Part shown: one piece after another, positions 1-64,000 of the stretch
Numbering within the stretch: the first letter of the stretch is position 1
Layout of the letters: each line of letters starts with the position of its first letter
NCBI GenBank assembly: GCA_965213925.1
Contig: OZ243927.1
Coordinates: forward strand, 1,792,001 to 1,856,000
Reading direction: 5' to 3'
From: Trueperaceae bacterium
GTDB taxonomy: Bacteria; Deinococcota; Deinococci; Deinococcales; Trueperaceae
DNA: 64,000 nucleotides
Made by a program: the position numbers and the translations under genes
Notes under the pieces: generated by a model
The model's database searches: none
Seen by the model: only the letters and a program-made list of their open reading frames with translations
What the model was told of the DNA's origin: nothing

Positions 1-381
1 CTGCCCATCACCACGCTGATTTTCCGCAACTTCTACGCGGAGATTCCCGACGAGATGTTGGAAGCCGCTAAGATTGACGGCGCAGGCTTTTTTGGGCTGT
101 ACCGCCGCATCATCTTTCCGCTCTCTATTTCGGGTTTCGTCGTCGTCATCATCTGGCAATTCACGCAGGTCTGGAACGAATTCCTTTTTGCCGTCACCTT
201 GACGCGGCAGAGTTCACAGCCGATTACGGTAGCGCTCGCGCAGCTTGCGGGGGGGCAAGCGGTAGACTGGAACTTGCCGATGGCTGGAGCGATTTTAGCG
301 GCGCTGCCGACGCTCTTAATTTATATTATTTTAGGGCGTTACTTCATCCGGGGTTTGCTGGCGGGGTCGGTTAAGGGGTAG
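1..381 (+). CDS. Carbohydrate ABC transporter permease (5' truncated by the window edge)
   Basis: Frame is open from base 1; EAA motif ([12 protein letters not shown]) and WNEFL/QPITVAL motifs of MalG-type permeases. Confidence 0.9.
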
Positions 382-559
382 CTCGTGCTCCGACTTAGGG
401 TTGCGCAACCTTCTTGAGAGGTGCGTTATTACAGCGCGCTCTGGGCCTACTGAAAGAATCGTAAAATACTTGTGCCACCAAGGGAAGTTGAGCGTTGTTG
501 AGCACCTTTCGTGCAAAGTGTCAATGGGAAACATCGGTTGGCGAGTAGGCGGCGGAATT

Positions 560-968
560 CTGGCGGATTGAGTTCGGCGTTGTAGCTCATGTTTAATGTG
601 CGTTGTCCCGATGAGCGCGTCGTGGGCTCGGTTCGACCAAAGGCGCAAGAGGTCTAAGGAGGTGAACTCGAGCGTTATAGCAAGTATCATTTGGTTTGAG
701 CCAGTCTTACGCTGGAGAACACCGACGAGCACGCATATTCTTGAATGAAATCCCGCTAGTTCTTCGAACTGAGACTTGCGCTATTCCAATTCAGTACTTC
801 TGTGAACTGCTTTAGATAGCACCCTTCGGGTTCTTCGACGTGCGTAAGCTGCTTCACCGCGATAAACCCCTCGAACGAGCGGAGCGCGTTGGCGGTTTCC
901 TCTAGTCAAATTGGAAAGTAATCGTATCCCTCTTTGCTCAAAAAATGCTGAACATAGACGAGAATCAT
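560..968 (-). pseudogene. Probable ABM/dimeric alpha-beta barrel protein pseudogene, interrupted by a nonsense codon and a 135-bp insertion
   Basis: ATG at 968 reads MILVYVQHFLSKEGYDYFPI*LEETANALRSFEGF...PEGCYL; removing 678-812 and one TA copy rejoins it to TLEFTSLDLLRLWSNRAHDALIG. The 3' end is uncertain. Confidence 0.55.
678..812. mobile_element. Possible MITE or IS remnant (135 bp) flanked by TA
   Basis: TA at 676-677 and 813-814; imperfect inverted termini (TAGCAAGT vs AAGCAGTT); splits a coding frame. Confidence 0.4.
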
Positions 969-981
969 TCGGTATGAGCGC

Positions 982-1512
982 TTAGAGCCACACGTGAACG
1001 TGCTCAGGAAAGGCTAAGGGCGCAAACGCTTCGCCAAAAGGAACCTCAAAAACTGTTTCGTATCGCTCGCCTTTGGGCTCGCGGTGAATGGTCCACCGTT
1101 CGGCGCTAATATCAGCTACCCAGTAATTTTTGATACCGACCCTCGCGTAGATACTGCGTTTGCGACCTAAAAGCTTGAGAGAGGTGTTGGCGACTTCGAT
1201 CAGCAAAAAGATGTCCGCTGGCTTGGGTCGCGTCACAGAATAGTCCCTCCGTTGAACAAGAGCCACATCAGGCTGCGGCAACCATTCAGGCAACTCTACA
1301 TCCACTGAATTCTGAACGCGCACCAGTGCCTGTTCATAGAAGGTGTGAGCAAGTTTCTCGGTTAGCACATCAATAGAAAATTCATGCTTAGGGTCGGGAG
1401 GGCTCATGTCAACGATCATCCCACCAAGAAGTTCAACACGTTGGTCCTCAAAAAGCCCCGCGTTGACCATGACCATAAAGTCGTCTACGGTGAAAGAGTG
1501 AGGTTTAAGCAT
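982..1512 (-). CDS. Uma2 (DUF820) family endonuclease-like protein
   Basis: RVELLGGMIVDMSP, PQPDVA, LLIEVANTS, YARVGIKNYWV motifs; TAAAAT 5 nt upstream of ATG 1512. Confidence 0.88.
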   Translation of the reverse strand: MLKPHSFTVDDFMVMVNAGLFEDQRVELLGGMIVDMSPPDPKHEFSIDVLTEKLAHTFYEQALVRVQNSVDVELPEWLPQPDVALVQRRDYSVTRPKPADIFLLIEVANTSLKLLGRKRSIYARVGIKNYWVADISAERWTIHREPKGERYETVFEVPFGEAFAPLAFPEHVHVWL

Positions 1513-1657
1513 GAGGTATTTTAGCATTTCAGCTAGTCAGCACAGGTGAAGGCTAAGAGTCTACTGAGCTTTGCTCTAACCTGTGTCAGGTTTTCGCTCC
1601 TGACTCGCTGAAGTCCAGTCATACCCGAAGGGCACAGGGCTGGATGAACGATGCTGA

Positions 1658-2587
1658 CTAGCTGACCGGCTCCCCTACCCAATCCCTCGGCTGTAAAAAC
1701 GAAAGCATTTCCGCTTCTGGCGTGCCCGCTTCGGGCTGATAACCGAAGGTCCAGTGCGCGTAAGGGGGCATACTCATCAAAATCGCTTCGATATTGCCGT
1801 TGGTCTGCAAGCCGAAGAGCGTGCCCCGGTCATACACAAGGTTGAATTCGACGTAGCGCCCGCGCCGGTAGAGTTGCCACTGTCTTTCGCGTTCACCGTA
1901 AGGAACATTCATGCGCTTGCGAACGATGGGCGGGTACGCCTCTAAAATCGTCTGAATGCCGTCCTCGACAAACGCAAAATTCGTCTCCCAATCGCCCTCT
2001 TTGACGGGTGAAAGCTCGTCGAAGAAGATACCGCCGATGCCCCTCATCTCGTGGCGGTGCTTGATATAGAAGTAGCGGTCGCACGTCTCTTTGAGTGTCT
2101 CGTAGTCGCCTACCGGATGACGGTCGCACTGCGCTTTGAGCGTTTGGTGAAAGTGAATAGCATCTTCGGTAAAGGGATAGTTCGGCGTCATGTCTGCGCC
2201 GCCGCCGAACCACCACACCTCGCTCTCGTCACCTGCTTCGCCCACTTCGAAATAGCGGTAATTCGCGTGAAAAGCAGGCGCATAAGGGTTACGTGGGTGT
2301 AAAACCATCGAGATACCCGTTACAAAATAGGGTTTGCCGTCGGTACCGGGATGCTGCGCGGCGAGGCTCGGCGGAACTTGGTCGCCCTGAATAACGGAGT
2401 AGTTGACACCCGCGCGCTCAAAGACGTTGCCGCCCTCCAAGACTCTCGCCCAGCCGCCACCGCCACCTGGACGCGTCCAGGTGTGCGGCTTGAATGTACC
2501 CTCGCCGTCAATCTCTTCGAACGTAGCGATAAGTTTCTCTTGTCCCTCACGCATGAGGGCGACGACGCGCTCGCGGCGAGTGGACAT
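1658..2587 (-). CDS. hemF: Oxygen-dependent coproporphyrinogen III oxidase
   Basis: WWFGGGADMTP, RGIGGIFFD, RRGRYVEFNLVYDRGTLFGL motifs. Confidence 0.97.
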   Translation of the reverse strand: MSTRRERVVALMREGQEKLIATFEEIDGEGTFKPHTWTRPGGGGGWARVLEGGNVFERAGVNYSVIQGDQVPPSLAAQHPGTDGKPYFVTGISMVLHPRNPYAPAFHANYRYFEVGEAGDESEVWWFGGGADMTPNYPFTEDAIHFHQTLKAQCDRHPVGDYETLKETCDRYFYIKHRHEMRGIGGIFFDELSPVKEGDWETNFAFVEDGIQTILEAYPPIVRKRMNVPYGERERQWQLYRRGRYVEFNLVYDRGTLFGLQTNGNIEAILMSMPPYAHWTFGYQPEAGTPEAEMLSFLQPRDWVGEPVS

Positions 2588-3000
2588 CAGTTGAGCCTTT
2601 CTGAATAGAGGTCAAGCGGCAGATGTTCCGCGAAATAGGTAAAATCTCTGTCCGTCGTGAGCAAGGGCAAATCATGATTGATCGCCTGAGCGCAAACCAA
2701 GAAGTCAGCCGCCGAGCCCTGAATCCCTTTGACGCGGCAGGTGTTATAGCATGTTGCAGCCGTAAGGTGATCGTGGCTACTTGCGAGGAGGTCAGGAAAG
2801 CCTCCTAAAACTGAAAGAAATTTGTCGAAGCGCCCTGACTCTTTGATACCAGACAGTAACTCTTGCTTAACGATACCGAGCATCTGCACGCGCTGTTCAC
2901 GGATAAGTTTTTTTAGCGCGGTAACCTCTAGTTCAGGGCGGTTGCGCTGCCGTAAAAAGAGTGACCACACCGAGGTGTCAACGATGACCTTCACCGCCAC
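2587..3000 (-). CDS. vapC: PIN-domain toxin (VapC family)
   Basis: VIVDTSVW, QELLSG, DFLVCA, LLTTDRDF PIN motifs. Confidence 0.9.
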   Translation of the reverse strand: MAVKVIVDTSVWSLFLRQRNRPELEVTALKKLIREQRVQMLGIVKQELLSGIKESGRFDKFLSVLGGFPDLLASSHDHLTAATCYNTCRVKGIQGSAADFLVCAQAINHDLPLLTTDRDFTYFAEHLPLDLYSERLN

Positions 3001-3002
3001 AC

Positions 3003-3203
3003 TTACCGCCTTTGTCGCTGTTTTTTGTAGTCGTAATCGTCGTAATACTCAATTTGCCCCTCGAGTTCCAATATCTCCAACTGCTTGTGATGCTCGATAA
3101 ACGCTCTAAGCGCCTGGTTGACCGTTTCCTTTTTGGTTTTGAAGTCGCCTAGTTTTTGCGCCTCGAGCAGCAATTCGTCGTCAATCTGTAAGTTCGTCGC
3201 CAT
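3003..3203 (-). CDS. vapB: VapB-family antitoxin
   Basis: MATNLQIDDELL...KTKKETVNQAL RHH-type antitoxin directly upstream of the PIN gene. Confidence 0.88.
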   Translation of the reverse strand: MATNLQIDDELLLEAQKLGDFKTKKETVNQALRAFIEHHKQLEILELEGQIEYYDDYDYKKQRQRR

Positions 3204-3232
3204 GCCTGATTTTATCACACAACGTATTGTGT
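3204..3232 (-). promoter_or_regulatory. vapBC leaderless promoter with operator palindrome
   Basis: -10 TAAAAT 5 nt before the ATG; palindrome ACACAA-cgta-TTGTGT at 3217-3232. Confidence 0.6.
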
Positions 3233-3249
3233 AAGCTCGAGCCGACCTC

Positions 3250-4272
3250 TTACTGCGCTAAAACCGTACGCCTGTCAAACGCCTTCACCGTCTCCACCAA
3301 ATGCTTGACCTTCTCGGGGTCGGTCTGCTTCATAATGCCGTGCCCTAGGTTAAAAATGTGCGCGCCGCCCAAGCCTTCACGCAGCACACGCTCCGCCTCC
3401 TCGGTCACGACCTCTTCGGGCGCGAGTAAAACGGCGGGGTCCAAGTTGCCCTGCAAGGTCTTACCGGGCAGCAGCGGTCTCACTTGCGAGAGCGGCACGC
3501 GCCAGTCCACACTCACCACTTCACAGGCGAGGTCTTTGATTTCGTTGTAGAGGTGCAGCGCGTCCACGGCGATGTAGAGACGCGGAATGTCGTAAGAGGC
3601 GAGGACGTCAAAGACACGTTGATTGTAGGGCTTGGCGAATTCGGCGTAAGTTCGCGCGGTATGCAGCCCCGCCCAGGAGTCGAAAAGCTGCACGGCTTGT
3701 GCGCCCGCTTCGATCTGCATCGTAAGATATCGAATCGAGACCTCGGTGAGTTTCTCTAGCAACCTATGCGCCGCCTGGGGTGCGTAGCGCAAAAATTGCC
3801 GGAAGTCCTCGTAGTCTTTCGAGCCGCCGCCCTGAATCATGTAGGTCGCGAGCGTCAGCGGTGCGCCGCCAAAGCCGATGAGGGGGACCGGAGCGTCAGC
3901 GCGGATGAGTTTAATCGCATCGGCAACGTAGGGCGCAATCTCGTCCTTTTCAGGAACATGCAGGGCGTCTACTGCCCCTTCTGAGCGTACCGGCTCCTCG
4001 AAAACGGGACCGGGGCGAAAGTCGATTTTCACGCCCATCGGCGGCAGCGGCGTCATGATGTCTTGAAAAAGAATAGCGGCGTCTAGCCCGAAGCGGCGAA
4101 CCGGTTGCAGGGTGATTTCGGCGGCCAATTCGGGCGTGCGGCACATCTCCCAGAAGTTGGACTTCTCTTTGATGGCGCGGTATTCGGGTAGGTAGCGCCC
4201 AGCTTGGCGCATGATCCAGATGGGGGCGCGGGGGGTGTCTGCGCCGTTGGCAGCGTCTAAAAATAAGCTCAT
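3250..4272 (-). CDS. hemE: Uroporphyrinogen decarboxylase
   Basis: PIWIMRQAGRYLPEY, LQGNLDP, HIFNLGHG motifs. Confidence 0.97.
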   Translation of the reverse strand: MSLFLDAANGADTPRAPIWIMRQAGRYLPEYRAIKEKSNFWEMCRTPELAAEITLQPVRRFGLDAAILFQDIMTPLPPMGVKIDFRPGPVFEEPVRSEGAVDALHVPEKDEIAPYVADAIKLIRADAPVPLIGFGGAPLTLATYMIQGGGSKDYEDFRQFLRYAPQAAHRLLEKLTEVSIRYLTMQIEAGAQAVQLFDSWAGLHTARTYAEFAKPYNQRVFDVLASYDIPRLYIAVDALHLYNEIKDLACEVVSVDWRVPLSQVRPLLPGKTLQGNLDPAVLLAPEEVVTEEAERVLREGLGGAHIFNLGHGIMKQTDPEKVKHLVETVKAFDRRTVLAQ

Positions 4273-5663
4273 ACCTCGATTCTTTCAGGTTTGAGGGCGC
4301 GTTGCATAGCGCTCCAGGCACGCTCTACATTGCGCTGTTCGGTTCGCCAGTTGCTAATAGAGATGCGAATTGCCGGTGTACCGAAGAGGTCTGTGGGCGT
4401 CAGAAAGACCTCGCCCGCGTCACTCAACCTCTTCAAATAAGCACTGATGTTGTCAAAAGTAGGTTCGCCGCTCAAGGTGAAGCAGACGCCGTTCATCTGC
4501 ACGGGCGCGAGCAGTTCGAAGTCGGAAGAGGTCCCTAACCATTCCCCCATTTGCTCAGCTAAGTCACAGCAGCGCTCCACCATCTCACGGTAGCCTTCTC
4601 TCCCATACGCTTGCAGCGTCATCCAGGCACTTAGGGCGCGTAGACGCCTCGAGTTCTCCGGCGTGAGGTGCACGAAGTTCGGCTCATCAGAGGGGTTGCC
4701 CAAATAGACGGCGGCGTTTTGAAAGACTTCGGTTTGTAGCGCTTTGTGATGTGTAAAGAGGACACCGGAGTCGTAAGGAACGTTGAGCCATTTGTGGTTG
4801 TCCACCGTGATCGAGTCAGCGTGCTCCCAACCTGCAACGAGGTGCGTGGTTTTTGAAGACACTGCTGCAAAGCCACCAAACGCGCCGTCTACATGGAGCC
4901 AGAAGGGGTACTTTTCTTTCAACTCAGCAACCTCAGCAATGTCGTCGTAATCTACGGTATTGACCGTGCCCGCGCTCGCGACCACGATGCAGGGTTGTTG
5001 GAGTGACTCGAGCCGCCTCTCCAACGCCGTCACATCCACCGCTTCACGCCCTTCTAAACAGGCAACTTTCTCCACGCTCTTTCGTCCCATTCCCAACATC
5101 GCCAGCGCTTTATATACGGATGAGTGCGCCGTTCCTGCCAATACAGGGATAGGCTCGAGCAAGCCCTCTTCCGCTACGTCTACACCGCGCTCTTTGCCCA
5201 CCCACTGCCGCGCCAATGCCAAGCCCGTAAAGTTCGACATCGTCGCGCCCGTGACGAACGCGCCGCTGAAGCCTTCCGGTAAACCGAATAGCTCGCGGAG
5301 CATGGCTATGGTCTCGAGTTCGACAAGGGGCGCAACCGAGTCGCCGTAGCCCGTCGCGTTCTGGTCGAACGCCGAGGTGAGCCAGTCGCCCGCTAGTGCC
5401 GCAGGCGTCGCGCCGCCCGTTACGAAACCGAAATAGCGCCCCCCTGCACTGCCTGAAAGCCCGTCGCCGTAGCGGGTCATGAAGTCTGAGAGCGCTTTCT
5501 CCGCACCTAGTCCTTCGGTCGGAAGAGGTCTGTAGTCCTGTTCTTTTGGAGAAACGGCGACGCTTCTATCCTCTAAAGAGGTCAGGAAGTCGGTGGCAGT
5601 GTGAAGGGTGTGCTCCAAGAAGTCAGGGAAAGTGTCTTTATCGTATTGCAAATGTTTATTCAT
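4269..5663 (-). CDS. Group II PLP-dependent amino acid decarboxylase
   Basis: GRYFGFVTGG, HVDGAFG, DSITVDNHKWLNVPYD (PLP lysine). Confidence 0.9.
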   Translation of the reverse strand: MNKHLQYDKDTFPDFLEHTLHTATDFLTSLEDRSVAVSPKEQDYRPLPTEGLGAEKALSDFMTRYGDGLSGSAGGRYFGFVTGGATPAALAGDWLTSAFDQNATGYGDSVAPLVELETIAMLRELFGLPEGFSGAFVTGATMSNFTGLALARQWVGKERGVDVAEEGLLEPIPVLAGTAHSSVYKALAMLGMGRKSVEKVACLEGREAVDVTALERRLESLQQPCIVVASAGTVNTVDYDDIAEVAELKEKYPFWLHVDGAFGGFAAVSSKTTHLVAGWEHADSITVDNHKWLNVPYDSGVLFTHHKALQTEVFQNAAVYLGNPSDEPNFVHLTPENSRRLRALSAWMTLQAYGREGYREMVERCCDLAEQMGEWLGTSSDFELLAPVQMNGVCFTLSGEPTFDNISAYLKRLSDAGEVFLTPTDLFGTPAIRISISNWRTEQRNVERAWSAMQRALKPERIEV

Positions 5664-5669
5664 AGCGGT

Positions 5670-6143
5670 TCAATTCTCCTGAGACAACTCGAGCAAAAGC
5701 TCACCAGACTGCGAGCTTATCCAGCTACCCTTTTTGAGAAAGACCGTCCACGTAGGGTGTTCCTCCTCTAAACCAAAGGATTTAACCCATGTGTCATCTG
5801 ACAGTTCTACAACCAACTCGGGCAACCGACCTTCGGTAGAGAGACTGCGCACCAATTTTCCTTTGAGGCTTGCTAAACCTTTCTCTCGCTTGGTAACGCA
5901 ACTACGGCTCGAGAACCAAATGGTGTTGCCTTTCTCGACGCGCCAGTGATGCTCGAGCATTACCCTGGCTTCGCTCTTGTAGAAGCTTCGACCCGCTCGA
6001 AACGTATGCTTTGTGAGATCACCAAAGTGAAATAGAGCAGTTGTGTAGTAGCCTTCGTGCGTTCTCGAAATGGGTAGACCAATAATAGGTTGCGTAAGAG
6101 TAAGAAATTCTTGCCGAGAGATTTTTTTACTCTTAGACATCAT
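5670..6143 (-). CDS. Hypothetical protein
   Basis: ORF overlapping the response regulator stop; starts MMSKSKK; no recognised family. Confidence 0.6.
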   Translation of the reverse strand: MMSKSKKISRQEFLTLTQPIIGLPISRTHEGYYTTALFHFGDLTKHTFRAGRSFYKSEARVMLEHHWRVEKGNTIWFSSRSCVTKREKGLASLKGKLVRSLSTEGRLPELVVELSDDTWVKSFGLEEEHPTWTVFLKKGSWISSQSGELLLELSQEN

Positions 6144-6882
6144 CCCGTCCTTCCGGCGTAAACTTGTACCCCACGCCCCACACCGTGTGAAAGTAGACCG
6201 GGCTCGAGGGTTCTGGCTCGAAAAGCTTACGCAGCCGCACCACGAAGTTGTCCACGGTGCGGCTACTCGGGAAGGCGTCGTCGCCCCAAACCTCATCCAA
6301 GATGTCATCGCGGCTCACCACCTCCCCTTCCCGTTCAGCGAGGAGCTTGAGAATGCCCAATTCGCGCTCGCCCAGAGGTTCGTTCGTGCCATTTGCCAAC
6401 GCTGCCGTCCAGGTGCGGAAGTTGACCTCATGCCCGCCAAACGCGAGAGTCGCCTCGGTTGGACGCTCATCCTGAACTTGCCTACTCTGCGCCTCACGCC
6501 CCCAATCTTGGCGGCGCAACATGTTCTGCACGCGGAGCAAAAATTCGGGCAGGTGAAAAGGTTTAGGGAGGTAGTCGTCACCCCCGGCGAGAAGCCCCTG
6601 CACGCGGTCTTCAGGTTGACCTTTGGCGCTCAAAAAGAGGACGGGCGTCGTATCGCCGCCCTCGCGCATCGTTTTACAGACCTCGTAGCCGCTTTTGTAG
6701 GGCAGCATCACATCCAGCACAACGAGGTTCGGCTGGAGGGTGCGCCACGTCTGCAAGCCCGCGTCGCCGTCAGGCGCGACCTCCACGTCATAGCCTTCTT
6801 CGCTCAAGTTTTCAGCCAAGATGTCCGCGATGGTGGGTTCGTCTTCGATAATGAGGATGGTTGAATTGGGGGATAGATTCAT
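6133..6882 (-). CDS. OmpR/PhoB-family response regulator
   Basis: IIEDE, LDVMLP, DDYLPKPF receiver motifs; winged helix RTVDNFVVRLRK...TVWGVGYKF. Confidence 0.95.
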   Translation of the reverse strand: MNLSPNSTILIIEDEPTIADILAENLSEEGYDVEVAPDGDAGLQTWRTLQPNLVVLDVMLPYKSGYEVCKTMREGGDTTPVLFLSAKGQPEDRVQGLLAGGDDYLPKPFHLPEFLLRVQNMLRRQDWGREAQSRQVQDERPTEATLAFGGHEVNFRTWTAALANGTNEPLGERELGILKLLAEREGEVVSRDDILDEVWGDDAFPSSRTVDNFVVRLRKLFEPEPSSPVYFHTVWGVGYKFTPEGRDDV

Positions 6883-6918
6883 AGTTAAATTCTCAGTTTA
6901 GAAAGCGATAAGGGCGGC

Positions 6919-6959
6919 GAGCAATGAGTTGAAAGTAAAAAACTTTCAACTCATTGCTC
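6919..6959. repeat. Perfect 18-bp inverted repeat (REP-like), copy 1
   Basis: GAGCAATGAGTTGAAAGT-AAAAA-ACTTTCAACTCATTGCTC. Confidence 0.8.
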
Positions 6960-8094
6960 ATCGCTCGGACCTCATTGCTGTCTTTTCTATCACCGAAGTA
7001 GCAGCGGACGCCCCAACGCGCTTCGGAAACACCACGCTAAAGCGGCTTCCCTTACCCGTCGCGGGGTTAGGCGACTCGCAGCGCACCCAACCGTTCATCG
7101 CTTCGGTGAGAGACTTGACGAGGTGGAGCCCCAAGCCGACACCTGTAGACTCGCGGGTCAGCTCGTTGCCGACGCGGTAGAACTTGTCGAACACGCGCCG
7201 CACCTCTTTGGGGTCTAAACCGACGCCCTCATCCTCCACGTGAATAGCGGCGACGTGCCGCTTCGCCTCGAGGCGCACGCGCACGCGCTTTTCATGACCA
7301 CTGTATTTAGCGGCGTTGTCCAAGAGGTTGTTGAGGACGATACTGAGCGCGTTGAGGTCGAGAGAGACGGGAAGTGGGCTGCCGGTATAAGTGGTCTCGA
7401 GCACGACCCCCCGCGCCTCCAAACTGCCGCGCATCTGACTCACGATGCTCTGCACAGCGCTGTTGAGTTCGGTCTCTTGCAGGGGTTGGGTGGTGCGCTG
7501 CTCGAGCCTAGCCGACGCTAAGACCTGCTCGCTGGTCGCCTCTAAGCGGGTCAGCTCGCGCTCCATGCGCTCTAAATAGTCGCGCTGCTTCTCGGGCTTG
7601 AGGGAGCGGTAGAGCGCCGTTTCGACGAGCAGACGGAGGGTGCTGAGAGGCGTCTTGAATTCGTGACTCACTGCATTCAAAAAGTTTTGCTGCCGCCTTT
7701 TTAGTTCGCGCTCCGCTCGCAAGCTCATGGCGATGATGAAAAGACCTGTTAGGACGACGAGACCGAAGAACGGACCTTCAAAGGCGAACATGCGGATGTA
7801 GCCGCGCTGCTCGCTGGTGAAGGTCTGCACAGCGGTTCTATCCAGCACAAAACGCCCCTCCTGGAACGCCAAGTGCGGGTAGTCTCGCTGGACCTCTTTA
7901 ATCAGCGCAGCGTCCCTCGGCGAACGTTCTAAGAGCGCATTGACCGCCGCCGCATCTTGCCGCCAATTCTTCAGCGTTGCCTCCGTCACGCCGCCGATGT
8001 AACGCGCCTGAAAGATGATCCACCAGACCACCTGCGCCAACACGAACACGATAATGACGCCAAAAGCGATGCGGGTGACGCGGCGGGAGGTCAT
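6958..8094 (-). CDS. Membrane sensor histidine kinase
   Basis: Two TM segments; H-box AVSHEFKTPL, N-box NLLDNAAKY, G boxes DEGVG and GVGLGL. Confidence 0.95.
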   Translation of the reverse strand: MTSRRVTRIAFGVIIVFVLAQVVWWIIFQARYIGGVTEATLKNWRQDAAAVNALLERSPRDAALIKEVQRDYPHLAFQEGRFVLDRTAVQTFTSEQRGYIRMFAFEGPFFGLVVLTGLFIIAMSLRAERELKRRQQNFLNAVSHEFKTPLSTLRLLVETALYRSLKPEKQRDYLERMERELTRLEATSEQVLASARLEQRTTQPLQETELNSAVQSIVSQMRGSLEARGVVLETTYTGSPLPVSLDLNALSIVLNNLLDNAAKYSGHEKRVRVRLEAKRHVAAIHVEDEGVGLDPKEVRRVFDKFYRVGNELTRESTGVGLGLHLVKSLTEAMNGWVRCESPNPATGKGSRFSVVFPKRVGASAATSVIEKTAMRSER

Positions 8095-8145
8095 AAAAAG
8101 CGAGCAATGAGAAACGAGCAATCCAGTCGAGCTGGACGGCACGGC

Positions 8146-8206
8146 GAGCAATGAGTTAAAAGCTTTTGACTTTCACTCATTGCTCATTGCTTTTAACTCA
8201 TTGCTC
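8146..8206. repeat. 18-bp inverted repeat (REP-like), copy 2, with internal CATTGCT heptamers
   Basis: GAGCAATGAGTTAAAAGC...GCTTTTAACTCATTGCTC; extra GAGCAAT copies at about 8102 and 8116. Confidence 0.8.
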
Positions 8207-8208
8207 CT

Positions 8209-9255
8209 CTACACCCACCCCTTCTCAACCGCGTCTAAAGCATGGTAACTGATAATAAGGTCTGCTCCTGCCCGGCGAATAGAGAGCAAGCTCTCACGCA
8301 CCGCCGCCGCCTCGTCTAACGCGCCCGCCGCCGCCGCCGCTTTGAGCATGGCGTACTCGCCCGAGACGTTGTAGGCGACGACGGGCAGCGTGGTCTGTCT
8401 GCGGAGTTGCGCTAGCACATCCAAGTAGGGCAGCGCGGGCTTGACCATGAGCATGTCCGCGCCTTCGGCTTCGTCTAGGGCAGCTTCGCGCACGGCTTCG
8501 CGTGAGTTCCGGGGGTCCATCTGATAGCCCTGGCGGGTTTTTGGAGGTATCATCTCGTCCTGACCAGATGATACCTGCTTCGGCGCAGAGCCCGCTGCCT
8601 CACGAAACGGTCCATAGAAGGCGGAAGCATACTTGACCGCGTATGAGAGGATACCGACCTCTTCATGTCCCGCGTTATCTAATGCGCTGCGAATAGTGCC
8701 CACGCGCCCGTCCATCATGTCAGAGGGTGAGACCATGTCCGCGCCCGCCTCGGCGTGGACCAAAGACATCTCGGCTAAAGCGGGGAGGCTCGAGTCGTTG
8801 TCCACCTTCAAGCCTCGAGGCGTCTCCTTCAAGAGTCCGCAGTGTCCGTGGTCGGTATAGCCACATAAGCACACGTCGGTGATGAGCACCAAGTCGTCAC
8901 CGAAGGCGCGGCGCGCAGCGCGCAGGGCGTTAGGGACGGGTCCGTGCGGGTCGCGGGCGGCTCCACCTAGAGCGGTTTTTTCGCCTTGCGGAACGACGCC
9001 GAAGAGCACGGCGGATTTGATGCCGGCGTTCAGGGCGCGCTCGAGCTGCCCCAAAAGCGTATCCACGCTGAAGCGCGACACGCCGGGCAGTGCGCCAATC
9101 GGTTGCGCCTCGCCTTCTCCCGGCACGACGAAAAAGGGCATGATGAAGTGCTCGGGGCGTAAAAACGTCTCCGCGACGAGTTCGCGCATGGCGGCGCTCC
9201 CCCTTAGGCGGCGCGGGCGTTCTTTAAGCTGCATTTTCTCTCTCGTTAGCGTCAT
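8209..9255 (-). CDS. hemB: Porphobilinogen synthase (ALA dehydratase)
   Basis: DVCLCGYTDHGHCG Zn site, SPSDMMDGR, GADMLMVKPA. Confidence 0.97.
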   Translation of the reverse strand: MTLTREKMQLKERPRRLRGSAAMRELVAETFLRPEHFIMPFFVVPGEGEAQPIGALPGVSRFSVDTLLGQLERALNAGIKSAVLFGVVPQGEKTALGGAARDPHGPVPNALRAARRAFGDDLVLITDVCLCGYTDHGHCGLLKETPRGLKVDNDSSLPALAEMSLVHAEAGADMVSPSDMMDGRVGTIRSALDNAGHEEVGILSYAVKYASAFYGPFREAAGSAPKQVSSGQDEMIPPKTRQGYQMDPRNSREAVREAALDEAEGADMLMVKPALPYLDVLAQLRRQTTLPVVAYNVSGEYAMLKAAAAAGALDEAAAVRESLLSIRRAGADLIISYHALDAVEKGWV

Positions 9256-9944
9256 TAGGCGACCTCTTCAACCTCTTCAAACGTTCTTAAAATGGCGTCG
9301 GCATTGGGCGCTTCTGCTTGCACGCACGTCCAACCTCTTAGGACAATTGCTTCGCTCGTGCTCGGTCCTAATGAGATAAGTTTAACGCGCTTTCCGACCT
9401 TCTCGGGTAGCGCCTCGGCAGCGGAAGGGCTCGCGAGCACCACGGCGTCCACCTCTTGTTCTATTCGCCACGGGCAGGTCGCGGTTTCGTAGATTGTCAC
9501 GGAGGAAGTTTGGACACCGTGCGCCTCCAACCTCTCCTGCAGCGTTTTGAGTGAGCGGTTGCCTTGGGGCAAGCCTGCGCTGCCTCTAACCTCTTGTCGT
9601 AAAAAAGCGTCGGCTAAGCCTTCCGCGTTTTGCGGTTCTCCGGTGAGCGAGACTTTACCGCCGAAAGAATAGACAGCTCGAGCCGTCTTCTCGCCCACCA
9701 CGCCGACGTTCGGGTGGATGTTTCGAAACGGTAGACCTAGAGCGTGCCACGCTTCTACCGCATTGGGGCTAGTAAAGAGGAGCCAATCATAAGAGAGCAG
9801 CTTCTCGGCTCGACCTCTTACCTCTTCGCTCGTAAGAGGTTGCGTGCGGATGAGCGGCTGGCAAATAACCTCATGCCCGCATGACGTGAGCGCGTCGGCT
9901 AGCCCTGCCAAACGCCCTTCGGATTGGGTCAGCGCAATTTTCAT
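9255..9944 (-). CDS. hemD: Uroporphyrinogen-III synthase
   Basis: LFTSPNAV, VGEKTA, YET, ASPSAA motifs; lies between hemC and hemB. Confidence 0.9.
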   Translation of the reverse strand: MKIALTQSEGRLAGLADALTSCGHEVICQPLIRTQPLTSEEVRGRAEKLLSYDWLLFTSPNAVEAWHALGLPFRNIHPNVGVVGEKTARAVYSFGGKVSLTGEPQNAEGLADAFLRQEVRGSAGLPQGNRSLKTLQERLEAHGVQTSSVTIYETATCPWRIEQEVDAVVLASPSAAEALPEKVGKRVKLISLGPSTSEAIVLRGWTCVQAEAPNADAILRTFEEVEEVA

Positions 9945-9947
9945 ACC

Positions 9948-10844
9948 TTACGAGGTGACTTTGGGAGCAGGACGCCCTAACGCTTCGTAAGCCAAGAACG
10001 CCGCGCCTTCTGAAGATGGATGAGAGACGGTGACGCGCTCCCCCTCATACCAGGCGCTCAGCTCAATCTCGCCATTTTTGAGAACGCCGTGTGCGCCTAG
10101 AGCGAGCTGACAGCCGCCCTGGAGCATCGCCATGAGCCCGCGCTCGGCGGCGACGACCTTATACGCCTCCACCGAGTGAAGCTCGGTCAGCACGGAGGCT
10201 AACTCGAAGTCGTCGCGGCGGCACTCGAGCGCTAACACCCCCTGCGCGGGCGCGGGCACGAACAGCTCGGGTGAGAGAAAGCGCACCTCCAAATCGGAGA
10301 GGTCGAGGTCTAAACGCGCTAACCCTGCCGCCGCCAACACAACCGCGTCGTACTGAGCGTCGCGAAGTTTTTGCACTCGCGTCGGCACGTTGCCACGCAG
10401 CTCCCTAACCTCCAAGTCGGGGCGGAGGTAGAGGAGTTGCGCCTGCCTACGGGCGGCGCTCGTGCCTACTTTGGCGTTTTCTTTGAGGGGTAAATCGGCT
10501 GCGTCCAGGTCAAAAGCGTCCGGTCGGACGAGAAGTACGTCGCGCGGGTCTTCGCGCCCACTGATGGCGGCGATTTCCAAGCCCGGCATCGGCGCGCTCG
10601 GCAGGTCTTTATGCGAGTGAACCGCGACGTCCGCCTCGTTCGCGTTGACCGCGTCTTGCACCGCTTTGGTGAAGAATCCCTGCCCTTGCATCAGCTTGAA
10701 CGCATCCTGCTCCTTATCCCCTTGCGTCTCGATGAGGACGAGGTCGGTGGTGTGACCTAGCGACTCGAGCCTCGCCTTGACCCAGTTCGCCTGCCAGAGC
10801 GCCAGGTCACTCTTGCGCGTCGCGATGCGCACGGGTCTACTCAC
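9948..10844 (-). CDS. hemC: Hydroxymethylbilane synthase (porphobilinogen deaminase)
   Basis: ATRKSDLALWQA, AVHSHKDLP, RGNVPTR, cofactor Cys in LQGGCQ. Confidence 0.97.
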   Translation of the reverse strand: MSRPVRIATRKSDLALWQANWVKARLESLGHTTDLVLIETQGDKEQDAFKLMQGQGFFTKAVQDAVNANEADVAVHSHKDLPSAPMPGLEIAAISGREDPRDVLLVRPDAFDLDAADLPLKENAKVGTSAARRQAQLLYLRPDLEVRELRGNVPTRVQKLRDAQYDAVVLAAAGLARLDLDLSDLEVRFLSPELFVPAPAQGVLALECRRDDFELASVLTELHSVEAYKVVAAERGLMAMLQGGCQLALGAHGVLKNGEIELSAWYEGERVTVSHPSSEGAAFLAYEALGRPAPKVTS

Positions 10845-12024
10845 GGCGTCCCTCCGCTAAGCCCGCTTCCGTCAAGAAGGTCTTCGCCGCCTCTAAGCCG
10901 TGCTCTCTCGCCACCGCGCGCAGACCCTTGATCGGCACGTGCGCGAACTTGTGTGCCAGCTTTTCCGCGTCCTCTTTCGGGAGGGAGTCACCGATGGTCG
11001 CCAGGTACATCTCGCGTAACCTTTTGATCGAGGGTCCGAGTTGCCGCTCGGTCCAGTTGGATAGAGCGGCGTCCAGCTCGAGCTGGACGATCCTCTCCGC
11101 TTCAGCGAACTTGTGCGCCAGCGCGCCGCGCCGCCCCTGGCTGGCGCTCTGCAACGTGTCCACGTTCAGCACGAACAGCGCGCGGGCTTTCGCCGCCGCG
11201 CGGTTCACGTTGCGCGGGATGCCTAAGTCCACGGCGATGCTGAGGTTGGGGAGCTTCTCCAGCAGCGCTTCATCCACTAAGTCTTTGACGGGCGTGGCGC
11301 AGATGAGGGCGTCTACGTCAGGCGGCTGCGCCAGGAAGTCGGCTAGGGAGAGGCTCGAGACGCATATGCCCTTCTCGTTCGGGCTCGAGAGGTGCTTAGA
11401 GAGTTGTTGCGCTCGCTCGGGGTTGCGGTTCACGATGACGAGGTCCGTACCCGCGCGGCTCGCCAGCGTCTTCGCGGCGAGCGTCCCCATCTCGCCTGCA
11501 CCGATGATGGCGACCTTCGCCTGGTCCGGCAGGCGCTTCTCCAACTCGGGGCGCGCTAAGCTAAACAAAGAGGTGTTGAGAGGCGCGAGCGCGACCTCGC
11601 GGCGCACTTTCTTCGCGGTGCGTAGCGCCATGTGGAACGCGAACGAGGTCCGAGGTCCGGTCGTCCCCGCGTCTTGCGCCGCCCTAAACGCTTCACGGAC
11701 TTGCGCCATAATCTGGTCTTCGCCGGGGTTTAAGGAGTCGAGCGAGGCGGCGACGCGCGTGATCTGCTCCAACGCGCCGTCTTCAACATAAGCGTAAGGG
11801 CGCACGCTCTGACCCGGCGGCGTGAGGATATCTCTTGCGCCATTCAGAGTCATGCCGCCCGGTAAGACGACGACTAAGTCCCAGCGGTTGCAGGTGACGA
11901 TAGCGACGTGTTCGGCGAAACCTAGCTCTGCTAAGACCTCCGGGGTGAAGGTGGTTTGCCACGCCTCGAGCGCCGCCGCGCCGCCACGACGGTGTGAGAC
12001 GCCTATGAGTGCGAGTCTGTTCAC
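10837..12024 (-). CDS. hemA: Glutamyl-tRNA reductase
   Basis: TCNRW, GEDQIMAQV, GAGEMG, DLGIPRNV motifs. Confidence 0.95.
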   Translation of the reverse strand: MNRLALIGVSHRRGGAAALEAWQTTFTPEVLAELGFAEHVAIVTCNRWDLVVVLPGGMTLNGARDILTPPGQSVRPYAYVEDGALEQITRVAASLDSLNPGEDQIMAQVREAFRAAQDAGTTGPRTSFAFHMALRTAKKVRREVALAPLNTSLFSLARPELEKRLPDQAKVAIIGAGEMGTLAAKTLASRAGTDLVIVNRNPERAQQLSKHLSSPNEKGICVSSLSLADFLAQPPDVDALICATPVKDLVDEALLEKLPNLSIAVDLGIPRNVNRAAAKARALFVLNVDTLQSASQGRRGALAHKFAEAERIVQLELDAALSNWTERQLGPSIKRLREMYLATIGDSLPKEDAEKLAHKFAHVPIKGLRAVAREHGLEAAKTFLTEAGLAEGRRE

Positions 12025-12031
12025 ACCTTTT

Positions 12032-12074
12032 ATTTTATTCGGAATGATTCTGAAAGAGTGTCATAGAAGTGTCA
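12032..12074 (-). promoter_or_regulatory. hemA promoter: leaderless -10 plus direct repeats with an 11-bp period (OmpR/PhoB-type box)
   Basis: TAAAAT 7 nt before the GTG; TGACACT twice (plus strand AGTGTCA at 12057-12063 and 12068-12074) over the -35 zone. Confidence 0.6.
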
Positions 12075-12099
12075 AAATCAAAATATAGAGAAACAATCT

Positions 12100-13221
12100 T
12101 TAGAACAAAATCATTGAAGGCAGCCTCTTCTCAAACTCTTTCTCCCATTCCTTGGGAGCTTCAAAGGTTACAAATGCAGGCAATCGCGCCTCCATAAATT
12201 TGTTGCCGTTTTCTACACACTCACAAAGATAGTTGGCGCATCTATTGATTAGAAAGGGTTGCCGAAAGAGATGAAGTAGGGTACTCAACATATACTGTGC
12301 CACGAAACTCTGATGTTCCATATCGTCACTTTGCAGTTTTTTCCACACGATTTGTTCAAGCTTACTTTTGCTTTGTGGAGAAAGATATTCTGCTATATTA
12401 GAAATCCAGGTTGCATCAGTATTGCTAGTATACTTGCTTTCCGGTTCGTAAGTAGCACCTTCGACAGCCTCAATAAGTGCGTTCTCGGCTCTAAGACGAG
12501 GCATCTTTTGAATTCTAGGCCATAGATATGCAGGCAGTACTTTGACGGCTAGACTTATCTCGTATTCTTCCTGTACCTGCTGTAACTCGTCAGAAACAAC
12601 AAGAAGAAATTCATCAACTTCGTTTTCGGACAGCCTCTTCAACAAAATTTCTATTACAGGCTGAAAATTATCAGACTGCAGCCAAGTCTTCTGTCTGTAA
12701 AGTTCTATAATTGTGTCACTACGTTTTCGCACAGGAATTTTTTGAACCAATTCCTCAACGTAGTCTTGGTCTCTAACAAAGTACCTATCGGTTACCAACG
12801 AGATAAAACCCTCTATTGTGAATGACTGCTGGGATTCACCTAGAAAGTCCAGAAGATGATTTAGAAAAAGGATTATCGTGTCTGCTGTTTTCTTTGTGTC
12901 CTCTACTCGTTCGTGGCTACGAGGATTGCGGACGAAGGAATACATGCCCTTTAGCAACTCTTGAAGACCTATCTGTATATTTTTCTCGGTATCAGTCTGA
13001 AGCTTATTGACCTGAATTCTCGGCGATTTGCCCTTGCCAAAACCTAATGCTGCGCCGACAAGCTCTTTGCCATCGCCATCCAAACCTGACTTATCGCGAA
13101 GAACGTCAGTCAGAAAGCTCATTGCATCCTTAATTGCGTTCGTGTAGTTCTCCGACGTGTACGAGCCTTCGATAGCTACCCACAGTTCAGAGCTAATTTG
13201 CGTCTCGAGATTAACGTTAAT
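12100..13221 (-). CDS. TIGR02391-like protein, low GC
   Basis: GLDGDGKELV and YSFVRNPRSH motifs; frame stays open upstream of ATG 13122 (NLETQISSELWVAI...YTNAIKDA) to an ATT preceded by GGAG. Confidence 0.7.
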   Translation of the reverse strand: MNVNLETQISSELWVAIEGSYTSENYTNAIKDAMSFLTDVLRDKSGLDGDGKELVGAALGFGKGKSPRIQVNKLQTDTEKNIQIGLQELLKGMYSFVRNPRSHERVEDTKKTADTIILFLNHLLDFLGESQQSFTIEGFISLVTDRYFVRDQDYVEELVQKIPVRKRSDTIIELYRQKTWLQSDNFQPVIEILLKRLSENEVDEFLLVVSDELQQVQEEYEISLAVKVLPAYLWPRIQKMPRLRAENALIEAVEGATYEPESKYTSNTDATWISNIAEYLSPQSKSKLEQIVWKKLQSDDMEHQSFVAQYMLSTLLHLFRQPFLINRCANYLCECVENGNKFMEARLPAFVTFEAPKEWEKEFEKRLPSMILF

Positions 13222-13288
13222 AGCAGACTCCAGAAGGCGAAGTTAGTTGACTCATCTTAACTCAAAGAAGTCTGTTGGGCTGTTATCG

Positions 13289-13900
13289 TCAGCTTCCGAA
13301 TGCTAATGTTTTCTTCGCCCACTCGAGCAACCCCTCCGCCGCCCGCCCTCTATGGCTCACGCGCCGCTTCTCCTCGCTCGTCGCCTCAGCAAAGCCCTTC
13401 TCCAAGTCGTAGCTGTAAAAAACGGGGTCGTAACCAAAGCCTTCCCGACCTCTTGGCGCAGATAGAATCTCACCTTCGCAAACGCCTTCGAATGAGTTGA
13501 CCTCTCCTCCTGGCGAAATCAGCACGAGGCTACAGACGAAGCGTGCGCCGCGCTTTTTCTCAGGTACGTCGCGAAGTTTGTCCAAAAGATAGGTGACACG
13601 TTCCGCAGGGGAGAGGTCGCCGCCGAATCTGGCGGAGTAGAGTCCGGGCTCGCCGTTTAGGGCGTCGACTTCTAAGCCGGAATCGTCCGCCAATGTGAAA
13701 GCGTCCATCTGCGAGGCAATGATTTGAGAAGCAACGTGCTTAGCTTTGATAAGGGCGTTTTCTCGGTAGCTTTGACCCGTTTCCTCAGGAAACTCCGTGA
13801 CGCCGACCTCTTTCGCGGAGACGATTTCTGTATTGAGTTCTGCTAAAATCTCCCGAAACTCCGCCACTTTTCCCGCGTTGCCCGTCGCTAACACGATCAT
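13289..13900 (-). CDS. rdgB: Non-canonical purine NTP pyrophosphatase (Ham1/RdgB)
   Basis: ATGNAGK, ADDSGLEVDALNGEPG, GFGYDPVF, SHRG. Confidence 0.95.
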   Translation of the reverse strand: MIVLATGNAGKVAEFREILAELNTEIVSAKEVGVTEFPEETGQSYRENALIKAKHVASQIIASQMDAFTLADDSGLEVDALNGEPGLYSARFGGDLSPAERVTYLLDKLRDVPEKKRGARFVCSLVLISPGGEVNSFEGVCEGEILSAPRGREGFGYDPVFYSYDLEKGFAEATSEEKRRVSHRGRAAEGLLEWAKKTLAFGS

Positions 13901-14640
13901 CCCAAATCGCTCCGAATACGCTCAAAAATACGCTGCACGGCGGTGATACCCGAGGCGACGAGTTGCACGTAGGTCTCGGCGGGGATAGGTCTCTCTTCGC
14001 CGCCCCCTTGTACCTCGACAAGTTGTCCGTCGGCGGTGGCGATGACGTTCAAGTCCACCTCGGCGCGGCTGTCCTCACTGTACTCGAGGTCTACTAAGGA
14101 TACGCCTCCTACCACCCCGACGCTCACCGCACCGAGTTCGTGGGTGAGGGGCCATTCGTCTAAACTCCCCTTACGAATGAGTTTATTTGCCGCGTCGTGC
14201 AGAGCAGCGTAGCCCGCTAAGATGCCCGCGCAGCGCGTGCCGCCGTCCGCCTCGATCACGTCGATATCGACCGTCAGAGTTTTGCCGTTAAAGAGCGTCA
14301 AGTCGGTGACGCTGCGCAGAGCGCGCCCGATGAGCCGCTGAATCTCCTGCGTTCGTCCGCCCGAATAGAGCCGTTCGCGCTGGACTCGTTCGGGTGTACT
14401 GCGCGGTAAAAGGGCGTATTCGGCGGTGAGCCAGCCGCTTTTGTTGCCTTTACCGCGCAGGTGCGGCGGCAGTTTGCTCTCTATCGTCACGGTAGCAATC
14501 ACGCGGTTATGACCCCACTCGACGAGCGCGGAGCCCTCGGCGTGGCGGCTGTAGCTGGGCGTGAGCTTGATGCCCCGGAGTTGCCCCGGACCTCTATCTG
14601 AGCGCGCACGCGCTCCTTGGGTCTCTTGTGGCGGCGTCAT
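13897..14640 (-). CDS. rph: Ribonuclease PH
   Basis: GRTQEIQRLIGRALR, ADGGTRCA; coupled to rdgB. Confidence 0.95.
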   Translation of the reverse strand: MTPPQETQGARARSDRGPGQLRGIKLTPSYSRHAEGSALVEWGHNRVIATVTIESKLPPHLRGKGNKSGWLTAEYALLPRSTPERVQRERLYSGGRTQEIQRLIGRALRSVTDLTLFNGKTLTVDIDVIEADGGTRCAGILAGYAALHDAANKLIRKGSLDEWPLTHELGAVSVGVVGGVSLVDLEYSEDSRAEVDLNVIATADGQLVEVQGGGEERPIPAETYVQLVASGITAVQRIFERIRSDLG

Positions 14641-15004
14641 CGCACCGTCGACCTACGAGTCAACTGGTGCGTCAATTTGTGGTTGAAACGCTTCGGCTGA
14701 GGGGTTCCGAGCCCCGCTAACGTTGGAGAGTATAGAACACGCATGGCCCAAGCCTATCACTTGGAGGCTCGCCAACCTCTAGCCACGCCACTACACCCCG
14801 CTGCATTGCCCCTCTCTACCTGAAGGTTGGATGAACGCTCCATGTGACAAATTACCCATGCTCTTAAACGTTAGAAAGGTAACTTTAGAACTAGGAGAAC
14901 GTGCTGTGTAAGTTTTTCCTCTTGCGTCGTCCGCCAGGAGCGGGATGCTAGAGGATATACAACATGTAGCGCGGCTAAAAACCGTGCGCCAGAGGAGAAC
15001 CGTT

Positions 15005-16285
15005 ATGAAATACTTCTTGAACCTTTTGGGACCTGTGGGTAAGCTCACCCCCTTTATCCTCAGCCTCGTTCTGCTCGCCGCTTGCAGCAGCGTTCAGCCT
15101 GGGTTGCCAGCTACCCCGACGACAGATACCTATACTCACTCTTTGAGCGTCGACATTGACGCCTCGAGCCTCAAAGCAGAGGTCGAAGCGCGCTATGGCG
15201 GCGACGTTATCGTGTGGCGTCCCGAAGCGGGCTTCGCGGTTTTAGGACTGAGTGGAAAGAGCGCGCTCAGCACACAAGCTTTAGAGGGCGCGGTTATCGA
15301 ACCTAACCAGGACGAAGTCGCTGCGCCCGAAGCGGAGGTGGCGGCCTCGAGTGTGTGGGGTGGGGGAGAAAATGTTTGGTCCGGTGGGGAAAATGTTTGG
15401 TCCGGTGGAACTGACGCCATCTCAGAACCTACCCTGTCCCGGCAAAACGCCGATATTTGGTGGCAGGTCAACCTCGGCGGCGGTCTCGCATTAGCGCCGC
15501 GCAAAGGCTCGGGTGTCAAAGTTGCTGTGATCGACAGCGGCATCGACTTGCACCACCCTGCCTTTTCCAACCGCCTCGCCCCGCGTCACGAGTGGAAAGA
15601 CTTTGTCGACGGTGACACCTACCCTCAAGAGGAGCGCTCAGCGGAGGGCGAGAGCGGCAACTACGGTCACGGTACGGGCGTCGCGGGCATTGTTTTACAG
15701 GTGGCACCTAACGCGACGATTTTGCCCTTACGTGTGCTTGGCGCTGAAGGTATAGGGGATATCACCGACGTGGCGGCGGCGATAGACCACGCCCTCGCGT
15801 GGGGCGCGGACGTCATCAACCTCTCGCTAGGCACGAACGAGGACTCCGAGGTGCTCAACCGGATGCTCGCGCTGGCTGCCGAACGCAGAGTACTTATCAC
15901 CGCGTCGTCGGGCAATACGGGCGACGGCAACATTACCTATCCCGCTCGCAACGCTCGCGTCGGCGTAAAAGGAGGCGCGTACTTGCTGAGCGTCGGTAGC
16001 GTGAACGCCTACAACGCGCTTTCCACCTTCTCCACCTACGGCGAAGCGTTGGAGATGACCGCGCCCGGCGAATTCGTCTACACCGCTTTTCCCGATAACC
16101 GAGTCGGCTATTGGAGCGGCACGTCGTTCTCTGCCCCGATGGTGGCGGGCACCGTCGCCCTAGTTTTGGGGGAAGAAAGGGACGAAAAGGACGTGGCTAA
16201 AAAGTTGGACGAGCTTGTGAGAAACCACAGCTTGTATTACGTTCGTCTCAACGTCAGAGATTTTGTAGGCTGGGTCCTTGACTGA
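15005..16285 (+). CDS. S8 (subtilisin-like) serine peptidase, predicted lipoprotein
   Basis: Lipobox LLAAC; triad VIDSG / HGTGVAG / GTSFSAP; GGAG RBS before ATG 15005. Confidence 0.92.
   Translation: MKYFLNLLGPVGKLTPFILSLVLLAACSSVQPGLPATPTTDTYTHSLSVDIDASSLKAEVEARYGGDVIVWRPEAGFAVLGLSGKSALSTQALEGAVIEPNQDEVAAPEAEVAASSVWGGGENVWSGGENVWSGGTDAISEPTLSRQNADIWWQVNLGGGLALAPRKGSGVKVAVIDSGIDLHHPAFSNRLAPRHEWKDFVDGDTYPQEERSAEGESGNYGHGTGVAGIVLQVAPNATILPLRVLGAEGIGDITDVAAAIDHALAWGADVINLSLGTNEDSEVLNRMLALAAERRVLITASSGNTGDGNITYPARNARVGVKGGAYLLSVGSVNAYNALSTFSTYGEALEMTAPGEFVYTAFPDNRVGYWSGTSFSAPMVAGTVALVLGEERDEKDVAKKLDELVRNHSLYYVRLNVRDFVGWVLD
15353..15408 (+). repeat. 21-bp tandem repeat encoding VWGGG-ENVWSGG-ENVWSGG
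   Basis: GAAAATGTTTGGTCCGGTGG at 15368 and 15389, preceded by a degenerate copy. Confidence 0.9.
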
Positions 16286-16309
16286 TCGGCTAAGCCGCCA
16301 CGCTTGCAT

Positions 16310-18130
16310 TTAGCGCTTGACCTGATCTTTGCCGCCACGCTTGGCCTCGTACATCTTGTCGTCCGCGAGGCTGAGCATCTTTTCGTAGTCGAGCACTCGA
16401 ATATCATCCGTAAGCCCTATGCTCGCGGTGACCTGCAGGTCAGGATGCACGCTCCCCCAGGGGTAGGTTCTAATAGCGCGCCAAATCCGCTCGCAGATGA
16501 TGCTGGCTTCGTCTGCCGAGGTTTCGGGGAAGTAGCCGACAAATTCCTCACCGCCGTAGCGAGCGACCGTATCGATTTCGCGCACGCTGTTATGGAGAAG
16601 CTGCGCAACCGCCCGGAGCACCTCGTCGCCAACACGATGTGAAAATCTGTCGTTGATCTTTTTGAAGTCGTCGAGGTCGCAGATCACGACGCTGAGGTTG
16701 AGTCCGAAGCGGCGCGCGCGGGCGAACTCCTGCGCGAGCTGGATGTCGAAGTGGCGGCGGTTATAGAGACCCGTCAGGGCGTCCTCTCGCGCTTGCTGCT
16801 CGAGCTGGCTTAGAAGCTGCGACTTTTGATGGTTAGCGCGCTGCAGCGACTCAGTTAGTACCCTGAGCCCCTCGTTCGCTTGTGCTAGCTCCACATTTCG
16901 AAGGCGATAGATTTCCGTTTCTTTCTCGGCTTGCTCGATTTCAAACTGGACGCGCAGACTTTGGAGCTTGAGGTCTGAACTTTCGTTAAAAACTTTGTCT
17001 TTTGCTTCGATGTAGCGTTGCAGGTGCTCGAGCGCTTCGCGAAATACCCCTTTACGCCAGTACACCTCGGCGAGCGTTTCGTGCGTTTTGTAAATAACAG
17101 CCTGACTGCTAATTTGGTGAGCATATGCTAATGCTTCGTGGAGTGATGCGGTAGCTTCATCGTAGCGTTCCTCCTCTGACCACACTTGCGCTAGGAAAAC
17201 CTGAGTTTGTGCCCGACCTTTTAAGTCACCCGCTTCTTCTTTGATAGCTAAACTCTGCTTTAGAAATGCTTCAGCTTCCCTAAATTGCGCTAGTTCAAGA
17301 TGGGTTTGTCCCAAATGATCAAGTACAAAACTTTCGCCTAAACGATTTTCTAAAGTGTCCATCTGTTTCAAGCTTTTATCGCCGTAAGTACGTGCTTGTT
17401 CATAGTTACCAAGCTTGAGATAAGTGCGACCGATGTTACACAGACTAAATGCTTGAGTATATCTTTCTTCCGCAGCCTCACTAATTGCTAAACACTGCAA
17501 AAAGTACTTGAGCGCTTCGGAGTAACGTTTACGCTCGTAATAGATTGTACCCACATTATGTAGCGCTTCAACCTCTCCTGTGCGGTCGTCCAGCTCTCTG
17601 AAGAGCCGTAGGCTCCGTAAGTGATAGTCTAGAGCGTTGGCATAGTCGCCTATAAAAGCGTAGATTGTACCAATATTATTAAGTGTTCCCGCTTCGCCTC
17701 GAGCGTCGTCCAATTCAGCACACAGCTTCTGCGCCTCTAAAAACACCTTGAGCGCCCCCAAGAGGTCGCCCGTATCGCCGTAAATAATACCCAGAGTATT
17801 AAGCGCTCGCTGCAACCCTTCTCTATCTTTAAGCTGTTCAAAAAAGGTGCGCGCCTCCACCACGTTTGCGAGGGCGTCCTCGAGTTGCGAGAGGCGCATC
17901 TGGCAGTAGCCCTTCGTGAGCAGGCTGTAAGCTAAGCCTTGTGTATGTCGCAAGTCTCTGGCTAGCGCGTGGGCTTCTTGGCTCAACTCTAACGCCCGCC
18001 TCGTATCGACACGTCGCAACTCCCAAGCTAGCTCGCTGAGGAGTTCCAGGCGAGCCGCCGAATTTTCGTTCGTGACTCGCGTGAGGTTGTCCTCTAAATT
18101 CTTGACGCGCTCGGCTTGTTCGGTGTTCAT
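16310..18130 (-). CDS. TPR-repeat diguanylate cyclase (cytoplasmic)
   Basis: Several TPRs (ALNTLGIIY, TLNNIGTIY, ALHNVGTIY), coiled coil, DALTGLYNRR, RxxD I-site, GGEEF. Confidence 0.93.
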   Translation of the reverse strand: MNTEQAERVKNLEDNLTRVTNENSAARLELLSELAWELRRVDTRRALELSQEAHALARDLRHTQGLAYSLLTKGYCQMRLSQLEDALANVVEARTFFEQLKDREGLQRALNTLGIIYGDTGDLLGALKVFLEAQKLCAELDDARGEAGTLNNIGTIYAFIGDYANALDYHLRSLRLFRELDDRTGEVEALHNVGTIYYERKRYSEALKYFLQCLAISEAAEERYTQAFSLCNIGRTYLKLGNYEQARTYGDKSLKQMDTLENRLGESFVLDHLGQTHLELAQFREAEAFLKQSLAIKEEAGDLKGRAQTQVFLAQVWSEEERYDEATASLHEALAYAHQISSQAVIYKTHETLAEVYWRKGVFREALEHLQRYIEAKDKVFNESSDLKLQSLRVQFEIEQAEKETEIYRLRNVELAQANEGLRVLTESLQRANHQKSQLLSQLEQQAREDALTGLYNRRHFDIQLAQEFARARRFGLNLSVVICDLDDFKKINDRFSHRVGDEVLRAVAQLLHNSVREIDTVARYGGEEFVGYFPETSADEASIICERIWRAIRTYPWGSVHPDLQVTASIGLTDDIRVLDYEKMLSLADDKMYEAKRGGKDQVKR

Positions 18131-18363
18131 GAAGTATGCATCGCCCCTCACTTTTAGTGTATCTCGCTTTTCTCGAGAATGAAAGTCCGCAAAAACCAAA
18201 CCCTCTAGGGGCGCTCTCGCTACTAAACTGAGGCAGAAAAGACGGACTCGTTTAAAGCCTGAAGTGAATAGGGTTCGACTTCCGTGGTGTGGTCGTCTGG
18301 TCTAAAAATGTCCTGCGTGACGACCTCGTCAAGCCTCCCCTAATTTATGATGTACCCCACCGC

Positions 18364-18420
18364 TTGACAGAGACGCGCGTCTTTACCTATACTGAGCTTA
18401 CCTTATTTATTAAGGTAAGC
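18364..18420 (+). promoter_or_regulatory. Sigma70 promoter and perfect palindromic operator upstream of the lexA-like gene
   Basis: TTGACA (18364)-18 nt-TATACT (18388); GCTTACCTTA-TTTAT-TAAGGTAAGC at 18396-18420. Confidence 0.8.
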
Positions 18421-18449
18421 ACGAGGCTAAAGAAGGAGACTGTGGAGCT

Positions 18450-19064
18450 ATGAGCCAGTTACCCAAGATGCAGCGCAAAGTTTACGAGCGAATCTGCGAG
18501 CATAAGTCGCGAACGGGCACCTGCCCGGAGCTTGCCGTTTTTGCGCGTGAGCTAAATATTCACTACGTGTCGCTCAAGCAGCATCTCGAGGCGCTCCACA
18601 AAAAGGGCTATCTGGTCTTCGAGAGCCGGGGCAGAGGGCAGTCGCCGAGGCTCGAGCTGCCCGCCAGAGCCACGGGCGTGCCCGTTTTAGGGAGCATTCC
18701 CGCAGGTCCACTCAGCGAGGCGTTAGCCGAGCCCGAGGGCTACTTGCCGCTCCACGACGGACAGAGCAACTTCGCGCTGCGGGTCTCGGGCGATTCGATG
18801 GCAGACCTTATTCAAGACGGCGACGTAGTGGTCTTCAAAAAGGGCGTCCCGATGCGCAGCGGCGAAATCTGCGCGGTGCGCGTCGGTAACAGCGAGGTCA
18901 CGTTGAAGTATCTCGACAAACTCGACCCGAAAACGGTCGCGCTGAGACCTCACAACCCGCAGTACCCGACGCTCTCCGTGGACGCGAGAGAGGTCCACAT
19001 CGAAGGGATTTACTTGGGTCTCGTGCGCGGCGAACTGCTCAGTTCGCTTTACGAGGAGGTGTGA
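18450..19064 (+). CDS. lexA: LexA-family repressor (winged HTH plus S24 autopeptidase)
   Basis: HLEALHKKGYL HTH end; scissile IPAG; catalytic Ser in VSGDSM and Lys in VTLKY. Confidence 0.88.
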   Translation: MSQLPKMQRKVYERICEHKSRTGTCPELAVFARELNIHYVSLKQHLEALHKKGYLVFESRGRGQSPRLELPARATGVPVLGSIPAGPLSEALAEPEGYLPLHDGQSNFALRVSGDSMADLIQDGDVVVFKKGVPMRSGEICAVRVGNSEVTLKYLDKLDPKTVALRPHNPQYPTLSVDAREVHIEGIYLGLVRGELLSSLYEEV

Positions 19065-19078
19065 TTTTAGCGTCGTCA

Positions 19079-19114
19079 TTGAATCGCGCGAGTATTACCT
19101 TAAAGTGTTACGTA
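19079..19114 (+). promoter_or_regulatory. Promoter of the ddrA-like operon, overlapped by a second operator copy
   Basis: TTGAAT-16 nt-TAAAGT; TACCTTA-AAGTG-TTACGTA at 19096-19114. Confidence 0.6.
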
Positions 19115-19292
19115 CCGAATGAACGGCTCAGGAGCGTAACCAGATAATACCCGTTGCGAATGTAGAGATTCCTCTCAAAAGCAGATGACCAAAGCAAAAG
19201 CCCGCGCCCCATCCGCCAAGAGTTGCGCGAGCCCACGCCTTGTCCGTCTAGCTCATACCCGTTTTCAGGCGGGACTAAAGGAGAACTAGCTC

Positions 19293-19661
19293 ATGAACTA
19301 TCCTGCACGCATCTTTAGGGATTTGTCAAGTGTTTGGCAAAGGGACGCCGCGAGTCAGCGCGTCGACATCCTAGCCGCCGAACTCACCGCCTGCGTCGCC
19401 GCGCAAGGCACGCTCTGCTTAGGTCTCATCCGCGCTGAGGCGGTGCCTAAGTACTTCGGTCTGGTTTACCTCTTAGACGGCTACGGTATCTTGCTGCGCA
19501 AGCGTCACAGAAAAGAGGGGGGCGTGCTCGTTTTTGCCGAGGTCAAGCGAGAGGTCGCGTCCGAGTTTGCGGGCGCAGTCGTCACCGAGCGCACTTTAGC
19601 GCCTTCTAAAACTGCCACAACCACGGTTGAAGTCGCAAGAGAATTCGCGCACGCCGCGTAA
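19293..19661 (+). CDS. Hypothetical protein, first gene of the ddrA-like operon
   Basis: AAGGAG RBS; 122 aa; ends AHAA. Confidence 0.65.
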   Translation: MNYPARIFRDLSSVWQRDAASQRVDILAAELTACVAAQGTLCLGLIRAEAVPKYFGLVYLLDGYGILLRKRHRKEGGVLVFAEVKREVASEFAGAVVTERTLAPSKTATTTVEVAREFAHAA

Positions 19662-19672
19662 GGAGGGTTGAG

Positions 19673-20350
19673 ATGAATACGAGTACCGACCTGACCTGGG
19701 AAACACTTTTGGAGAAACTCGCGCGACCCTTCCCGGTGTCCTCGATTTACTGGCGAGCGGGCGTGGTTAGCCGCGACAAGAAGCGGGCGCAGGCGCTACC
19801 TTACGCTGAGCCGCGCGTGTACGAAGACCGCCTTAACGGAGTCTGTCCTGGTCTCTGGAGCGTCTCCTTCCGTCCTTGGGGCGAATCGCGCATCATCTGC
19901 GACCTCTCGATCGGCGAATTGACGCGCTCCTCTACAGGGGAGGAGAACGAGGGTTTCGCGCCCGGTACGGCGGCGGAGGCGCAGGCGTTTAAGCGCGCTT
20001 GCGTGAAGTTCGGTCTCGGTCGCTACCTCTACGACGTTCCGATCGTCTGGGTTCCTTACGACGAGAAGTCGCGGAAGCTCACCGAGACGCCGACCTTGCC
20101 TGAGAAGTTTTTGCCTCACGAGCAAAGCGCACCGCCCACCCTCTCCGAAGGACGCGCCACCGCCATGCACCGCGAGCTAGAGAAGTTGGGTCTCGTCAAG
20201 CCTGAGCAGTATAGGCTCGCCGCGCGTGTGCTCGGTCACGAGGTCGCGCAGTTCACCGCGCTCACCGAAGCCGAGGCGTTAGAGGTCTGGAACGTCGCCA
20301 AGCGTGCTCAGGTAGGGCAGGGCGGTCCGTCAGCGCAGCGAGCGGCGTGA
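19673..20350 (+). CDS. ddrA: Rad52/Rad22-family single-strand annealing protein (DdrA-like)
   Basis: LARPFP...W, DRLNGVCPGLWS, AFKRACVKFGLGRYLYD; AGGAGG RBS. Confidence 0.85.
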   Translation: MNTSTDLTWETLLEKLARPFPVSSIYWRAGVVSRDKKRAQALPYAEPRVYEDRLNGVCPGLWSVSFRPWGESRIICDLSIGELTRSSTGEENEGFAPGTAAEAQAFKRACVKFGLGRYLYDVPIVWVPYDEKSRKLTETPTLPEKFLPHEQSAPPTLSEGRATAMHRELEKLGLVKPEQYRLAARVLGHEVAQFTALTEAEALEVWNVAKRAQVGQGGPSAQRAA

Positions 20351-20529
20351 CGAGCGCCGCCGTCCCTACCGCCACGGCTGAAACCGCTGAACGCGAACGC
20401 CTCTACCGCTGCCCCAAATGTAAACGCCGCGTGACGGTTTTGCTCGAGAACGTCGCCGTAAGCTGCAGTCGCTGTGGCCGGATGATGAAGCGCGTTGACG
20501 GTGGCGCTGAGCGAGTTCACACAGCTTAG
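20347..20529 (+). CDS. Small zinc-ribbon protein
   Basis: YRCPKC...CSRCGRMM; GTGA overlap with the ddrA stop. Confidence 0.7.
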   Translation: MTSAAVPTATAETAERERLYRCPKCKRRVTVLLENVAVSCSRCGRMMKRVDGGAERVHTA

Positions 20530-20702
20530 TAGGCTTGAATAAGCTCTTCTTAGTTCGGCGAGTGACGTAGTTTTGAAAAGGGATAGGCTCGAGTTCGCGT
20601 TGAGACTCGAGCCTCTTCCAACCGCTCTCGAGCCAGGTGTACGCCCCTGCCCAACTGCTTTGTTTAGTTCTCTTAACTACGCGGCGCTGCCGAAAGGACG
20701 AT

Positions 20703-20960
20703 ATGAATACCGGGCTTACTCTCACAACCTGTCCGCATTGTGACGGTGAAGGAGGAGAAATGTACGCAGCCGGACCTGGCTACTATGCGCCTCACTCTGG
20801 CGGTTATCTTCCCTTCGAACAGACCGATATATGCGAGATATGCGAAGGCTCAGGTGAGGTAGAGGTGTGCGCCCACTGCTTAGAACCTTTAGACGTCTTG
20901 CACGGCGAAGAGGTATGTGGCTGCGCTGCACTCAGCGCAGCCGTGCGACAAGCTGCGTAA
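20703..20960 (+). CDS. Cys-rich protein with DnaJ-like CxxCxGxG motifs
   Basis: CPHCDGEG, CEICEGSG, CAHC, CGC; GAAAGGA RBS; ends RQAA. Confidence 0.7.
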   Translation: MNTGLTLTTCPHCDGEGGEMYAAGPGYYAPHSGGYLPFEQTDICEICEGSGEVEVCAHCLEPLDVLHGEEVCGCAALSAAVRQAA

Positions 20961-20970
20961 AGAACTCGCG

Positions 20971-21828
20971 TTAGGGTGCGCGCTGCTTGAGTTGGTCGGA
21001 AACGTCTTGCGCAAGCTCGCGCCCTAGTTCTTCAGCCTCGCTCGCCTCGCCCGAAATCTCCGCTTGGATAACGAGGTCGCCCGCCATGTCGGTCACTGCG
21101 CCGAAGAGGTTCAAGTCGCCCTCCGAAGTGACGGTGGCAAGTGCGCCTAGCGCATGCGACGCGCTCCCTAGCGCCCTAGCGAAGCTCCGCTCGGCGCGGG
21201 CGCGGTCGAAGCTGGGGCGGTGCTGAAGGGTGTAGGCGAGATCGGTGGCGAGGTCGTCGTCTTCGTTGACGACCAAACCGAGCGACCCCTGCCCGGCAGC
21301 CGGGGTGAAGACGGCAGGCTCTAAAAGGACGTTGATGCGTTCTCTGCGCTCGAGCTGAAGCAGATGCGCGCTCGGCATCACGAGCGCGTTCACTTCGCCC
21401 GTAGCGAGCAGCGACAGCGTCACGTCAACGTCGCCGGAGACCGTCTTGACTTCGATATCCTTGCGGTTGGCGAGTAAGAAGGCGCGGTCGCGCTGGGTGC
21501 GAACGCCCACTACGCTACCTGCCGCTAGTGACGCTAAGTCCTCACCCGCGCGGTTGACTAGGGCGGCGCGGGGCTCGAGCCGCCTCGTCACAGCGGCGAG
21601 CATGAGCCCTTCGGGGAGGGTCGGAGGCAATCCCTCCAAGCTCTGCAGCGCAATATTGATGCGCCCGGTTGAAAGCGCATTCAGGAGGTTGGTTGCGCCG
21701 TTATCACCTTGCACAGTTTTCTGGATGATGTTGACGTCAGGCCAGCCCTCACTCAGTTCGGCGAGGACGCCGCGGGCTTGCGGCAGCGCCAAGACACCGC
21801 CCCGATTTCCTAAAACAATTCTAGGCAT
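20971..21828 (-). CDS. Degenerate HemC-like paralogue (probable pseudo-enzyme)
   Basis: HemC fold motifs (RLEPRAALV, PAAGQGSLG, AERSFARAL) but no SxKD aspartate and no GGC cofactor cysteine. Confidence 0.8.
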   Translation of the reverse strand: MPRIVLGNRGGVLALPQARGVLAELSEGWPDVNIIQKTVQGDNGATNLLNALSTGRINIALQSLEGLPPTLPEGLMLAAVTRRLEPRAALVNRAGEDLASLAAGSVVGVRTQRDRAFLLANRKDIEVKTVSGDVDVTLSLLATGEVNALVMPSAHLLQLERRERINVLLEPAVFTPAAGQGSLGLVVNEDDDLATDLAYTLQHRPSFDRARAERSFARALGSASHALGALATVTSEGDLNLFGAVTDMAGDLVIQAEISGEASEAEELGRELAQDVSDQLKQRAP

Positions 21829-22159
21829 GTGTTGGTTTCGTAGAGCGGTTTAAGGGTTGCTTCAATCTAGGCACGCTGCCAAGTACATAGTTAGACATAT
21901 GGTCGAACACACAGTATTTTACAGTAAATGCGTGGCGGGCGCTATAAAGACCGGACGGCGTCACCATCTCACCGACAACACATACTCGGCTACCTGTACT
22001 GGAGACGGCTTGAATAGCTTTTTCGAATTTTGGGCTGCTAGCCGATCCCTTCGATAATCACATCAGCGGTGAGCTGCGAGCTTGCTGGTGCGAACGTTGG
22101 CGCGCAGCCGTTTCTCGAAGGCGCTGTTATCTTGCTCGAGCCAGAAGGGAGTGCCCCGA

Positions 22160-22314
22160 GCTTAGAAAACTCGGCTAAGACTTCATCGACGCTCAAGCTG
22201 TTGGCCAGCAAATCCAAAATATCGACGACGCGAATGCGCTCATACGCGAATGCAGGGTCTGCCACCACACTGCTTAGGTTTGACGGCAATGCGGTCTATA
22301 ACGTAGGTGGTCAT
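22160..22314 (-). pseudogene. DUF433-family antitoxin pseudogene (frameshifted, 3' end replaced)
   Basis: MTTYVIDRIAVKPKQCGGRPCIR, then a frameshift to RIRVVDILDLLANSLSVDEVLAEF. Confidence 0.75.
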
Positions 22315-22372
22315 GAATTTAGCATAGACGAAAGCGGTGCACCTAGACAGAGTTGGGGGGCGTCCTCTCGAG

Positions 22373-22702
22373 CTAGTTAGCTACACGTGGGTCGGATACC
22401 TGCCAGGCCATCTCTTGCTCTCGAGCAATCCGGTAAAAGACAGACTCCCCCGTTTTTAGTCGGAACTCGACGTAGCTGTAGTTACCGAGACGAAACGATC
22501 GGCTCTTGGTGATGCGCGTACCTGGATGATCAGTCCGAAACTGCTTCTTCGCTAGACAAGCGCCGCCAACACGGAAGAGGTAGAAGAGCCAGCTTAGAAT
22601 ACCAATAACGGCGGAAATAAAAATGTAAACGAGCGCGACGGCCGCGCCTCCGCCTGGGAAGATGATGTAGTCACCTACTTGCATAATAGAATTATCCGAC
22701 AT
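22373..22702 (-). CDS. Hypothetical membrane protein
   Basis: ATG 22702; one long hydrophobic segment. Confidence 0.5.
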   Translation of the reverse strand: MSDNSIMQVGDYIIFPGGGAAVALVYIFISAVIGILSWLFYLFRVGGACLAKKQFRTDHPGTRITKSRSFRLGNYSYVEFRLKTGESVFYRIAREQEMAWQVSDPRVAN

Positions 22703-22793
22703 CGCGAAGCGGAATTCTTTCAAAAGCTCACATCTCGTTATAGTTGCAAAGTATTTAACGCAAAGTTCGGGAGAGGAACACCTACAACCACCC

Positions 22794-23846
22794 TCAAAAC
22801 GCATACCGCACCTCACAATACGGCAACTTCTCAGCGAGGAGCGTCTTAAACTCTCGCACCCGCGCCCCCTTAAACCCGCGCCGATACCGCACATTCTTCC
22901 CGCCCATCTTCGACACCTTCGCCTCTTGGTTCTCGGGCGTCCAGAGCAGGTCTTCGGCCTGCGGGTGCCACCCCAAGTTGACCTCGTGCAACCCCTCGTT
23001 GTGCGTCAGGAAGATGACCTCGCACTTGAGCTGCGCCTTAGCCTCTTCGGAGAGCACGTCGTCCACCTCTTCAAGTAGCGCGGCGTAGTCCTCGAGCCAG
23101 CCCTCATAGAGGATGACCGGGCTAAAGTTGAGGTGCACCTCGTAGCCCGCCGCCACGAAGTCATCTACCGCCGCGATGCGCTCGCTCATAGGCGAAGTGC
23201 GCACGTCTACTGTCTTAGCGACTTTTTGCGGCATGAGCGAGAAGCGGATGCGGGTCTTGCGCTGCGGGTCGTAGTTCAAGAGGTCGCGGTTGACGTATTT
23301 GGTCGCGAAAGAGGCTTTAGCGTTATCGAGGTCGCAGAAGAGCGCCACGAGGTCGCGGACATTGTCCGAGATGAGCGCGTCTACCGAACAGTCGCTGTTC
23401 TCGCCGACGTCGTAGACCCAGTAGACGGGGTCGGTTTGGAGGGGCGGCTTAGGGGGCTGTTTGGCGGCGTGGCGCTGAATCGCTTTGCACACCGCGCCTA
23501 TATTCACAAAGGCGCTGATGGGGTTGGCGTACCCCTTGCGGCGCGGCACGTAGCAGTAGGCGCACGCCATCGCGCAGCCGTTCGCGGTTCCTGGCGCGAT
23601 GAAGTCGCCGCTTCGCCCGTTCTCGCGTACTGGGAGTGACTTGCGCACGCCCAAGACGAGCACGTCTCGCTTGACGCGCACCCAGTCGTCCACCGAGCCC
23701 GCATTGCCGTGCAAGCTGGGGATGTTCCAGTGGGAAGGTACTTCGATCTGTTCTGCGTCAGGAAAACGCGCTAGAATTTCCATGCCTCTAGGGTAGGCGG
23801 GGACAGTGGGCTCGAGATATATCTGCTTGACGTCGAGAAGATTCAG
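22794..23846 (-). CDS. Spore photoproduct lyase-family radical SAM protein (copy 2), probable CTG start
   Basis: GCAMACAYC, YDVGENSD, RIRFSLMP; AGGAG 6 nt before an in-frame CTG adds NLLDVKQIYLEP...PRG. Confidence 0.88.
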   Translation of the reverse strand: MNLLDVKQIYLEPTVPAYPRGMEILARFPDAEQIEVPSHWNIPSLHGNAGSVDDWVRVKRDVLVLGVRKSLPVRENGRSGDFIAPGTANGCAMACAYCYVPRRKGYANPISAFVNIGAVCKAIQRHAAKQPPKPPLQTDPVYWVYDVGENSDCSVDALISDNVRDLVALFCDLDNAKASFATKYVNRDLLNYDPQRKTRIRFSLMPQKVAKTVDVRTSPMSERIAAVDDFVAAGYEVHLNFSPVILYEGWLEDYAALLEEVDDVLSEEAKAQLKCEVIFLTHNEGLHEVNLGWHPQAEDLLWTPENQEAKVSKMGGKNVRYRRGFKGARVREFKTLLAEKLPYCEVRYAF

Positions 23847-23913
23847 AGGGGTCTCCTAAACCAAAAGAAAAGAGGTGCCAGCCGCCAACAGCCGACACCT
23901 CGTGCGCATCTGC

Positions 23914-24990
23914 TTACGTCCAGTAAAGTACTTGCGCTTCGGGGAAACGCACCGCGATCTCCGTCTCGAAAAAGCCGCGCAGGGTCGTCATCGTGTCCTT
24001 CGTATAGACGAACTTCGTGCCGCCAAACTTGTTGCGCTTGACGCTGCGGTTCTCCTCGCTCAGGTCGAGGCTCGAGTTCGGATACCAACCCTCCAAGACC
24101 TCTTTCGAGCCGGGCGTGAAGCGGTGGCTGATCAGCTCGAAGGTGAGGTCAACGGGGAAGTCCAGGGTCTGCTCGATCTCGTCGAAGAGCGCAGTGTAGT
24201 GCTCGCGCCAACCCTCGATGGGCATAATCGGTGCGATGACCAAACCGACAGGGTAGCCCGCCTGGGCGAGCTTGCGGATGGCTCCTAAACGGGCGGAGAT
24301 GGAAGCGGTGCCGCCCTCGAGCCGCTTGCCAATCGGCTCTGCGTTGACCGACGCGCGGGCTCTCGTCTGCCCATTGTGCGGCAGGTCGAGCAAACCGTCC
24401 ACCGCGTCGAACTTACTGACGTAACGCAGTGAGCCGTCCGTGCGCGTGCCGAAGTACTTGATGCACTCGGACAAGCTGCCCGTGAGGTGCTCCAAACCCA
24501 AGGGGTCGGTGTAGCACGACACCTCGAAAGAGGTCGGACCATCCTCGTACTGCGCCAAGTGACCCAAAATCTCGGGCAGGTTGGCGTAGACACGGGTTAC
24601 GGGCGGACCGGAGAGCGAGCCCGCTAGGTAGCAGTACTGACAATGCGCAGGGCAACCTTTGGCGAGGTGGAACTGCCAGTCGGCGGAGGGCGGGATAGGC
24701 TGGAGCTTCATCATGCTGGGCGGCGCATTGACAACCGCCAGGGTCTGCTTGGCGAGGCGATAGGTCTCGCGCTCATCTTTGCCGCGCAAGCCCGTGACGC
24801 GGTTGCTAGGAAGTTCGGTGATGTCTAAACCCAAAGAGGTCATGCGTTCGTACATCTGCTGACCGAAAGGTTGCTCTAAAGCGTCCGGGGTGAAGAGCAC
24901 GCGCTTAGGGGTCCAGAGCTTGGGCTTTTGCTGGCGAGGAGCGGGACGCGAAACGGAAGAGGTCGGGCGGATAGGCTCGGCTGCAGGCAA
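23914..24990 (-). CDS. Spore photoproduct lyase-family radical SAM protein (copy 1), TTG start
   Basis: PIPPSADWQFHLAKGCPAHCQYCYL, FEVSCYTDP, HRFTPGSK, NKFGGTKFVY. Confidence 0.92.
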   Translation of the reverse strand: MPAAEPIRPTSSVSRPAPRQQKPKLWTPKRVLFTPDALEQPFGQQMYERMTSLGLDITELPSNRVTGLRGKDERETYRLAKQTLAVVNAPPSMMKLQPIPPSADWQFHLAKGCPAHCQYCYLAGSLSGPPVTRVYANLPEILGHLAQYEDGPTSFEVSCYTDPLGLEHLTGSLSECIKYFGTRTDGSLRYVSKFDAVDGLLDLPHNGQTRARASVNAEPIGKRLEGGTASISARLGAIRKLAQAGYPVGLVIAPIMPIEGWREHYTALFDEIEQTLDFPVDLTFELISHRFTPGSKEVLEGWYPNSSLDLSEENRSVKRNKFGGTKFVYTKDTMTTLRGFFETEIAVRFPEAQVLYWT

Positions 24991-25081
24991 AGAGGTCTCC
25001 TTCTTCGCGAGAAAGTTGGGTTGTCTAAAGGGGTAAAAAGGTAGTGGAGTTGCGCTTGAGGTCGCTAACTAACTTGAGTTT

Positions 25082-25102
25082 ATTGTACTCAATTTTAAGG
25101 TG
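25082..25102 (-). promoter_or_regulatory. SPL-operon -10 (TACAAT) with an adjacent operator half site
   Basis: Minus strand CACCTTA-AAATT-GAGTACAAT. Confidence 0.45.
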
Positions 25103-25181
25103 AAAAGCAAGGTGCCTGAGTCACATTTTAAGCTGTGCAGGACGAGGAAAAGTCAATTTTTCTACTGGTCATGGGGAAGAG

Positions 25182-25670
25182 CTACACATTGTCCCGAGAA
25201 GGTGGAAGAATACGAGCTAGATCATCTTCAACATCTAATCCGTACATTACAGCAAGTACGCCAAGCCGTAAGCCTATGTCTGAACGCAACTTGCCGAGAG
25301 ATGTAAAGAATTTCCAGCTTCTAGGACCCCCATCAAAGCTACTACGGATAATCAATTGCCGTTGTCCCTCCTGAACGTCATCTAAAAACTCTCGACAAGC
25401 AGCTCGCATGACTCGCAGATGTTCAGCTAAATCCTCCTGATTCTGTAGGCCTTGAAGCGTATCAGTAAGGAACTCACGTATCATCATTACCGATTCCACA
25501 CAATGCTCTAGCACCTCGAGTGCGTAATCGTTGTAAAGTACGCGCCTATCTTCAAAGAACGCTATTATGCGTCGCGCAACTGTAATCTCAGGTTCTGAGG
25601 GCTCCCAAGAAACGCCGAAGATTGGAATGCTGAATCCCGTGATACGGCTCGCTATCTCCTTATAGTGCAT
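25182..25670 (-). CDS. DUF6650-like hypothetical protein, low GC
   Basis: RITGFSIPIFGVSW, FFEDRRVLY, MRAACREFL motifs. Confidence 0.7.
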   Translation of the reverse strand: MHYKEIASRITGFSIPIFGVSWEPSEPEITVARRIIAFFEDRRVLYNDYALEVLEHCVESVMMIREFLTDTLQGLQNQEDLAEHLRVMRAACREFLDDVQEGQRQLIIRSSFDGGPRSWKFFTSLGKLRSDIGLRLGVLAVMYGLDVEDDLARILPPSRDNV

Positions 25671-25743
25671 GGTTACTCTTATACCGTATAGCGCGGCAAA
25701 AACCCTTCATCAAACCTTTTCGCTCAACGCCTTCACACGTCAT

Positions 25744-26019
25744 TCAAGCACTTTTGGGTAGAGGCATATCATCAGGCTCAGCGAACGCAACCTCGTGGAT
25801 AGCGTTCCAGTCAATCACAGCAATCCAGATATTTTCATCAGTAGAAAACTGGACGCGCCCCTCGGTCTCTAAATCTTCGCTGTAGAGCGTGAGGCGCAGA
25901 CCCTCTTCTAAGGTAATGCGCTGCCGTGATAAGTCTTGCACCGTACCAACACAATTGAGGCGCAAACGACCGTTTGGGTCGGCGCTGTGAAAGTCGGCGT
26001 ATACACGGGGGGTGCTCAT
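25744..26019 (-). CDS. Small protein, candidate immunity/antitoxin partner
   Basis: YADFHSAD.GRLRL...W.AVIDW; own leaderless -10 TATACT; directly downstream of the putative toxin. Confidence 0.6.
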   Translation of the reverse strand: MSTPRVYADFHSADPNGRLRLNCVGTVQDLSRQRITLEEGLRLTLYSEDLETEGRVQFSTDENIWIAVIDWNAIHEVAFAEPDDMPLPKSA

Positions 26020-26031
26020 AAAGCGAGTATA

Positions 26032-26364
26032 TCACCTCTCTATTCGCGCTGGATTAGGCTGCGTAGGCGTAAGGAGACGGCTGATTTGCTCAGGTACTAA
26101 CCCTGTGAGGGTAGCGTGATAAGGGCTTCTGCCGGAGGTGCGTACGACATCGCCCCCTAGACTCCGAACTTCGCCGACAGTCGTTACGCCTACTTGACCA
26201 TGAGGAAGGGTCTTTGCCAACTCCAGCATAGAAATATCATCCGCGCACTCAACGGAAATACCTGTGACACCACTTGGGTGCGTTCCGGTTGCTCTAGCGA
26301 TATCTTCAGGGCGGTTACGCCCACCTCTTACGACGAGCGCTTCATCAGGAATGTCGTGTTGCAC
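26032..26364 (-). CDS. Stand-alone polymorphic-toxin-like domain (Tse2/ART-like R-S-H motifs)
   Basis: LVVRGG, GISV, GVTTVGEVRSLGGDV, PYHATL. Confidence 0.55.
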   Translation of the reverse strand: MQHDIPDEALVVRGGRNRPEDIARATGTHPSGVTGISVECADDISMLELAKTLPHGQVGVTTVGEVRSLGGDVVRTSGRSPYHATLTGLVPEQISRLLTPTQPNPARIER

Positions 26365-26408
26365 CGAACGACTTTAACATTGAGGAGCGCAATAGAGCCT
26401 AAAACGGT

Positions 26409-28313
<1,905 letters not shown>

Positions 28314-28420
28314 AAGGTTTAGTTTACCTCTTGTTTACGTTCAACCTCCTAAAGCCAGGAGTCACGATGTGTCGCAATGGGGTAGTCCGTGAATTTTCGT
28401 GCTGACCCCTGTCTACACCG

Positions 28421-28693
28421 TTACTCCAAGAGCTTCTCGAGCCGGGTCATCACCGCTTCGATGTCGTCCCTCGCGTGCCCCAGACCGCTCATGAGCCGCC
28501 AAATATTCTGTTCGTCGCTCGAGTTGGGGTCGTACAATTCGCGCATCTGCTGCATCAAAAAAGAGGCGAGCACGTTCCTAAAGCTCTGCGTTTTATCGCC
28601 GCTCTTTTCCATATCGAGAAACTGATGGACGAGAAACTCGTCGGGGTAGGCTTCGCTCGCCTTTTTGATAATTTCGTCTAAGCTTTTGGACAT
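28421..28693 (-). CDS. Hypothetical small acidic protein
   Basis: GAGG RBS before ATG 28693; 90 aa. Confidence 0.5.
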   Translation of the reverse strand: MSKSLDEIIKKASEAYPDEFLVHQFLDMEKSGDKTQSFRNVLASFLMQQMRELYDPNSSDEQNIWRLMSGLGHARDDIEAVMTRLEKLLE

Positions 28694-28832
28694 CGCGCCT
28701 CGCTTCGGCTCAGTGTACTGAAAAATGAGAGCCTCGCTAGGATAAATAGGGCGGTTGTACTTCCGTTCTTCCTCATCTGTCCTAGTGGGGTGAGTCAGCG
28801 TGAGGTGAGTCAGCACCTCGAGCCTTACGTTC

Positions 28833-30251
28833 TTACTTTATAAGCGCACCAAGACGCACCTTCGCCGCTTGGTAGCTCTTCTTCGCGTCCACAATAGGTG
28901 ACGGATAGTCCCGCCCAATAACGCAGCCCAGCATCTCTTGTAAGAGGGGGGGCGTTTTATGCGGCTCGGCGAGGTAAGGCGTCGGTAACGCGCGGAGTTC
29001 GGGGACGTAGCGGCGGATAAACGCGCCCGTCGGGTCGCGCTCTTGGGCTTGCTTGACGGGATTATAGATGCGTAAAGTGCCGCGTCCCGTCGTCCCGGCT
29101 TGCATCTGATGTTGCGACCAGTGGATGCCCGGCTCCATGTCCAAAAAGTGCTTCGCTGTAAAAATCCCGACCTCGCGCCAGTGGAGTCCTAAGTGATGCG
29201 TCGCGAAGGAGACGAGCATCGCCCGCATCCGAAAGTTGATCCAGCCGCCCCTATGCAACGCCCGCATACAAGCGTCTACGAGCGGATAGCCCGTCCTCCC
29301 GGCGCACCAAGCGTCGAAGAGGTCTGGGTTATGCGTGTTGTCCAAGAGGTCGAACCTGGGGTCTATGTTGTCGAACTCGAGCCCCGGATTCGACTCCAAC
29401 TTCTGGATAAAGTGGCAGCGCCACCGCAGGCGCGACTGGAAAGAGGTCAAAGAACGCAGCCAGCGCCAGTCGGCGTCAGCGCCCTCGAGCTTCAAGACTT
29501 CCAGCGCGTCCAACTGCTTTGTAGCTGTCTGATAGACCTCTCGCGTGGACAGGTTGCCGAACGACAGATACGGTCCCAACTGACTGCACGCGCGCTGCGC
29601 TCTCTCCGGGCTCGACATTTCGCGGTAGTAGCTGCGCCCCCTATAGGCGAGAAAGGTGCGGAGTTCGCCTCTCGCCTGCGTTTCGCCGCCTAGCCGCGCT
29701 TCGTTTTTCGTACTCGGCGGTAAGCCTAAATCTACCGGCGTGCGAATCGCTTCGGCGGGAACCTCTTTCACTGCGCTGATATGTAAAGGCGTCGGCGCAA
29801 GCCGTTCTCTCATCTGCCGCCGCCACGTGTCGCCCCAGCCGCGCCTATCTTTAAGCCCTCTCGTGATGCCAGGTTGCGGCGTCTCTGCCCAGCGCACGCC
29901 CCGCGCTTTTGTCCACGCCTTGACCCGCTTGTCGCGGCGGTACGTCAGCGCGTTGCCCGTCTCCTCGTGACTCCAGAGGGTGAAGGGACCGAGCTGCGCG
30001 TGGAGCGTCTCTAAAACTTGCGTCACCTCGCCGACGCGGTAGGTCAACCTGCCGCCAACGTCGCTGAGCTTCGTGTCTAAGTCTAAGAGCGACTGGTTGA
30101 TAAATTCCAGGTGTGAAGCGTCGACCTCTTCGTTGTAGAGTTCGGGTTCGTAAACGTAGAGACACAAGGTAGGTCCACGCCGCGCCGCCTCGAAAAGAGG
30201 CGCGTGGTCGCTCAGACGCAAATCTCGCTTGAACCAGACGACGTGAAGCAC
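28833..30251 (-). CDS. Photolyase/cryptochrome family protein
   Basis: VVWFKRDLRLSDH, SQLGPYLSFG, GRTGYPLVDACMR, WINFRMRAML, RIYNPVKQ. Confidence 0.95.
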   Translation of the reverse strand: MLHVVWFKRDLRLSDHAPLFEAARRGPTLCLYVYEPELYNEEVDASHLEFINQSLLDLDTKLSDVGGRLTYRVGEVTQVLETLHAQLGPFTLWSHEETGNALTYRRDKRVKAWTKARGVRWAETPQPGITRGLKDRRGWGDTWRRQMRERLAPTPLHISAVKEVPAEAIRTPVDLGLPPSTKNEARLGGETQARGELRTFLAYRGRSYYREMSSPERAQRACSQLGPYLSFGNLSTREVYQTATKQLDALEVLKLEGADADWRWLRSLTSFQSRLRWRCHFIQKLESNPGLEFDNIDPRFDLLDNTHNPDLFDAWCAGRTGYPLVDACMRALHRGGWINFRMRAMLVSFATHHLGLHWREVGIFTAKHFLDMEPGIHWSQHQMQAGTTGRGTLRIYNPVKQAQERDPTGAFIRRYVPELRALPTPYLAEPHKTPPLLQEMLGCVIGRDYPSPIVDAKKSYQAAKVRLGALIK

Positions 30252-30257
30252 GATACT

Positions 30258-30280
30258 AGAATACCTTAAATTTTAAGTAT
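30258..30280 (-). promoter_or_regulatory. Photolyase leaderless promoter overlapped by an operator copy
   Basis: -10 TATTCT 6 nt before the GTG; plus strand TACCTTA-AATTT-TAAGTAT at 30262-30280. Confidence 0.6.
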
Positions 30281-30327
30281 TGTGGGTAAGAGGTGGTGCA
30301 CACGTCGGAATTCGAACGGCGTTCGCT

Positions 30328-31260
30328 CTAGCTTTGCGGGGCTAGAAACATCTCGATGGTTTCCCTGTTCGTTTCGATCAAGGCGCGCTGTTCGGGCCAA
30401 AACATCGGCGGGAGGACGTCTAAGTCGTGCCACTCGAGGCTGTACGCATGTCCTTCGTCACTTGGTACTCCCTCGACTTGCTCCGTGGAAAAGAGAAAAT
30501 AATGCGTCACCGTCCAGCGCTTCTTGTTGTACGTCAGCCGCTCGCGAACGCCGAGCTTGATGACCATGTGGAGGTCATTGATACCAGCTTCTTCCGCGAT
30601 CTCGCGCCTAGCCGCCTCCAGCAAATCCTCGCCCGCTTCCACCCCGCCCTTCGGCAAAATAACGCGGCCTAGCCCCGCCTCGCGCACGAGCGCGACCTTT
30701 AAGCGCTCCCCTTCGGCGCGGACCACCACGCCGCCCGCTGCGACGCGCTTGTACACACCCTCAGGACGCTCGTACCAACTCGCGTCGATTTCTGCATCTT
30801 GCGGTACGCTTTCGGGCTCATCGGAGAGAACCATCAGCACGTCGCTTGCCGGGTCAGCGACCTCGAAGCCGAAGCGGGCGTAGAAGGGTTCTAACCCACC
30901 CGTCGCGACGAGCGTCACATCCAAAGACCGACCTCTTGCGAAGTCTAAAAGCCGCGCCATCACGCCCGACGCGACGCCCTTTTTCCAACTGTCGGGGCGC
31001 GTCATCACGTCCAAAATCTGCGCGGTGTAGGGGTCGGCGAGGACGCGCCCGAAGCCGACGAGCTGCTCGCCTGACCAAGCGGCGACGTAGAGGGAAGAGG
31101 TCTGCAGCGTCGCCCTCGTTTTCGCTTCGGTGCGCTCGCTCCCGGCGTTCCACTCCACGGCGGCATAGAGGTCGTTCAAGAGGTCGGGGGTCAACCGCTC
31201 GTCGTTCACCACGAAGCGCACGTCCCTCTCCACCCTCTTTCCCGTTTGTCGCTGCGGCAA
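30328..31260 (-). CDS. GNAT acetyltransferase-NUDIX hydrolase fusion
   Basis: N-terminal LVGFGR...KKGVAS...FYARFGF; C-terminal Nudix box GGVEAGEDLLEAARREIAEEAG. Confidence 0.85.
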   Translation of the reverse strand: MPQRQTGKRVERDVRFVVNDERLTPDLLNDLYAAVEWNAGSERTEAKTRATLQTSSLYVAAWSGEQLVGFGRVLADPYTAQILDVMTRPDSWKKGVASGVMARLLDFARGRSLDVTLVATGGLEPFYARFGFEVADPASDVLMVLSDEPESVPQDAEIDASWYERPEGVYKRVAAGGVVVRAEGERLKVALVREAGLGRVILPKGGVEAGEDLLEAARREIAEEAGINDLHMVIKLGVRERLTYNKKRWTVTHYFLFSTEQVEGVPSDEGHAYSLEWHDLDVLPPMFWPEQRALIETNRETIEMFLAPQS

Positions 31261-31261
31261 C

Positions 31262-32065
31262 TTAAAAAGCCGCCCGCACCACGCCGCCGTCCACGCGCAA
31301 AGCTGCGCCGTTCGTCGCGGACGAGAGCGGGCTGCAGACGTACGCGACTAGGTTCGCGACCTCTTCGATCTCGATAAAGCGCTTTAAGAGCGAGGTCGGG
31401 CGCTCCGTTTCGAAAAACTGCTTTTCCATCTCGTCCCAGCTGATGCCCTGACTCTCCGCCATGCCGCTGATGAATTCCTCGATGCCTTCCGAGCGCGTCG
31501 GACCGGGCAGCACCGAGTTGACGGTTACGCCTGTTTCGACGGTGGTTTCCGCCAGACCTCTCGCCACCGCGATTTGCGCCGTTTTGGTCACGCCGTAGTG
31601 GATCATCTCTTCGGGGATGTGAATCCCGGACTCGGACGAGACGAACACGATGCGTCCCCAGCCGCGCGCTTTCATCTTGGGCAGATAGAAGCGCGAGAGC
31701 CGCACGCCGGAGAGCACGTTGAGCTTATAGAAGTCCAACCATTCGTCATCCGAGATGTCGGCGAAGGGTTTAGGGTCGAACATGCCGACGTTGTTGACTA
31801 GGATATCGACGTCAGGGTGCGCCTCGGTGACGCTCTGTACGCCCTCCGCGGACGAGAGGTCGGCGGCTACGCCCATGACCTCGCCTAGGTTGCCCTCCGG
31901 CGCGCCCTGCTTAATCTTCTCGGTCGCTTCGTCCACACGCTCCTGCGTGCGCCCGTTGACGACGACCGACGCGCCTTCTTTCGCGAGCGCGTCGGCGACG
32001 GCGAAGCCGATGCCCGCCGTCGAGCCGGTGATGAGCGCTTTCTTACCGCTGAGCTGTAAATCCAC
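31262..32065 (-). CDS. Short-chain dehydrogenase/reductase
   Basis: TGSTAGIG, NNVG, YGVTK motifs. Confidence 0.95.
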   Translation of the reverse strand: MDLQLSGKKALITGSTAGIGFAVADALAKEGASVVVNGRTQERVDEATEKIKQGAPEGNLGEVMGVAADLSSAEGVQSVTEAHPDVDILVNNVGMFDPKPFADISDDEWLDFYKLNVLSGVRLSRFYLPKMKARGWGRIVFVSSESGIHIPEEMIHYGVTKTAQIAVARGLAETTVETGVTVNSVLPGPTRSEGIEEFISGMAESQGISWDEMEKQFFETERPTSLLKRFIEIEEVANLVAYVCSPLSSATNGAALRVDGGVVRAAF

Positions 32066-32612
32066 GATGCCTCCTCAGAGCCTTCAGTCAAGAGTCTTCA
32101 GTGCTTAAAAGTCCTCTATGTCCAAAATCTTAATGAAGGTAACAGGTCACACATACATGTGTCAGCGACGCACGCTTCATTACCTTTTTATACCTGCCTT
32201 CTTACACTTGTCACGCTGAGAAGAGGTCGGCGCGCGGTTCTCGAGAGTGCCTTTCACGAAGCGAAGTTCACGCTCGAGCCAGCCTCCCCATTCCCGTCAC
32301 GACCAGGATAGTTTTGCAGCGCATCGACTCATCTCTGCGTTCTAATAGTTATGCTACGCCTGCGTAAATACGCGACTTTGCCATCAGCTTTTCATCAACT
32401 TGACCCTTGTACGTGCTATCTTGCCCAAGCTTGTGGGTATGTCTGTCAGGACGCCTGAGCCCAAAGCGTGACGCTTCGGCGCTAAACCATATCGTATGTA
32501 AAAAACTCCTCTCATAAGCGCTTAGCCGACGAGAACTGCGCAAGCGGAGCCTGAACGACTGTGTGTCAGCTTGCATCGACTCACCCCTTATATTCACGCC
32601 TCGAGGAGACTC

Positions 32613-33713
32613 GTGTTTACAAAGACAAAAGTTTTAACGGTGGCGCTCGCGCTGACTCTGCTGCTGAGCGCGTGTTCGCGAACGGCGTCCGCCCCGGACG
32701 TTGCGCCGGCACCCACCGAAGACCACGTCAAGGAGAAGCCCGACGCGGTAGACGAGAGGGTACCGATCATCTTCGACACCGACCTCGGGTACGACTGCGA
32801 CGACGCCGGCGCGCTCGGTGTTTTACACGCGCTCGCCGACTTGGGTGAAGCCAATCCCTTAGCGACGATGACGGTAGTCGGTGCGCCGCACAGCGCGGGC
32901 GCGCTCGACGTGATCAACACGCACTATGGACGCCCTGACTTGCCCGTCGGCGCGTACATGGGCGCGCTCTGGCAAGACGCCAGACCGTACTGGCTCGAAC
33001 CCGATACAGACTTTTTAGAGCCGCTCGTTGATAAGTACCCTGCTGACATCGAGACTAGGGCGCAGGCGCAAGAGGTGGTCGCGCTTTACAGGAAGACGCT
33101 CGCCGCGCAGCCCGACGGGAGCGTCACGGTTGTCGCGGTCGGCTTTCTGCAGAACTTAGCCGACCTTTTAGTGTCGCCTGCCGACGAGCACAGCCCGCTC
33201 GAGGGCAAAGCGCTCGTCGCCAAAAAGGTCAAGGAACTCGTCGTCATGGGCGGTAGGTACCCCGCAAACGACGAGACGCGCGACTTCAACCTTATGGGCG
33301 GACCCGAAAAGGATGGTCAAGCTGCGCAGAGGGTCGCCAAGACGTGGCCTACGCCCATCATCTTTAGCGGGAGCGAAATCGGCAACGAAATCCTCACGGG
33401 CAGTTCCCTTCCGGCGACGCTACCCCAGAACCCTGTCGCCCACGCCTACGACCTCTACCCCGGCACGAACAGTGAGGGCGAACGCGCGAGCTGGGACTTG
33501 ACCGCGGTCCTCTACGCCGTACGCGGCGAGGCGAACATGTGGAGCCTGCGCAGAGACAGCCATATCGTGATTGGCGATGACGGCTCGCACAAGTGGAAGT
33601 CCGGCGCGACGAGCCCCGCGCGGTTGTCCTTGGTGAGAGAAGCCCCGGTCGAGGAGATCGAAGGCGTGCTCGACGACCTCTTGGCTCGCCCTCCCGAACG
33701 GGGCTCCTCTTAA
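32613..33713 (+). CDS. Nucleoside hydrolase-like lipoprotein
   Basis: Lipobox LLSAC; IFDTDLGYDCDDAGA; VMGG; SWD; GGAG RBS before GTG 32613. Confidence 0.85.
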   Translation: MFTKTKVLTVALALTLLLSACSRTASAPDVAPAPTEDHVKEKPDAVDERVPIIFDTDLGYDCDDAGALGVLHALADLGEANPLATMTVVGAPHSAGALDVINTHYGRPDLPVGAYMGALWQDARPYWLEPDTDFLEPLVDKYPADIETRAQAQEVVALYRKTLAAQPDGSVTVVAVGFLQNLADLLVSPADEHSPLEGKALVAKKVKELVVMGGRYPANDETRDFNLMGGPEKDGQAAQRVAKTWPTPIIFSGSEIGNEILTGSSLPATLPQNPVAHAYDLYPGTNSEGERASWDLTAVLYAVRGEANMWSLRRDSHIVIGDDGSHKWKSGATSPARLSLVREAPVEEIEGVLDDLLARPPERGSS

Positions 33714-33767
33714 AAGGGACTCCCACTCAATAGAGCAATGTGGTTTCAGGGCGTAGGCAGGGTCCGT

Positions 33768-34397
33768 TCAACGCTCAAACGTCGCGATGTGCCAAACGCC
33801 TACGCTCCGTTTTCCTGTGAAAGCGTGTCCGCTGGTCTTCGCTGCCTCGAGAAGCGCACCTTCGCTGTGGACGTAAAAACGGTAGTCTTTGCGCCAGACG
33901 CGCATGCCTAAGTTGAGAAGTCGCCCGGCAAGGTCCATCCACCACGACGGGCGAGGATAGCTAAAGACGAGCCGCGCCCGGCTATGCGCCGCCGCTTTGC
34001 GCAGCAACGCGGGCGCGTCGGGGTAGCAGCAAACGACTCGGTCGAGCAGAACGGTGTCAGCGGGGGAGAGGTCACACTGCATAAAGTCAGCCTCTATAAA
34101 GGTGGCGTTCTCACTCACCTCTCGTTGTTCTGCGAGGGTCCGGGCTGCCCGCAAGTAGTCCCTCGACACGTCTACAAACGTGCCGTGCGCCGCGCCGCGC
34201 GCCAGCAAGCTCAGCCCCAGCCCGCCGACGCCGCAGCCGACGTCGAGCACCGAGCTTCCCGCTACGGAGCCCCGCAAGGTCTCTACAATGGTGCGCTGTC
34301 TCTTGCCGAGCCCGCGCCTTTTGAAGTCGCGCAGCTCCGCCTCTACGACCGGACCTTTGAAGAGTCCATTAAGCCCGTTCGGATCGCAGCAACTCAT
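33768..34397 (-). CDS. Class I SAM-dependent methyltransferase
   Basis: VLDVGCGVG, LDRVVCCYPD. Confidence 0.88.
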   Translation of the reverse strand: MSCCDPNGLNGLFKGPVVEAELRDFKRRGLGKRQRTIVETLRGSVAGSSVLDVGCGVGGLGLSLLARGAAHGTFVDVSRDYLRAARTLAEQREVSENATFIEADFMQCDLSPADTVLLDRVVCCYPDAPALLRKAAAHSRARLVFSYPRPSWWMDLAGRLLNLGMRVWRKDYRFYVHSEGALLEAAKTSGHAFTGKRSVGVWHIATFER

Positions 34398-34816
34398 GAG
34401 ATGCGCTTAGTCGGCCTGGTCAAGAGGTAGGTGCTGACGCTCAGACCTACGAAGACGAGCACAACCTTGACCCACACAATAGGGACAGCGAGGGCGCTCG
34501 AGCCCACCGTCACGACGATGAGCGAGACCGCCAGCACCTTCGCCCGCAAAGGAAGCCCCAGCCCCGCGCGCCAGTCGCGGATAAGCGGACCGAAGGCGCG
34601 GTTATTCAGGAGCCAGTTGTAAAACCTGGGGCTACTCCGCGCGAAGAAAAACGCGGCGATGAGCAAAAAGACCGTCGTGGGCATCACGGGCAAAAACGCG
34701 CCGACAACGCCCAAACCCGTAAAGAGGAGACCGAGCACGAGCCAGAGAAAGCGCACTGCGGGGTTCGCAGACAGGCGCATCTCGTGGCTGTAGTCTACTT
34801 GCGGCGGTTTACTCAC
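34394..34816 (-). CDS. YbaN/DUF454 family membrane protein
   Basis: GAFLPVMPTTVFLLIAAFFFARSSPRFYNWL; start uncertain. Confidence 0.88.
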   Translation of the reverse strand: MSKPPQVDYSHEMRLSANPAVRFLWLVLGLLFTGLGVVGAFLPVMPTTVFLLIAAFFFARSSPRFYNWLLNNRAFGPLIRDWRAGLGLPLRAKVLAVSLIVVTVGSSALAVPIVWVKVVLVFVGLSVSTYLLTRPTKRIS

Positions 34817-34863
34817 CTCTTTAGCGTAGCGCGAAATGCGGTGAAAAGACGTTAGGGAAGAGG

Positions 34864-35272
34864 TCAAACCTCGAAGAACGAACGCAGGTCGGCGGCGAGT
34901 TCGTCGAGTTTATCCCTGGGAACTGGCGCGTTGTCCCACTCGAGCCTAACCTCATCTCCCGACCAGCGCGGCACGAGGTGAACGTGGACGTGAAAAACGT
35001 CCTGCTGACCTGCTCGCCCGTTCGACTGCACGACGCTAAGCCCTTCGCAGCCCGAGACCGCTTTGACCGCTCTCGAGACGCTGACAACCGTTTGGAAGAG
35101 CGCGGCTGCCTGTTCGTCCGTGAGGTCATGGAGTGTTTCGACGTGTTCGCGCAGGATGACGAGCACCTTGTACGGATTAGGCTGCTCGAGGCTCAAAAGT
35201 GCCGCTGTCGCCGCATCTTCGTAAACGAAGCTCGCCGGAACGTCGCCCGCTAAGATTCCGCAGAACACGCAT

Positions 35273-35280
<8 letters not shown>
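34864..35280 (-). CDS. HIT family protein
   Basis: [21 protein letters not shown]. Confidence 0.92.
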
Positions 35281-35434
<154 letters not shown>

Positions 35435-35562
35435 CTTGTACCCTTTCCGGTCAATTCCTGTAGGAATTGACCCGAGTAAAGAGTCTTCAACAGCGGGTAG
35501 CATCTGTTGATAGACACAGCGTGTCGATAACGGCATGATACGCCCTGTTGAAGACTCTTTAC

Positions 35563-35748
35563 CTAGAGCATCCCTTCGGAGCGGAGCAAGAAGAAGGTCG
35601 AGGTGGCAAAAACGGCGAACAGGAGCACCAGCAAAAAGACGTTGGGCGGGGTTCCCAGGTACAGCTCGTTCAAGAAACCGATGGCGGAGAGGATAACGAT
35701 GGCGACGACGACGAATTTATTGAAGGGTTTTAAGGATTTCGGGTCCAT
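35563..35748 (-). CDS. Small two-TM membrane protein
   Basis: GGAG RBS; two hydrophobic segments. Confidence 0.6.
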
Positions 35749-35749
35749 C

Positions 35750-36130
35750 TCACTCCAGGGGGTCTGAGAAACGTTGCACCTCGAGCCGGTACCCATCGGG
35801 GTCGCGCGCAAAGAAGTGGTAGATGCCGAACGAACCGTTCTCTTTGGGTTTGCCTTCCGTCTCGATGTTGAGGCGCAAGAGCCGCCTATAAACTTCGTCC
35901 ACCTCGTCCGTCAAGAGGGTGATGATGACGCCCTTGTGATCCGGAATGTCGCCCTCGTGCTGGCAAAATCCCAGGTACGCTTCACTTGCCGCCTTGAAGA
36001 TGACGCACGTTTTCTGGTCCCTGACCAAGCTCAAGCCTACGTCCCGCGTGTAAAAGTCCGTCGTCGCGGCGAGGTCGTGGCAGGGGTAAAAGGCGACGAA
36101 GCCCGTTATGTCAAAGTCCGTCGTCATCAA
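35750..36130 (-). CDS. VOC/glyoxalase family protein
   Basis: DFYTRDVGL, FFARDPDGYRLEVQ. Confidence 0.9.
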   Translation of the reverse strand: MMTTDFDITGFVAFYPCHDLAATTDFYTRDVGLSLVRDQKTCVIFKAASEAYLGFCQHEGDIPDHKGVIITLLTDEVDEVYRRLLRLNIETEGKPKENGSFGIYHFFARDPDGYRLEVQRFSDPLE

Positions 36131-37002
36131 TAGTCCACCGGGCGCAGATAGAATTCGTTGATCGCCGTGCCCGAGACCATCGCGCTGATGGGCAGTTCGC
36201 GCTTCCAGTGCGTCTTGGCGACCTTCGCTTTGACGAGGTCGATTTCGCTCTGCTCGAAGCCGAGCGAGCAGATGTAGGTGTCCTCATAGCCCGCGAGGTG
36301 ATGAAGCAGAATTTTATCGGCGCGTTCGTACGAGATTCCCAAGTCGTCCTCGTCGGATTGACCGGGAATGAGGTCGGCAGAAGGTGCTTTGCCGACGATC
36401 TCCTCCGGCACGCCTAGATGCTTCGCCAGCGCTTTTACCTGCGTTTTGAAAAGGTCGCCCAAGGGGTTCACGGGCGCGGCGTCCGCAACGTCGTGCCAGG
36501 TGTAGTACCCGAAGAGCCGCTCGGTCTTGTTGCTCGTACCGACCGGCACCGCGCCGTATTCAAAGGACTTGTCGAAGGCGATGATCATACGCTGGCGCGC
36601 CATCACGTTGCCCTTGCGGTGCGCGTTCATCGAGGGGACTTGCTCCGTGTAGCCGTCCACCGCACGCGTAATGTCGATCGTCTCGGCGTGAATCCCTAGG
36701 TCGTCAATGATGAGTTGCGCGTGGTCTAATGACGCCGAACTCGAGGTCTCGTAAGGCATGCGGAGCGCGTAGACGTTCTCCGGTCCCAACGCCCGAGCCG
36801 ACAAATAGGTGGTCACGGCGCTGTCCACGCCGCCCGAAAGCGCCACGACGACCTTCTCGAAGCCTTTGCGCCGCCGCACCTCGTCGCGCAAAAAAGCGAC
36901 GAGAAAGTCCGTCACGGTCGCCAGGTCGATATCCAAGCTCTTCTGCGGTCTGCCGTTCGCGCGAATGATAGTAGTGCGTTCTTTCGGTAGGGTCTGGCTC
37001 AC
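36127..37002 (-). CDS. nadE: NAD+ synthetase (synthetase subunit)
   Basis: LSGGVDS, GNVMARQRM, GTSNKTE, KAPSADL. Confidence 0.95.
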   Translation of the reverse strand: MSQTLPKERTTIIRANGRPQKSLDIDLATVTDFLVAFLRDEVRRRKGFEKVVVALSGGVDSAVTTYLSARALGPENVYALRMPYETSSSASLDHAQLIIDDLGIHAETIDITRAVDGYTEQVPSMNAHRKGNVMARQRMIIAFDKSFEYGAVPVGTSNKTERLFGYYTWHDVADAAPVNPLGDLFKTQVKALAKHLGVPEEIVGKAPSADLIPGQSDEDDLGISYERADKILLHHLAGYEDTYICSLGFEQSEIDLVKAKVAKTHWKRELPISAMVSGTAINEFYLRPVDY

Positions 37003-37886
37003 GGTTTCGCTCCAGCTTCTGAAAAGGCGCGCACCAATTCGGGCAAGTTGGCGCGCAAGTCCGCTAAGAGTGGGCTCTCGTAGCGGGCGGCTTGAATGCT
37101 CTCCAAGTGCACCTCGGTAAGCAAGATGCATTCGTCGAAAAGGGGTCCTTCCGCGACCTCCGCGCCGTAGGGGTCCATCATGTGCGACATGCCCATGAAG
37201 CCTTTGCCTCCTTCGAAGCCCGTTAAGCACGTGGTGAGGACGTAGACGCCGTGCTCGGCGGCGATGCCTTTGGCGGTATCCTTCCAACGTTGCGCGTTGC
37301 TCGGGATGCCCTTTTGCCCGGCTTGCTCGGCGACGAAGTCCCGCGCCGGGCTCGCGGTCGGGATGTAGAGAACGTCCGCGCCTTTTAGAGCGAGAACGGC
37401 GGCGGTGCTCGCGTGCCAGGCGTCCTCGCAGATGAGGAGCCCTGCCCGCCCGAAGCGCGTGTCGAAGGCGTCTAAATGGGCACCCCTCGAGACGTAGCGT
37501 TCCTCGTCGAAAACCCCATACGTCGGCAAAAACATCTTCCGGTGAACGTGCCGAACGCCCTCATGGTCCGTCCCGAACTCCGCGTAGAGCGAGCTGTTGT
37601 AAAAGGTGCCGCCGTCGCGCTCGTAGAAACCGAGACAGATGTCTAAAGGTGCGTTCCAATTTGCTTTTTTAAGCGTCTCTTTCAAAAGGTCGAAGAGGTG
37701 AGGCGCGGTCAAAGCCTGTTCGCGCACGCCCGCCTGCAAAAAGTAGCCCGAGAGCGCCGTTTCGGGCAGCGTGAGAACGTCAACAGATTCATCTTTGAGG
37801 TCTTCTAACATGCCGCCCAGACGCTCTAAATTATGCTCAAGTCTCCCTTTATGCGGCTTAAACTGAACCAGTGCGTGCCGTATCAT
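36999..37886 (-). CDS. Nitrilase-family amidohydrolase, probable glutaminase subunit of NAD synthetase
   Basis: PETALSGY, HRKMFLPTYGVFDE, ICEDAW (E-K-C triad); coupled to nadE. Confidence 0.88.
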   Translation of the reverse strand: MIRHALVQFKPHKGRLEHNLERLGGMLEDLKDESVDVLTLPETALSGYFLQAGVREQALTAPHLFDLLKETLKKANWNAPLDICLGFYERDGGTFYNSSLYAEFGTDHEGVRHVHRKMFLPTYGVFDEERYVSRGAHLDAFDTRFGRAGLLICEDAWHASTAAVLALKGADVLYIPTASPARDFVAEQAGQKGIPSNAQRWKDTAKGIAAEHGVYVLTTCLTGFEGGKGFMGMSHMMDPYGAEVAEGPLFDECILLTEVHLESIQAARYESPLLADLRANLPELVRAFSEAGAKP

Positions 37887-38060
37887 ACTCTTATCTTACT
37901 CGCCAAACCCGCCCGACTTTTGAGCCCGCCGCAATGTTGCAGGAACGCCCTCATACAGCGGTCAGCGCTGCAGTTCCTACACATGTGACTTTTACCCTTT
38001 GTGACGCACGCTGTGATATTTCATAGTTAAGCGCCCGTGCGCAGGTCCTACGCTAGAGTC

Positions 38061-38474
38061 ATGTCAGCGACGCTCCTTCTTGCCGCTAATCCCTTACCTC
38101 TTACGCTCATCACTTGTTTGGACGACTTGGGCTATGAGGTTGTCACGGCTGAGGGCGGGCGTGGAATGCTGGAGCACCTCGGACGGCGCACGCTAGACTT
38201 GCTCATTTTGGACGCAGATATGCTCATGGCGAGCGGGTTGGGCACGTGCGAGAAGTTGACCTGTCTATTGAAACATTACGACCTCCCCGTCATCATGACG
38301 AGCACGCTCTCAAATTTTCGCGAGAGGAGCGTCACCCATCTCGTAAACGCGAAAGTCGTCCTCCATAGCCCTATGGCTGGCGAGGTCGCGGCGATGGTCG
38401 AAGGGCTGCTCGGTAATGCTTACCAGAAGCTCACTCAAGCGGACGAAGCTCGCCGCTGGCGCACCGCTTCGTAG
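38061..38474 (+). CDS. Stand-alone, degenerate response regulator receiver
   Basis: GYEV, DLLILDA, LPVIMTS; N-terminal acidic pair and conserved Lys are not canonical. Confidence 0.6.
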   Translation: MSATLLLAANPLPLTLITCLDDLGYEVVTAEGGRGMLEHLGRRTLDLLILDADMLMASGLGTCEKLTCLLKHYDLPVIMTSTLSNFRERSVTHLVNAKVVLHSPMAGEVAAMVEGLLGNAYQKLTQADEARRWRTAS

Positions 38475-39232
38475 AGCAAGAGCGCCCCGGCAGTTCCTAC
38501 GTTTAGGCTGTCCGCCAACCCTCGCATCGGAATCCTTACGCGGCTCTGCGCCGCTTCTAACCACGCTTCTGGTAATCCCTCGTGCTCTGCCCCTAAAACA
38601 ACTGCGACCGCGCCCGTGTAGTCGGCGTCCCAATAGCTCAACTCGGTATGCGGCGTCGTCGCGACGACGTGGACCTCGTGTTTTTGCAACCAAGCGAGCA
38701 GTGTTTCTGTCTCGACGTTCAGCACAGGACGGCTAAACACGCTTCCCATCGAGGCGCGAATCACGTTCGGGTTGGTGAGGTCCGTGCCTGCGCCCGTGAC
38801 GAACACGGCGTCCGCGTCCACGCCGTCGGCGGTGCGCAAGAGCGCGCCTAGGTTGCCGGGTTTCTCGAGCCCCACCACCACTAAAAAAAGCGCATCCGGC
38901 TCAACGTCTAAGGCGTCCAAAGAGGTCTCGCGCATCCATGCAACAGCGAGCAGTCCATCTGGCGTGTCGCGGTAGCTGACCTTTTGAAAGGCGACGCTCG
39001 AGAGGTGAATGTGCTCTAAGGTGTCGGCTCGAGCCAGAACCTCTTTACCCTCAGCGTTTAAGAAATCCTCACAGGTATAGAGTTTTTCCACTTCGACGCC
39101 AGCGCTGAGCGCCCGCCCGACCTCTCTCGCTCCCTCAATCAGAAAACGCCCTTCACGCTCCCGCGTCCGCCGTTCGCGTAGCTTCACGAGCGCTTTGACC
39201 TGCGGATTTTTCGGGCTTTCGATGCGCGTCAC
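38435..39232 (-). CDS. TrmH/SpoU family RNA methyltransferase
   Basis: EKPGNLGALLRTA, LGAEHEGL, IPMRGLADSLNV. Confidence 0.93.
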   Translation of the reverse strand: MTRIESPKNPQVKALVKLRERRTREREGRFLIEGAREVGRALSAGVEVEKLYTCEDFLNAEGKEVLARADTLEHIHLSSVAFQKVSYRDTPDGLLAVAWMRETSLDALDVEPDALFLVVVGLEKPGNLGALLRTADGVDADAVFVTGAGTDLTNPNVIRASMGSVFSRPVLNVETETLLAWLQKHEVHVVATTPHTELSYWDADYTGAVAVVLGAEHEGLPEAWLEAAQSRVRIPMRGLADSLNVGTAGALLLYEAVRQRRASSA

Positions 39233-39300
39233 ATCGGTATTCTAACGGCATCTTAGCTCGGTAATACGTTCTAAAGCGCAGGGCGTACTAAACTTGAAAC

Positions 39301-40134
39301 ATGAAAAACGTCATCAGCGCAAAAGACCTCCAAGACCGACTAGACGACGTCAACCTCGTCGTCGTGGACACCCGCTTCAACCTCCAAGACCCGTCGGAAG
39401 GACACGAGCGTTTCAAAGACGCGCACATTCCCGGCGCGGTCTATTTCGACCTGGACAAAGACCTCTCCGCGCCACCCAAAGCGCACGGCGGGCGGCATCC
39501 ACTCCCTGAAACCGAGGGGTTCGTGCGGAAGCTCGAGCTTTCCGGCATCGGTAACGACACATCCGTTATCGTCTATGACGACTCTCTGAACGTCTTCGCC
39601 GGGCGCATGTGGTGGCTGCTCAGATATTTAGGACACGAGGATGTCAAGGTTTTAGACGGCGGGTTCTCGGCGTGGCAGCAGGCAGGGCTAGGGACGACCG
39701 CCGAACTCCCACACCGCGAAGCTGCGATGTTCACGCCGCACCCAAACTCCAAAATGGTCGTAGATATCGAAGAGGTGAAAAAGAAGCTGAACGACCCGAA
39801 TACGGTTCTGATCGACGCCAGAGGCGCAGACCGTTACCGCGGCGACGTTGAGCCGATGGACAAAAAAGCCGGGCACATCCCCTCGGCGCGGAACCTGCAC
39901 TACGCCGGGAACTACGAAAACGGCAAGTTCAAGGACGAGGGCACACTTGAAGAGCGCTTTACAGAGGCGAGAGGAGCCGAAGAGGTCATCGTCTACTGCG
40001 GTTCGGGAGTGAGCGCGGCGAACAACCTCTTGGCGCTCGAAGAGGTCGGTGTGGAGGGCGCGAAGCTCTACGTAGGGTCGTGGAGTGACTGGAGTTCGTA
40101 TGAGGATACGCCCGTCGCTGTAGGCGAGGACTGA
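39301..40134 (+). CDS. Two-domain rhodanese sulfurtransferase (SseA-like)
   Basis: HIPGAVYFD, GRHPLP, YCGSGVSA, YVGSWSDW. Confidence 0.93.
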   Translation: MKNVISAKDLQDRLDDVNLVVVDTRFNLQDPSEGHERFKDAHIPGAVYFDLDKDLSAPPKAHGGRHPLPETEGFVRKLELSGIGNDTSVIVYDDSLNVFAGRMWWLLRYLGHEDVKVLDGGFSAWQQAGLGTTAELPHREAAMFTPHPNSKMVVDIEEVKKKLNDPNTVLIDARGADRYRGDVEPMDKKAGHIPSARNLHYAGNYENGKFKDEGTLEERFTEARGAEEVIVYCGSGVSAANNLLALEEVGVEGAKLYVGSWSDWSSYEDTPVAVGED

Positions 40135-40135
40135 A

Positions 40136-40230
40136 GACGCGGCCGAGTTGGGAGAAGTCGCCGATTTTGAACACGTCTGACCTCCACGTCTATTGTCTTA
40201 GCTTAGACTCCAACACCGCGTAAGGGTCAA
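40136..40230 (-). pseudogene. MerR-family regulator 5' remnant with an intact MerR-type promoter
   Basis: GGAGG RBS, GTG-FKIGDFSQLGRV, then truncated; TTGACC-19 nt-TAAGCT. Confidence 0.7.
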
Positions 40231-40294
40231 GGGTCGGAAGGCTCGATGAAGAAGTGCTGAAAAGACGCTGAACCTCTGCATGCTAAGATTCGTT

Positions 40295-40936
40295 ATGAAA
40301 AAACTGAGTCATCTGGCTTGCGCCCTAGGTCTTTTGCTTACGCTGCAAAGCTGTGGATTCTTTCAGAGTTCCGTCACCAAAACAGTTGTAATCGAAAGCT
40401 ACCAAACGCAGTGCACGACGTCTTACCCTTTTTTACAAACACTTTGTCTGGTGATGATAGAGCCAAGTGGAGAAGAGCAAGCAGTCGTAGGAATCGGCGA
40501 CTTCGAGTACGAATGGGGCTACACTTACGAACTGGTTATCAAGGAAACGAAACCTGATCCGGACTTGCAAGATGCACCTGCGCTTTTTCGCGACCTCGTC
40601 GAAGTTGTATCGAAAGAGAGGGTTGCGCCTGGTACAACTTTCGAGACGCGCCTTGAGACCGTTCTCCCTGTCAGAGACATCGGCGAAGGGATGAGCCGTC
40701 AAATCATTACTCGAGAAGCGCCCGACCTCTTCGCCTTTTTTAAGGGAATTTACTCATACGAAGACGCCGATTTCGGACGAGAGTTTACGTGTGAGCCCGC
40801 GCTCTGCGAGGAGATGAGCGACTTGGTGGGACAAGAACTCGAGCTAACTCTCAGGTTCGCCCATCCCGAAACCCCGAATCAGCCTCTTGTCTTAGAGCAA
40901 ATTGTCAGCACCGAGGCGTTGCCCGACTGGTATTAG
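40295..40936 (+). CDS. DUF4377-like lipoprotein
   Basis: Lipobox LQSC; IGDFEYEWGYTYEL...QDAP...LVEVVSK. Confidence 0.75.
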   Translation: MKKLSHLACALGLLLTLQSCGFFQSSVTKTVVIESYQTQCTTSYPFLQTLCLVMIEPSGEEQAVVGIGDFEYEWGYTYELVIKETKPDPDLQDAPALFRDLVEVVSKERVAPGTTFETRLETVLPVRDIGEGMSRQIITREAPDLFAFFKGIYSYEDADFGREFTCEPALCEEMSDLVGQELELTLRFAHPETPNQPLVLEQIVSTEALPDWY

Positions 40937-41607
40937 TCCTCAGTGATTCCGACGCTCTCTTTCAGCGCTGCAATATTCTCCTGCACACTGTCCATCCCAC
41001 TAAATATCGCGCTGCCCGCCACGAGCACCGACGCGCCCGCGTTGGCGACCCTGGGCGCGGTGCTCTTGTCGATGCCGCCGTCCACCTCTAGCTCACAGTT
41101 AGGGTTGATTTCGTCAATCCAACCTCTTACCGTGCGCAGCCTGCGGATCGTCGCTTCGATAAACTTCTGTCCGCCGAAGCCGGGGTTGACGCTCATGACG
41201 AGTGCTAGGTCGAGGTAGGGCAAGGCTTCTTTCACAATCTCTAAAGGCGTCACCGGATTGACCGCCAGACCTGCGCGCGTGCCCGACTCGCGCACGACTT
41301 GCAGGGCGCGGTGGACGTGCGGTGTGGCTTCGGCGTGGAGGGTGAGGATGTCTGCGCCAGCCTCCGCAAAAGTTTCCAAGTAGCGTTCGGGGTCTGAAAT
41401 CATCAGGTGAACGTCTAAAGGAAGTTTCGTTACGCGCTTGCAGGCTTGTACGATCAGGGGTCCGATGGTGATGTTTGGAACGAAGTGGCCGTCCATCACG
41501 TCGATGTGGATGTAGTCAGCCCCGGCTTCCTCGGCGGCTTTGACCTGTTCGCCTAAGCGCGAGAAGTCGGCGGCGAGGATCGAGGGGGCGATTTTGGGAG
41601 TGTTCAC
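40933..41607 (-). CDS. rpe: Ribulose-phosphate 3-epimerase
   Basis: IAPSILAADF, HIDVMDGHFVPN, MSVNPGFGGQ, EVDGG. Confidence 0.97.
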   Translation of the reverse strand: MNTPKIAPSILAADFSRLGEQVKAAEEAGADYIHIDVMDGHFVPNITIGPLIVQACKRVTKLPLDVHLMISDPERYLETFAEAGADILTLHAEATPHVHRALQVVRESGTRAGLAVNPVTPLEIVKEALPYLDLALVMSVNPGFGGQKFIEATIRRLRTVRGWIDEINPNCELEVDGGIDKSTAPRVANAGASVLVAGSAIFSGMDSVQENIAALKESVGITED

Positions 41608-41900
41608 AGCGCAGAGTATAGCAGGGGCGCGGAGGGAGAGGTGTGTGGGGTTTGGGGAACGGAACAGTCGGAATCTGTTAGAGGTGAAGGTTTGACTCGA
41701 GCCCCAACCCCCATAAGGCTTCTGCCGACGCCCCACCCCGCAATTCAAACTGCTTGACCCTACCCCACGAGACCTCGAAGTCGGGCGCTTTGCCGAGCGA
41801 GAATCAACTACCGTGGCGGTGATGAGGTTATTTTCAAGCTCGAGCCTCCTTGAACACATCTCGAGCCGTGTGAGCGCCGATCAGGGTTGGCGTTACCCTT

Positions 41901-43046
41901 TTAAGGAGTGGTCTGCGCACGCTCTCGCTGCAAGGGTTGTACTCCGCCATACGTTAGGCTGCGCCACACCCATTCCGCCGGACCGAAGCGGTAGCGTTTT
42001 AGCCACCACCTGCTGAAAACGACCTGAAAGGCGAAAATCGCTAAGCTAATGGGAAGGGTGGCGGCTGCGCCTAGCTCGCCGTAGAGCCCGAACGCATAGG
42101 GATAGAAGAGCGTCGTGCAGATGAGAGACTGTCCAAGGTAGTTGCTCAGCGCCATCTGCCCGACGGGGGCGAAGGGTTTGAGAAAGCCCCTCGGGGCGAA
42201 GAGGGACAGACCCGCGAGGTAAGCAAAACCTAGTAGCGGACCGGCGAAGATAAACTCGAGCGCGTACATCCACCCCTCGCCTTGGAAGAGGGGGACGGCA
42301 CCTAAAAACCAGAGTGTGAAGGGCGCAGCGAGCAGGGTGCACGTCAGCGCGACGCGCCGCAAAAAGCGCCTGTTCTCCAGCACCTCTCGCACGCCCCTGC
42401 GTCCGACAAAGTAGCCCACCAAAAAGAGCGCGAGCACCGCCGGACCGATCAAAAAGAGGTTGAGGAGTTCTAAGGGGAGGACCGCGAGCCGCCCTACCAA
42501 GTTGGAGAGGTAGGTCTCGCCGCTCGGCGCGAGGAAGTCGCTGGGTTTGGGTTCCGGGATCAAGAACGCGCCGTTAAAAACATAGAGCGTGAGGGTAAAG
42601 AGCCACATGAAAAGCGCGGAGACGAGGAGCGTGCGCTCTTTCTTGTTGCGAAAGAGAACGAGCACAAAGCCCAAGACCGCGTAGGTCAAGAGGATGTCCC
42701 CCGCCCAGAGCAGCAGCAGATGTAGAAAACCGGTGCCGAGTAGAACGGCTAGACGCCGCCGAAAGGTCGGCAGCATCCTGTCACCTTTGCGCAGCTGCAG
42801 CGCGAAACCGAGCCCGAACAAAAAGGAGAACATCGGATAGAAGGTGCCCTCGGCGAAGGCGCGGATGAACGTGGCGACGGCCTCATCCGCGCCAGTTCTC
42901 ACGAACGAGTAGCCTTGCAGCATGTTGGTAACGAGTACGCCCAAGAGCGCGAAGCCGCGCAGGGCGTCTAGGGTGGCGATGCGCGCGTTCTGCGGCGTCG
43001 GCGCAGCGGAGGTAGAGGCGGGTGCTTTTGGAGGGGGAGTGCTCAT
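41901..43046 (-). CDS. DUF418/YeiB family membrane protein
   Basis: LDALRGFALLG, FSFLFGLGF, GQMALSNYLGQS, GPAEWVWRSLTY. Confidence 0.9.
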   Translation of the reverse strand: MSTPPPKAPASTSAAPTPQNARIATLDALRGFALLGVLVTNMLQGYSFVRTGADEAVATFIRAFAEGTFYPMFSFLFGLGFALQLRKGDRMLPTFRRRLAVLLGTGFLHLLLLWAGDILLTYAVLGFVLVLFRNKKERTLLVSALFMWLFTLTLYVFNGAFLIPEPKPSDFLAPSGETYLSNLVGRLAVLPLELLNLFLIGPAVLALFLVGYFVGRRGVREVLENRRFLRRVALTCTLLAAPFTLWFLGAVPLFQGEGWMYALEFIFAGPLLGFAYLAGLSLFAPRGFLKPFAPVGQMALSNYLGQSLICTTLFYPYAFGLYGELGAAATLPISLAIFAFQVVFSRWWLKRYRFGPAEWVWRSLTYGGVQPLQRERAQTTP

Positions 43047-43242
43047 GAACGCGCGCCGTTCGCGCCCACCTTACTTAAATCCATAACGCCTACGCGGATG
43101 GGCTGACCCTGCTGTGGTAACAGAAACTGAGCGCTCGAGGAGGCTCGAGAAGACGTTCACGGCGTTCATACCGCTATCCTTCCCCTCCGTTTTCTGAGTT
43201 TGATGAAGTCTGGGGGGGCGCTCTCTAGCGCCGCGCGCCGCG

Positions 43243-44757
43243 TTACTGCGCGGGCACCGCTCGCTCCCGCGCCCACGCCCTAAGCTCGGCGAGTTTTTCT
43301 GCGTACGTTTGAGATAAGGGTCGCGTCAACGCTACTTCACTGAGGAGCGTCTCGGTCGAGAGGTCGGTTCCTGCAGAGAATGCCGTGTAGAGCCCCGCGA
43401 CGATCGCCCCTTCGATCTCCGCGCCGCTAAAGCCCTCGGTACACGCGGCGAGCTTGTCCAGGTCGAAGGTGCGCGGGTTGCGCCCCCGTTTCGAAAGGTG
43501 AAGCTCCAGAATCGCCCGCCGCGCTGCCAGGTCGGGCAGGTCCACGAAGAAAATCTCATCGAAGCGCCCCTTGCGCACCAGCTCGGGCGGCAGTTTGGTG
43601 ATGTCGTTCGCGGTCGCGACGACGAAGACCTCGCCTTTGCGCTCTTGGAGCCACGCGAGAAAGCTCCCCAACACGCGTCCCGACGCGCCCCCGTCCATGT
43701 CGCCCGCACCTTGTCCTGTTGCGGCGAACGCTTTCTCAATCTCGTCGATCCAGAGGACGATAGGCGACATCTTCTCCGCCGTAGCGGTTGCCCGCGCCAA
43801 ATTCTTCTCGGTTTCGCCAATGTATTTGTCGTACATCTTGGCGGGGTCCATCTTGAGAAGGGGCAAGTTCCAACTCGAGGCGACCATTTTGGCGCACAAG
43901 CTTTTACCGCAACCCTGAACGCCTAACAGCAATACCCCTTTAGGAAAGGTGAGCCCGAATTCGGCGGCGCGTTCGGGCTCTAGGAGGATTTTGCGCCGCT
44001 TTTCTAGCCAGGTTTTGAGCCCGCCCAAGCCCGCAAGCTCCCCCGCGTTTTCCTCAATGGGATAGTACTCCAAGAGCCCGTCTCGCCCGACGATCGTCTG
44101 CTTCGCCAAAATTACCCGTTCGATATCGGCGGGGCTCAACATGTTGTCCTCGACCATCACCTTCGTGAGCACCTTTTCCGCCTCTAAGAGCGTCAAGCCC
44201 TTGAGGTGACTCACGAGCTGGTCGAGTTCTCTTTGCGTCAGGTGCACCTCGACGTGGATTTGCTTTTTGAGGTCGCGGTAGACGTGCGTGATGAGGTCGC
44301 GGTATTCGCCCGGGTTAGGGAGCGGCAGGGACAAGGTCGCGCTCATCTCTTTAAGGGGAGTGGGAACCTCTAGGTCTGCGCCCGTGACGATAACGGCTCC
44401 GCCCCGGCTCGAGAACGGCCACGCCGCGTCTTTAAGCTTCGTGGCGACCACGCGGTCCTCTAAGTCCGAGCCCAAACCCTGGAAGTTGTAGAGCGCCGAG
44501 CGCTGCAAACGTTCGACTTCGCTCAAAGCGGCGACGGGCGTGAGGGTGTCGCGCGACGTCGCGAGCTGAAAGGGTTCGCGCAACCCCTTTGTGCGCGTCC
44601 AGGTGTAGAAAGGCAGGCGCAAGCGCTCCGCGAGCTGAGCGAGCAGGGTCTCGGCGCGACCTTTTTCGGCGGTCTCTAAGAAGATGAGCGGATAGCGCGA
44701 GCGCACGAGCAGCTCTAAGTCGCTTAAAAAGGTGCTTTTGGGCGTTTGGGTCCTCAC
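43243..44757 (-). CDS. AAA+ ATPase (Ycf46-like)
   Basis: GVQGCGKS, WIDEIEK, ATAN...LPPELVRKGRFDEIFFVDLP. Confidence 0.92.
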   Translation of the reverse strand: MRTQTPKSTFLSDLELLVRSRYPLIFLETAEKGRAETLLAQLAERLRLPFYTWTRTKGLREPFQLATSRDTLTPVAALSEVERLQRSALYNFQGLGSDLEDRVVATKLKDAAWPFSSRGGAVIVTGADLEVPTPLKEMSATLSLPLPNPGEYRDLITHVYRDLKKQIHVEVHLTQRELDQLVSHLKGLTLLEAEKVLTKVMVEDNMLSPADIERVILAKQTIVGRDGLLEYYPIEENAGELAGLGGLKTWLEKRRKILLEPERAAEFGLTFPKGVLLLGVQGCGKSLCAKMVASSWNLPLLKMDPAKMYDKYIGETEKNLARATATAEKMSPIVLWIDEIEKAFAATGQGAGDMDGGASGRVLGSFLAWLQERKGEVFVVATANDITKLPPELVRKGRFDEIFFVDLPDLAARRAILELHLSKRGRNPRTFDLDKLAACTEGFSGAEIEGAIVAGLYTAFSAGTDLSTETLLSEVALTRPLSQTYAEKLAELRAWARERAVPAQ

Positions 44758-44902
44758 ACCTAAAGTAAAGCACTTCGCCGCGGCGAACGCGGTGGAATAG
44801 TTCTCCGAATTCGTAGTGCGTCTCATACGGATTCCGATCGATTCGTTATTTTCTTACGACACACAACTACGCGCTACTCGTCCGTCAGATAGAGTGAAAC
44901 CC

Positions 44903-45745
44903 ATGCCCGAACTTCCCGAAGTCGAAACCGTCCGCCGCGAGTTGGAGCCTTGGCTAAGAGGTCGGCGGATTAGAGAGGTCGCGCTCGTAGACGCCGCGCC
45001 CGGACCGAAGTACGAGAATTTGCTCAGCGCGGCTGGCAGGGAAATCTTAGGTGTAACGCGGCGCGGAAAGTTCTTGATTTTGCCCCTTTCAGGCGGGCAA
45101 GACCTCATCATTCACTTGGGCATGACGGGCATCGTCACGCCGCGTGAGCCGGAGAAGCATGTGCGGGTCAGGCTCGAGCTTGAGGACGCGCCCACGCTTT
45201 ACTTTCAAGATGTGCGCCGCTTCGGTCGTTTCTTGGTCGTTCCTTCGGGTGATTATTCGACACTACCCACCCTGCACCAGATGGGACCAGAGCCCCTCAG
45301 CGACGACTTCAATAAGGAGCAGTTCGCCAAAGCGTTAGAAAGGTCCGTCACGCCTATTAAAACCTACTTGCTCAGCCAGAAGCCCGTCTCGGGCGTCGGT
45401 AACATCTACGCCGACGAAGCCCTGTGGGGCGCGAAAATTCATCCGCTCACGCCTGCGAATAAAGTTCCCAAGCGCCAAATTCCCCTCCTTGTGGTGATGA
45501 TCAAGGACGTGCTCGAGGCGTCCATCCGCGTGCAAGGCACGACCTTGCGCGACTACCGCACCACCAATGGAGAGGTCGGCGCGTACCTAGACGAACTCAG
45601 AGCTTACGGACAAGAGGAAACCCCCTGCACCCGCTGCGGCACGCCCATTTCTAAAATCGTCGTGGGCGGAAGAGGGACGCACTTCTGCCCAAACTGCCAA
45701 AAGCTCCCCCGTAGAAAATCTTCCAGAAAGAAAGAGACCGCATGA
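44903..45745 (+). CDS. mutM: Formamidopyrimidine-DNA glycosylase
   Basis: PELPEVE N-terminus, HLGMTG, GVGNIYADE, C-terminal CxxC..CPNCQ. Confidence 0.97.
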   Translation: MPELPEVETVRRELEPWLRGRRIREVALVDAAPGPKYENLLSAAGREILGVTRRGKFLILPLSGGQDLIIHLGMTGIVTPREPEKHVRVRLELEDAPTLYFQDVRRFGRFLVVPSGDYSTLPTLHQMGPEPLSDDFNKEQFAKALERSVTPIKTYLLSQKPVSGVGNIYADEALWGAKIHPLTPANKVPKRQIPLLVVMIKDVLEASIRVQGTTLRDYRTTNGEVGAYLDELRAYGQEETPCTRCGTPISKIVVGGRGTHFCPNCQKLPRRKSSRKKETA

Positions 45746-46149
45746 GCCAAGCGTTTCGCACCTCTCACCGTACCGACATCCAAGTCCGCTTCAACGACAC
45801 CGACGCGCTCGGGCACCTCAACAACACCTCGTTCGCGCTCTACGCCGAGTATGCGCGGGTCGAATTTTTAGACAACTTGCGTACAGGCGACGTGTACCTC
45901 ATCTTGGCGCACCTCTCCTTGGACTTCGTCAAGCAGGTCAAGTTTCGCGAAGAGGTCTACTTGACGACGCAGGTGGCGAAGATGGGGAATTCGAGCGTGA
46001 CCCTTCACCAAGAGGTCTACGCGAACGGCGAGGTCGCCGCTAAGATTCGTTCCGTCGTGGTTCTTTTCGACTACGGCACGCAGAAGAGCGTGCGCCTCTC
46101 CGACGAGGTGAGAGAGCAGCTCCGCACCTACTTGCTCACAGAGGCTTGA
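45742..46149 (+). CDS. 4HBT-like acyl-CoA thioesterase
   Basis: VRFNDTDALGHLNN. Confidence 0.9.
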   Translation: MSQAFRTSHRTDIQVRFNDTDALGHLNNTSFALYAEYARVEFLDNLRTGDVYLILAHLSLDFVKQVKFREEVYLTTQVAKMGNSSVTLHQEVYANGEVAAKIRSVVVLFDYGTQKSVRLSDEVREQLRTYLLTEA

Positions 46150-46696
46150 CGCCCGTTTCCGTTACAAGGTGCGTCATGGGAACGTCGAAGAGGTCCTTCG
46201 GAAGCTTTGGGACAACGAGCGCGTCGGTAGTGACACCGATAAAAGGTGTATCTTTATGCAGTTTCGGCAGAAGGCGGTCGTAGTAGCCGCGCCCGTAGCC
46301 TAAACGTGTACCCCTTCGGTCGAAACACAGTCCCGGCACGAGGGCTAGGTCAACCTCTTGGGGGTCAACCCTTGAAGAGGTCGAGGCGGGCTGCAGGTAG
46401 CCGTAGGGGTGGGGCTCGAGCCCTCCATCTAGCCTATGCACCGTCAAATTTCGGTCCGTCTCCCAAGTACGCGTGACGTAAAAAATTTTTTCCTGCTCAG
46501 TGAGAGGCGCTAGGTCTATTTCTGAGCCGAACGCGAGATAGACTAGGATATGTTCAGCGTTCCCGAAAGGCGACCAAGAGGTCAAATGCTCGGTGACTTG
46601 CTGGCTGATCTCGCGGATATGAAGTTCTGAGCGAACCTCTTTCGCCCACGCGCGCCACACCTGCTTCGAATCGGTTGCGGTAGGTTGCAAAGCCAC
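46136..46696 (-). CDS. 5-formyltetrahydrofolate cyclo-ligase
   Basis: LVPGLCFDRRGTRLGYGRGYYDRLL. Confidence 0.92.
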   Translation of the reverse strand: MALQPTATDSKQVWRAWAKEVRSELHIREISQQVTEHLTSWSPFGNAEHILVYLAFGSEIDLAPLTEQEKIFYVTRTWETDRNLTVHRLDGGLEPHPYGYLQPASTSSRVDPQEVDLALVPGLCFDRRGTRLGYGRGYYDRLLPKLHKDTPFIGVTTDALVVPKLPKDLFDVPMTHLVTETGVKPL

Positions 46697-46767
46697 GAGA
46701 TAGAGTCTAACCGAAGCGTGTGCTCGTGCCAACATCTGTTCCGCGAGAGAGGCGCATACTAAACGTT

Positions 46768-47193
46768 ATGACAACGACTAAAAAAACAACCGTTTATCAT
46801 CTCGTGGATAAACGCTTTTTGGGCGAAACACCCGACAAGATGCAGGTCATGATCGACGGGGAAGACTACGCCCAGAGCGGAATGCGCCCGATGGAACTCC
46901 TTCTAAACGCCGTAGGCGCGTGCGCTGCGTATGACATCGTGGAGATGCTCAAAAAGCGGCGCTTGGAAATCAGAGATTATAAAATCGAGTTGGAGGGCGA
47001 ACGCGCCGACGGAACGCCTAAATACTATACGCATATCCGCGCTAAACACATCTTCGATGTTCCTGGCTTAGACCAAAAAACAGCGGAGCGCTTTGTAGAT
47101 TTGGGTATGAACAAGTACTGCTCGGTGGCGGCGAGCTTAAAGTCTGAGATTTCGTTTGAGGTCGTCTTAGAGCACGAAGCAGTATCAGCTTAG
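46768..47193 (+). CDS. OsmC family protein
   Basis: RPMELLLNAVGAC...KYCSVAASL. Confidence 0.9.
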   Translation: MTTTKKTTVYHLVDKRFLGETPDKMQVMIDGEDYAQSGMRPMELLLNAVGACAAYDIVEMLKKRRLEIRDYKIELEGERADGTPKYYTHIRAKHIFDVPGLDQKTAERFVDLGMNKYCSVAASLKSEISFEVVLEHEAVSA

Positions 47194-47328
47194 GTTTCCG
47201 AGTTTTACCGAAAGTCAGCCCCGAGACATCCGCACTAAACTCACCTCTCTAAAATACCCCCTATGGATATATCTCGAGAAAGTGTTAGAAGAGGTCATGA
47301 CGCTACTTAAACGAACCGAGAGGTCAGC

Positions 47329-47577
47329 ATGGTAAAAATCCACCGCCGCTACTACAACCTCACGCTCGCCGCGCTCATGAGCGGGCTGATGTCGCTGATC
47401 ATCGCGTTTGTGCTTACATTACTGAATGAGGGTCTAGGTGCAAGCTTTGTACCGATCTGGTTGCGCGGTTTCTTCGCATCCTGGGCGACCTCTTTGCCCG
47501 TTGCGGTTTTTGTATTGCCTTTAGTGCGCCGTTTGATCGAACCGCTTTTCGTAGATGTGCCTGCGCCACAACGTTAA
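47329..47577 (+). CDS. DUF2798 family membrane protein
   Basis: LMSGLMSLII...WLRGF.ASW...LPLVRRL. Confidence 0.8.
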   Translation: MVKIHRRYYNLTLAALMSGLMSLIIAFVLTLLNEGLGASFVPIWLRGFFASWATSLPVAVFVLPLVRRLIEPLFVDVPAPQR

Positions 47578-48296
47578 GCAAAACGAGAAACAATCCTTAA
47601 GATATCTTCAGGTCTCTCTACACCTGCGTCGGGCTGACTTCTGTCATCCGCCTCCGCGTCTATCTTCTGCCAAATCGTGCGCATTCCGAGCGCTTTGGCT
47701 GGGCGAACGTCTTTACGAAGACTGTCGCCAACCATCACAACTTTTTCAGCAGGGAGTTGCCACGCCTCTAAAACTGCCTTGAAAAGTTGAGGGCTGGGCT
47801 TACGAAAACCGAACTCCGCCGAGGTGATAAACGGCTCTAACATCTCGCGGACGCCGAGCTTCGTGACGATGCCATCGATAAGGTGATGCGAGCGGGTGTT
47901 AGAAATGACGGCGAGTTTGACCTGTGTTCGAAGCGTTCGGATAACCTCTACAATGTCCGGTAGCACAACGCTTCCCGCTATTTCCGGCGTGTAGAAGGCG
48001 TGCTCGAGCCTCCCCACCCCTCCCTCATCTAAACGAACACCGTGCTTCTTCGTAATCTCGACAAGCGCCTCTCTCGTCGTATTGATTTGCCGGAAGTCCT
48101 TACCCTCTTTGGGCGAGTGTCGCCGTAATGAGATTAAGTCGCGGGTAAACGCTTCGCCGTCTAGGTTGTATCCCCAACCTCTTAGCGTCAGCGCCGCCGC
48201 CCAAGCGTTCGCGCGCTCGAAATGCTCAAAGTTCGAATAGATAAGCGTGCCGCCCACATCAAAGATAACCCCTTCCACACTTTTGCCTGACTCCAT
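47574..48296 (-). CDS. HAD family hydrolase
   Basis: IFDVGGTL, ISN, RKP, MVGDSLRKD. Confidence 0.92.
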   Translation of the reverse strand: MESGKSVEGVIFDVGGTLIYSNFEHFERANAWAAALTLRGWGYNLDGEAFTRDLISLRRHSPKEGKDFRQINTTREALVEITKKHGVRLDEGGVGRLEHAFYTPEIAGSVVLPDIVEVIRTLRTQVKLAVISNTRSHHLIDGIVTKLGVREMLEPFITSAEFGFRKPSPQLFKAVLEAWQLPAEKVVMVGDSLRKDVRPAKALGMRTIWQKIDAEADDRSQPDAGVERPEDILRIVSRFA

Positions 48297-48327
48297 AGTG
48301 ATAGTTTAAGCGCGTGCAAGGTCCGCT

Positions 48328-48939
48328 GTGAACATCGTCCGAAAACCCGTCTCGCCCAACAACTACCGCGAAGGGCGAGGAGGGCAGCGCCCTGACCTTA
48401 TCGTCATCCACGTAACGCAGGGGGAGAAGGGGGCGGTTGCGAAATGGTTCAGCAGCCCTAGAGCCCAAGTGAGCGCCCACTACCTCGTAACGAAATTAGG
48501 TGAGGTTTGGCAGTTTGTGGATGAAGCGGACACCGCGTTTCATGCGGGTGATTATGACGTCAACTTGCGCTCGGTTGGACTCGAGCACGAAGGCGTCGGT
48601 CCGAACTACCGTCCGAACGAGGTGCAGTTAGAGGCGTCCGTTAGGTTAGCCGTGCAGATTTGCAAGCGGTGGAACTTAGAGCCGAACGGCGCAACGATTC
48701 AGCCGCACAGAGCGTTCCGGGCGACGCGCTGCCCGGCAGATTTTCCGGTGGAGAGGTATATCAGTATGGTCGAGCAAGAGGTGGGAGCCGAACAAGAGGT
48801 TGGCGAGACACAAAATAGAGAGGTGCGCATCTTCGACCCGCGCACGAACGAACCCATCGGCGTGGGAACGCTCGTGGCGGGCACGGATAAGGTCTACGTG
48901 AAAACGTTGCATATCGACTTCACATCTGACACCAAATAG
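48328..48939 (+). CDS. N-acetylmuramoyl-L-alanine amidase (Amidase_2)
   Basis: IVIHVT, SAHYLV, AFHAG, GLEHEG, PHR...CP. Confidence 0.9.
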   Translation: MNIVRKPVSPNNYREGRGGQRPDLIVIHVTQGEKGAVAKWFSSPRAQVSAHYLVTKLGEVWQFVDEADTAFHAGDYDVNLRSVGLEHEGVGPNYRPNEVQLEASVRLAVQICKRWNLEPNGATIQPHRAFRATRCPADFPVERYISMVEQEVGAEQEVGETQNREVRIFDPRTNEPIGVGTLVAGTDKVYVKTLHIDFTSDTK

Positions 48940-48984
48940 CGCCGCCCTTAAAGACTTCGGAAGAGGTTTTTGCTAGGCTAGCGT

Positions 48985-51063
48985 ATGGCGGACATCAACC
49001 TGCGCGACCCGAGCCTCTACTTCAACCGCGAGCTGTCGTGGCTCAAGTTTAACGAGCGCGTGTTGGAAGAGGCGGTAGATGAGGACAACCCTCTTTTAGA
49101 GCGGCTTAAATTCCTAGCGATTTTTAGCACCAACTTAGACGAATTCATCATGATCCGCTACGCGGGTCTCAAGGAGCAGATATCGGCGGGCATCGTCTCC
49201 CCGAGCTTCGACGGCATGACGCCCGCCGAGCAAGTGAAAGCGGTTTCCGAAGAATTGCATCCGATGGTGACGCGCCACCGGCATATTTTGGCGAGGGAGG
49301 TGCTCCCCGCCCTAGAAGAGCACGGGCTCTTCGTCGTGCCGATGGAGAAACTTACGGACGCGGACTGCGAAGAGGTCAATGCGTACTTCGAGAGCGCGCT
49401 CTTTCCCGTACTAACGCCTTTAGCGGTGGATTCCGGGCATCCTTTCCCGAGGCTGCCGAACCTCTCCTTCTCGCTCATGCTAGAGCTTTACGACGAACTG
49501 CGTAACGAGAAGAAGACCGCCGTCGTGCAGGTCCCAAGCGTGTTGCCGCGCTTTTTACGTCTACCGGCGCAACGTGACGCGCCGCACCGTTTTGTGCTGT
49601 CCGAAGAGGTCATCCGGGCGAAGGTGGGGGCGCTCTTTCCGGGTCATGAGGTCTTGCGCGCGCACGCTTTTAGGCTCACGCGCAACGCGGATATCGAAAT
49701 CGCCGAGGACGAAGCCGACGACCTCTTGCAGGTGATTCAAGATGAGGTGCGCAAGAGGCGTTGGGGGGACGCGGTGAGGCTCGAGGTGTCTCAAGACATG
49801 CCCGGCGCATGGCGCGAGTATCTGCAGGAGACCTTGGAGTTGGAGGCGTTCGATGTTTACCGCGTCCCGAACTATTTAAGCGTTGCCGACTTTATGGAAC
49901 TCGCCCTGCTCAACATGCCCGAGCTGCGCTATCCACCTTTCAACACGCGCCTTCCTACCGAGTACCGAGGGACAAAAGACATCTTCTCTGTAGTGCGTGA
50001 GCAAGACGTGTTTATCCATCACCCTTTTCACGCCTTCGACTCGGTCCTCAACATGATTGAACAAGCCGCCGAAGACCCGAACGTCTTAGCGATTAAACAG
50101 ACCCTTTACCGCGTCGGCAACAAGTCGCCCGTGGTGGCGGCGCTCGCGAAGGCTGCGGGCAACGGCAAGCTCGTCACCGCGCTAGTCGAGTTAAAAGCCC
50201 GTTTCGACGAAGAGAACAACATCGTCTGGGCGCGGGAGTTGGAGCAGTCGGGCGTGCACGTCGTCTACGGCGTTATTGGTCTCAAAACCCACTGCAAGGC
50301 GCTCCTCATCGTGCGGCGCGAGGGCGACCAGATTCGCCGCTATGTGCACATGGGAACGGGCAACTACAACCCCGGTACGAGCACCATCTATACGGACTTC
50401 GCCCTGCTCTCTGCCGACCCCGACCTAGCAGCGGACACCTCGGAACTCTTCAACTACATTACAGGCTTCTCCAAACAGCACGCTTGGCGTAAACTCTGGA
50501 TCGCACCTGAGACGTTGCGAGAAAGGGTTTTAGAGGCGATTGAACGCGAAGAGGCGCACGCGAAAGCGGGCGAAAAGGGTCAGATTGTCGCTAAGATGAA
50601 CTCGCTCGTAGACCCAAAGGTGATTCGCGCCTTATATCGCGCCTCCCAAGCGGGCGTCGAAATCGACCTCATCGTGCGGGGGATTTGCTGCTTGCGTCCT
50701 GGCGTGAAAGGGGTGAGTGAAAAGATTCGCGTGCGGAGCATTGTCGGGCGGTTTTTGGAGCACTCGAGGGGTTTCTACTTCTACAATAACGGCAAAGAAG
50801 ACCTCTACATCGGCTCAGCCGACTGGATGCAGCGCAACTTAAACCGCCGCGTCGAGGCAGTCTTCCCAATCGAAGACTCACGGCTCAAGAAGAAAGTGAT
50901 GCAAGTTTTCAATTTAGCTTTGCGCGACAACGAGAAGGCTAGGGAGTTGCAAGCGGACGGATGTTATACGCCCGTTAAGCGAAAAGTCGGGCAGAAGCGC
51001 CTCAACTCGCAAGAGCGGCTCTTGGAGCTTTCGGCGCGGCGCTTGGCGCAGGTGGGGCGTTAA
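48985..51063 (+). CDS. ppk1: Polyphosphate kinase 1
   Basis: NRELSWLKFN, VELKARFDEENN, KTHCK, GTGNYN, GRFLEHSR. Confidence 0.97.
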   Translation: MADINLRDPSLYFNRELSWLKFNERVLEEAVDEDNPLLERLKFLAIFSTNLDEFIMIRYAGLKEQISAGIVSPSFDGMTPAEQVKAVSEELHPMVTRHRHILAREVLPALEEHGLFVVPMEKLTDADCEEVNAYFESALFPVLTPLAVDSGHPFPRLPNLSFSLMLELYDELRNEKKTAVVQVPSVLPRFLRLPAQRDAPHRFVLSEEVIRAKVGALFPGHEVLRAHAFRLTRNADIEIAEDEADDLLQVIQDEVRKRRWGDAVRLEVSQDMPGAWREYLQETLELEAFDVYRVPNYLSVADFMELALLNMPELRYPPFNTRLPTEYRGTKDIFSVVREQDVFIHHPFHAFDSVLNMIEQAAEDPNVLAIKQTLYRVGNKSPVVAALAKAAGNGKLVTALVELKARFDEENNIVWARELEQSGVHVVYGVIGLKTHCKALLIVRREGDQIRRYVHMGTGNYNPGTSTIYTDFALLSADPDLAADTSELFNYITGFSKQHAWRKLWIAPETLRERVLEAIEREEAHAKAGEKGQIVAKMNSLVDPKVIRALYRASQAGVEIDLIVRGICCLRPGVKGVSEKIRVRSIVGRFLEHSRGFYFYNNGKEDLYIGSADWMQRNLNRRVEAVFPIEDSRLKKKVMQVFNLALRDNEKARELQADGCYTPVKRKVGQKRLNSQERLLELSARRLAQVGR

Positions 51064-51206
51064 GCTTTAGCCTCGAAGCGTGTGACTTCCTATCGTAGTA
51101 ATTTTGTTAGAACACTAGAGCGAACGGCCGCAGGTATTATCACAAAGGTGTGAGCTAAACATCGCTTTGTAGAGTGAGAGCGTTTATGACCAGATAATAC
51201 CTGCTA

Positions 51207-51455
51207 TCACGCCTGAATCGGACCACGCGGTACGCTTTCTAGCTCCTCTTCATCACCATCCGCCACCGCGTACCCCGTCTGCAAGCCCATCAGATACCCG
51301 AGCTTGAGCATGAACATGATCGTGTCGGCGTCCCCTTGCGCGATGCGCTCTAAAACGTACTCCCTCGTCCCTTCGGGCAGTTCGACGCCAGCAATGTCCT
51401 CATCATGGCGTTCAGCCATCTCTTCTAAAAAGGCGCGGATGGCTTCTTTACTCAT
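51207..51455 (-). CDS. ddrH: DdrH-like small protein
   Basis: LPEG...GDADTIMFMLKLGYLMGLQTGYA resembles Deinococcus DdrH (from memory). Confidence 0.6.
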   Translation of the reverse strand: MSKEAIRAFLEEMAERHDEDIAGVELPEGTREYVLERIAQGDADTIMFMLKLGYLMGLQTGYAVADGDEEELESVPRGPIQA

Positions 51456-51852
51456 TTTCTGCTCCTACCGTGTCTTGCTCCAACTGCTCCTCCAACCACG
51501 CGATGATCGCCTCGGCGCTCCCTAAGTTCGTCGCAAGCGGTATCTCGTGAACGTCACAGATGCGCATCAGGGCGGATACGTCGGGCTCGTGCGGCTGCGC
51601 GGTCAAGGGGTCGCGGAAGAAGATTACCGCCATGACCTTCTCCTCGGCGATACGTGCGCCGACTTGCAAGTCGCCCCCTTGCGGACCGGACATGAGCCTC
51701 TCCACCTTGAGGTGGCTTTTCGTTTCCAACATGCCGCCCGTGGTGCTCGTGGCGATGAGGGGGAACTTTCGCAAGATGTCGGCGTGGTCTTTAGCGAAGA
51801 TGGCAAGGTCCAACTTCTTCTTGTCGTGTGCGATTAGAGCGACGGCTTTCAT
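51448..51852 (-). CDS. mgsA: Methylglyoxal synthase
   Basis: ALIAHDKKK, SGPQGGDLQ, DPLTAQPHEPDV. Confidence 0.96.
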   Translation of the reverse strand: MKAVALIAHDKKKLDLAIFAKDHADILRKFPLIATSTTGGMLETKSHLKVERLMSGPQGGDLQVGARIAEEKVMAVIFFRDPLTAQPHEPDVSALMRICDVHEIPLATNLGSAEAIIAWLEEQLEQDTVGAENE

Positions 51853-51944
51853 GCTTTAGTGTACGGCACTTTGGTTGAGGGGGCTGTCTGTGGAGAGGTT
51901 CAGCCTTGAGGCGATGCTAAAGTTGAGCTAAGAGAGATAGAGAA

Positions 51945-52178
51945 GTGCAAATCAACCTTACAGATGCTAAAGCGCACCTATCCAAGCTGATTGAAAGAGC
52001 CCTAGCAGGTGAAGAGGTCGTCATCAGCAAGCGCGGCGAGCCGCTGGTCAAGCTCGTACCTTATGAACATGACACCAGCCCCCGCGATATGAGCGTCCGC
52101 ATTTGGGAGGGTGAGGTGTGGATGGCGGAGGATTTTGACGAGTTGCCTGAAGACCTCTTGAAGATGTTTGCGGGATAG
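51945..52178 (+). CDS. Phd/YefM family antitoxin (orphan)
   Basis: AKAHLSKLIERALAGEEVVISKRGEPLVKLVP...DFDELP. Confidence 0.88.
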   Translation: MQINLTDAKAHLSKLIERALAGEEVVISKRGEPLVKLVPYEHDTSPRDMSVRIWEGEVWMAEDFDELPEDLLKMFAG

Positions 52179-52196
52179 ACTCGAGCGACCTTCTTT

Positions 52197-52889
52197 CTAT
52201 TGAAACAAATCAGGTAACTGCTCGATTGGAATCCCCAGCTCCTCAAGTTTCGTTATCAAGATGGTTAGATTGGCTCCCCACTGTGTAGCTCTGCCAATTC
52301 CACGCGAAGCCCTCTGTAGCATTTTGAATGATCTGCTAATTTTCCTCGCGTCAGGCTCACTACTTTTAACCTCTTCTTGTAGCACTTCCAAAATATCAGC
52401 GGCATCCTCCTGTTTCTCGTCGGGTAGTTCTGCAAGATTTCTTCTAAGCTGCCCGAGCAAGCCGATAATTTCAGCCGAGTTAGCGTTAATATTCTGAGTG
52501 ACGTTGGCTATACTATTCGGACCAGTTTGTAAAGCTCCAACAGGTCCGTTGATAGTTATTACCTGAGATGGGTTCCCAGTTTGAGGTTGTATATCTTGTT
52601 CTACTGAAGTTGGAGTACCTGAACGATAAGCCTCGACGTCTCTATATGCCTTGCCAGTAATTGAAAACGTTTTTACATTGCTTGCTGTGTCGTTTGTGGA
52701 CAGGTACGAGTTCCTGACAAGGATTTCCAATTGATGTCTATCCACTCGAGCTATAGGATTTGAGCCTTCAATTATAAAATCTCCATTGCCGAACCATACT
52801 TCGAATTGCTCGCGTATTTCTCCAGACTTCGCTTTATATACTAATTGGACTAAGAACTCAGTCGTTGTTCGATTCAAATTTCCTATCAC
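52197..52889 (-). CDS. Hypothetical low-GC protein
   Basis: 230-aa ORF; TATAAT 6 nt before the GTG. Confidence 0.65.
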   Translation of the reverse strand: MIGNLNRTTTEFLVQLVYKAKSGEIREQFEVWFGNGDFIIEGSNPIARVDRHQLEILVRNSYLSTNDTASNVKTFSITGKAYRDVEAYRSGTPTSVEQDIQPQTGNPSQVITINGPVGALQTGPNSIANVTQNINANSAEIIGLLGQLRRNLAELPDEKQEDAADILEVLQEEVKSSEPDARKISRSFKMLQRASRGIGRATQWGANLTILITKLEELGIPIEQLPDLFQ

Positions 52890-53073
52890 CTGAAGATTAT
52901 AACTCTCGAGCCACTTTTCTTTAGCTAATACAAACTAAAAGGGCATCTCTCGAGCCAACCCCACCTCTTTCCCAAAACTCAATTCTAGCGTCCCTCACAG
53001 CAAAAGTCCGTGATAAACTTCTCGCGAAAGAGGTCGAAAGTGGGGAAAACCTCGAAATCATGTAACTAGGGGG

Positions 53074-53103
53074 TTGACACGCTTCGGCTTAGGGGTGTAC
53101 ACT
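53074..53103 (+). promoter_or_regulatory. rRNA promoter
   Basis: TTGACA-18 nt-TACACT upstream of the 23S leader. Confidence 0.75.
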
Positions 53104-53226
53104 ATTTTTTGTCGCTCGAAAGAGCCGACAGCGAACAATGACAAGCGAATAAGAGTGATTGAGCATCCAAAAACGTAATTGAGTTTAGGCTCAAAAGCGT
53201 GTCTAGAATAGCTTTTATTGAAATAA

Positions 53227-56158
<2,932 letters not shown>

Positions 56159-56300
56159 TTATTCTGGACTTATTTTCAATCACTCTTATTCGTCATTGTC
56201 GCAACTTTGAGGTTTAGTCGAATTGAGGACCACTATGTTTTAGAACTTCGCGTTTTAGAACCTTTGCGTCCGAGATGAGATGATACCTCTCTATCTTTTT

Positions 56301-56416
<116 letters not shown>

Positions 56417-56434
56417 ATTTATTTCAAGACTCAT

Positions 56435-56470
56435 GAGGTGTTGCCCGCTTGGGTAGCGCCTCTTATTTTT
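56435..56470 (+). terminator. Intrinsic terminator after 5S
   Basis: GAGGTGTTGCCC-gctt-GGGTAGCGCCTC followed by a T-rich tract. Confidence 0.7.
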
Positions 56471-56555
56471 AAGCTGAATACATGGGTATCTGAAACGAAA
56501 AAATAGACACCGCAGTTTTGACTGATAGCGTCTTTTGATGGATGATACCCATCCT

Positions 56556-56631
<76 letters not shown>

Positions 56632-56638
56632 AAGAATT

Positions 56639-56668
56639 AAGGCTCCGTTTCTGACGGAGTCTTTTTTT
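56639..56668 (+). terminator. Intrinsic terminator after the tRNA
   Basis: AAGGCTCCGT-ttctg-ACGGAGTCTT plus a T-tract. Confidence 0.8.
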
Positions 56669-56740
56669 GTGTTTTATCCGCTTCAATCTTCTCTTCTCGA
56701 ATCTGCCCAATTTACGGTAAGCTAGCAAGAGGAGGACATC

Positions 56741-56872
56741 GTGGAAACGTTTATCGAAATTATGTTTTACAGCACGCTGGTCTTTGGTGGCATCACGGCG
56801 ACGGCGGCGGCATTTGTTTATGTCGGTCACCTCTTAGCGGAGGAAGCGGTAGAGCCGGAGGATGCGCACTAA
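56741..56872 (+). CDS. 43-aa single-TM small protein (not in the ORF track)
   Basis: GGAGG RBS, GTG; METFIEIMFYSTLVFGGITATAAAFVYVGHLLAEEAVEPEDAH. Confidence 0.6.
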   Translation: METFIEIMFYSTLVFGGITATAAAFVYVGHLLAEEAVEPEDAH

Positions 56873-56888
56873 GTTGGCGTAGTAAGGT

Positions 56889-57395
56889 GTGTTTCAGACT
56901 GTTCAACAATTTATAAAGAGTGACGCGCCGACGAAATCTCAAGCAGCGCTTAGTTTGCGCTTTGTTTTCGCGCTTGCGTTTTGGGGTCAGCTTAGTGTGG
57001 TGGTGGTGCTCTGGTTGGCGTTGCTGCTTTTTGTAGAACCGCTCGAGCGCCCCCTTCCCTTCACTAGCGAAGCGCTAATAGGATTAACGGTTCTTCAACT
57101 TTTTGTAGCGCTTTTCATAGGACGTTTAGTGGCGCACACAAATATCAACGCGAGAAACGTTCCTGAAAACGTACAAGAGGGCAAAGGCGGCGCTTTGTCC
57201 GCCGTGATTGCGCAAGGAGTGATTCTCTCGACGCCGGCTTGGTTTGCGCTCTTTGCGTGGCTTGTAGGAACTGAACTGCGCACCCTCCTTATTTTGTTGG
57301 CGGTGCTCGGATTCTACTATTTACTCGGATTTCTGTTTGCAGGTTCCTATACGCAGATGGCACTCTCGAGCCAGAAGAAACCGGCTGAATCTTAA
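56889..57395 (+). CDS. Hypothetical multi-TM membrane protein
   Basis: About four hydrophobic segments. Confidence 0.7.
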   Translation: MFQTVQQFIKSDAPTKSQAALSLRFVFALAFWGQLSVVVVLWLALLLFVEPLERPLPFTSEALIGLTVLQLFVALFIGRLVAHTNINARNVPENVQEGKGGALSAVIAQGVILSTPAWFALFAWLVGTELRTLLILLAVLGFYYLLGFLFAGSYTQMALSSQKKPAES

Positions 57396-57459
57396 ATTTG
57401 TGCCCAGCTCGAGCCTCATAACAATATTCTGACCCTAAGAACGTGGTAGAAATCAGGCT

Positions 57460-58005
57460 ATGACAGACATCTGGTCGCTCTTTTGGTCGTTTACCAAAGT
57501 CGGGCTCTTCGGCTTCGGTGGCGGACCTTCGATGATTCCACTGATTCAAGAAGAGGTCGTAGACGTGCAAGGCTGGCTCAGCCAAGAGGAGTTTTTAGAC
57601 GCTTTTGCGTTTGGTAATACGCTGCCCGGTCCGATTGCAACGAAGATGGCGGGGTATGTGGGCTATAAGGTCTCGGGCGTGGCGGGCGCGACGGCGGGCG
57701 TCGTCGGCGTCACCGTTCCCACCGTCATCGCGATGATTGCGCTCGGCGCACTCTATCTGCGCTACCGCGACGCGCCTATCTTTGAAAACTTCCTCAAGGG
57801 GGTGCGCCCTGTCGTGATTGCACTCTTGGCGCTCGTCGTCTATGAGTTTGCGCCGCGTGCGTTCGGCTCGCCTTCCGAATGGTTTGGCAACTGGGCGTTT
57901 TGGCTCTTAGCCATCGGCGCGTTTGTGTTGGCGGTCCGTTTCGATGTTCACCCTGCGCTTCTTATTGTCGTGGGCGGCGTAGTGGGTATCACTTTATTTC
58001 GCTAG
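57460..58005 (+). CDS. Short-chain chromate transporter (CHR family)
   Basis: FGFGGG, LPGPIAT, GY motifs. Confidence 0.9.
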   Translation: MTDIWSLFWSFTKVGLFGFGGGPSMIPLIQEEVVDVQGWLSQEEFLDAFAFGNTLPGPIATKMAGYVGYKVSGVAGATAGVVGVTVPTVIAMIALGALYLRYRDAPIFENFLKGVRPVVIALLALVVYEFAPRAFGSPSEWFGNWAFWLLAIGAFVLAVRFDVHPALLIVVGGVVGITLFR

Positions 58006-58014
58006 GAGCTATCT

Positions 58015-59598
58015 ATGTTCACCTATGACTTTCCCTACCTCTCACAGCGGATGCCCGTCTTGGCGCACAACGTCGTGGCGACGTCTCAACCTCTCGCGGC
58101 GCAAGCGGGTTTGCAGATGCTCAGCGCTGGGGGTAACGCCGTAGATGCGGCGCTCGCGGCGGCGATTGCGCTTACCGTCGTGGAGCCAACCTCGAACGGC
58201 GTCGGCTCGGACGCCTTCGCGATTCTATGGGACGGAGAAGAACTCGCCGGGCTCAACGCTTCGGGACGTTCACCTAAAGCGCTCACCAAAGAACGCTTTG
58301 AAAGCTTAGACTCGGTTCCGTTACGCGGTTGGGACGCGGTGACAGTTCCGGGTGCAGTTTCGTCGTGGGTCTCGCTCTCAGAGCGCTACGGCAAGCTCCC
58401 CTTTGAGGCACTCTTTGAGCCTGCGATTCGCTACGCGAGAGAGGGCTATCTTGTTTCGCCCATCACGGCTAAAGCCTGGTCCGTCGCGCCTAAAGTGTTC
58501 GGTGACTTTCCTGAATTCGCGGCTAAGTTCTTACCGAACGGGCGTGCCCCGCACGCGGGTGAGCTTTTTAGATACGAGGACCAAGCGAAAACTTTGGAGC
58601 GTATTGCTGAGACGAAGGGCGAAACCTTTTATCGAGGCGACTTGGCGCAGAGGATAGCGGCGCACGCGAAAGAAGCGGATGCCCTTCTTAACGAAGAGGA
58701 TTTAGCGGAGCACCGAGCGGATTGGGTTGAGCTTATCTCTCAAGATTACCGAGAGGTCACGCTCCACGAGATTCCACCCAACGGGCAAGGCTTGGCGGCG
58801 CTCCTCATGCTGGGAATCTTAGCGCATCATCCGGTCGCAGATTACCCAGTGGATTCGGCGGATAGCTTGCACGTGCAGCTCGAGGCGATGAAGCTCGCCT
58901 TCGCCGACGCCTACCGCTACGTCTCCGACGCGGATACGATGGATATGAGCTTGGAGAGGCTGCTCCACAGCGATTACCTGAAAGAACGCGCTGAAGAGAT
59001 CGACATGAAACGCGCTAAAAACCCACACTACGGCGTTCCTAAGCGCGGTGGCACGGTCTACCTCACGGCAGCGGACGCGGGCGGCATGATGGTCTCGTTT
59101 ATCCAGTCGAACTATTACGGCTTCGGCTCGGGCATCGTCGTACCGGGGACGGGGATTAGTTTACAAAATCGGGGTGCGGGCTTCACATTGCAAGAGGGTC
59201 ATCCGAATCAAGTGGCGGGCGGCAAACGTCCTTTTCATACGATTATTCCTGGCTTCTTGACGCAAAACGGACAGCCGTTGATGAGCTTCGGCGTGATGGG
59301 CGGACCGATGCAGCCGCAAGGTCACGCGCAGATGGTGATTCGGCTGTGTGACTATGGACAGAACCCGCAGGCGGCGAGCGACGCTCCGCGTTGGCGGGTG
59401 GCGGGCGGCTTAGAGGTCCACGTAGAGCCAGGCTTCAAGCCTGATGTTTTAGACGAACTCCGCAGCCGAGGGCATAAGGTTAAAGTGGAGGGTTCGGCGT
59501 TTGGGGGCTTTGGTGGGGCGCAACTTATTTATAGGCTCGAGGATGGCTACCTCGCCGCTTCGGACAGCCGCAAAGACGGACAGGCGGTAGGCTTCTGA
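58015..59598 (+). CDS. ggt: Gamma-glutamyltransferase family protein
   Basis: GGNAVDAA, VPGAV, GTVYLTAAD, KRPFHTIIP, GVMGG. Confidence 0.94.
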   Translation: MFTYDFPYLSQRMPVLAHNVVATSQPLAAQAGLQMLSAGGNAVDAALAAAIALTVVEPTSNGVGSDAFAILWDGEELAGLNASGRSPKALTKERFESLDSVPLRGWDAVTVPGAVSSWVSLSERYGKLPFEALFEPAIRYAREGYLVSPITAKAWSVAPKVFGDFPEFAAKFLPNGRAPHAGELFRYEDQAKTLERIAETKGETFYRGDLAQRIAAHAKEADALLNEEDLAEHRADWVELISQDYREVTLHEIPPNGQGLAALLMLGILAHHPVADYPVDSADSLHVQLEAMKLAFADAYRYVSDADTMDMSLERLLHSDYLKERAEEIDMKRAKNPHYGVPKRGGTVYLTAADAGGMMVSFIQSNYYGFGSGIVVPGTGISLQNRGAGFTLQEGHPNQVAGGKRPFHTIIPGFLTQNGQPLMSFGVMGGPMQPQGHAQMVIRLCDYGQNPQAASDAPRWRVAGGLEVHVEPGFKPDVLDELRSRGHKVKVEGSAFGGFGGAQLIYRLEDGYLAASDSRKDGQAVGF

Positions 59599-59783
59599 AG
59601 GCGAAGCGCGTCCGCACGAAGCGGTGCGAGAGCTGCGAGCAGGAGAGGGATACGCTCTACCGCATTCAAAATAGTGAGACGGATGGGTGGATATTCGTCT
59701 GTATTGACTGCTTACCAAAGTTCAAAGAGGATGAGCCGACATATGTGTACGGTGGGACGTGGAAGGCGCGGAAGCGGCACTGA
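59595..59783 (+). CDS. 62-aa CxxC...CxxC zinc-finger protein with a YGGTWK tail; probable CTG start overlapping the ggt stop
   Basis: KRCESC...TLYRIQ...WIFVCIDC...YVYGGTWKARKRH. Confidence 0.65.
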   Translation: MKAKRVRTKRCESCEQERDTLYRIQNSETDGWIFVCIDCLPKFKEDEPTYVYGGTWKARKRH

Positions 59784-59867
59784 ATAACAGAACACTCTGG
59801 AGCAAGGTGATGGTTTTCCGTCACGGACGATAATTGCGGAGAGTGGTAAAAAGAGTTGAGAAGTCTT

Positions 59868-60425
59868 ATGTGCCCAAGAAGATTCGCTATCGTTTTCCTG
59901 TACCTCACGCTTTTAAGTGCTCTATCGGGTTGCTCTTTCGACATCAACTATAGTGACAAGGCAATGATTCGACATTTTCAGAAGAACGAACAGCTATTTA
60001 ATGAATTAGCAACAAGCGCTCTGCGGGCGAATGATCTAAGAATTTTGAGGTCCTGTGACGGTCCACCGTGCTACCGAAACAGAGCGACTGAAACCTACTA
60101 TGCCATTTTGGAAGACGGTGAAAGGGTTGAAACCGGATTCGGTAATCTGTCAGAAATCATGAATACTTTGGACCTTGCGTCTCTCGATATAGAACACGGT
60201 GGCTATAAAAAAGAAGTATACATGAGACGATCCAAAAGAAGGGAGATGACACTTTTCGATCCAGAATCGAGCTACGCAGTAAAAGGCTATCTTTACTCTA
60301 CAGAACCTGTAGACCCTAACAGGCTTGAAGATAAATTAGAAAGCAGCTCGTTATACAATAACGATTTAAGATTCAGACATATCGCTGGTTCCTGGTACTT
60401 ATATATAAGCATCGATGTATCGTAA
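59868..60425 (+). CDS. Hypothetical lipoprotein, low GC
   Basis: Signal peptide with LSGC lipobox; C-terminal RHIAGSWYLY. Confidence 0.7.
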   Translation: MCPRRFAIVFLYLTLLSALSGCSFDINYSDKAMIRHFQKNEQLFNELATSALRANDLRILRSCDGPPCYRNRATETYYAILEDGERVETGFGNLSEIMNTLDLASLDIEHGGYKKEVYMRRSKRREMTLFDPESSYAVKGYLYSTEPVDPNRLEDKLESSSLYNNDLRFRHIAGSWYLYISIDVS

Positions 60426-60438
60426 AAACTGCTAACCT

Positions 60439-60909
60439 CTATTCGTCTAAACTCTCCTCAACCGCCCCAATCATCTCATCCATAAAGGTCAAAATGACTC
60501 TCTTTTCAGATGTCTCGAGTGCGTCAAGCGTTCGCCCTAACCTTTCAAAAAGCGCAAGAGGTCGTTTTACACTCTGGGCGTCTTGCTCCACATAGTGCAT
60601 CAGCACCTTGCGCCTATCACTCGGATGAGGGGCGCGATTGGTAAACCCTCTTTCCTCCAATCTGTCCAAGAGCCGCGTCACCGCGCCCGAACTTAGCCCG
60701 ACGCGCTCGCCGACCTCTTTGGGCGTAAGCGGTCCGTCTAAACGCAAGTGCTCGCACACCAAAATTTCGGTGAGGGTGAAACCCGTGTCCTCGGCAACCT
60801 TGGCGCTCATCGTGAGGAGCATCGCGTTGAGCCGCTGAAAGGCTGCTTGGACCTCTTCGTCTACGTTGCTGTTTTGTGCAGTAATTTGATATTTCAGCTT
60901 CTTTGTCAT
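60439..60909 (-). CDS. MarR family transcriptional regulator
   Basis: LSSGAVTRLLDRLEERGF...DRRKV; TATAAT 6 nt before the ATG. Confidence 0.92.
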   Translation of the reverse strand: MTKKLKYQITAQNSNVDEEVQAAFQRLNAMLLTMSAKVAEDTGFTLTEILVCEHLRLDGPLTPKEVGERVGLSSGAVTRLLDRLEERGFTNRAPHPSDRRKVLMHYVEQDAQSVKRPLALFERLGRTLDALETSEKRVILTFMDEMIGAVEESLDE

Positions 60910-61007
60910 ACAATCATTATAGAGGTTTGGGGAAGCTCGAGCCTCAACTCATGAGGAGGGATAAAGCAAGTTAGAGGTTAAAAGTCCAAGCTCGAGGAGG
61001 TCAAACG

Positions 61008-61658
61008 GTGAATGTTAGAGAACAAAAGGTTACGCAAGTCGCGCCGCGAGAAGAGTTCGAAGTAGAGCATCCCGGAGACCAAAAGCCGAAACGCTGGCGC
61101 TGGTATCACGGGCTGCTCGCTTACGCCGCTACTGAAGTTATTAGCTATGGGCTCGGCAAGCTCGCGGAGCGCTCTACGGGAAACAAGACGGATAGAGAGG
61201 CACAAGACCCTTTCTACGAGAGCCTCAAGCAACCCATTTACGCGCCGCCAGGTCCGGCATTTCCTGTTGTTTGGGCGGTGAACAATACGGCTCGAGTCTC
61301 CGGGCTAGTCCGCGTTCTCAACAAATCCACAGAGACGCCGGGACGGAGCGCTTACCTCGCCTTGCAAGGGACCTCACTCCTCAACTACGCCTCCTTTAAC
61401 GCGGCTTACTTCGGGCTTCGCTCGCCGAGGCTGGGCGCGGCGATGACGGTGGCGGACCTCGGGCTGGCGGTCGCGAGTGGTTACGTTGCGCTCGAGAAGC
61501 TCGAGGACTCTAAAGTTGCCGCTTCGCTCTCGACCCTTATGCCCTGGCTCGCTCTCGCCGCCGCAGTCTCGGTGCCCGTCGCGCTGTGGAACGAAGACAG
61601 GTTTTACAGCGCGTCGCCTTGCCTAGACGCGCCCAAAGGGTGGGTCAAAGAAGCGTGA
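61008..61658 (+). CDS. TspO/MBR family protein
   Basis: YESLKQPIYAPPGPAFPVVW, PWLALA. Confidence 0.85.
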   Translation: MNVREQKVTQVAPREEFEVEHPGDQKPKRWRWYHGLLAYAATEVISYGLGKLAERSTGNKTDREAQDPFYESLKQPIYAPPGPAFPVVWAVNNTARVSGLVRVLNKSTETPGRSAYLALQGTSLLNYASFNAAYFGLRSPRLGAAMTVADLGLAVASGYVALEKLEDSKVAASLSTLMPWLALAAAVSVPVALWNEDRFYSASPCLDAPKGWVKEA

Positions 61659-61795
61659 ACCTCTCCGCCCTAGAGGGGAGCTGACGGTATCCTCACTCAA
61701 AGTCAGATTACAGTCATCTTGCCAGTCTGCGTTACCCTAGTTGTATAGACGGACCTCGCCTTAAACGTGAGGTTCATATCAGAAGGGAGCAGCAC

Positions 61796-62224
61796 ATGGC
61801 AGGAGCGAAAGATGGCGACACCGTCAAAGTACACTATCAAGGGACGTTAGAGGACGGCACCGTCTTCGATTCGTCAAAGGACCGCGAGCCCTTAGAATTC
61901 ACGCTCGGCGGCGGCAACATTATCGCGGGGTTTGAAGAGATTGTGACGGGGATGGAGACGGGGGAGACGAAGTTGGAGCGCATCCCCGCCGAAAAAGCCT
62001 ATGGGCAGCGCCGCGACGACATGGTGATGGAGGTGGACCGTCAGCAAGTCCCGAATGAAATCGACCTGCAGCTCGGTCAGCAGCTTCAGGTGCGCCAGGA
62101 GAGCGGACAAGCTGTACCTGTAACGGTCACGGAGCTTTCGGAGAACACGGTGACGCTCGACGCAAACCACCCGTTAGCAGGCAAAGACTTGATGTTCGAG
62201 ATCGAACTCATAGAGATCGTTTAA
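61796..62224 (+). CDS. FKBP-type peptidyl-prolyl isomerase (SlyD-like)
   Basis: GDTVKVHY, VFDSS, AYG, LDANHPLAGKDL. Confidence 0.95.
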   Translation: MAGAKDGDTVKVHYQGTLEDGTVFDSSKDREPLEFTLGGGNIIAGFEEIVTGMETGETKLERIPAEKAYGQRRDDMVMEVDRQQVPNEIDLQLGQQLQVRQESGQAVPVTVTELSENTVTLDANHPLAGKDLMFEIELIEIV

Positions 62225-62236
62225 GGTTACATCCAA

Positions 62237-62271
62237 AAGAGCGCTCAGCGAATAGGTTGAGCGCTCTTCTT
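62237..62271. terminator. Intrinsic terminator
   Basis: AAGAGCGCTCAGC-gaatag-GTTGAGCGCTCTT. Confidence 0.75.
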
Positions 62272-62281
62272 ACATATTGAA

Positions 62282-63040
62282 ATGATGAAAGAAATTCAAA
62301 GCCTCGAGCAAGCCGCGGCTAACGCCCTGCCGCCCGCCCGTTTTCAGCTCGACGAGGGCTGGCGGCTTCGCGCCGACGGCGGCGGATCGCGCAGGGCGAA
62401 CTCGGTGCTGGCGGAATATAATCTGGCGGATACGCCGCTGAATGACAAGATAGACCGCGCTGAGGCATTTTATGCACGTTTGGGGAAGGCTGCGCGGTTC
62501 CAGCTCTGCCCTGCGTCGCAACCGTCCAATTTAGACTACGTCCTAGCGGCAAGAGGGTATCGCACCAGCAGCGGCGCACTCGTCCAACGTGCGCCGCTCA
62601 CGAAGGTCTTGGGACGCGTAGTGAAGCAAGCTGTGCCGGACGCGGTCATCGACTTGTGCCTCACCGCTGATTGGCTCAACCTCTTTGGATGGGGTGCTGG
62701 AGTAGAGGGTTATGGGCTCGAGGCCAAGCGTGCCCTCTTCCAGCGCATCCCTTCGCACGCCGCCTTCGTCACCGTGAGGTTGGCGGGCATCCCGGCAGCG
62801 GTCGGTCTAGGTGTTTTAGAACGGGGTCAACTCGGGCTATTCAACATGGCGACGTTGCCGAGTTTGCGCCGGAGGGGTGCGTCTCGAGCCGTTATCCACG
62901 CGCTGGCGGTTTGGGGGGCGCAGATGGACGCGAAGGTGATGTTTTTGCAAGTCGCCGAGGAAAACCGAGCAGCGAGGGCGCTCTATACGCAGTTGGGCTT
63001 TCGAACACTTTATACCTATCACTACCGAGAAGCGAAGTAG
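62282..63040 (+). CDS. GNAT family acetyltransferase
   Basis: SRRANSV, RRRGAS, LQVAEENRAARALYTQLGF. Confidence 0.9.
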   Translation: MMKEIQSLEQAAANALPPARFQLDEGWRLRADGGGSRRANSVLAEYNLADTPLNDKIDRAEAFYARLGKAARFQLCPASQPSNLDYVLAARGYRTSSGALVQRAPLTKVLGRVVKQAVPDAVIDLCLTADWLNLFGWGAGVEGYGLEAKRALFQRIPSHAAFVTVRLAGIPAAVGLGVLERGQLGLFNMATLPSLRRRGASRAVIHALAVWGAQMDAKVMFLQVAEENRAARALYTQLGFRTLYTYHYREAK

Positions 63041-63147
63041 CGAACGCGAACCACGCTGCGTGGGCTCTGGGCGGGTTCCGCTCGGTCCCTCTTCGCTCGC
63101 GGCGAAAACCCCGTTAATCTCCGCCCCTGCTCGCCGCGCTTCACCAC

Positions 63148-64000
63148 TTAAACTTCCTCGTCGAAAAACAGCGCCGCCTTGATTTCTCCCTCTTCCTCCA
63201 AGTTGCCTCCCAAAGCCGCCGCCAAGATACCGATCGACGCCATGAACACCACATAGTTGATGCGCGGCAGCTCAGCGGGTTCGAAGCCTGACCAGCCCGC
63301 GACGACGCCGAGAGGGAGCGCGTAAGAAACGACTAAAAGTAGAGAGAAGAGCACGAACCAGAGCGAAATCATCCCGACGAAGAGCGTGCCGAATAAGACG
63401 ATGCGGCTCCTTGCTAACTGCTCGCTCCAGCCGCGTCCGGGACCGTGACCGAGCTGTTCTAGGTTTTGCCCGTAGAAGATGAATAAGCTCGAGGCCGTAA
63501 TCGCCGCCCCCGAGCCGGTGAGGAGCCAAGCGAGTTGCGAATTCGTCCCCGCCTCCCACGACTCGGCTGTGAGGAGTAAGAAGAGGAGCGAGACGATGAC
63601 GGTCGCCGTCAAACGTCCTAAGTAGAGGGGCATCTTCCAGGGCGCGTAACCCCAGATGCTCCTTAGAATCGAACTCGGGTCGCTGAAAAAGGCGCGAAAG
63701 TAAAAGGTGACGACGTTCCAGCGTGCACTCGTCTCCTCGAGCCGCGCGTCTGCCACGTCTTGCAGCGCGTCTTGCGCGATCTCATACTGCGCTTTGGGAA
63801 AAGATTCTAGGGTCAGCCGCTCCACCTTACCGGGCGGACGCATCGGTCCCTCGTCGGCGTATTCTAAGGTGAATAGATGACCCAAGAGGTGCAGCGCGAG
63901 CGCGGCTAAACGTTCGGGTAGCGCGTCGTGGGGACCGAGCCTAGCACTCGAGACCACCGCCACCTCCAACGCCGACGAGGGAACGCCCAGCGTCGAAATG
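63148..64000 (-). CDS. Hypothetical membrane protein with a degenerate zincin-like motif (5' part outside the window)
   Basis: AVVSSARL...LHLLGHLFTL; four C-terminal TM segments. Confidence 0.65.
   Translation of the reverse strand, partial: ISTLGVPSSALEVAVVSSARLGPHDALPERLAALALHLLGHLFTLEYADEGPMRPPGKVERLTLESFPKAQYEIAQDALQDVADARLEETSARWNVVTFYFRAFFSDPSSILRSIWGYAPWKMPLYLGRLTATVIVSLLFLLLTAESWEAGTNSQLAWLLTGSGAAITASSLFIFYGQNLEQLGHGPGRGWSEQLARSRIVLFGTLFVGMISLWFVLFSLLLVVSYALPLGVVAGWSGFEPAELPRINYVVFMASIGILAAALGGNLEEEGEIKAALFFDEEV

Follow-up and report, generated by a model that had tools for sequence, protein, structure and literature searches.

A 64-kb stretch of a 4.75 Mb Trueperaceae genome was analysed and is referred to below as the window. 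A lexA gene in it is followed by an annealing operon, two SPL-family genes, orf131 and a photolyase/cryptochrome-family gene (Table 1). A perfect 10+5+10 palindrome, GCTTACCTTA-TTTAT-TAAGGTAAGC (18396-18420), begins 3-6 nt past the lexA -10 hexamer (TATACT, ending at 18393) and covers the expected transcription start. The coordinates given in a preliminary description of this DNA are correct, and the promoter scan bore out its placing of the palindrome just downstream of the -10. An Rfam search over the window returned rRNA and tRNA only, none of them near the lexA, operon or photolyase features.

Table 1. Features at the lexA, annealing operon, SPL and photolyase loci (window coordinates)
Feature	Position	Strand	Basis or remark
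lexA promoter, TTGACA-18 nt-TATACT	18364..18393	+	consensus scan, 11/12 matches
LexA operator (SOS box), predicted	18396..18420	.	core TACCTTA-TTTAT-TAAGGTA = 18399-18417
lexA, 204 aa	18450..19064	+	winged-helix DNA-binding and S24 self-cleaving domains
Weak box-like site, TACCTTA-AAGTG-TTACGTA	19096..19114	.	12/14 match; 12.4 bits
orf122, first gene of annealing operon	19293..19661	+	tblastn neighbour conservation
Rad52/Erf-type single-strand annealing protein (DdrA-like), 225 aa	19673..20350	+	PHROG, Pfam
orf107	20637..20960	+	tblastn matches in 10/19 annealing-protein loci, the window's own included
SPL-family gene	22794-23783		gene call confirmed
SPL-family gene	23914-24990		gene call confirmed
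orf131	28421..28816	-	ORF list; 16 nt downstream of photolyase
Photolyase/cryptochrome-family gene, 472 aa	28833..30251	-	Pfam: FAD_binding_7 217 bits, DNA_photolyase 74.9 bits
Photolyase-promoter LexA box, predicted	30262..30280	.	minus strand ATACTTA-AAATT-TAAGGTA; 21.7 bits, genome rank 9

The N-terminus of LexA (residues 1-56) matched PF01726 (LexA_DNA_bind) with 30.1 bits against a cut-off of 23.7, and the C-terminus matched PF00717 (S24) with 84.6 bits. The NCBIfam equivalog TIGR00498 (LexA) scored 107.5 bits, marginally under its cut-off of 110.95, with a match covering 1-193 of the 204 residues, and a Truepera radiovictrix protein named 'LexA family protein' at NCBI is 81% identical. 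In a full-length alignment with E. coli LexA the Ala-Gly scissile bond is kept (SIPAGPL opposite RVAAGEP), as is the Ser/Lys dyad (VSGDSM and TLKYL opposite VSGMSM and TVKRL), which we take to be Ser119 and Lys156 in the E. coli protein. The preliminary description had proposed an intact, RecA-cleavable LexA with its own operator, and this part stands: cleavability is apparent by sequence, and the palindrome behaves as such an operator should. At least 120 LexA relatives, 62-96% identical, were matched, and the named ones among the matches listed belong to Truepera, Trueperaceae or Deinococcales. In a search of five genomes of other Deinococcales families the best match was 30% identical, and two had none. 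Since the relatives outside Trueperaceae are so distant, the operator is not tied to the known box of a neighbouring lineage.

The pattern TACCTTA-N5-TAAGGTA occurs in six exact copies in the genome, where 0.005 are expected, and in three copies with one mismatch, where 0.25 are expected; this excess indicates that the motif is real. Sites with two mismatches (8 against 5.5 expected) and three mismatches (81 against 75) are about as frequent as chance predicts, so position weighting and conservation are needed to judge them. The possibility raised earlier that the motif is equally common in random DNA thus fails for exact and one-mismatch sites genome-wide and applies approximately to the weaker ones. 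The window alone gives a weak signal, with three matches at up to three mismatches against 0.79 expected, a number reached in 6 of 100 shuffles. The consensus of 41 sites is taCCTTA-awWwt-TAAGGta, with CCTTA-N5-TAAGG as the invariant core and an A/T-rich spacer; the flanks carry 0.01-0.14 bits per position in the weight matrix, and conservation therefore ends at 19 bp. This matrix was trained on sites chosen for their resemblance to the pattern, which makes its scores partly circular; it gave 30.8 bits for the lexA operator, and eight genome sites reached at least 25 bits, a score that no site attained in any of three null genomes. The null genomes held 1, 0 and 1 sites of at least 20 bits, and at 12 bits or more there were 34 sites in the genome against 14-16 in the nulls.

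A start codon lies 10-144 nt downstream of each of the nine best genome sites, and about nine operators are credible on the sequence. They precede lexA, recA, the photolyase gene, a glyoxalase/bleomycin-resistance-like gene, an ABC exporter, a Crp-family regulator, two unknown genes and the gene for a 68-aa membrane protein, which is followed by an intein-bearing dnaE. The box before recA is exact and ends 32 nt from the gene. Genes for uvrA/B, ruvAB, umuDC and sulA are not among the genome's best sites, the list of best sites being what was inspected. In relatives, ssb has a box in one genome, and in G018 an exact box precedes a radical-SAM gene of the PA0069 family; the Trueperaceae genome under study has no gene of that family. 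The repressor was described earlier as a local one, but the distribution of the box is that of a genome-wide SOS box with recA as a prime target. The Deinococcus background invoked with it, a LexA without a classical SOS regulon, is not transferable, because recA is boxed in Trueperaceae.

Across the family, 29 of 30 Trueperaceae lexA loci have a box with at most three mismatches 22-113 nt upstream of the gene (28 of 30 at no more than two mismatches). For recA, the corresponding number is 19 of the 27 loci with sufficient upstream sequence, the other 8 being without a box, in a survey that took one copy per genome; a second copy is present in at least 11 genomes. At no more than one mismatch the motif is present in 36 of 41 Trueperaceae genomes, with 183 sites against 3 for a reversed control; as the genomes are a sample of related Trueperaceae, such counts are not independent. 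The exact pattern was found in 11 of 18 other Trueperaceae genomes and in none of the 12 genomes that represented four other Deinococcales families. The presumed recognition helix HYVSL(K/R)QHL and the wing ESRGRGxSP hardly vary among 30 Trueperaceae LexAs, which parallels the invariance of the motif core. The variation in the helix was too slight to be compared against box variants.

Together, motif and repressor make it very probable that TACCTTA-N5-TAAGGTA is the LexA operator (SOS box) of Trueperaceae, order Deinococcales, and lexA would be autoregulated via the palindrome at its own promoter. From these sequence data we infer binding, cleavage and induction as follows. A LexA dimer would bind the palindrome. 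At lexA, and likewise at the stand-alone annealing operons of relatives, the site is just past the -10; at recA and the photolyase gene it spans the -35/-10 spacer, and its last bases form the beginning of the -10. LexA would block RNA polymerase from either position. After DNA damage, RecA filaments would stimulate self-cleavage of LexA at Ala-Gly via the Ser/Lys dyad, and the genes would be released. The preliminary description thus appears right on the repressor and wrong on a local UV/desiccation regulon, the whole pointing to a classical LexA/RecA SOS system in a sister lineage of Deinococcus.

The annealing protein matched phrog_1097 (Erf-like ssDNA annealing protein, E 2e-21) and Pfam Rad52_Rad22 (25.7 bits, cut-off 20.3), with no match in a PDB sequence search. 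Proteins 34-35% identical to it (E ~1e-24 to 1e-26) occur in 3/3 genomes of another Deinococcales family, matches that need not be ddrA. Directly upstream of the annealing-protein gene, orf122 is found in 11 loci (tblastn, E 1e-24 or better); it had no Pfam, NCBIfam, PHROG or PDB match, and its best Atlas score, 0.77, is below quotable level. No Pfam, NCBIfam or PHROG match was obtained for orf107. Where the operon stands alone, not beside lexA, all five examples (in relatives) have a box of 26.0-32.8 bits, which directly follows TTGACA-N17-TATACT and lies 144-243 nt before orf122. The annealing operon is therefore a predicted member of the LexA regulon in Trueperaceae relatives. In six genomes the operon lies behind lexA, and there the best site in the lexA-orf122 spacer scores -16.1 to 12.4 bits.

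The upper end of that range is the site at 19096, and if the operon had its own LexA-controlled promoter in the window, it would be there. One half of the site is perfect, and its distance of 197 nt to orf122 falls inside the range of the stand-alone operons. We consider such a promoter unlikely, since both mismatches fall at near-invariant positions, about half of the sites at its score are expected by chance, a promoter scan around it gave no promoter-like hexamers, and no counterpart exists in the sister species G001 or in G005, G051, G037 and G047, where the operon also lies behind lexA. The 19096 site is probably not a working operator. No terminator-like site was found by scan between lexA and orf122, and the fold of the spacer had a z-score of -1.74, equalled by 8 of 200 shuffles. 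Because the box and a terminator-like site are missing and the synteny is kept in six genomes (a set including G047, unpublished), we infer co-transcription: the operon here is most likely read from the repressed lexA promoter across the 228-nt spacer. Of what had been proposed for a ddrA-like operon, regulon membership holds in relatives and the 12/14 match is correct, while the site as an operator and the -10 at that place are not upheld.

That another regulator, for example a Crp-family or XRE/DdrO-like protein, binds the palindrome and lexA is a mere target seems very unlikely. The Crp-family gene is itself boxed in G000 and G001, and in Deinococcus, according to PMC1978522, the damage regulon belongs to DdrO and not to LexA. 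The Crp-family target, however, was seen in one genus only, whereas lexA is the most consistently boxed promoter, as autoregulation predicts. The motif is also missing where LexA is missing: G032, the sole Trueperaceae genome in which two queries found no LexA, has neither the core motif nor a recA box, a co-occurrence test that consists of this single genome with 9% contamination. As to a DdrO-type system, a PF06114 search, for which the Deinococcus radiodurans genome served as positive control and gave matches, found no IrrE orthologue (M78 metalloprotease) in the genome; the sole match has an ArdC N-terminal domain and is an ArdC-like protein. A second annealing-protein paralogue adjoins this gene.

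The photolyase gene scored under the cut-offs of all NCBIfam subtype models. One mismatch in its box hits a near-invariant G, and the last bases of the box merge with a -10-like hexamer, TATTCT, some 7 nt from the GTG start, a spacing which suggests a leaderless photolyase mRNA. Orthologues in G001 and G037 have boxes of 30.3 and 27.4 bits in the corresponding position; downstream of each box comes TATATT or TATACT, and after that GTG. In all, three of seven photolyase orthologues have the box (own genome counted; G000, G001 and G037) and four are without it. The 11/14 match proposed earlier for this site is correct, conservation extends to those three orthologues, and the overlap with a -10 is plausible. 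No Pfam or NCBIfam match was obtained for orf131, which is possibly co-transcribed with the photolyase gene.

The two SPL-family genes had been included in the same regulon. The letters on which this rested are present, a single half-site TAAGGTG at 25084-25102, which scores 0.5 bits by weight matrix. No box of 8 bits or more lies within 1500 nt upstream of any of seven SPL orthologues, and the half-site letters differ in G001 and G051 despite a conserved surrounding promoter. The half-site was rejected as an operator on its score, on the seven unboxed orthologues and on its loss in the sister species.

These data also bear on the reading that a local LexA-like repressor controls only its neighbours (annealing operon, tandem SPL genes and photolyase gene) as a dedicated UV/desiccation module. 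Three of the genome's sites do lie within 12 kb, and UV-photoproduct repair genes cluster in the same stretch. Against it, six of the nine best sites, recA's included, are elsewhere on the chromosome, the SPL genes are unboxed here and in their orthologues, and in G001 and G037 hundreds of kb separate the photolyase gene from the SPL genes, so that the clustering is not conserved; we regard a purely local module as highly improbable. A perfect inverted repeat in several copies might also suggest that the 19-mer marks the terminus of some small mobile or repetitive element and has no regulatory role. This is scarcely credible, for conservation is confined to 19 bp, the copies precede unrelated genes at set distances from the -10 box and the start codon, and the same promoters are boxed across genera with differing spacer sequences.

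The LexA operator reading matters because LexA operators have diverged repeatedly among bacterial lineages, and each new one makes the damage regulon of its lineage predictable. Deinococcus is the textbook exception, in which recA is not LexA-controlled and the damage regulon is that of IrrE/DdrO. In a relative that branches deeply and resists radiation, recA, a DdrA-like operon and a photolyase gene appear to be controlled from a classical LexA box. Regulon rewiring can thereby be pictured in concrete, testable terms, as one set of effector genes governed by different repressors. Tentatively, and with the balance still against it, Trueperaceae may have kept an ancestral response in which a cleavable LexA acts directly at the CCTTA-N5-TAAGG box to repress recA, a DdrA-type operon, ssb and photolyase, and Deinococcus may later have handed these effectors to IrrE/DdrO. 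If so, Trueperaceae would be the missing comparison that explains the idle-looking Deinococcus LexA, left without a recognisable regulon, and their operator could be used to probe for residual LexA sites in Deinococcus. Uncharacterised box-bearing candidates for the damage response are orf122, orf107, a 127-aa protein, a 148-aa protein and the 68-aa membrane protein.

The E. coli SOS box is CTGT-N8-ACAG and the Gram-positive SOS (Cheo) box is GAAC-N4-GTTC; other lineage-specific LexA motifs include an alpha-proteobacterial direct repeat and those of cyanobacteria, Bdellovibrio and Leptospira. The Trueperaceae operator has neither CTGT/ACAG nor GAAC/GTTC arms, which agrees with the preliminary description that it is unlike the E. 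coli and Bacillus boxes, and we know of no LexA motif that matches CCTTA-N5-TAAGG. A LexA motif for Truepera or Trueperaceae was not found in the full-text literature outside subscription journals and regulon databases. With the E. coli LexA/RecA system the predicted one shares a winged-helix and S24 LexA with Ala-Gly, Ser and Lys, recA as a target, an autoregulatory palindrome, and operators that overlap the -10, the -35 or the start site. It differs in the 7-5-7 operator with its CCTTA/TAAGG core, in the presumed recognition helix (HYVSLKQH against SPNAAEEH) and in the small regulon, whose best sites do not include those E. coli-type targets named above. The principle is that of the Gram-positive and other lineage LexAs, each with its own drifted palindrome and with lexA and recA kept as core targets.

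A LexA-regulated splB is predicted in alpha- and beta-proteobacteria, according to PMC3323433, an earlier example of SOS control over genes for direct photoproduct repair, to which the boxed PA0069-family gene of G018 may be compared; the boxed gene here, by contrast, encodes a flavin photolyase, and neither of the two SPL-family radical-SAM genes has a box. In Deinococcus, the RDRM precedes recA and ddrA (PMC1978522), and lexA is not damage-induced and has no control over recA. The effectors of the IrrE(PprI)/DdrO system overlap with those predicted in Trueperaceae, where the LexA box lies at recA, at the DdrA-like operon in relatives and at ssb in one relative. The two systems differ in their motifs and in how repression would be lifted, an XRE repressor being cut by a metalloprotease in Deinococcus and a LexA with an S24 domain presumably cleaving itself in Trueperaceae.

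The product of the repressor gene aligned with E. coli LexA over its full length and kept the Ala-Gly bond, within SIPAGPL, together with the serine of VSGDSM and the lysine of TLKYL. The sole criterion missed was the NCBIfam equivalog cut-off (107.5 bits, below 110.95). An 81%-identical protein is named 'LexA family protein [Truepera radiovictrix]' by NCBI, and the nearest public lexA loci were from Truepera or Trueperaceae. Its domain make-up and catalytic residues, the autoregulatory layout and the recA target mark the encoded repressor, as judged from sequence, as a LexA. The palindrome that the preliminary description had noted downstream of the -10 of this gene was present, the other sequences it quoted were likewise recovered in place, and the neighbouring genes were as described, namely orf122 and the gene of a Rad52/Erf-type annealing protein, two spore-photoproduct-lyase-family (SPL) radical-SAM genes and a flavin photolyase.

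Features of the window (G000:C1:1792001-1856000; G000 is the source genome, 4.75 Mb, 58% G+C) and of other loci; positions without prefix are those of the window, and L numbers are fetched loci
Feature	Position	Details
lexA promoter	18364-18393	near-consensus, TTGACA-18-TATACT
Perfect palindrome GCTTACCTTA-TTTAT-TAAGGTAAGC	18396-18420	3 nt after promoter, 30 nt before lexA ATG
lexA	18450-19064	204 aa; LexA DNA-binding domain and S24 peptidase domain
Conserved block CCGCGCC(C)CATCCGCCAAGA	19190-19240	lexA-orf122 spacer; also in G001, G005, G051, G037
orf122	19293-19661	
Annealing-protein gene	19673-20350	Rad52/Erf-type (DdrA-like)
SPL genes	23914-24990, 22794-23783	
Imperfect palindrome ACTTGAGT-N7-ACTCAATT	about 25072-25094	SPL promoter
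Photolyase gene	28833-30251 (-)	
Photolyase box	30262-30280	21.7 bits (G001, 30.3 bits; G037, 27.4 bits)
23S rRNA, 5S rRNA, tRNA	53227-56628	unrelated to LexA box
recA box	G000 C1:1383074-1383092	
Second recA copy	G000 C1:2391049-2392054	outside window; 96-98% identical to first; broken (one TAA stop, two halves matching in different frames)
Second annealing paralogue	L118 (G000 C1:2634822-2637977)	Rad52/Erf-type; 50% (tblastn) to 57% identical
68-aa ORF	L005:4026-4232 (G000 C1, about 3739425-3739631)	hydrophobic stretch; 53% identical in G001
dnaE (DNA polymerase III alpha)	L005:4331-8001 (G000 C1)	intein with LAGLIDADG domain; downstream of the 68-aa ORF's box
PA0069-family radical-SAM gene	L142:1519-2592 (G018)	directly after exact box; 463 bits, above cut-off

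Within the window, three matches to TACCTTA-N5-TAAGGTA with at most three mismatches were found against 0.79 expected; 6 of 100 shuffles equalled that number, and the window alone gives thin evidence for the motif. Genome-wide the motif is real: six exact sites were observed against 0.005 expected and three with one mismatch against 0.25. Sites with two mismatches (8 against 5.5) and three mismatches (81 against 75) were no more frequent than chance and therefore cannot be accepted by count alone. The spacer of the G000 sites was A/T-rich, and the exact sites lay 10-60 nt upstream of start codons, one of them ending 32 nt upstream of recA. A weight matrix was trained on 41 lexA and recA sites with near-duplicate genomes left out, and is partly circular because these sites were picked by their likeness to the pattern; its consensus was taCCTTA-awWwt-TAAGGta, with the information confined to the 19 bp. 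In three second-order Markov genomes no site reached 25 bits and 1, 0 and 1 reached 20 bits, versus eight and nine sites respectively in G000.

Conservation was assessed in a sample of the family (41 genomes), 40 of which contained LexA. In the 250 nt upstream of lexA, the best site had at most two mismatches at 28 of 30 loci, three at one and five at one, the last being a symmetric variant, CCTTC...GAAGG. The lexA box of relative G033 (L042) reads CCTTC-N5-GAAGG, with both arms changed at an otherwise near-invariant position, and its LexA recognition helix has no obvious matching change. With one recA copy taken per genome and three loci left out as too short, a site with at most three mismatches preceded recA in 19 of 27 usable loci and none was found in the other 8. 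Among 60 loci cut into 280-nt tiles, 53 of 718 tiles reached this level, including roughly 48 promoter sites, and the background is therefore about 1%. At one mismatch or fewer, the pattern occurred in 36/41 family genomes (183 sites versus 3 for a reversed control); of 18 other family genomes, 11 had the exact pattern, which was absent from all 12 genomes representing the order's four other families. In G032, LexA was not found with two different queries, and both CCTTA-N5-TAAGG, searched genome-wide, and the recA box were absent. Across 30 LexA proteins of the family, the presumed recognition helix and the wing were nearly invariant. Given the conservation at lexA and recA promoters, the absence of the exact pattern from the 12 genomes of other families, the co-absence in G032 and the nearly invariant helix, the box is very probably the LexA operator of Trueperaceae. 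The proposal that the palindrome is an operator of the repressor gains support, as a prediction, from both genome excess and family conservation. Besides the broken second recA copy of G000, two intact-looking copies were seen in at least 11 of the 41 genomes.

The photolyase site ranked ninth in G000. Seven photolyase orthologues were found among the 41 genomes, and three of them (G000, its sister species G001, and G037) had the box at the same position, while the four more distant ones had none. These boxes run into TATTCT, TATATT or TATACT with a GTG start 5-7 nt further on, which suggests that the photolyase mRNAs are leaderless. We accepted this site as a predicted operator, and LexA probably controls the photolyase in G000.

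The operon of orf122, the annealing-protein gene and orf107 appears, from its promoters, to be a regulon member within Trueperaceae. The annealing-protein gene was found in 17/41 genomes and was preceded by orf122 in 11 loci. All five genomes with the operon away from lexA carried a box of 26.0-32.8 bits, 144-243 nt before orf122 and immediately after TTGACA-N17-TATACT. In the six genomes with the operon directly after lexA (G000, G001, G005, G051, G037, G047 (unpublished)), the lexA-orf122 spacer held no strong box, the best scores being -16.1 to 12.4 bits. Since the G000 spacer also lacked any promoter-like or terminator-like site, the simplest reading is control through the lexA promoter and operator, which we consider somewhat favoured for G000. 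The site at 19096, which had been offered as the operator of this operon, scored 12.4 bits, a value reached by G000 only among the six; both mismatches fell at near-invariant positions, and 34 sites at that level occurred in G000 versus 14-16 in null genomes. With the operon served by the lexA promoter, this site would be a chance or decaying half-site and is unlikely to be functional; the proposed box control of the operon is supported in the family and not for this site. The fold of the spacer was unremarkable. The second annealing paralogue had no LexA box nearby and directly follows an ArdC-like protein that has a metalloprotease motif, an arrangement suggestive of a mobile-element module.

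LexA control of the SPL genes was rejected and is highly improbable. The half-site at 25084 scored 0.5 bits, no box of at least 8 bits lay within 1500 nt upstream of any of seven SPL orthologues, and the half-site was not kept in G001 or G051, though the surrounding promoter was conserved. Three of the four sites first proposed are real as sequence and this one is meaningless as an operator. A local UV/desiccation regulon including SPL is not supported. In G001 and G037 the photolyase and SPL genes lay at a great distance from each other, and in G000 the first SPL gene is followed by a strong terminator-like hairpin. The different, imperfect palindrome in the SPL promoter, adjacent to the half-site, surrounds a -10-like TACAAT (minus strand) in a stretch conserved in G001 and G051, and may serve some other regulator as its operator.

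Further strong boxes in G000 preceded a glyoxalase/bleomycin-resistance-like gene, 127-aa and 148-aa genes without assigned function, an ABC exporter, a Crp-family regulator and the 68-aa ORF, itself just upstream of dnaE. About 10 nt before the start of this ORF lies an exact box, which at its end overlaps a -10-like TATAGT and is flanked by extra TACCTTA half-sites. SOS-controlled small membrane proteins in other bacteria are known as cell-division inhibitors or toxins. In relatives, the ORFs flanking 40 further box sites from 12 genomes (of 183 sites) were clustered; the choice of ORF followed a crude rule, taking the longest, and the majority matched no family. Targets recurred for the glyoxalase-like gene (G000, G001, G005, G018), the 127-aa gene (G000, G001, G051) and dnaE (G000, G001, G016), the box in G016 lying at the predicted start of dnaE. 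Single cases were a two-domain ssb (G052), a DinB-family protein (G010), a Prim-Pol protein (G051), TfoX (G038) and the PA0069-family gene of G018, a family with no member in G000.

We know of no LexA box from other lineages that the Trueperaceae operator matches, and searches of freely available full-text papers yielded no LexA motif for Truepera or Trueperaceae. As in the classical SOS circuit, the sequence here indicates a LexA repressor with an autoregulatory layout and a recA target. In Deinococcus, according to PMC1978522 and PMC4148983, lexA is not induced by damage, recA is not under lexA control, and the RDRM, attributed to DdrO, is found at recA and ddrA; recA carries the LexA box in G000 but the RDRM in Deinococcus. 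The single IrrE-type domain match in G000 lies in the ArdC-like protein beside the second annealing paralogue. One published prediction places a photoproduct-repair gene under SOS control, namely splB of alpha- and beta-proteobacteria (PMC3323433), whereas the boxed gene in G000 is a flavin photolyase and not an SPL; the PA0069-family gene of G018 may be of the same kind as that 'splB'. The Trueperaceae box is, on present comparison, a putative lineage-specific SOS box of an otherwise known type, and it bears on how damage regulation evolved in the Deinococcus lineage.
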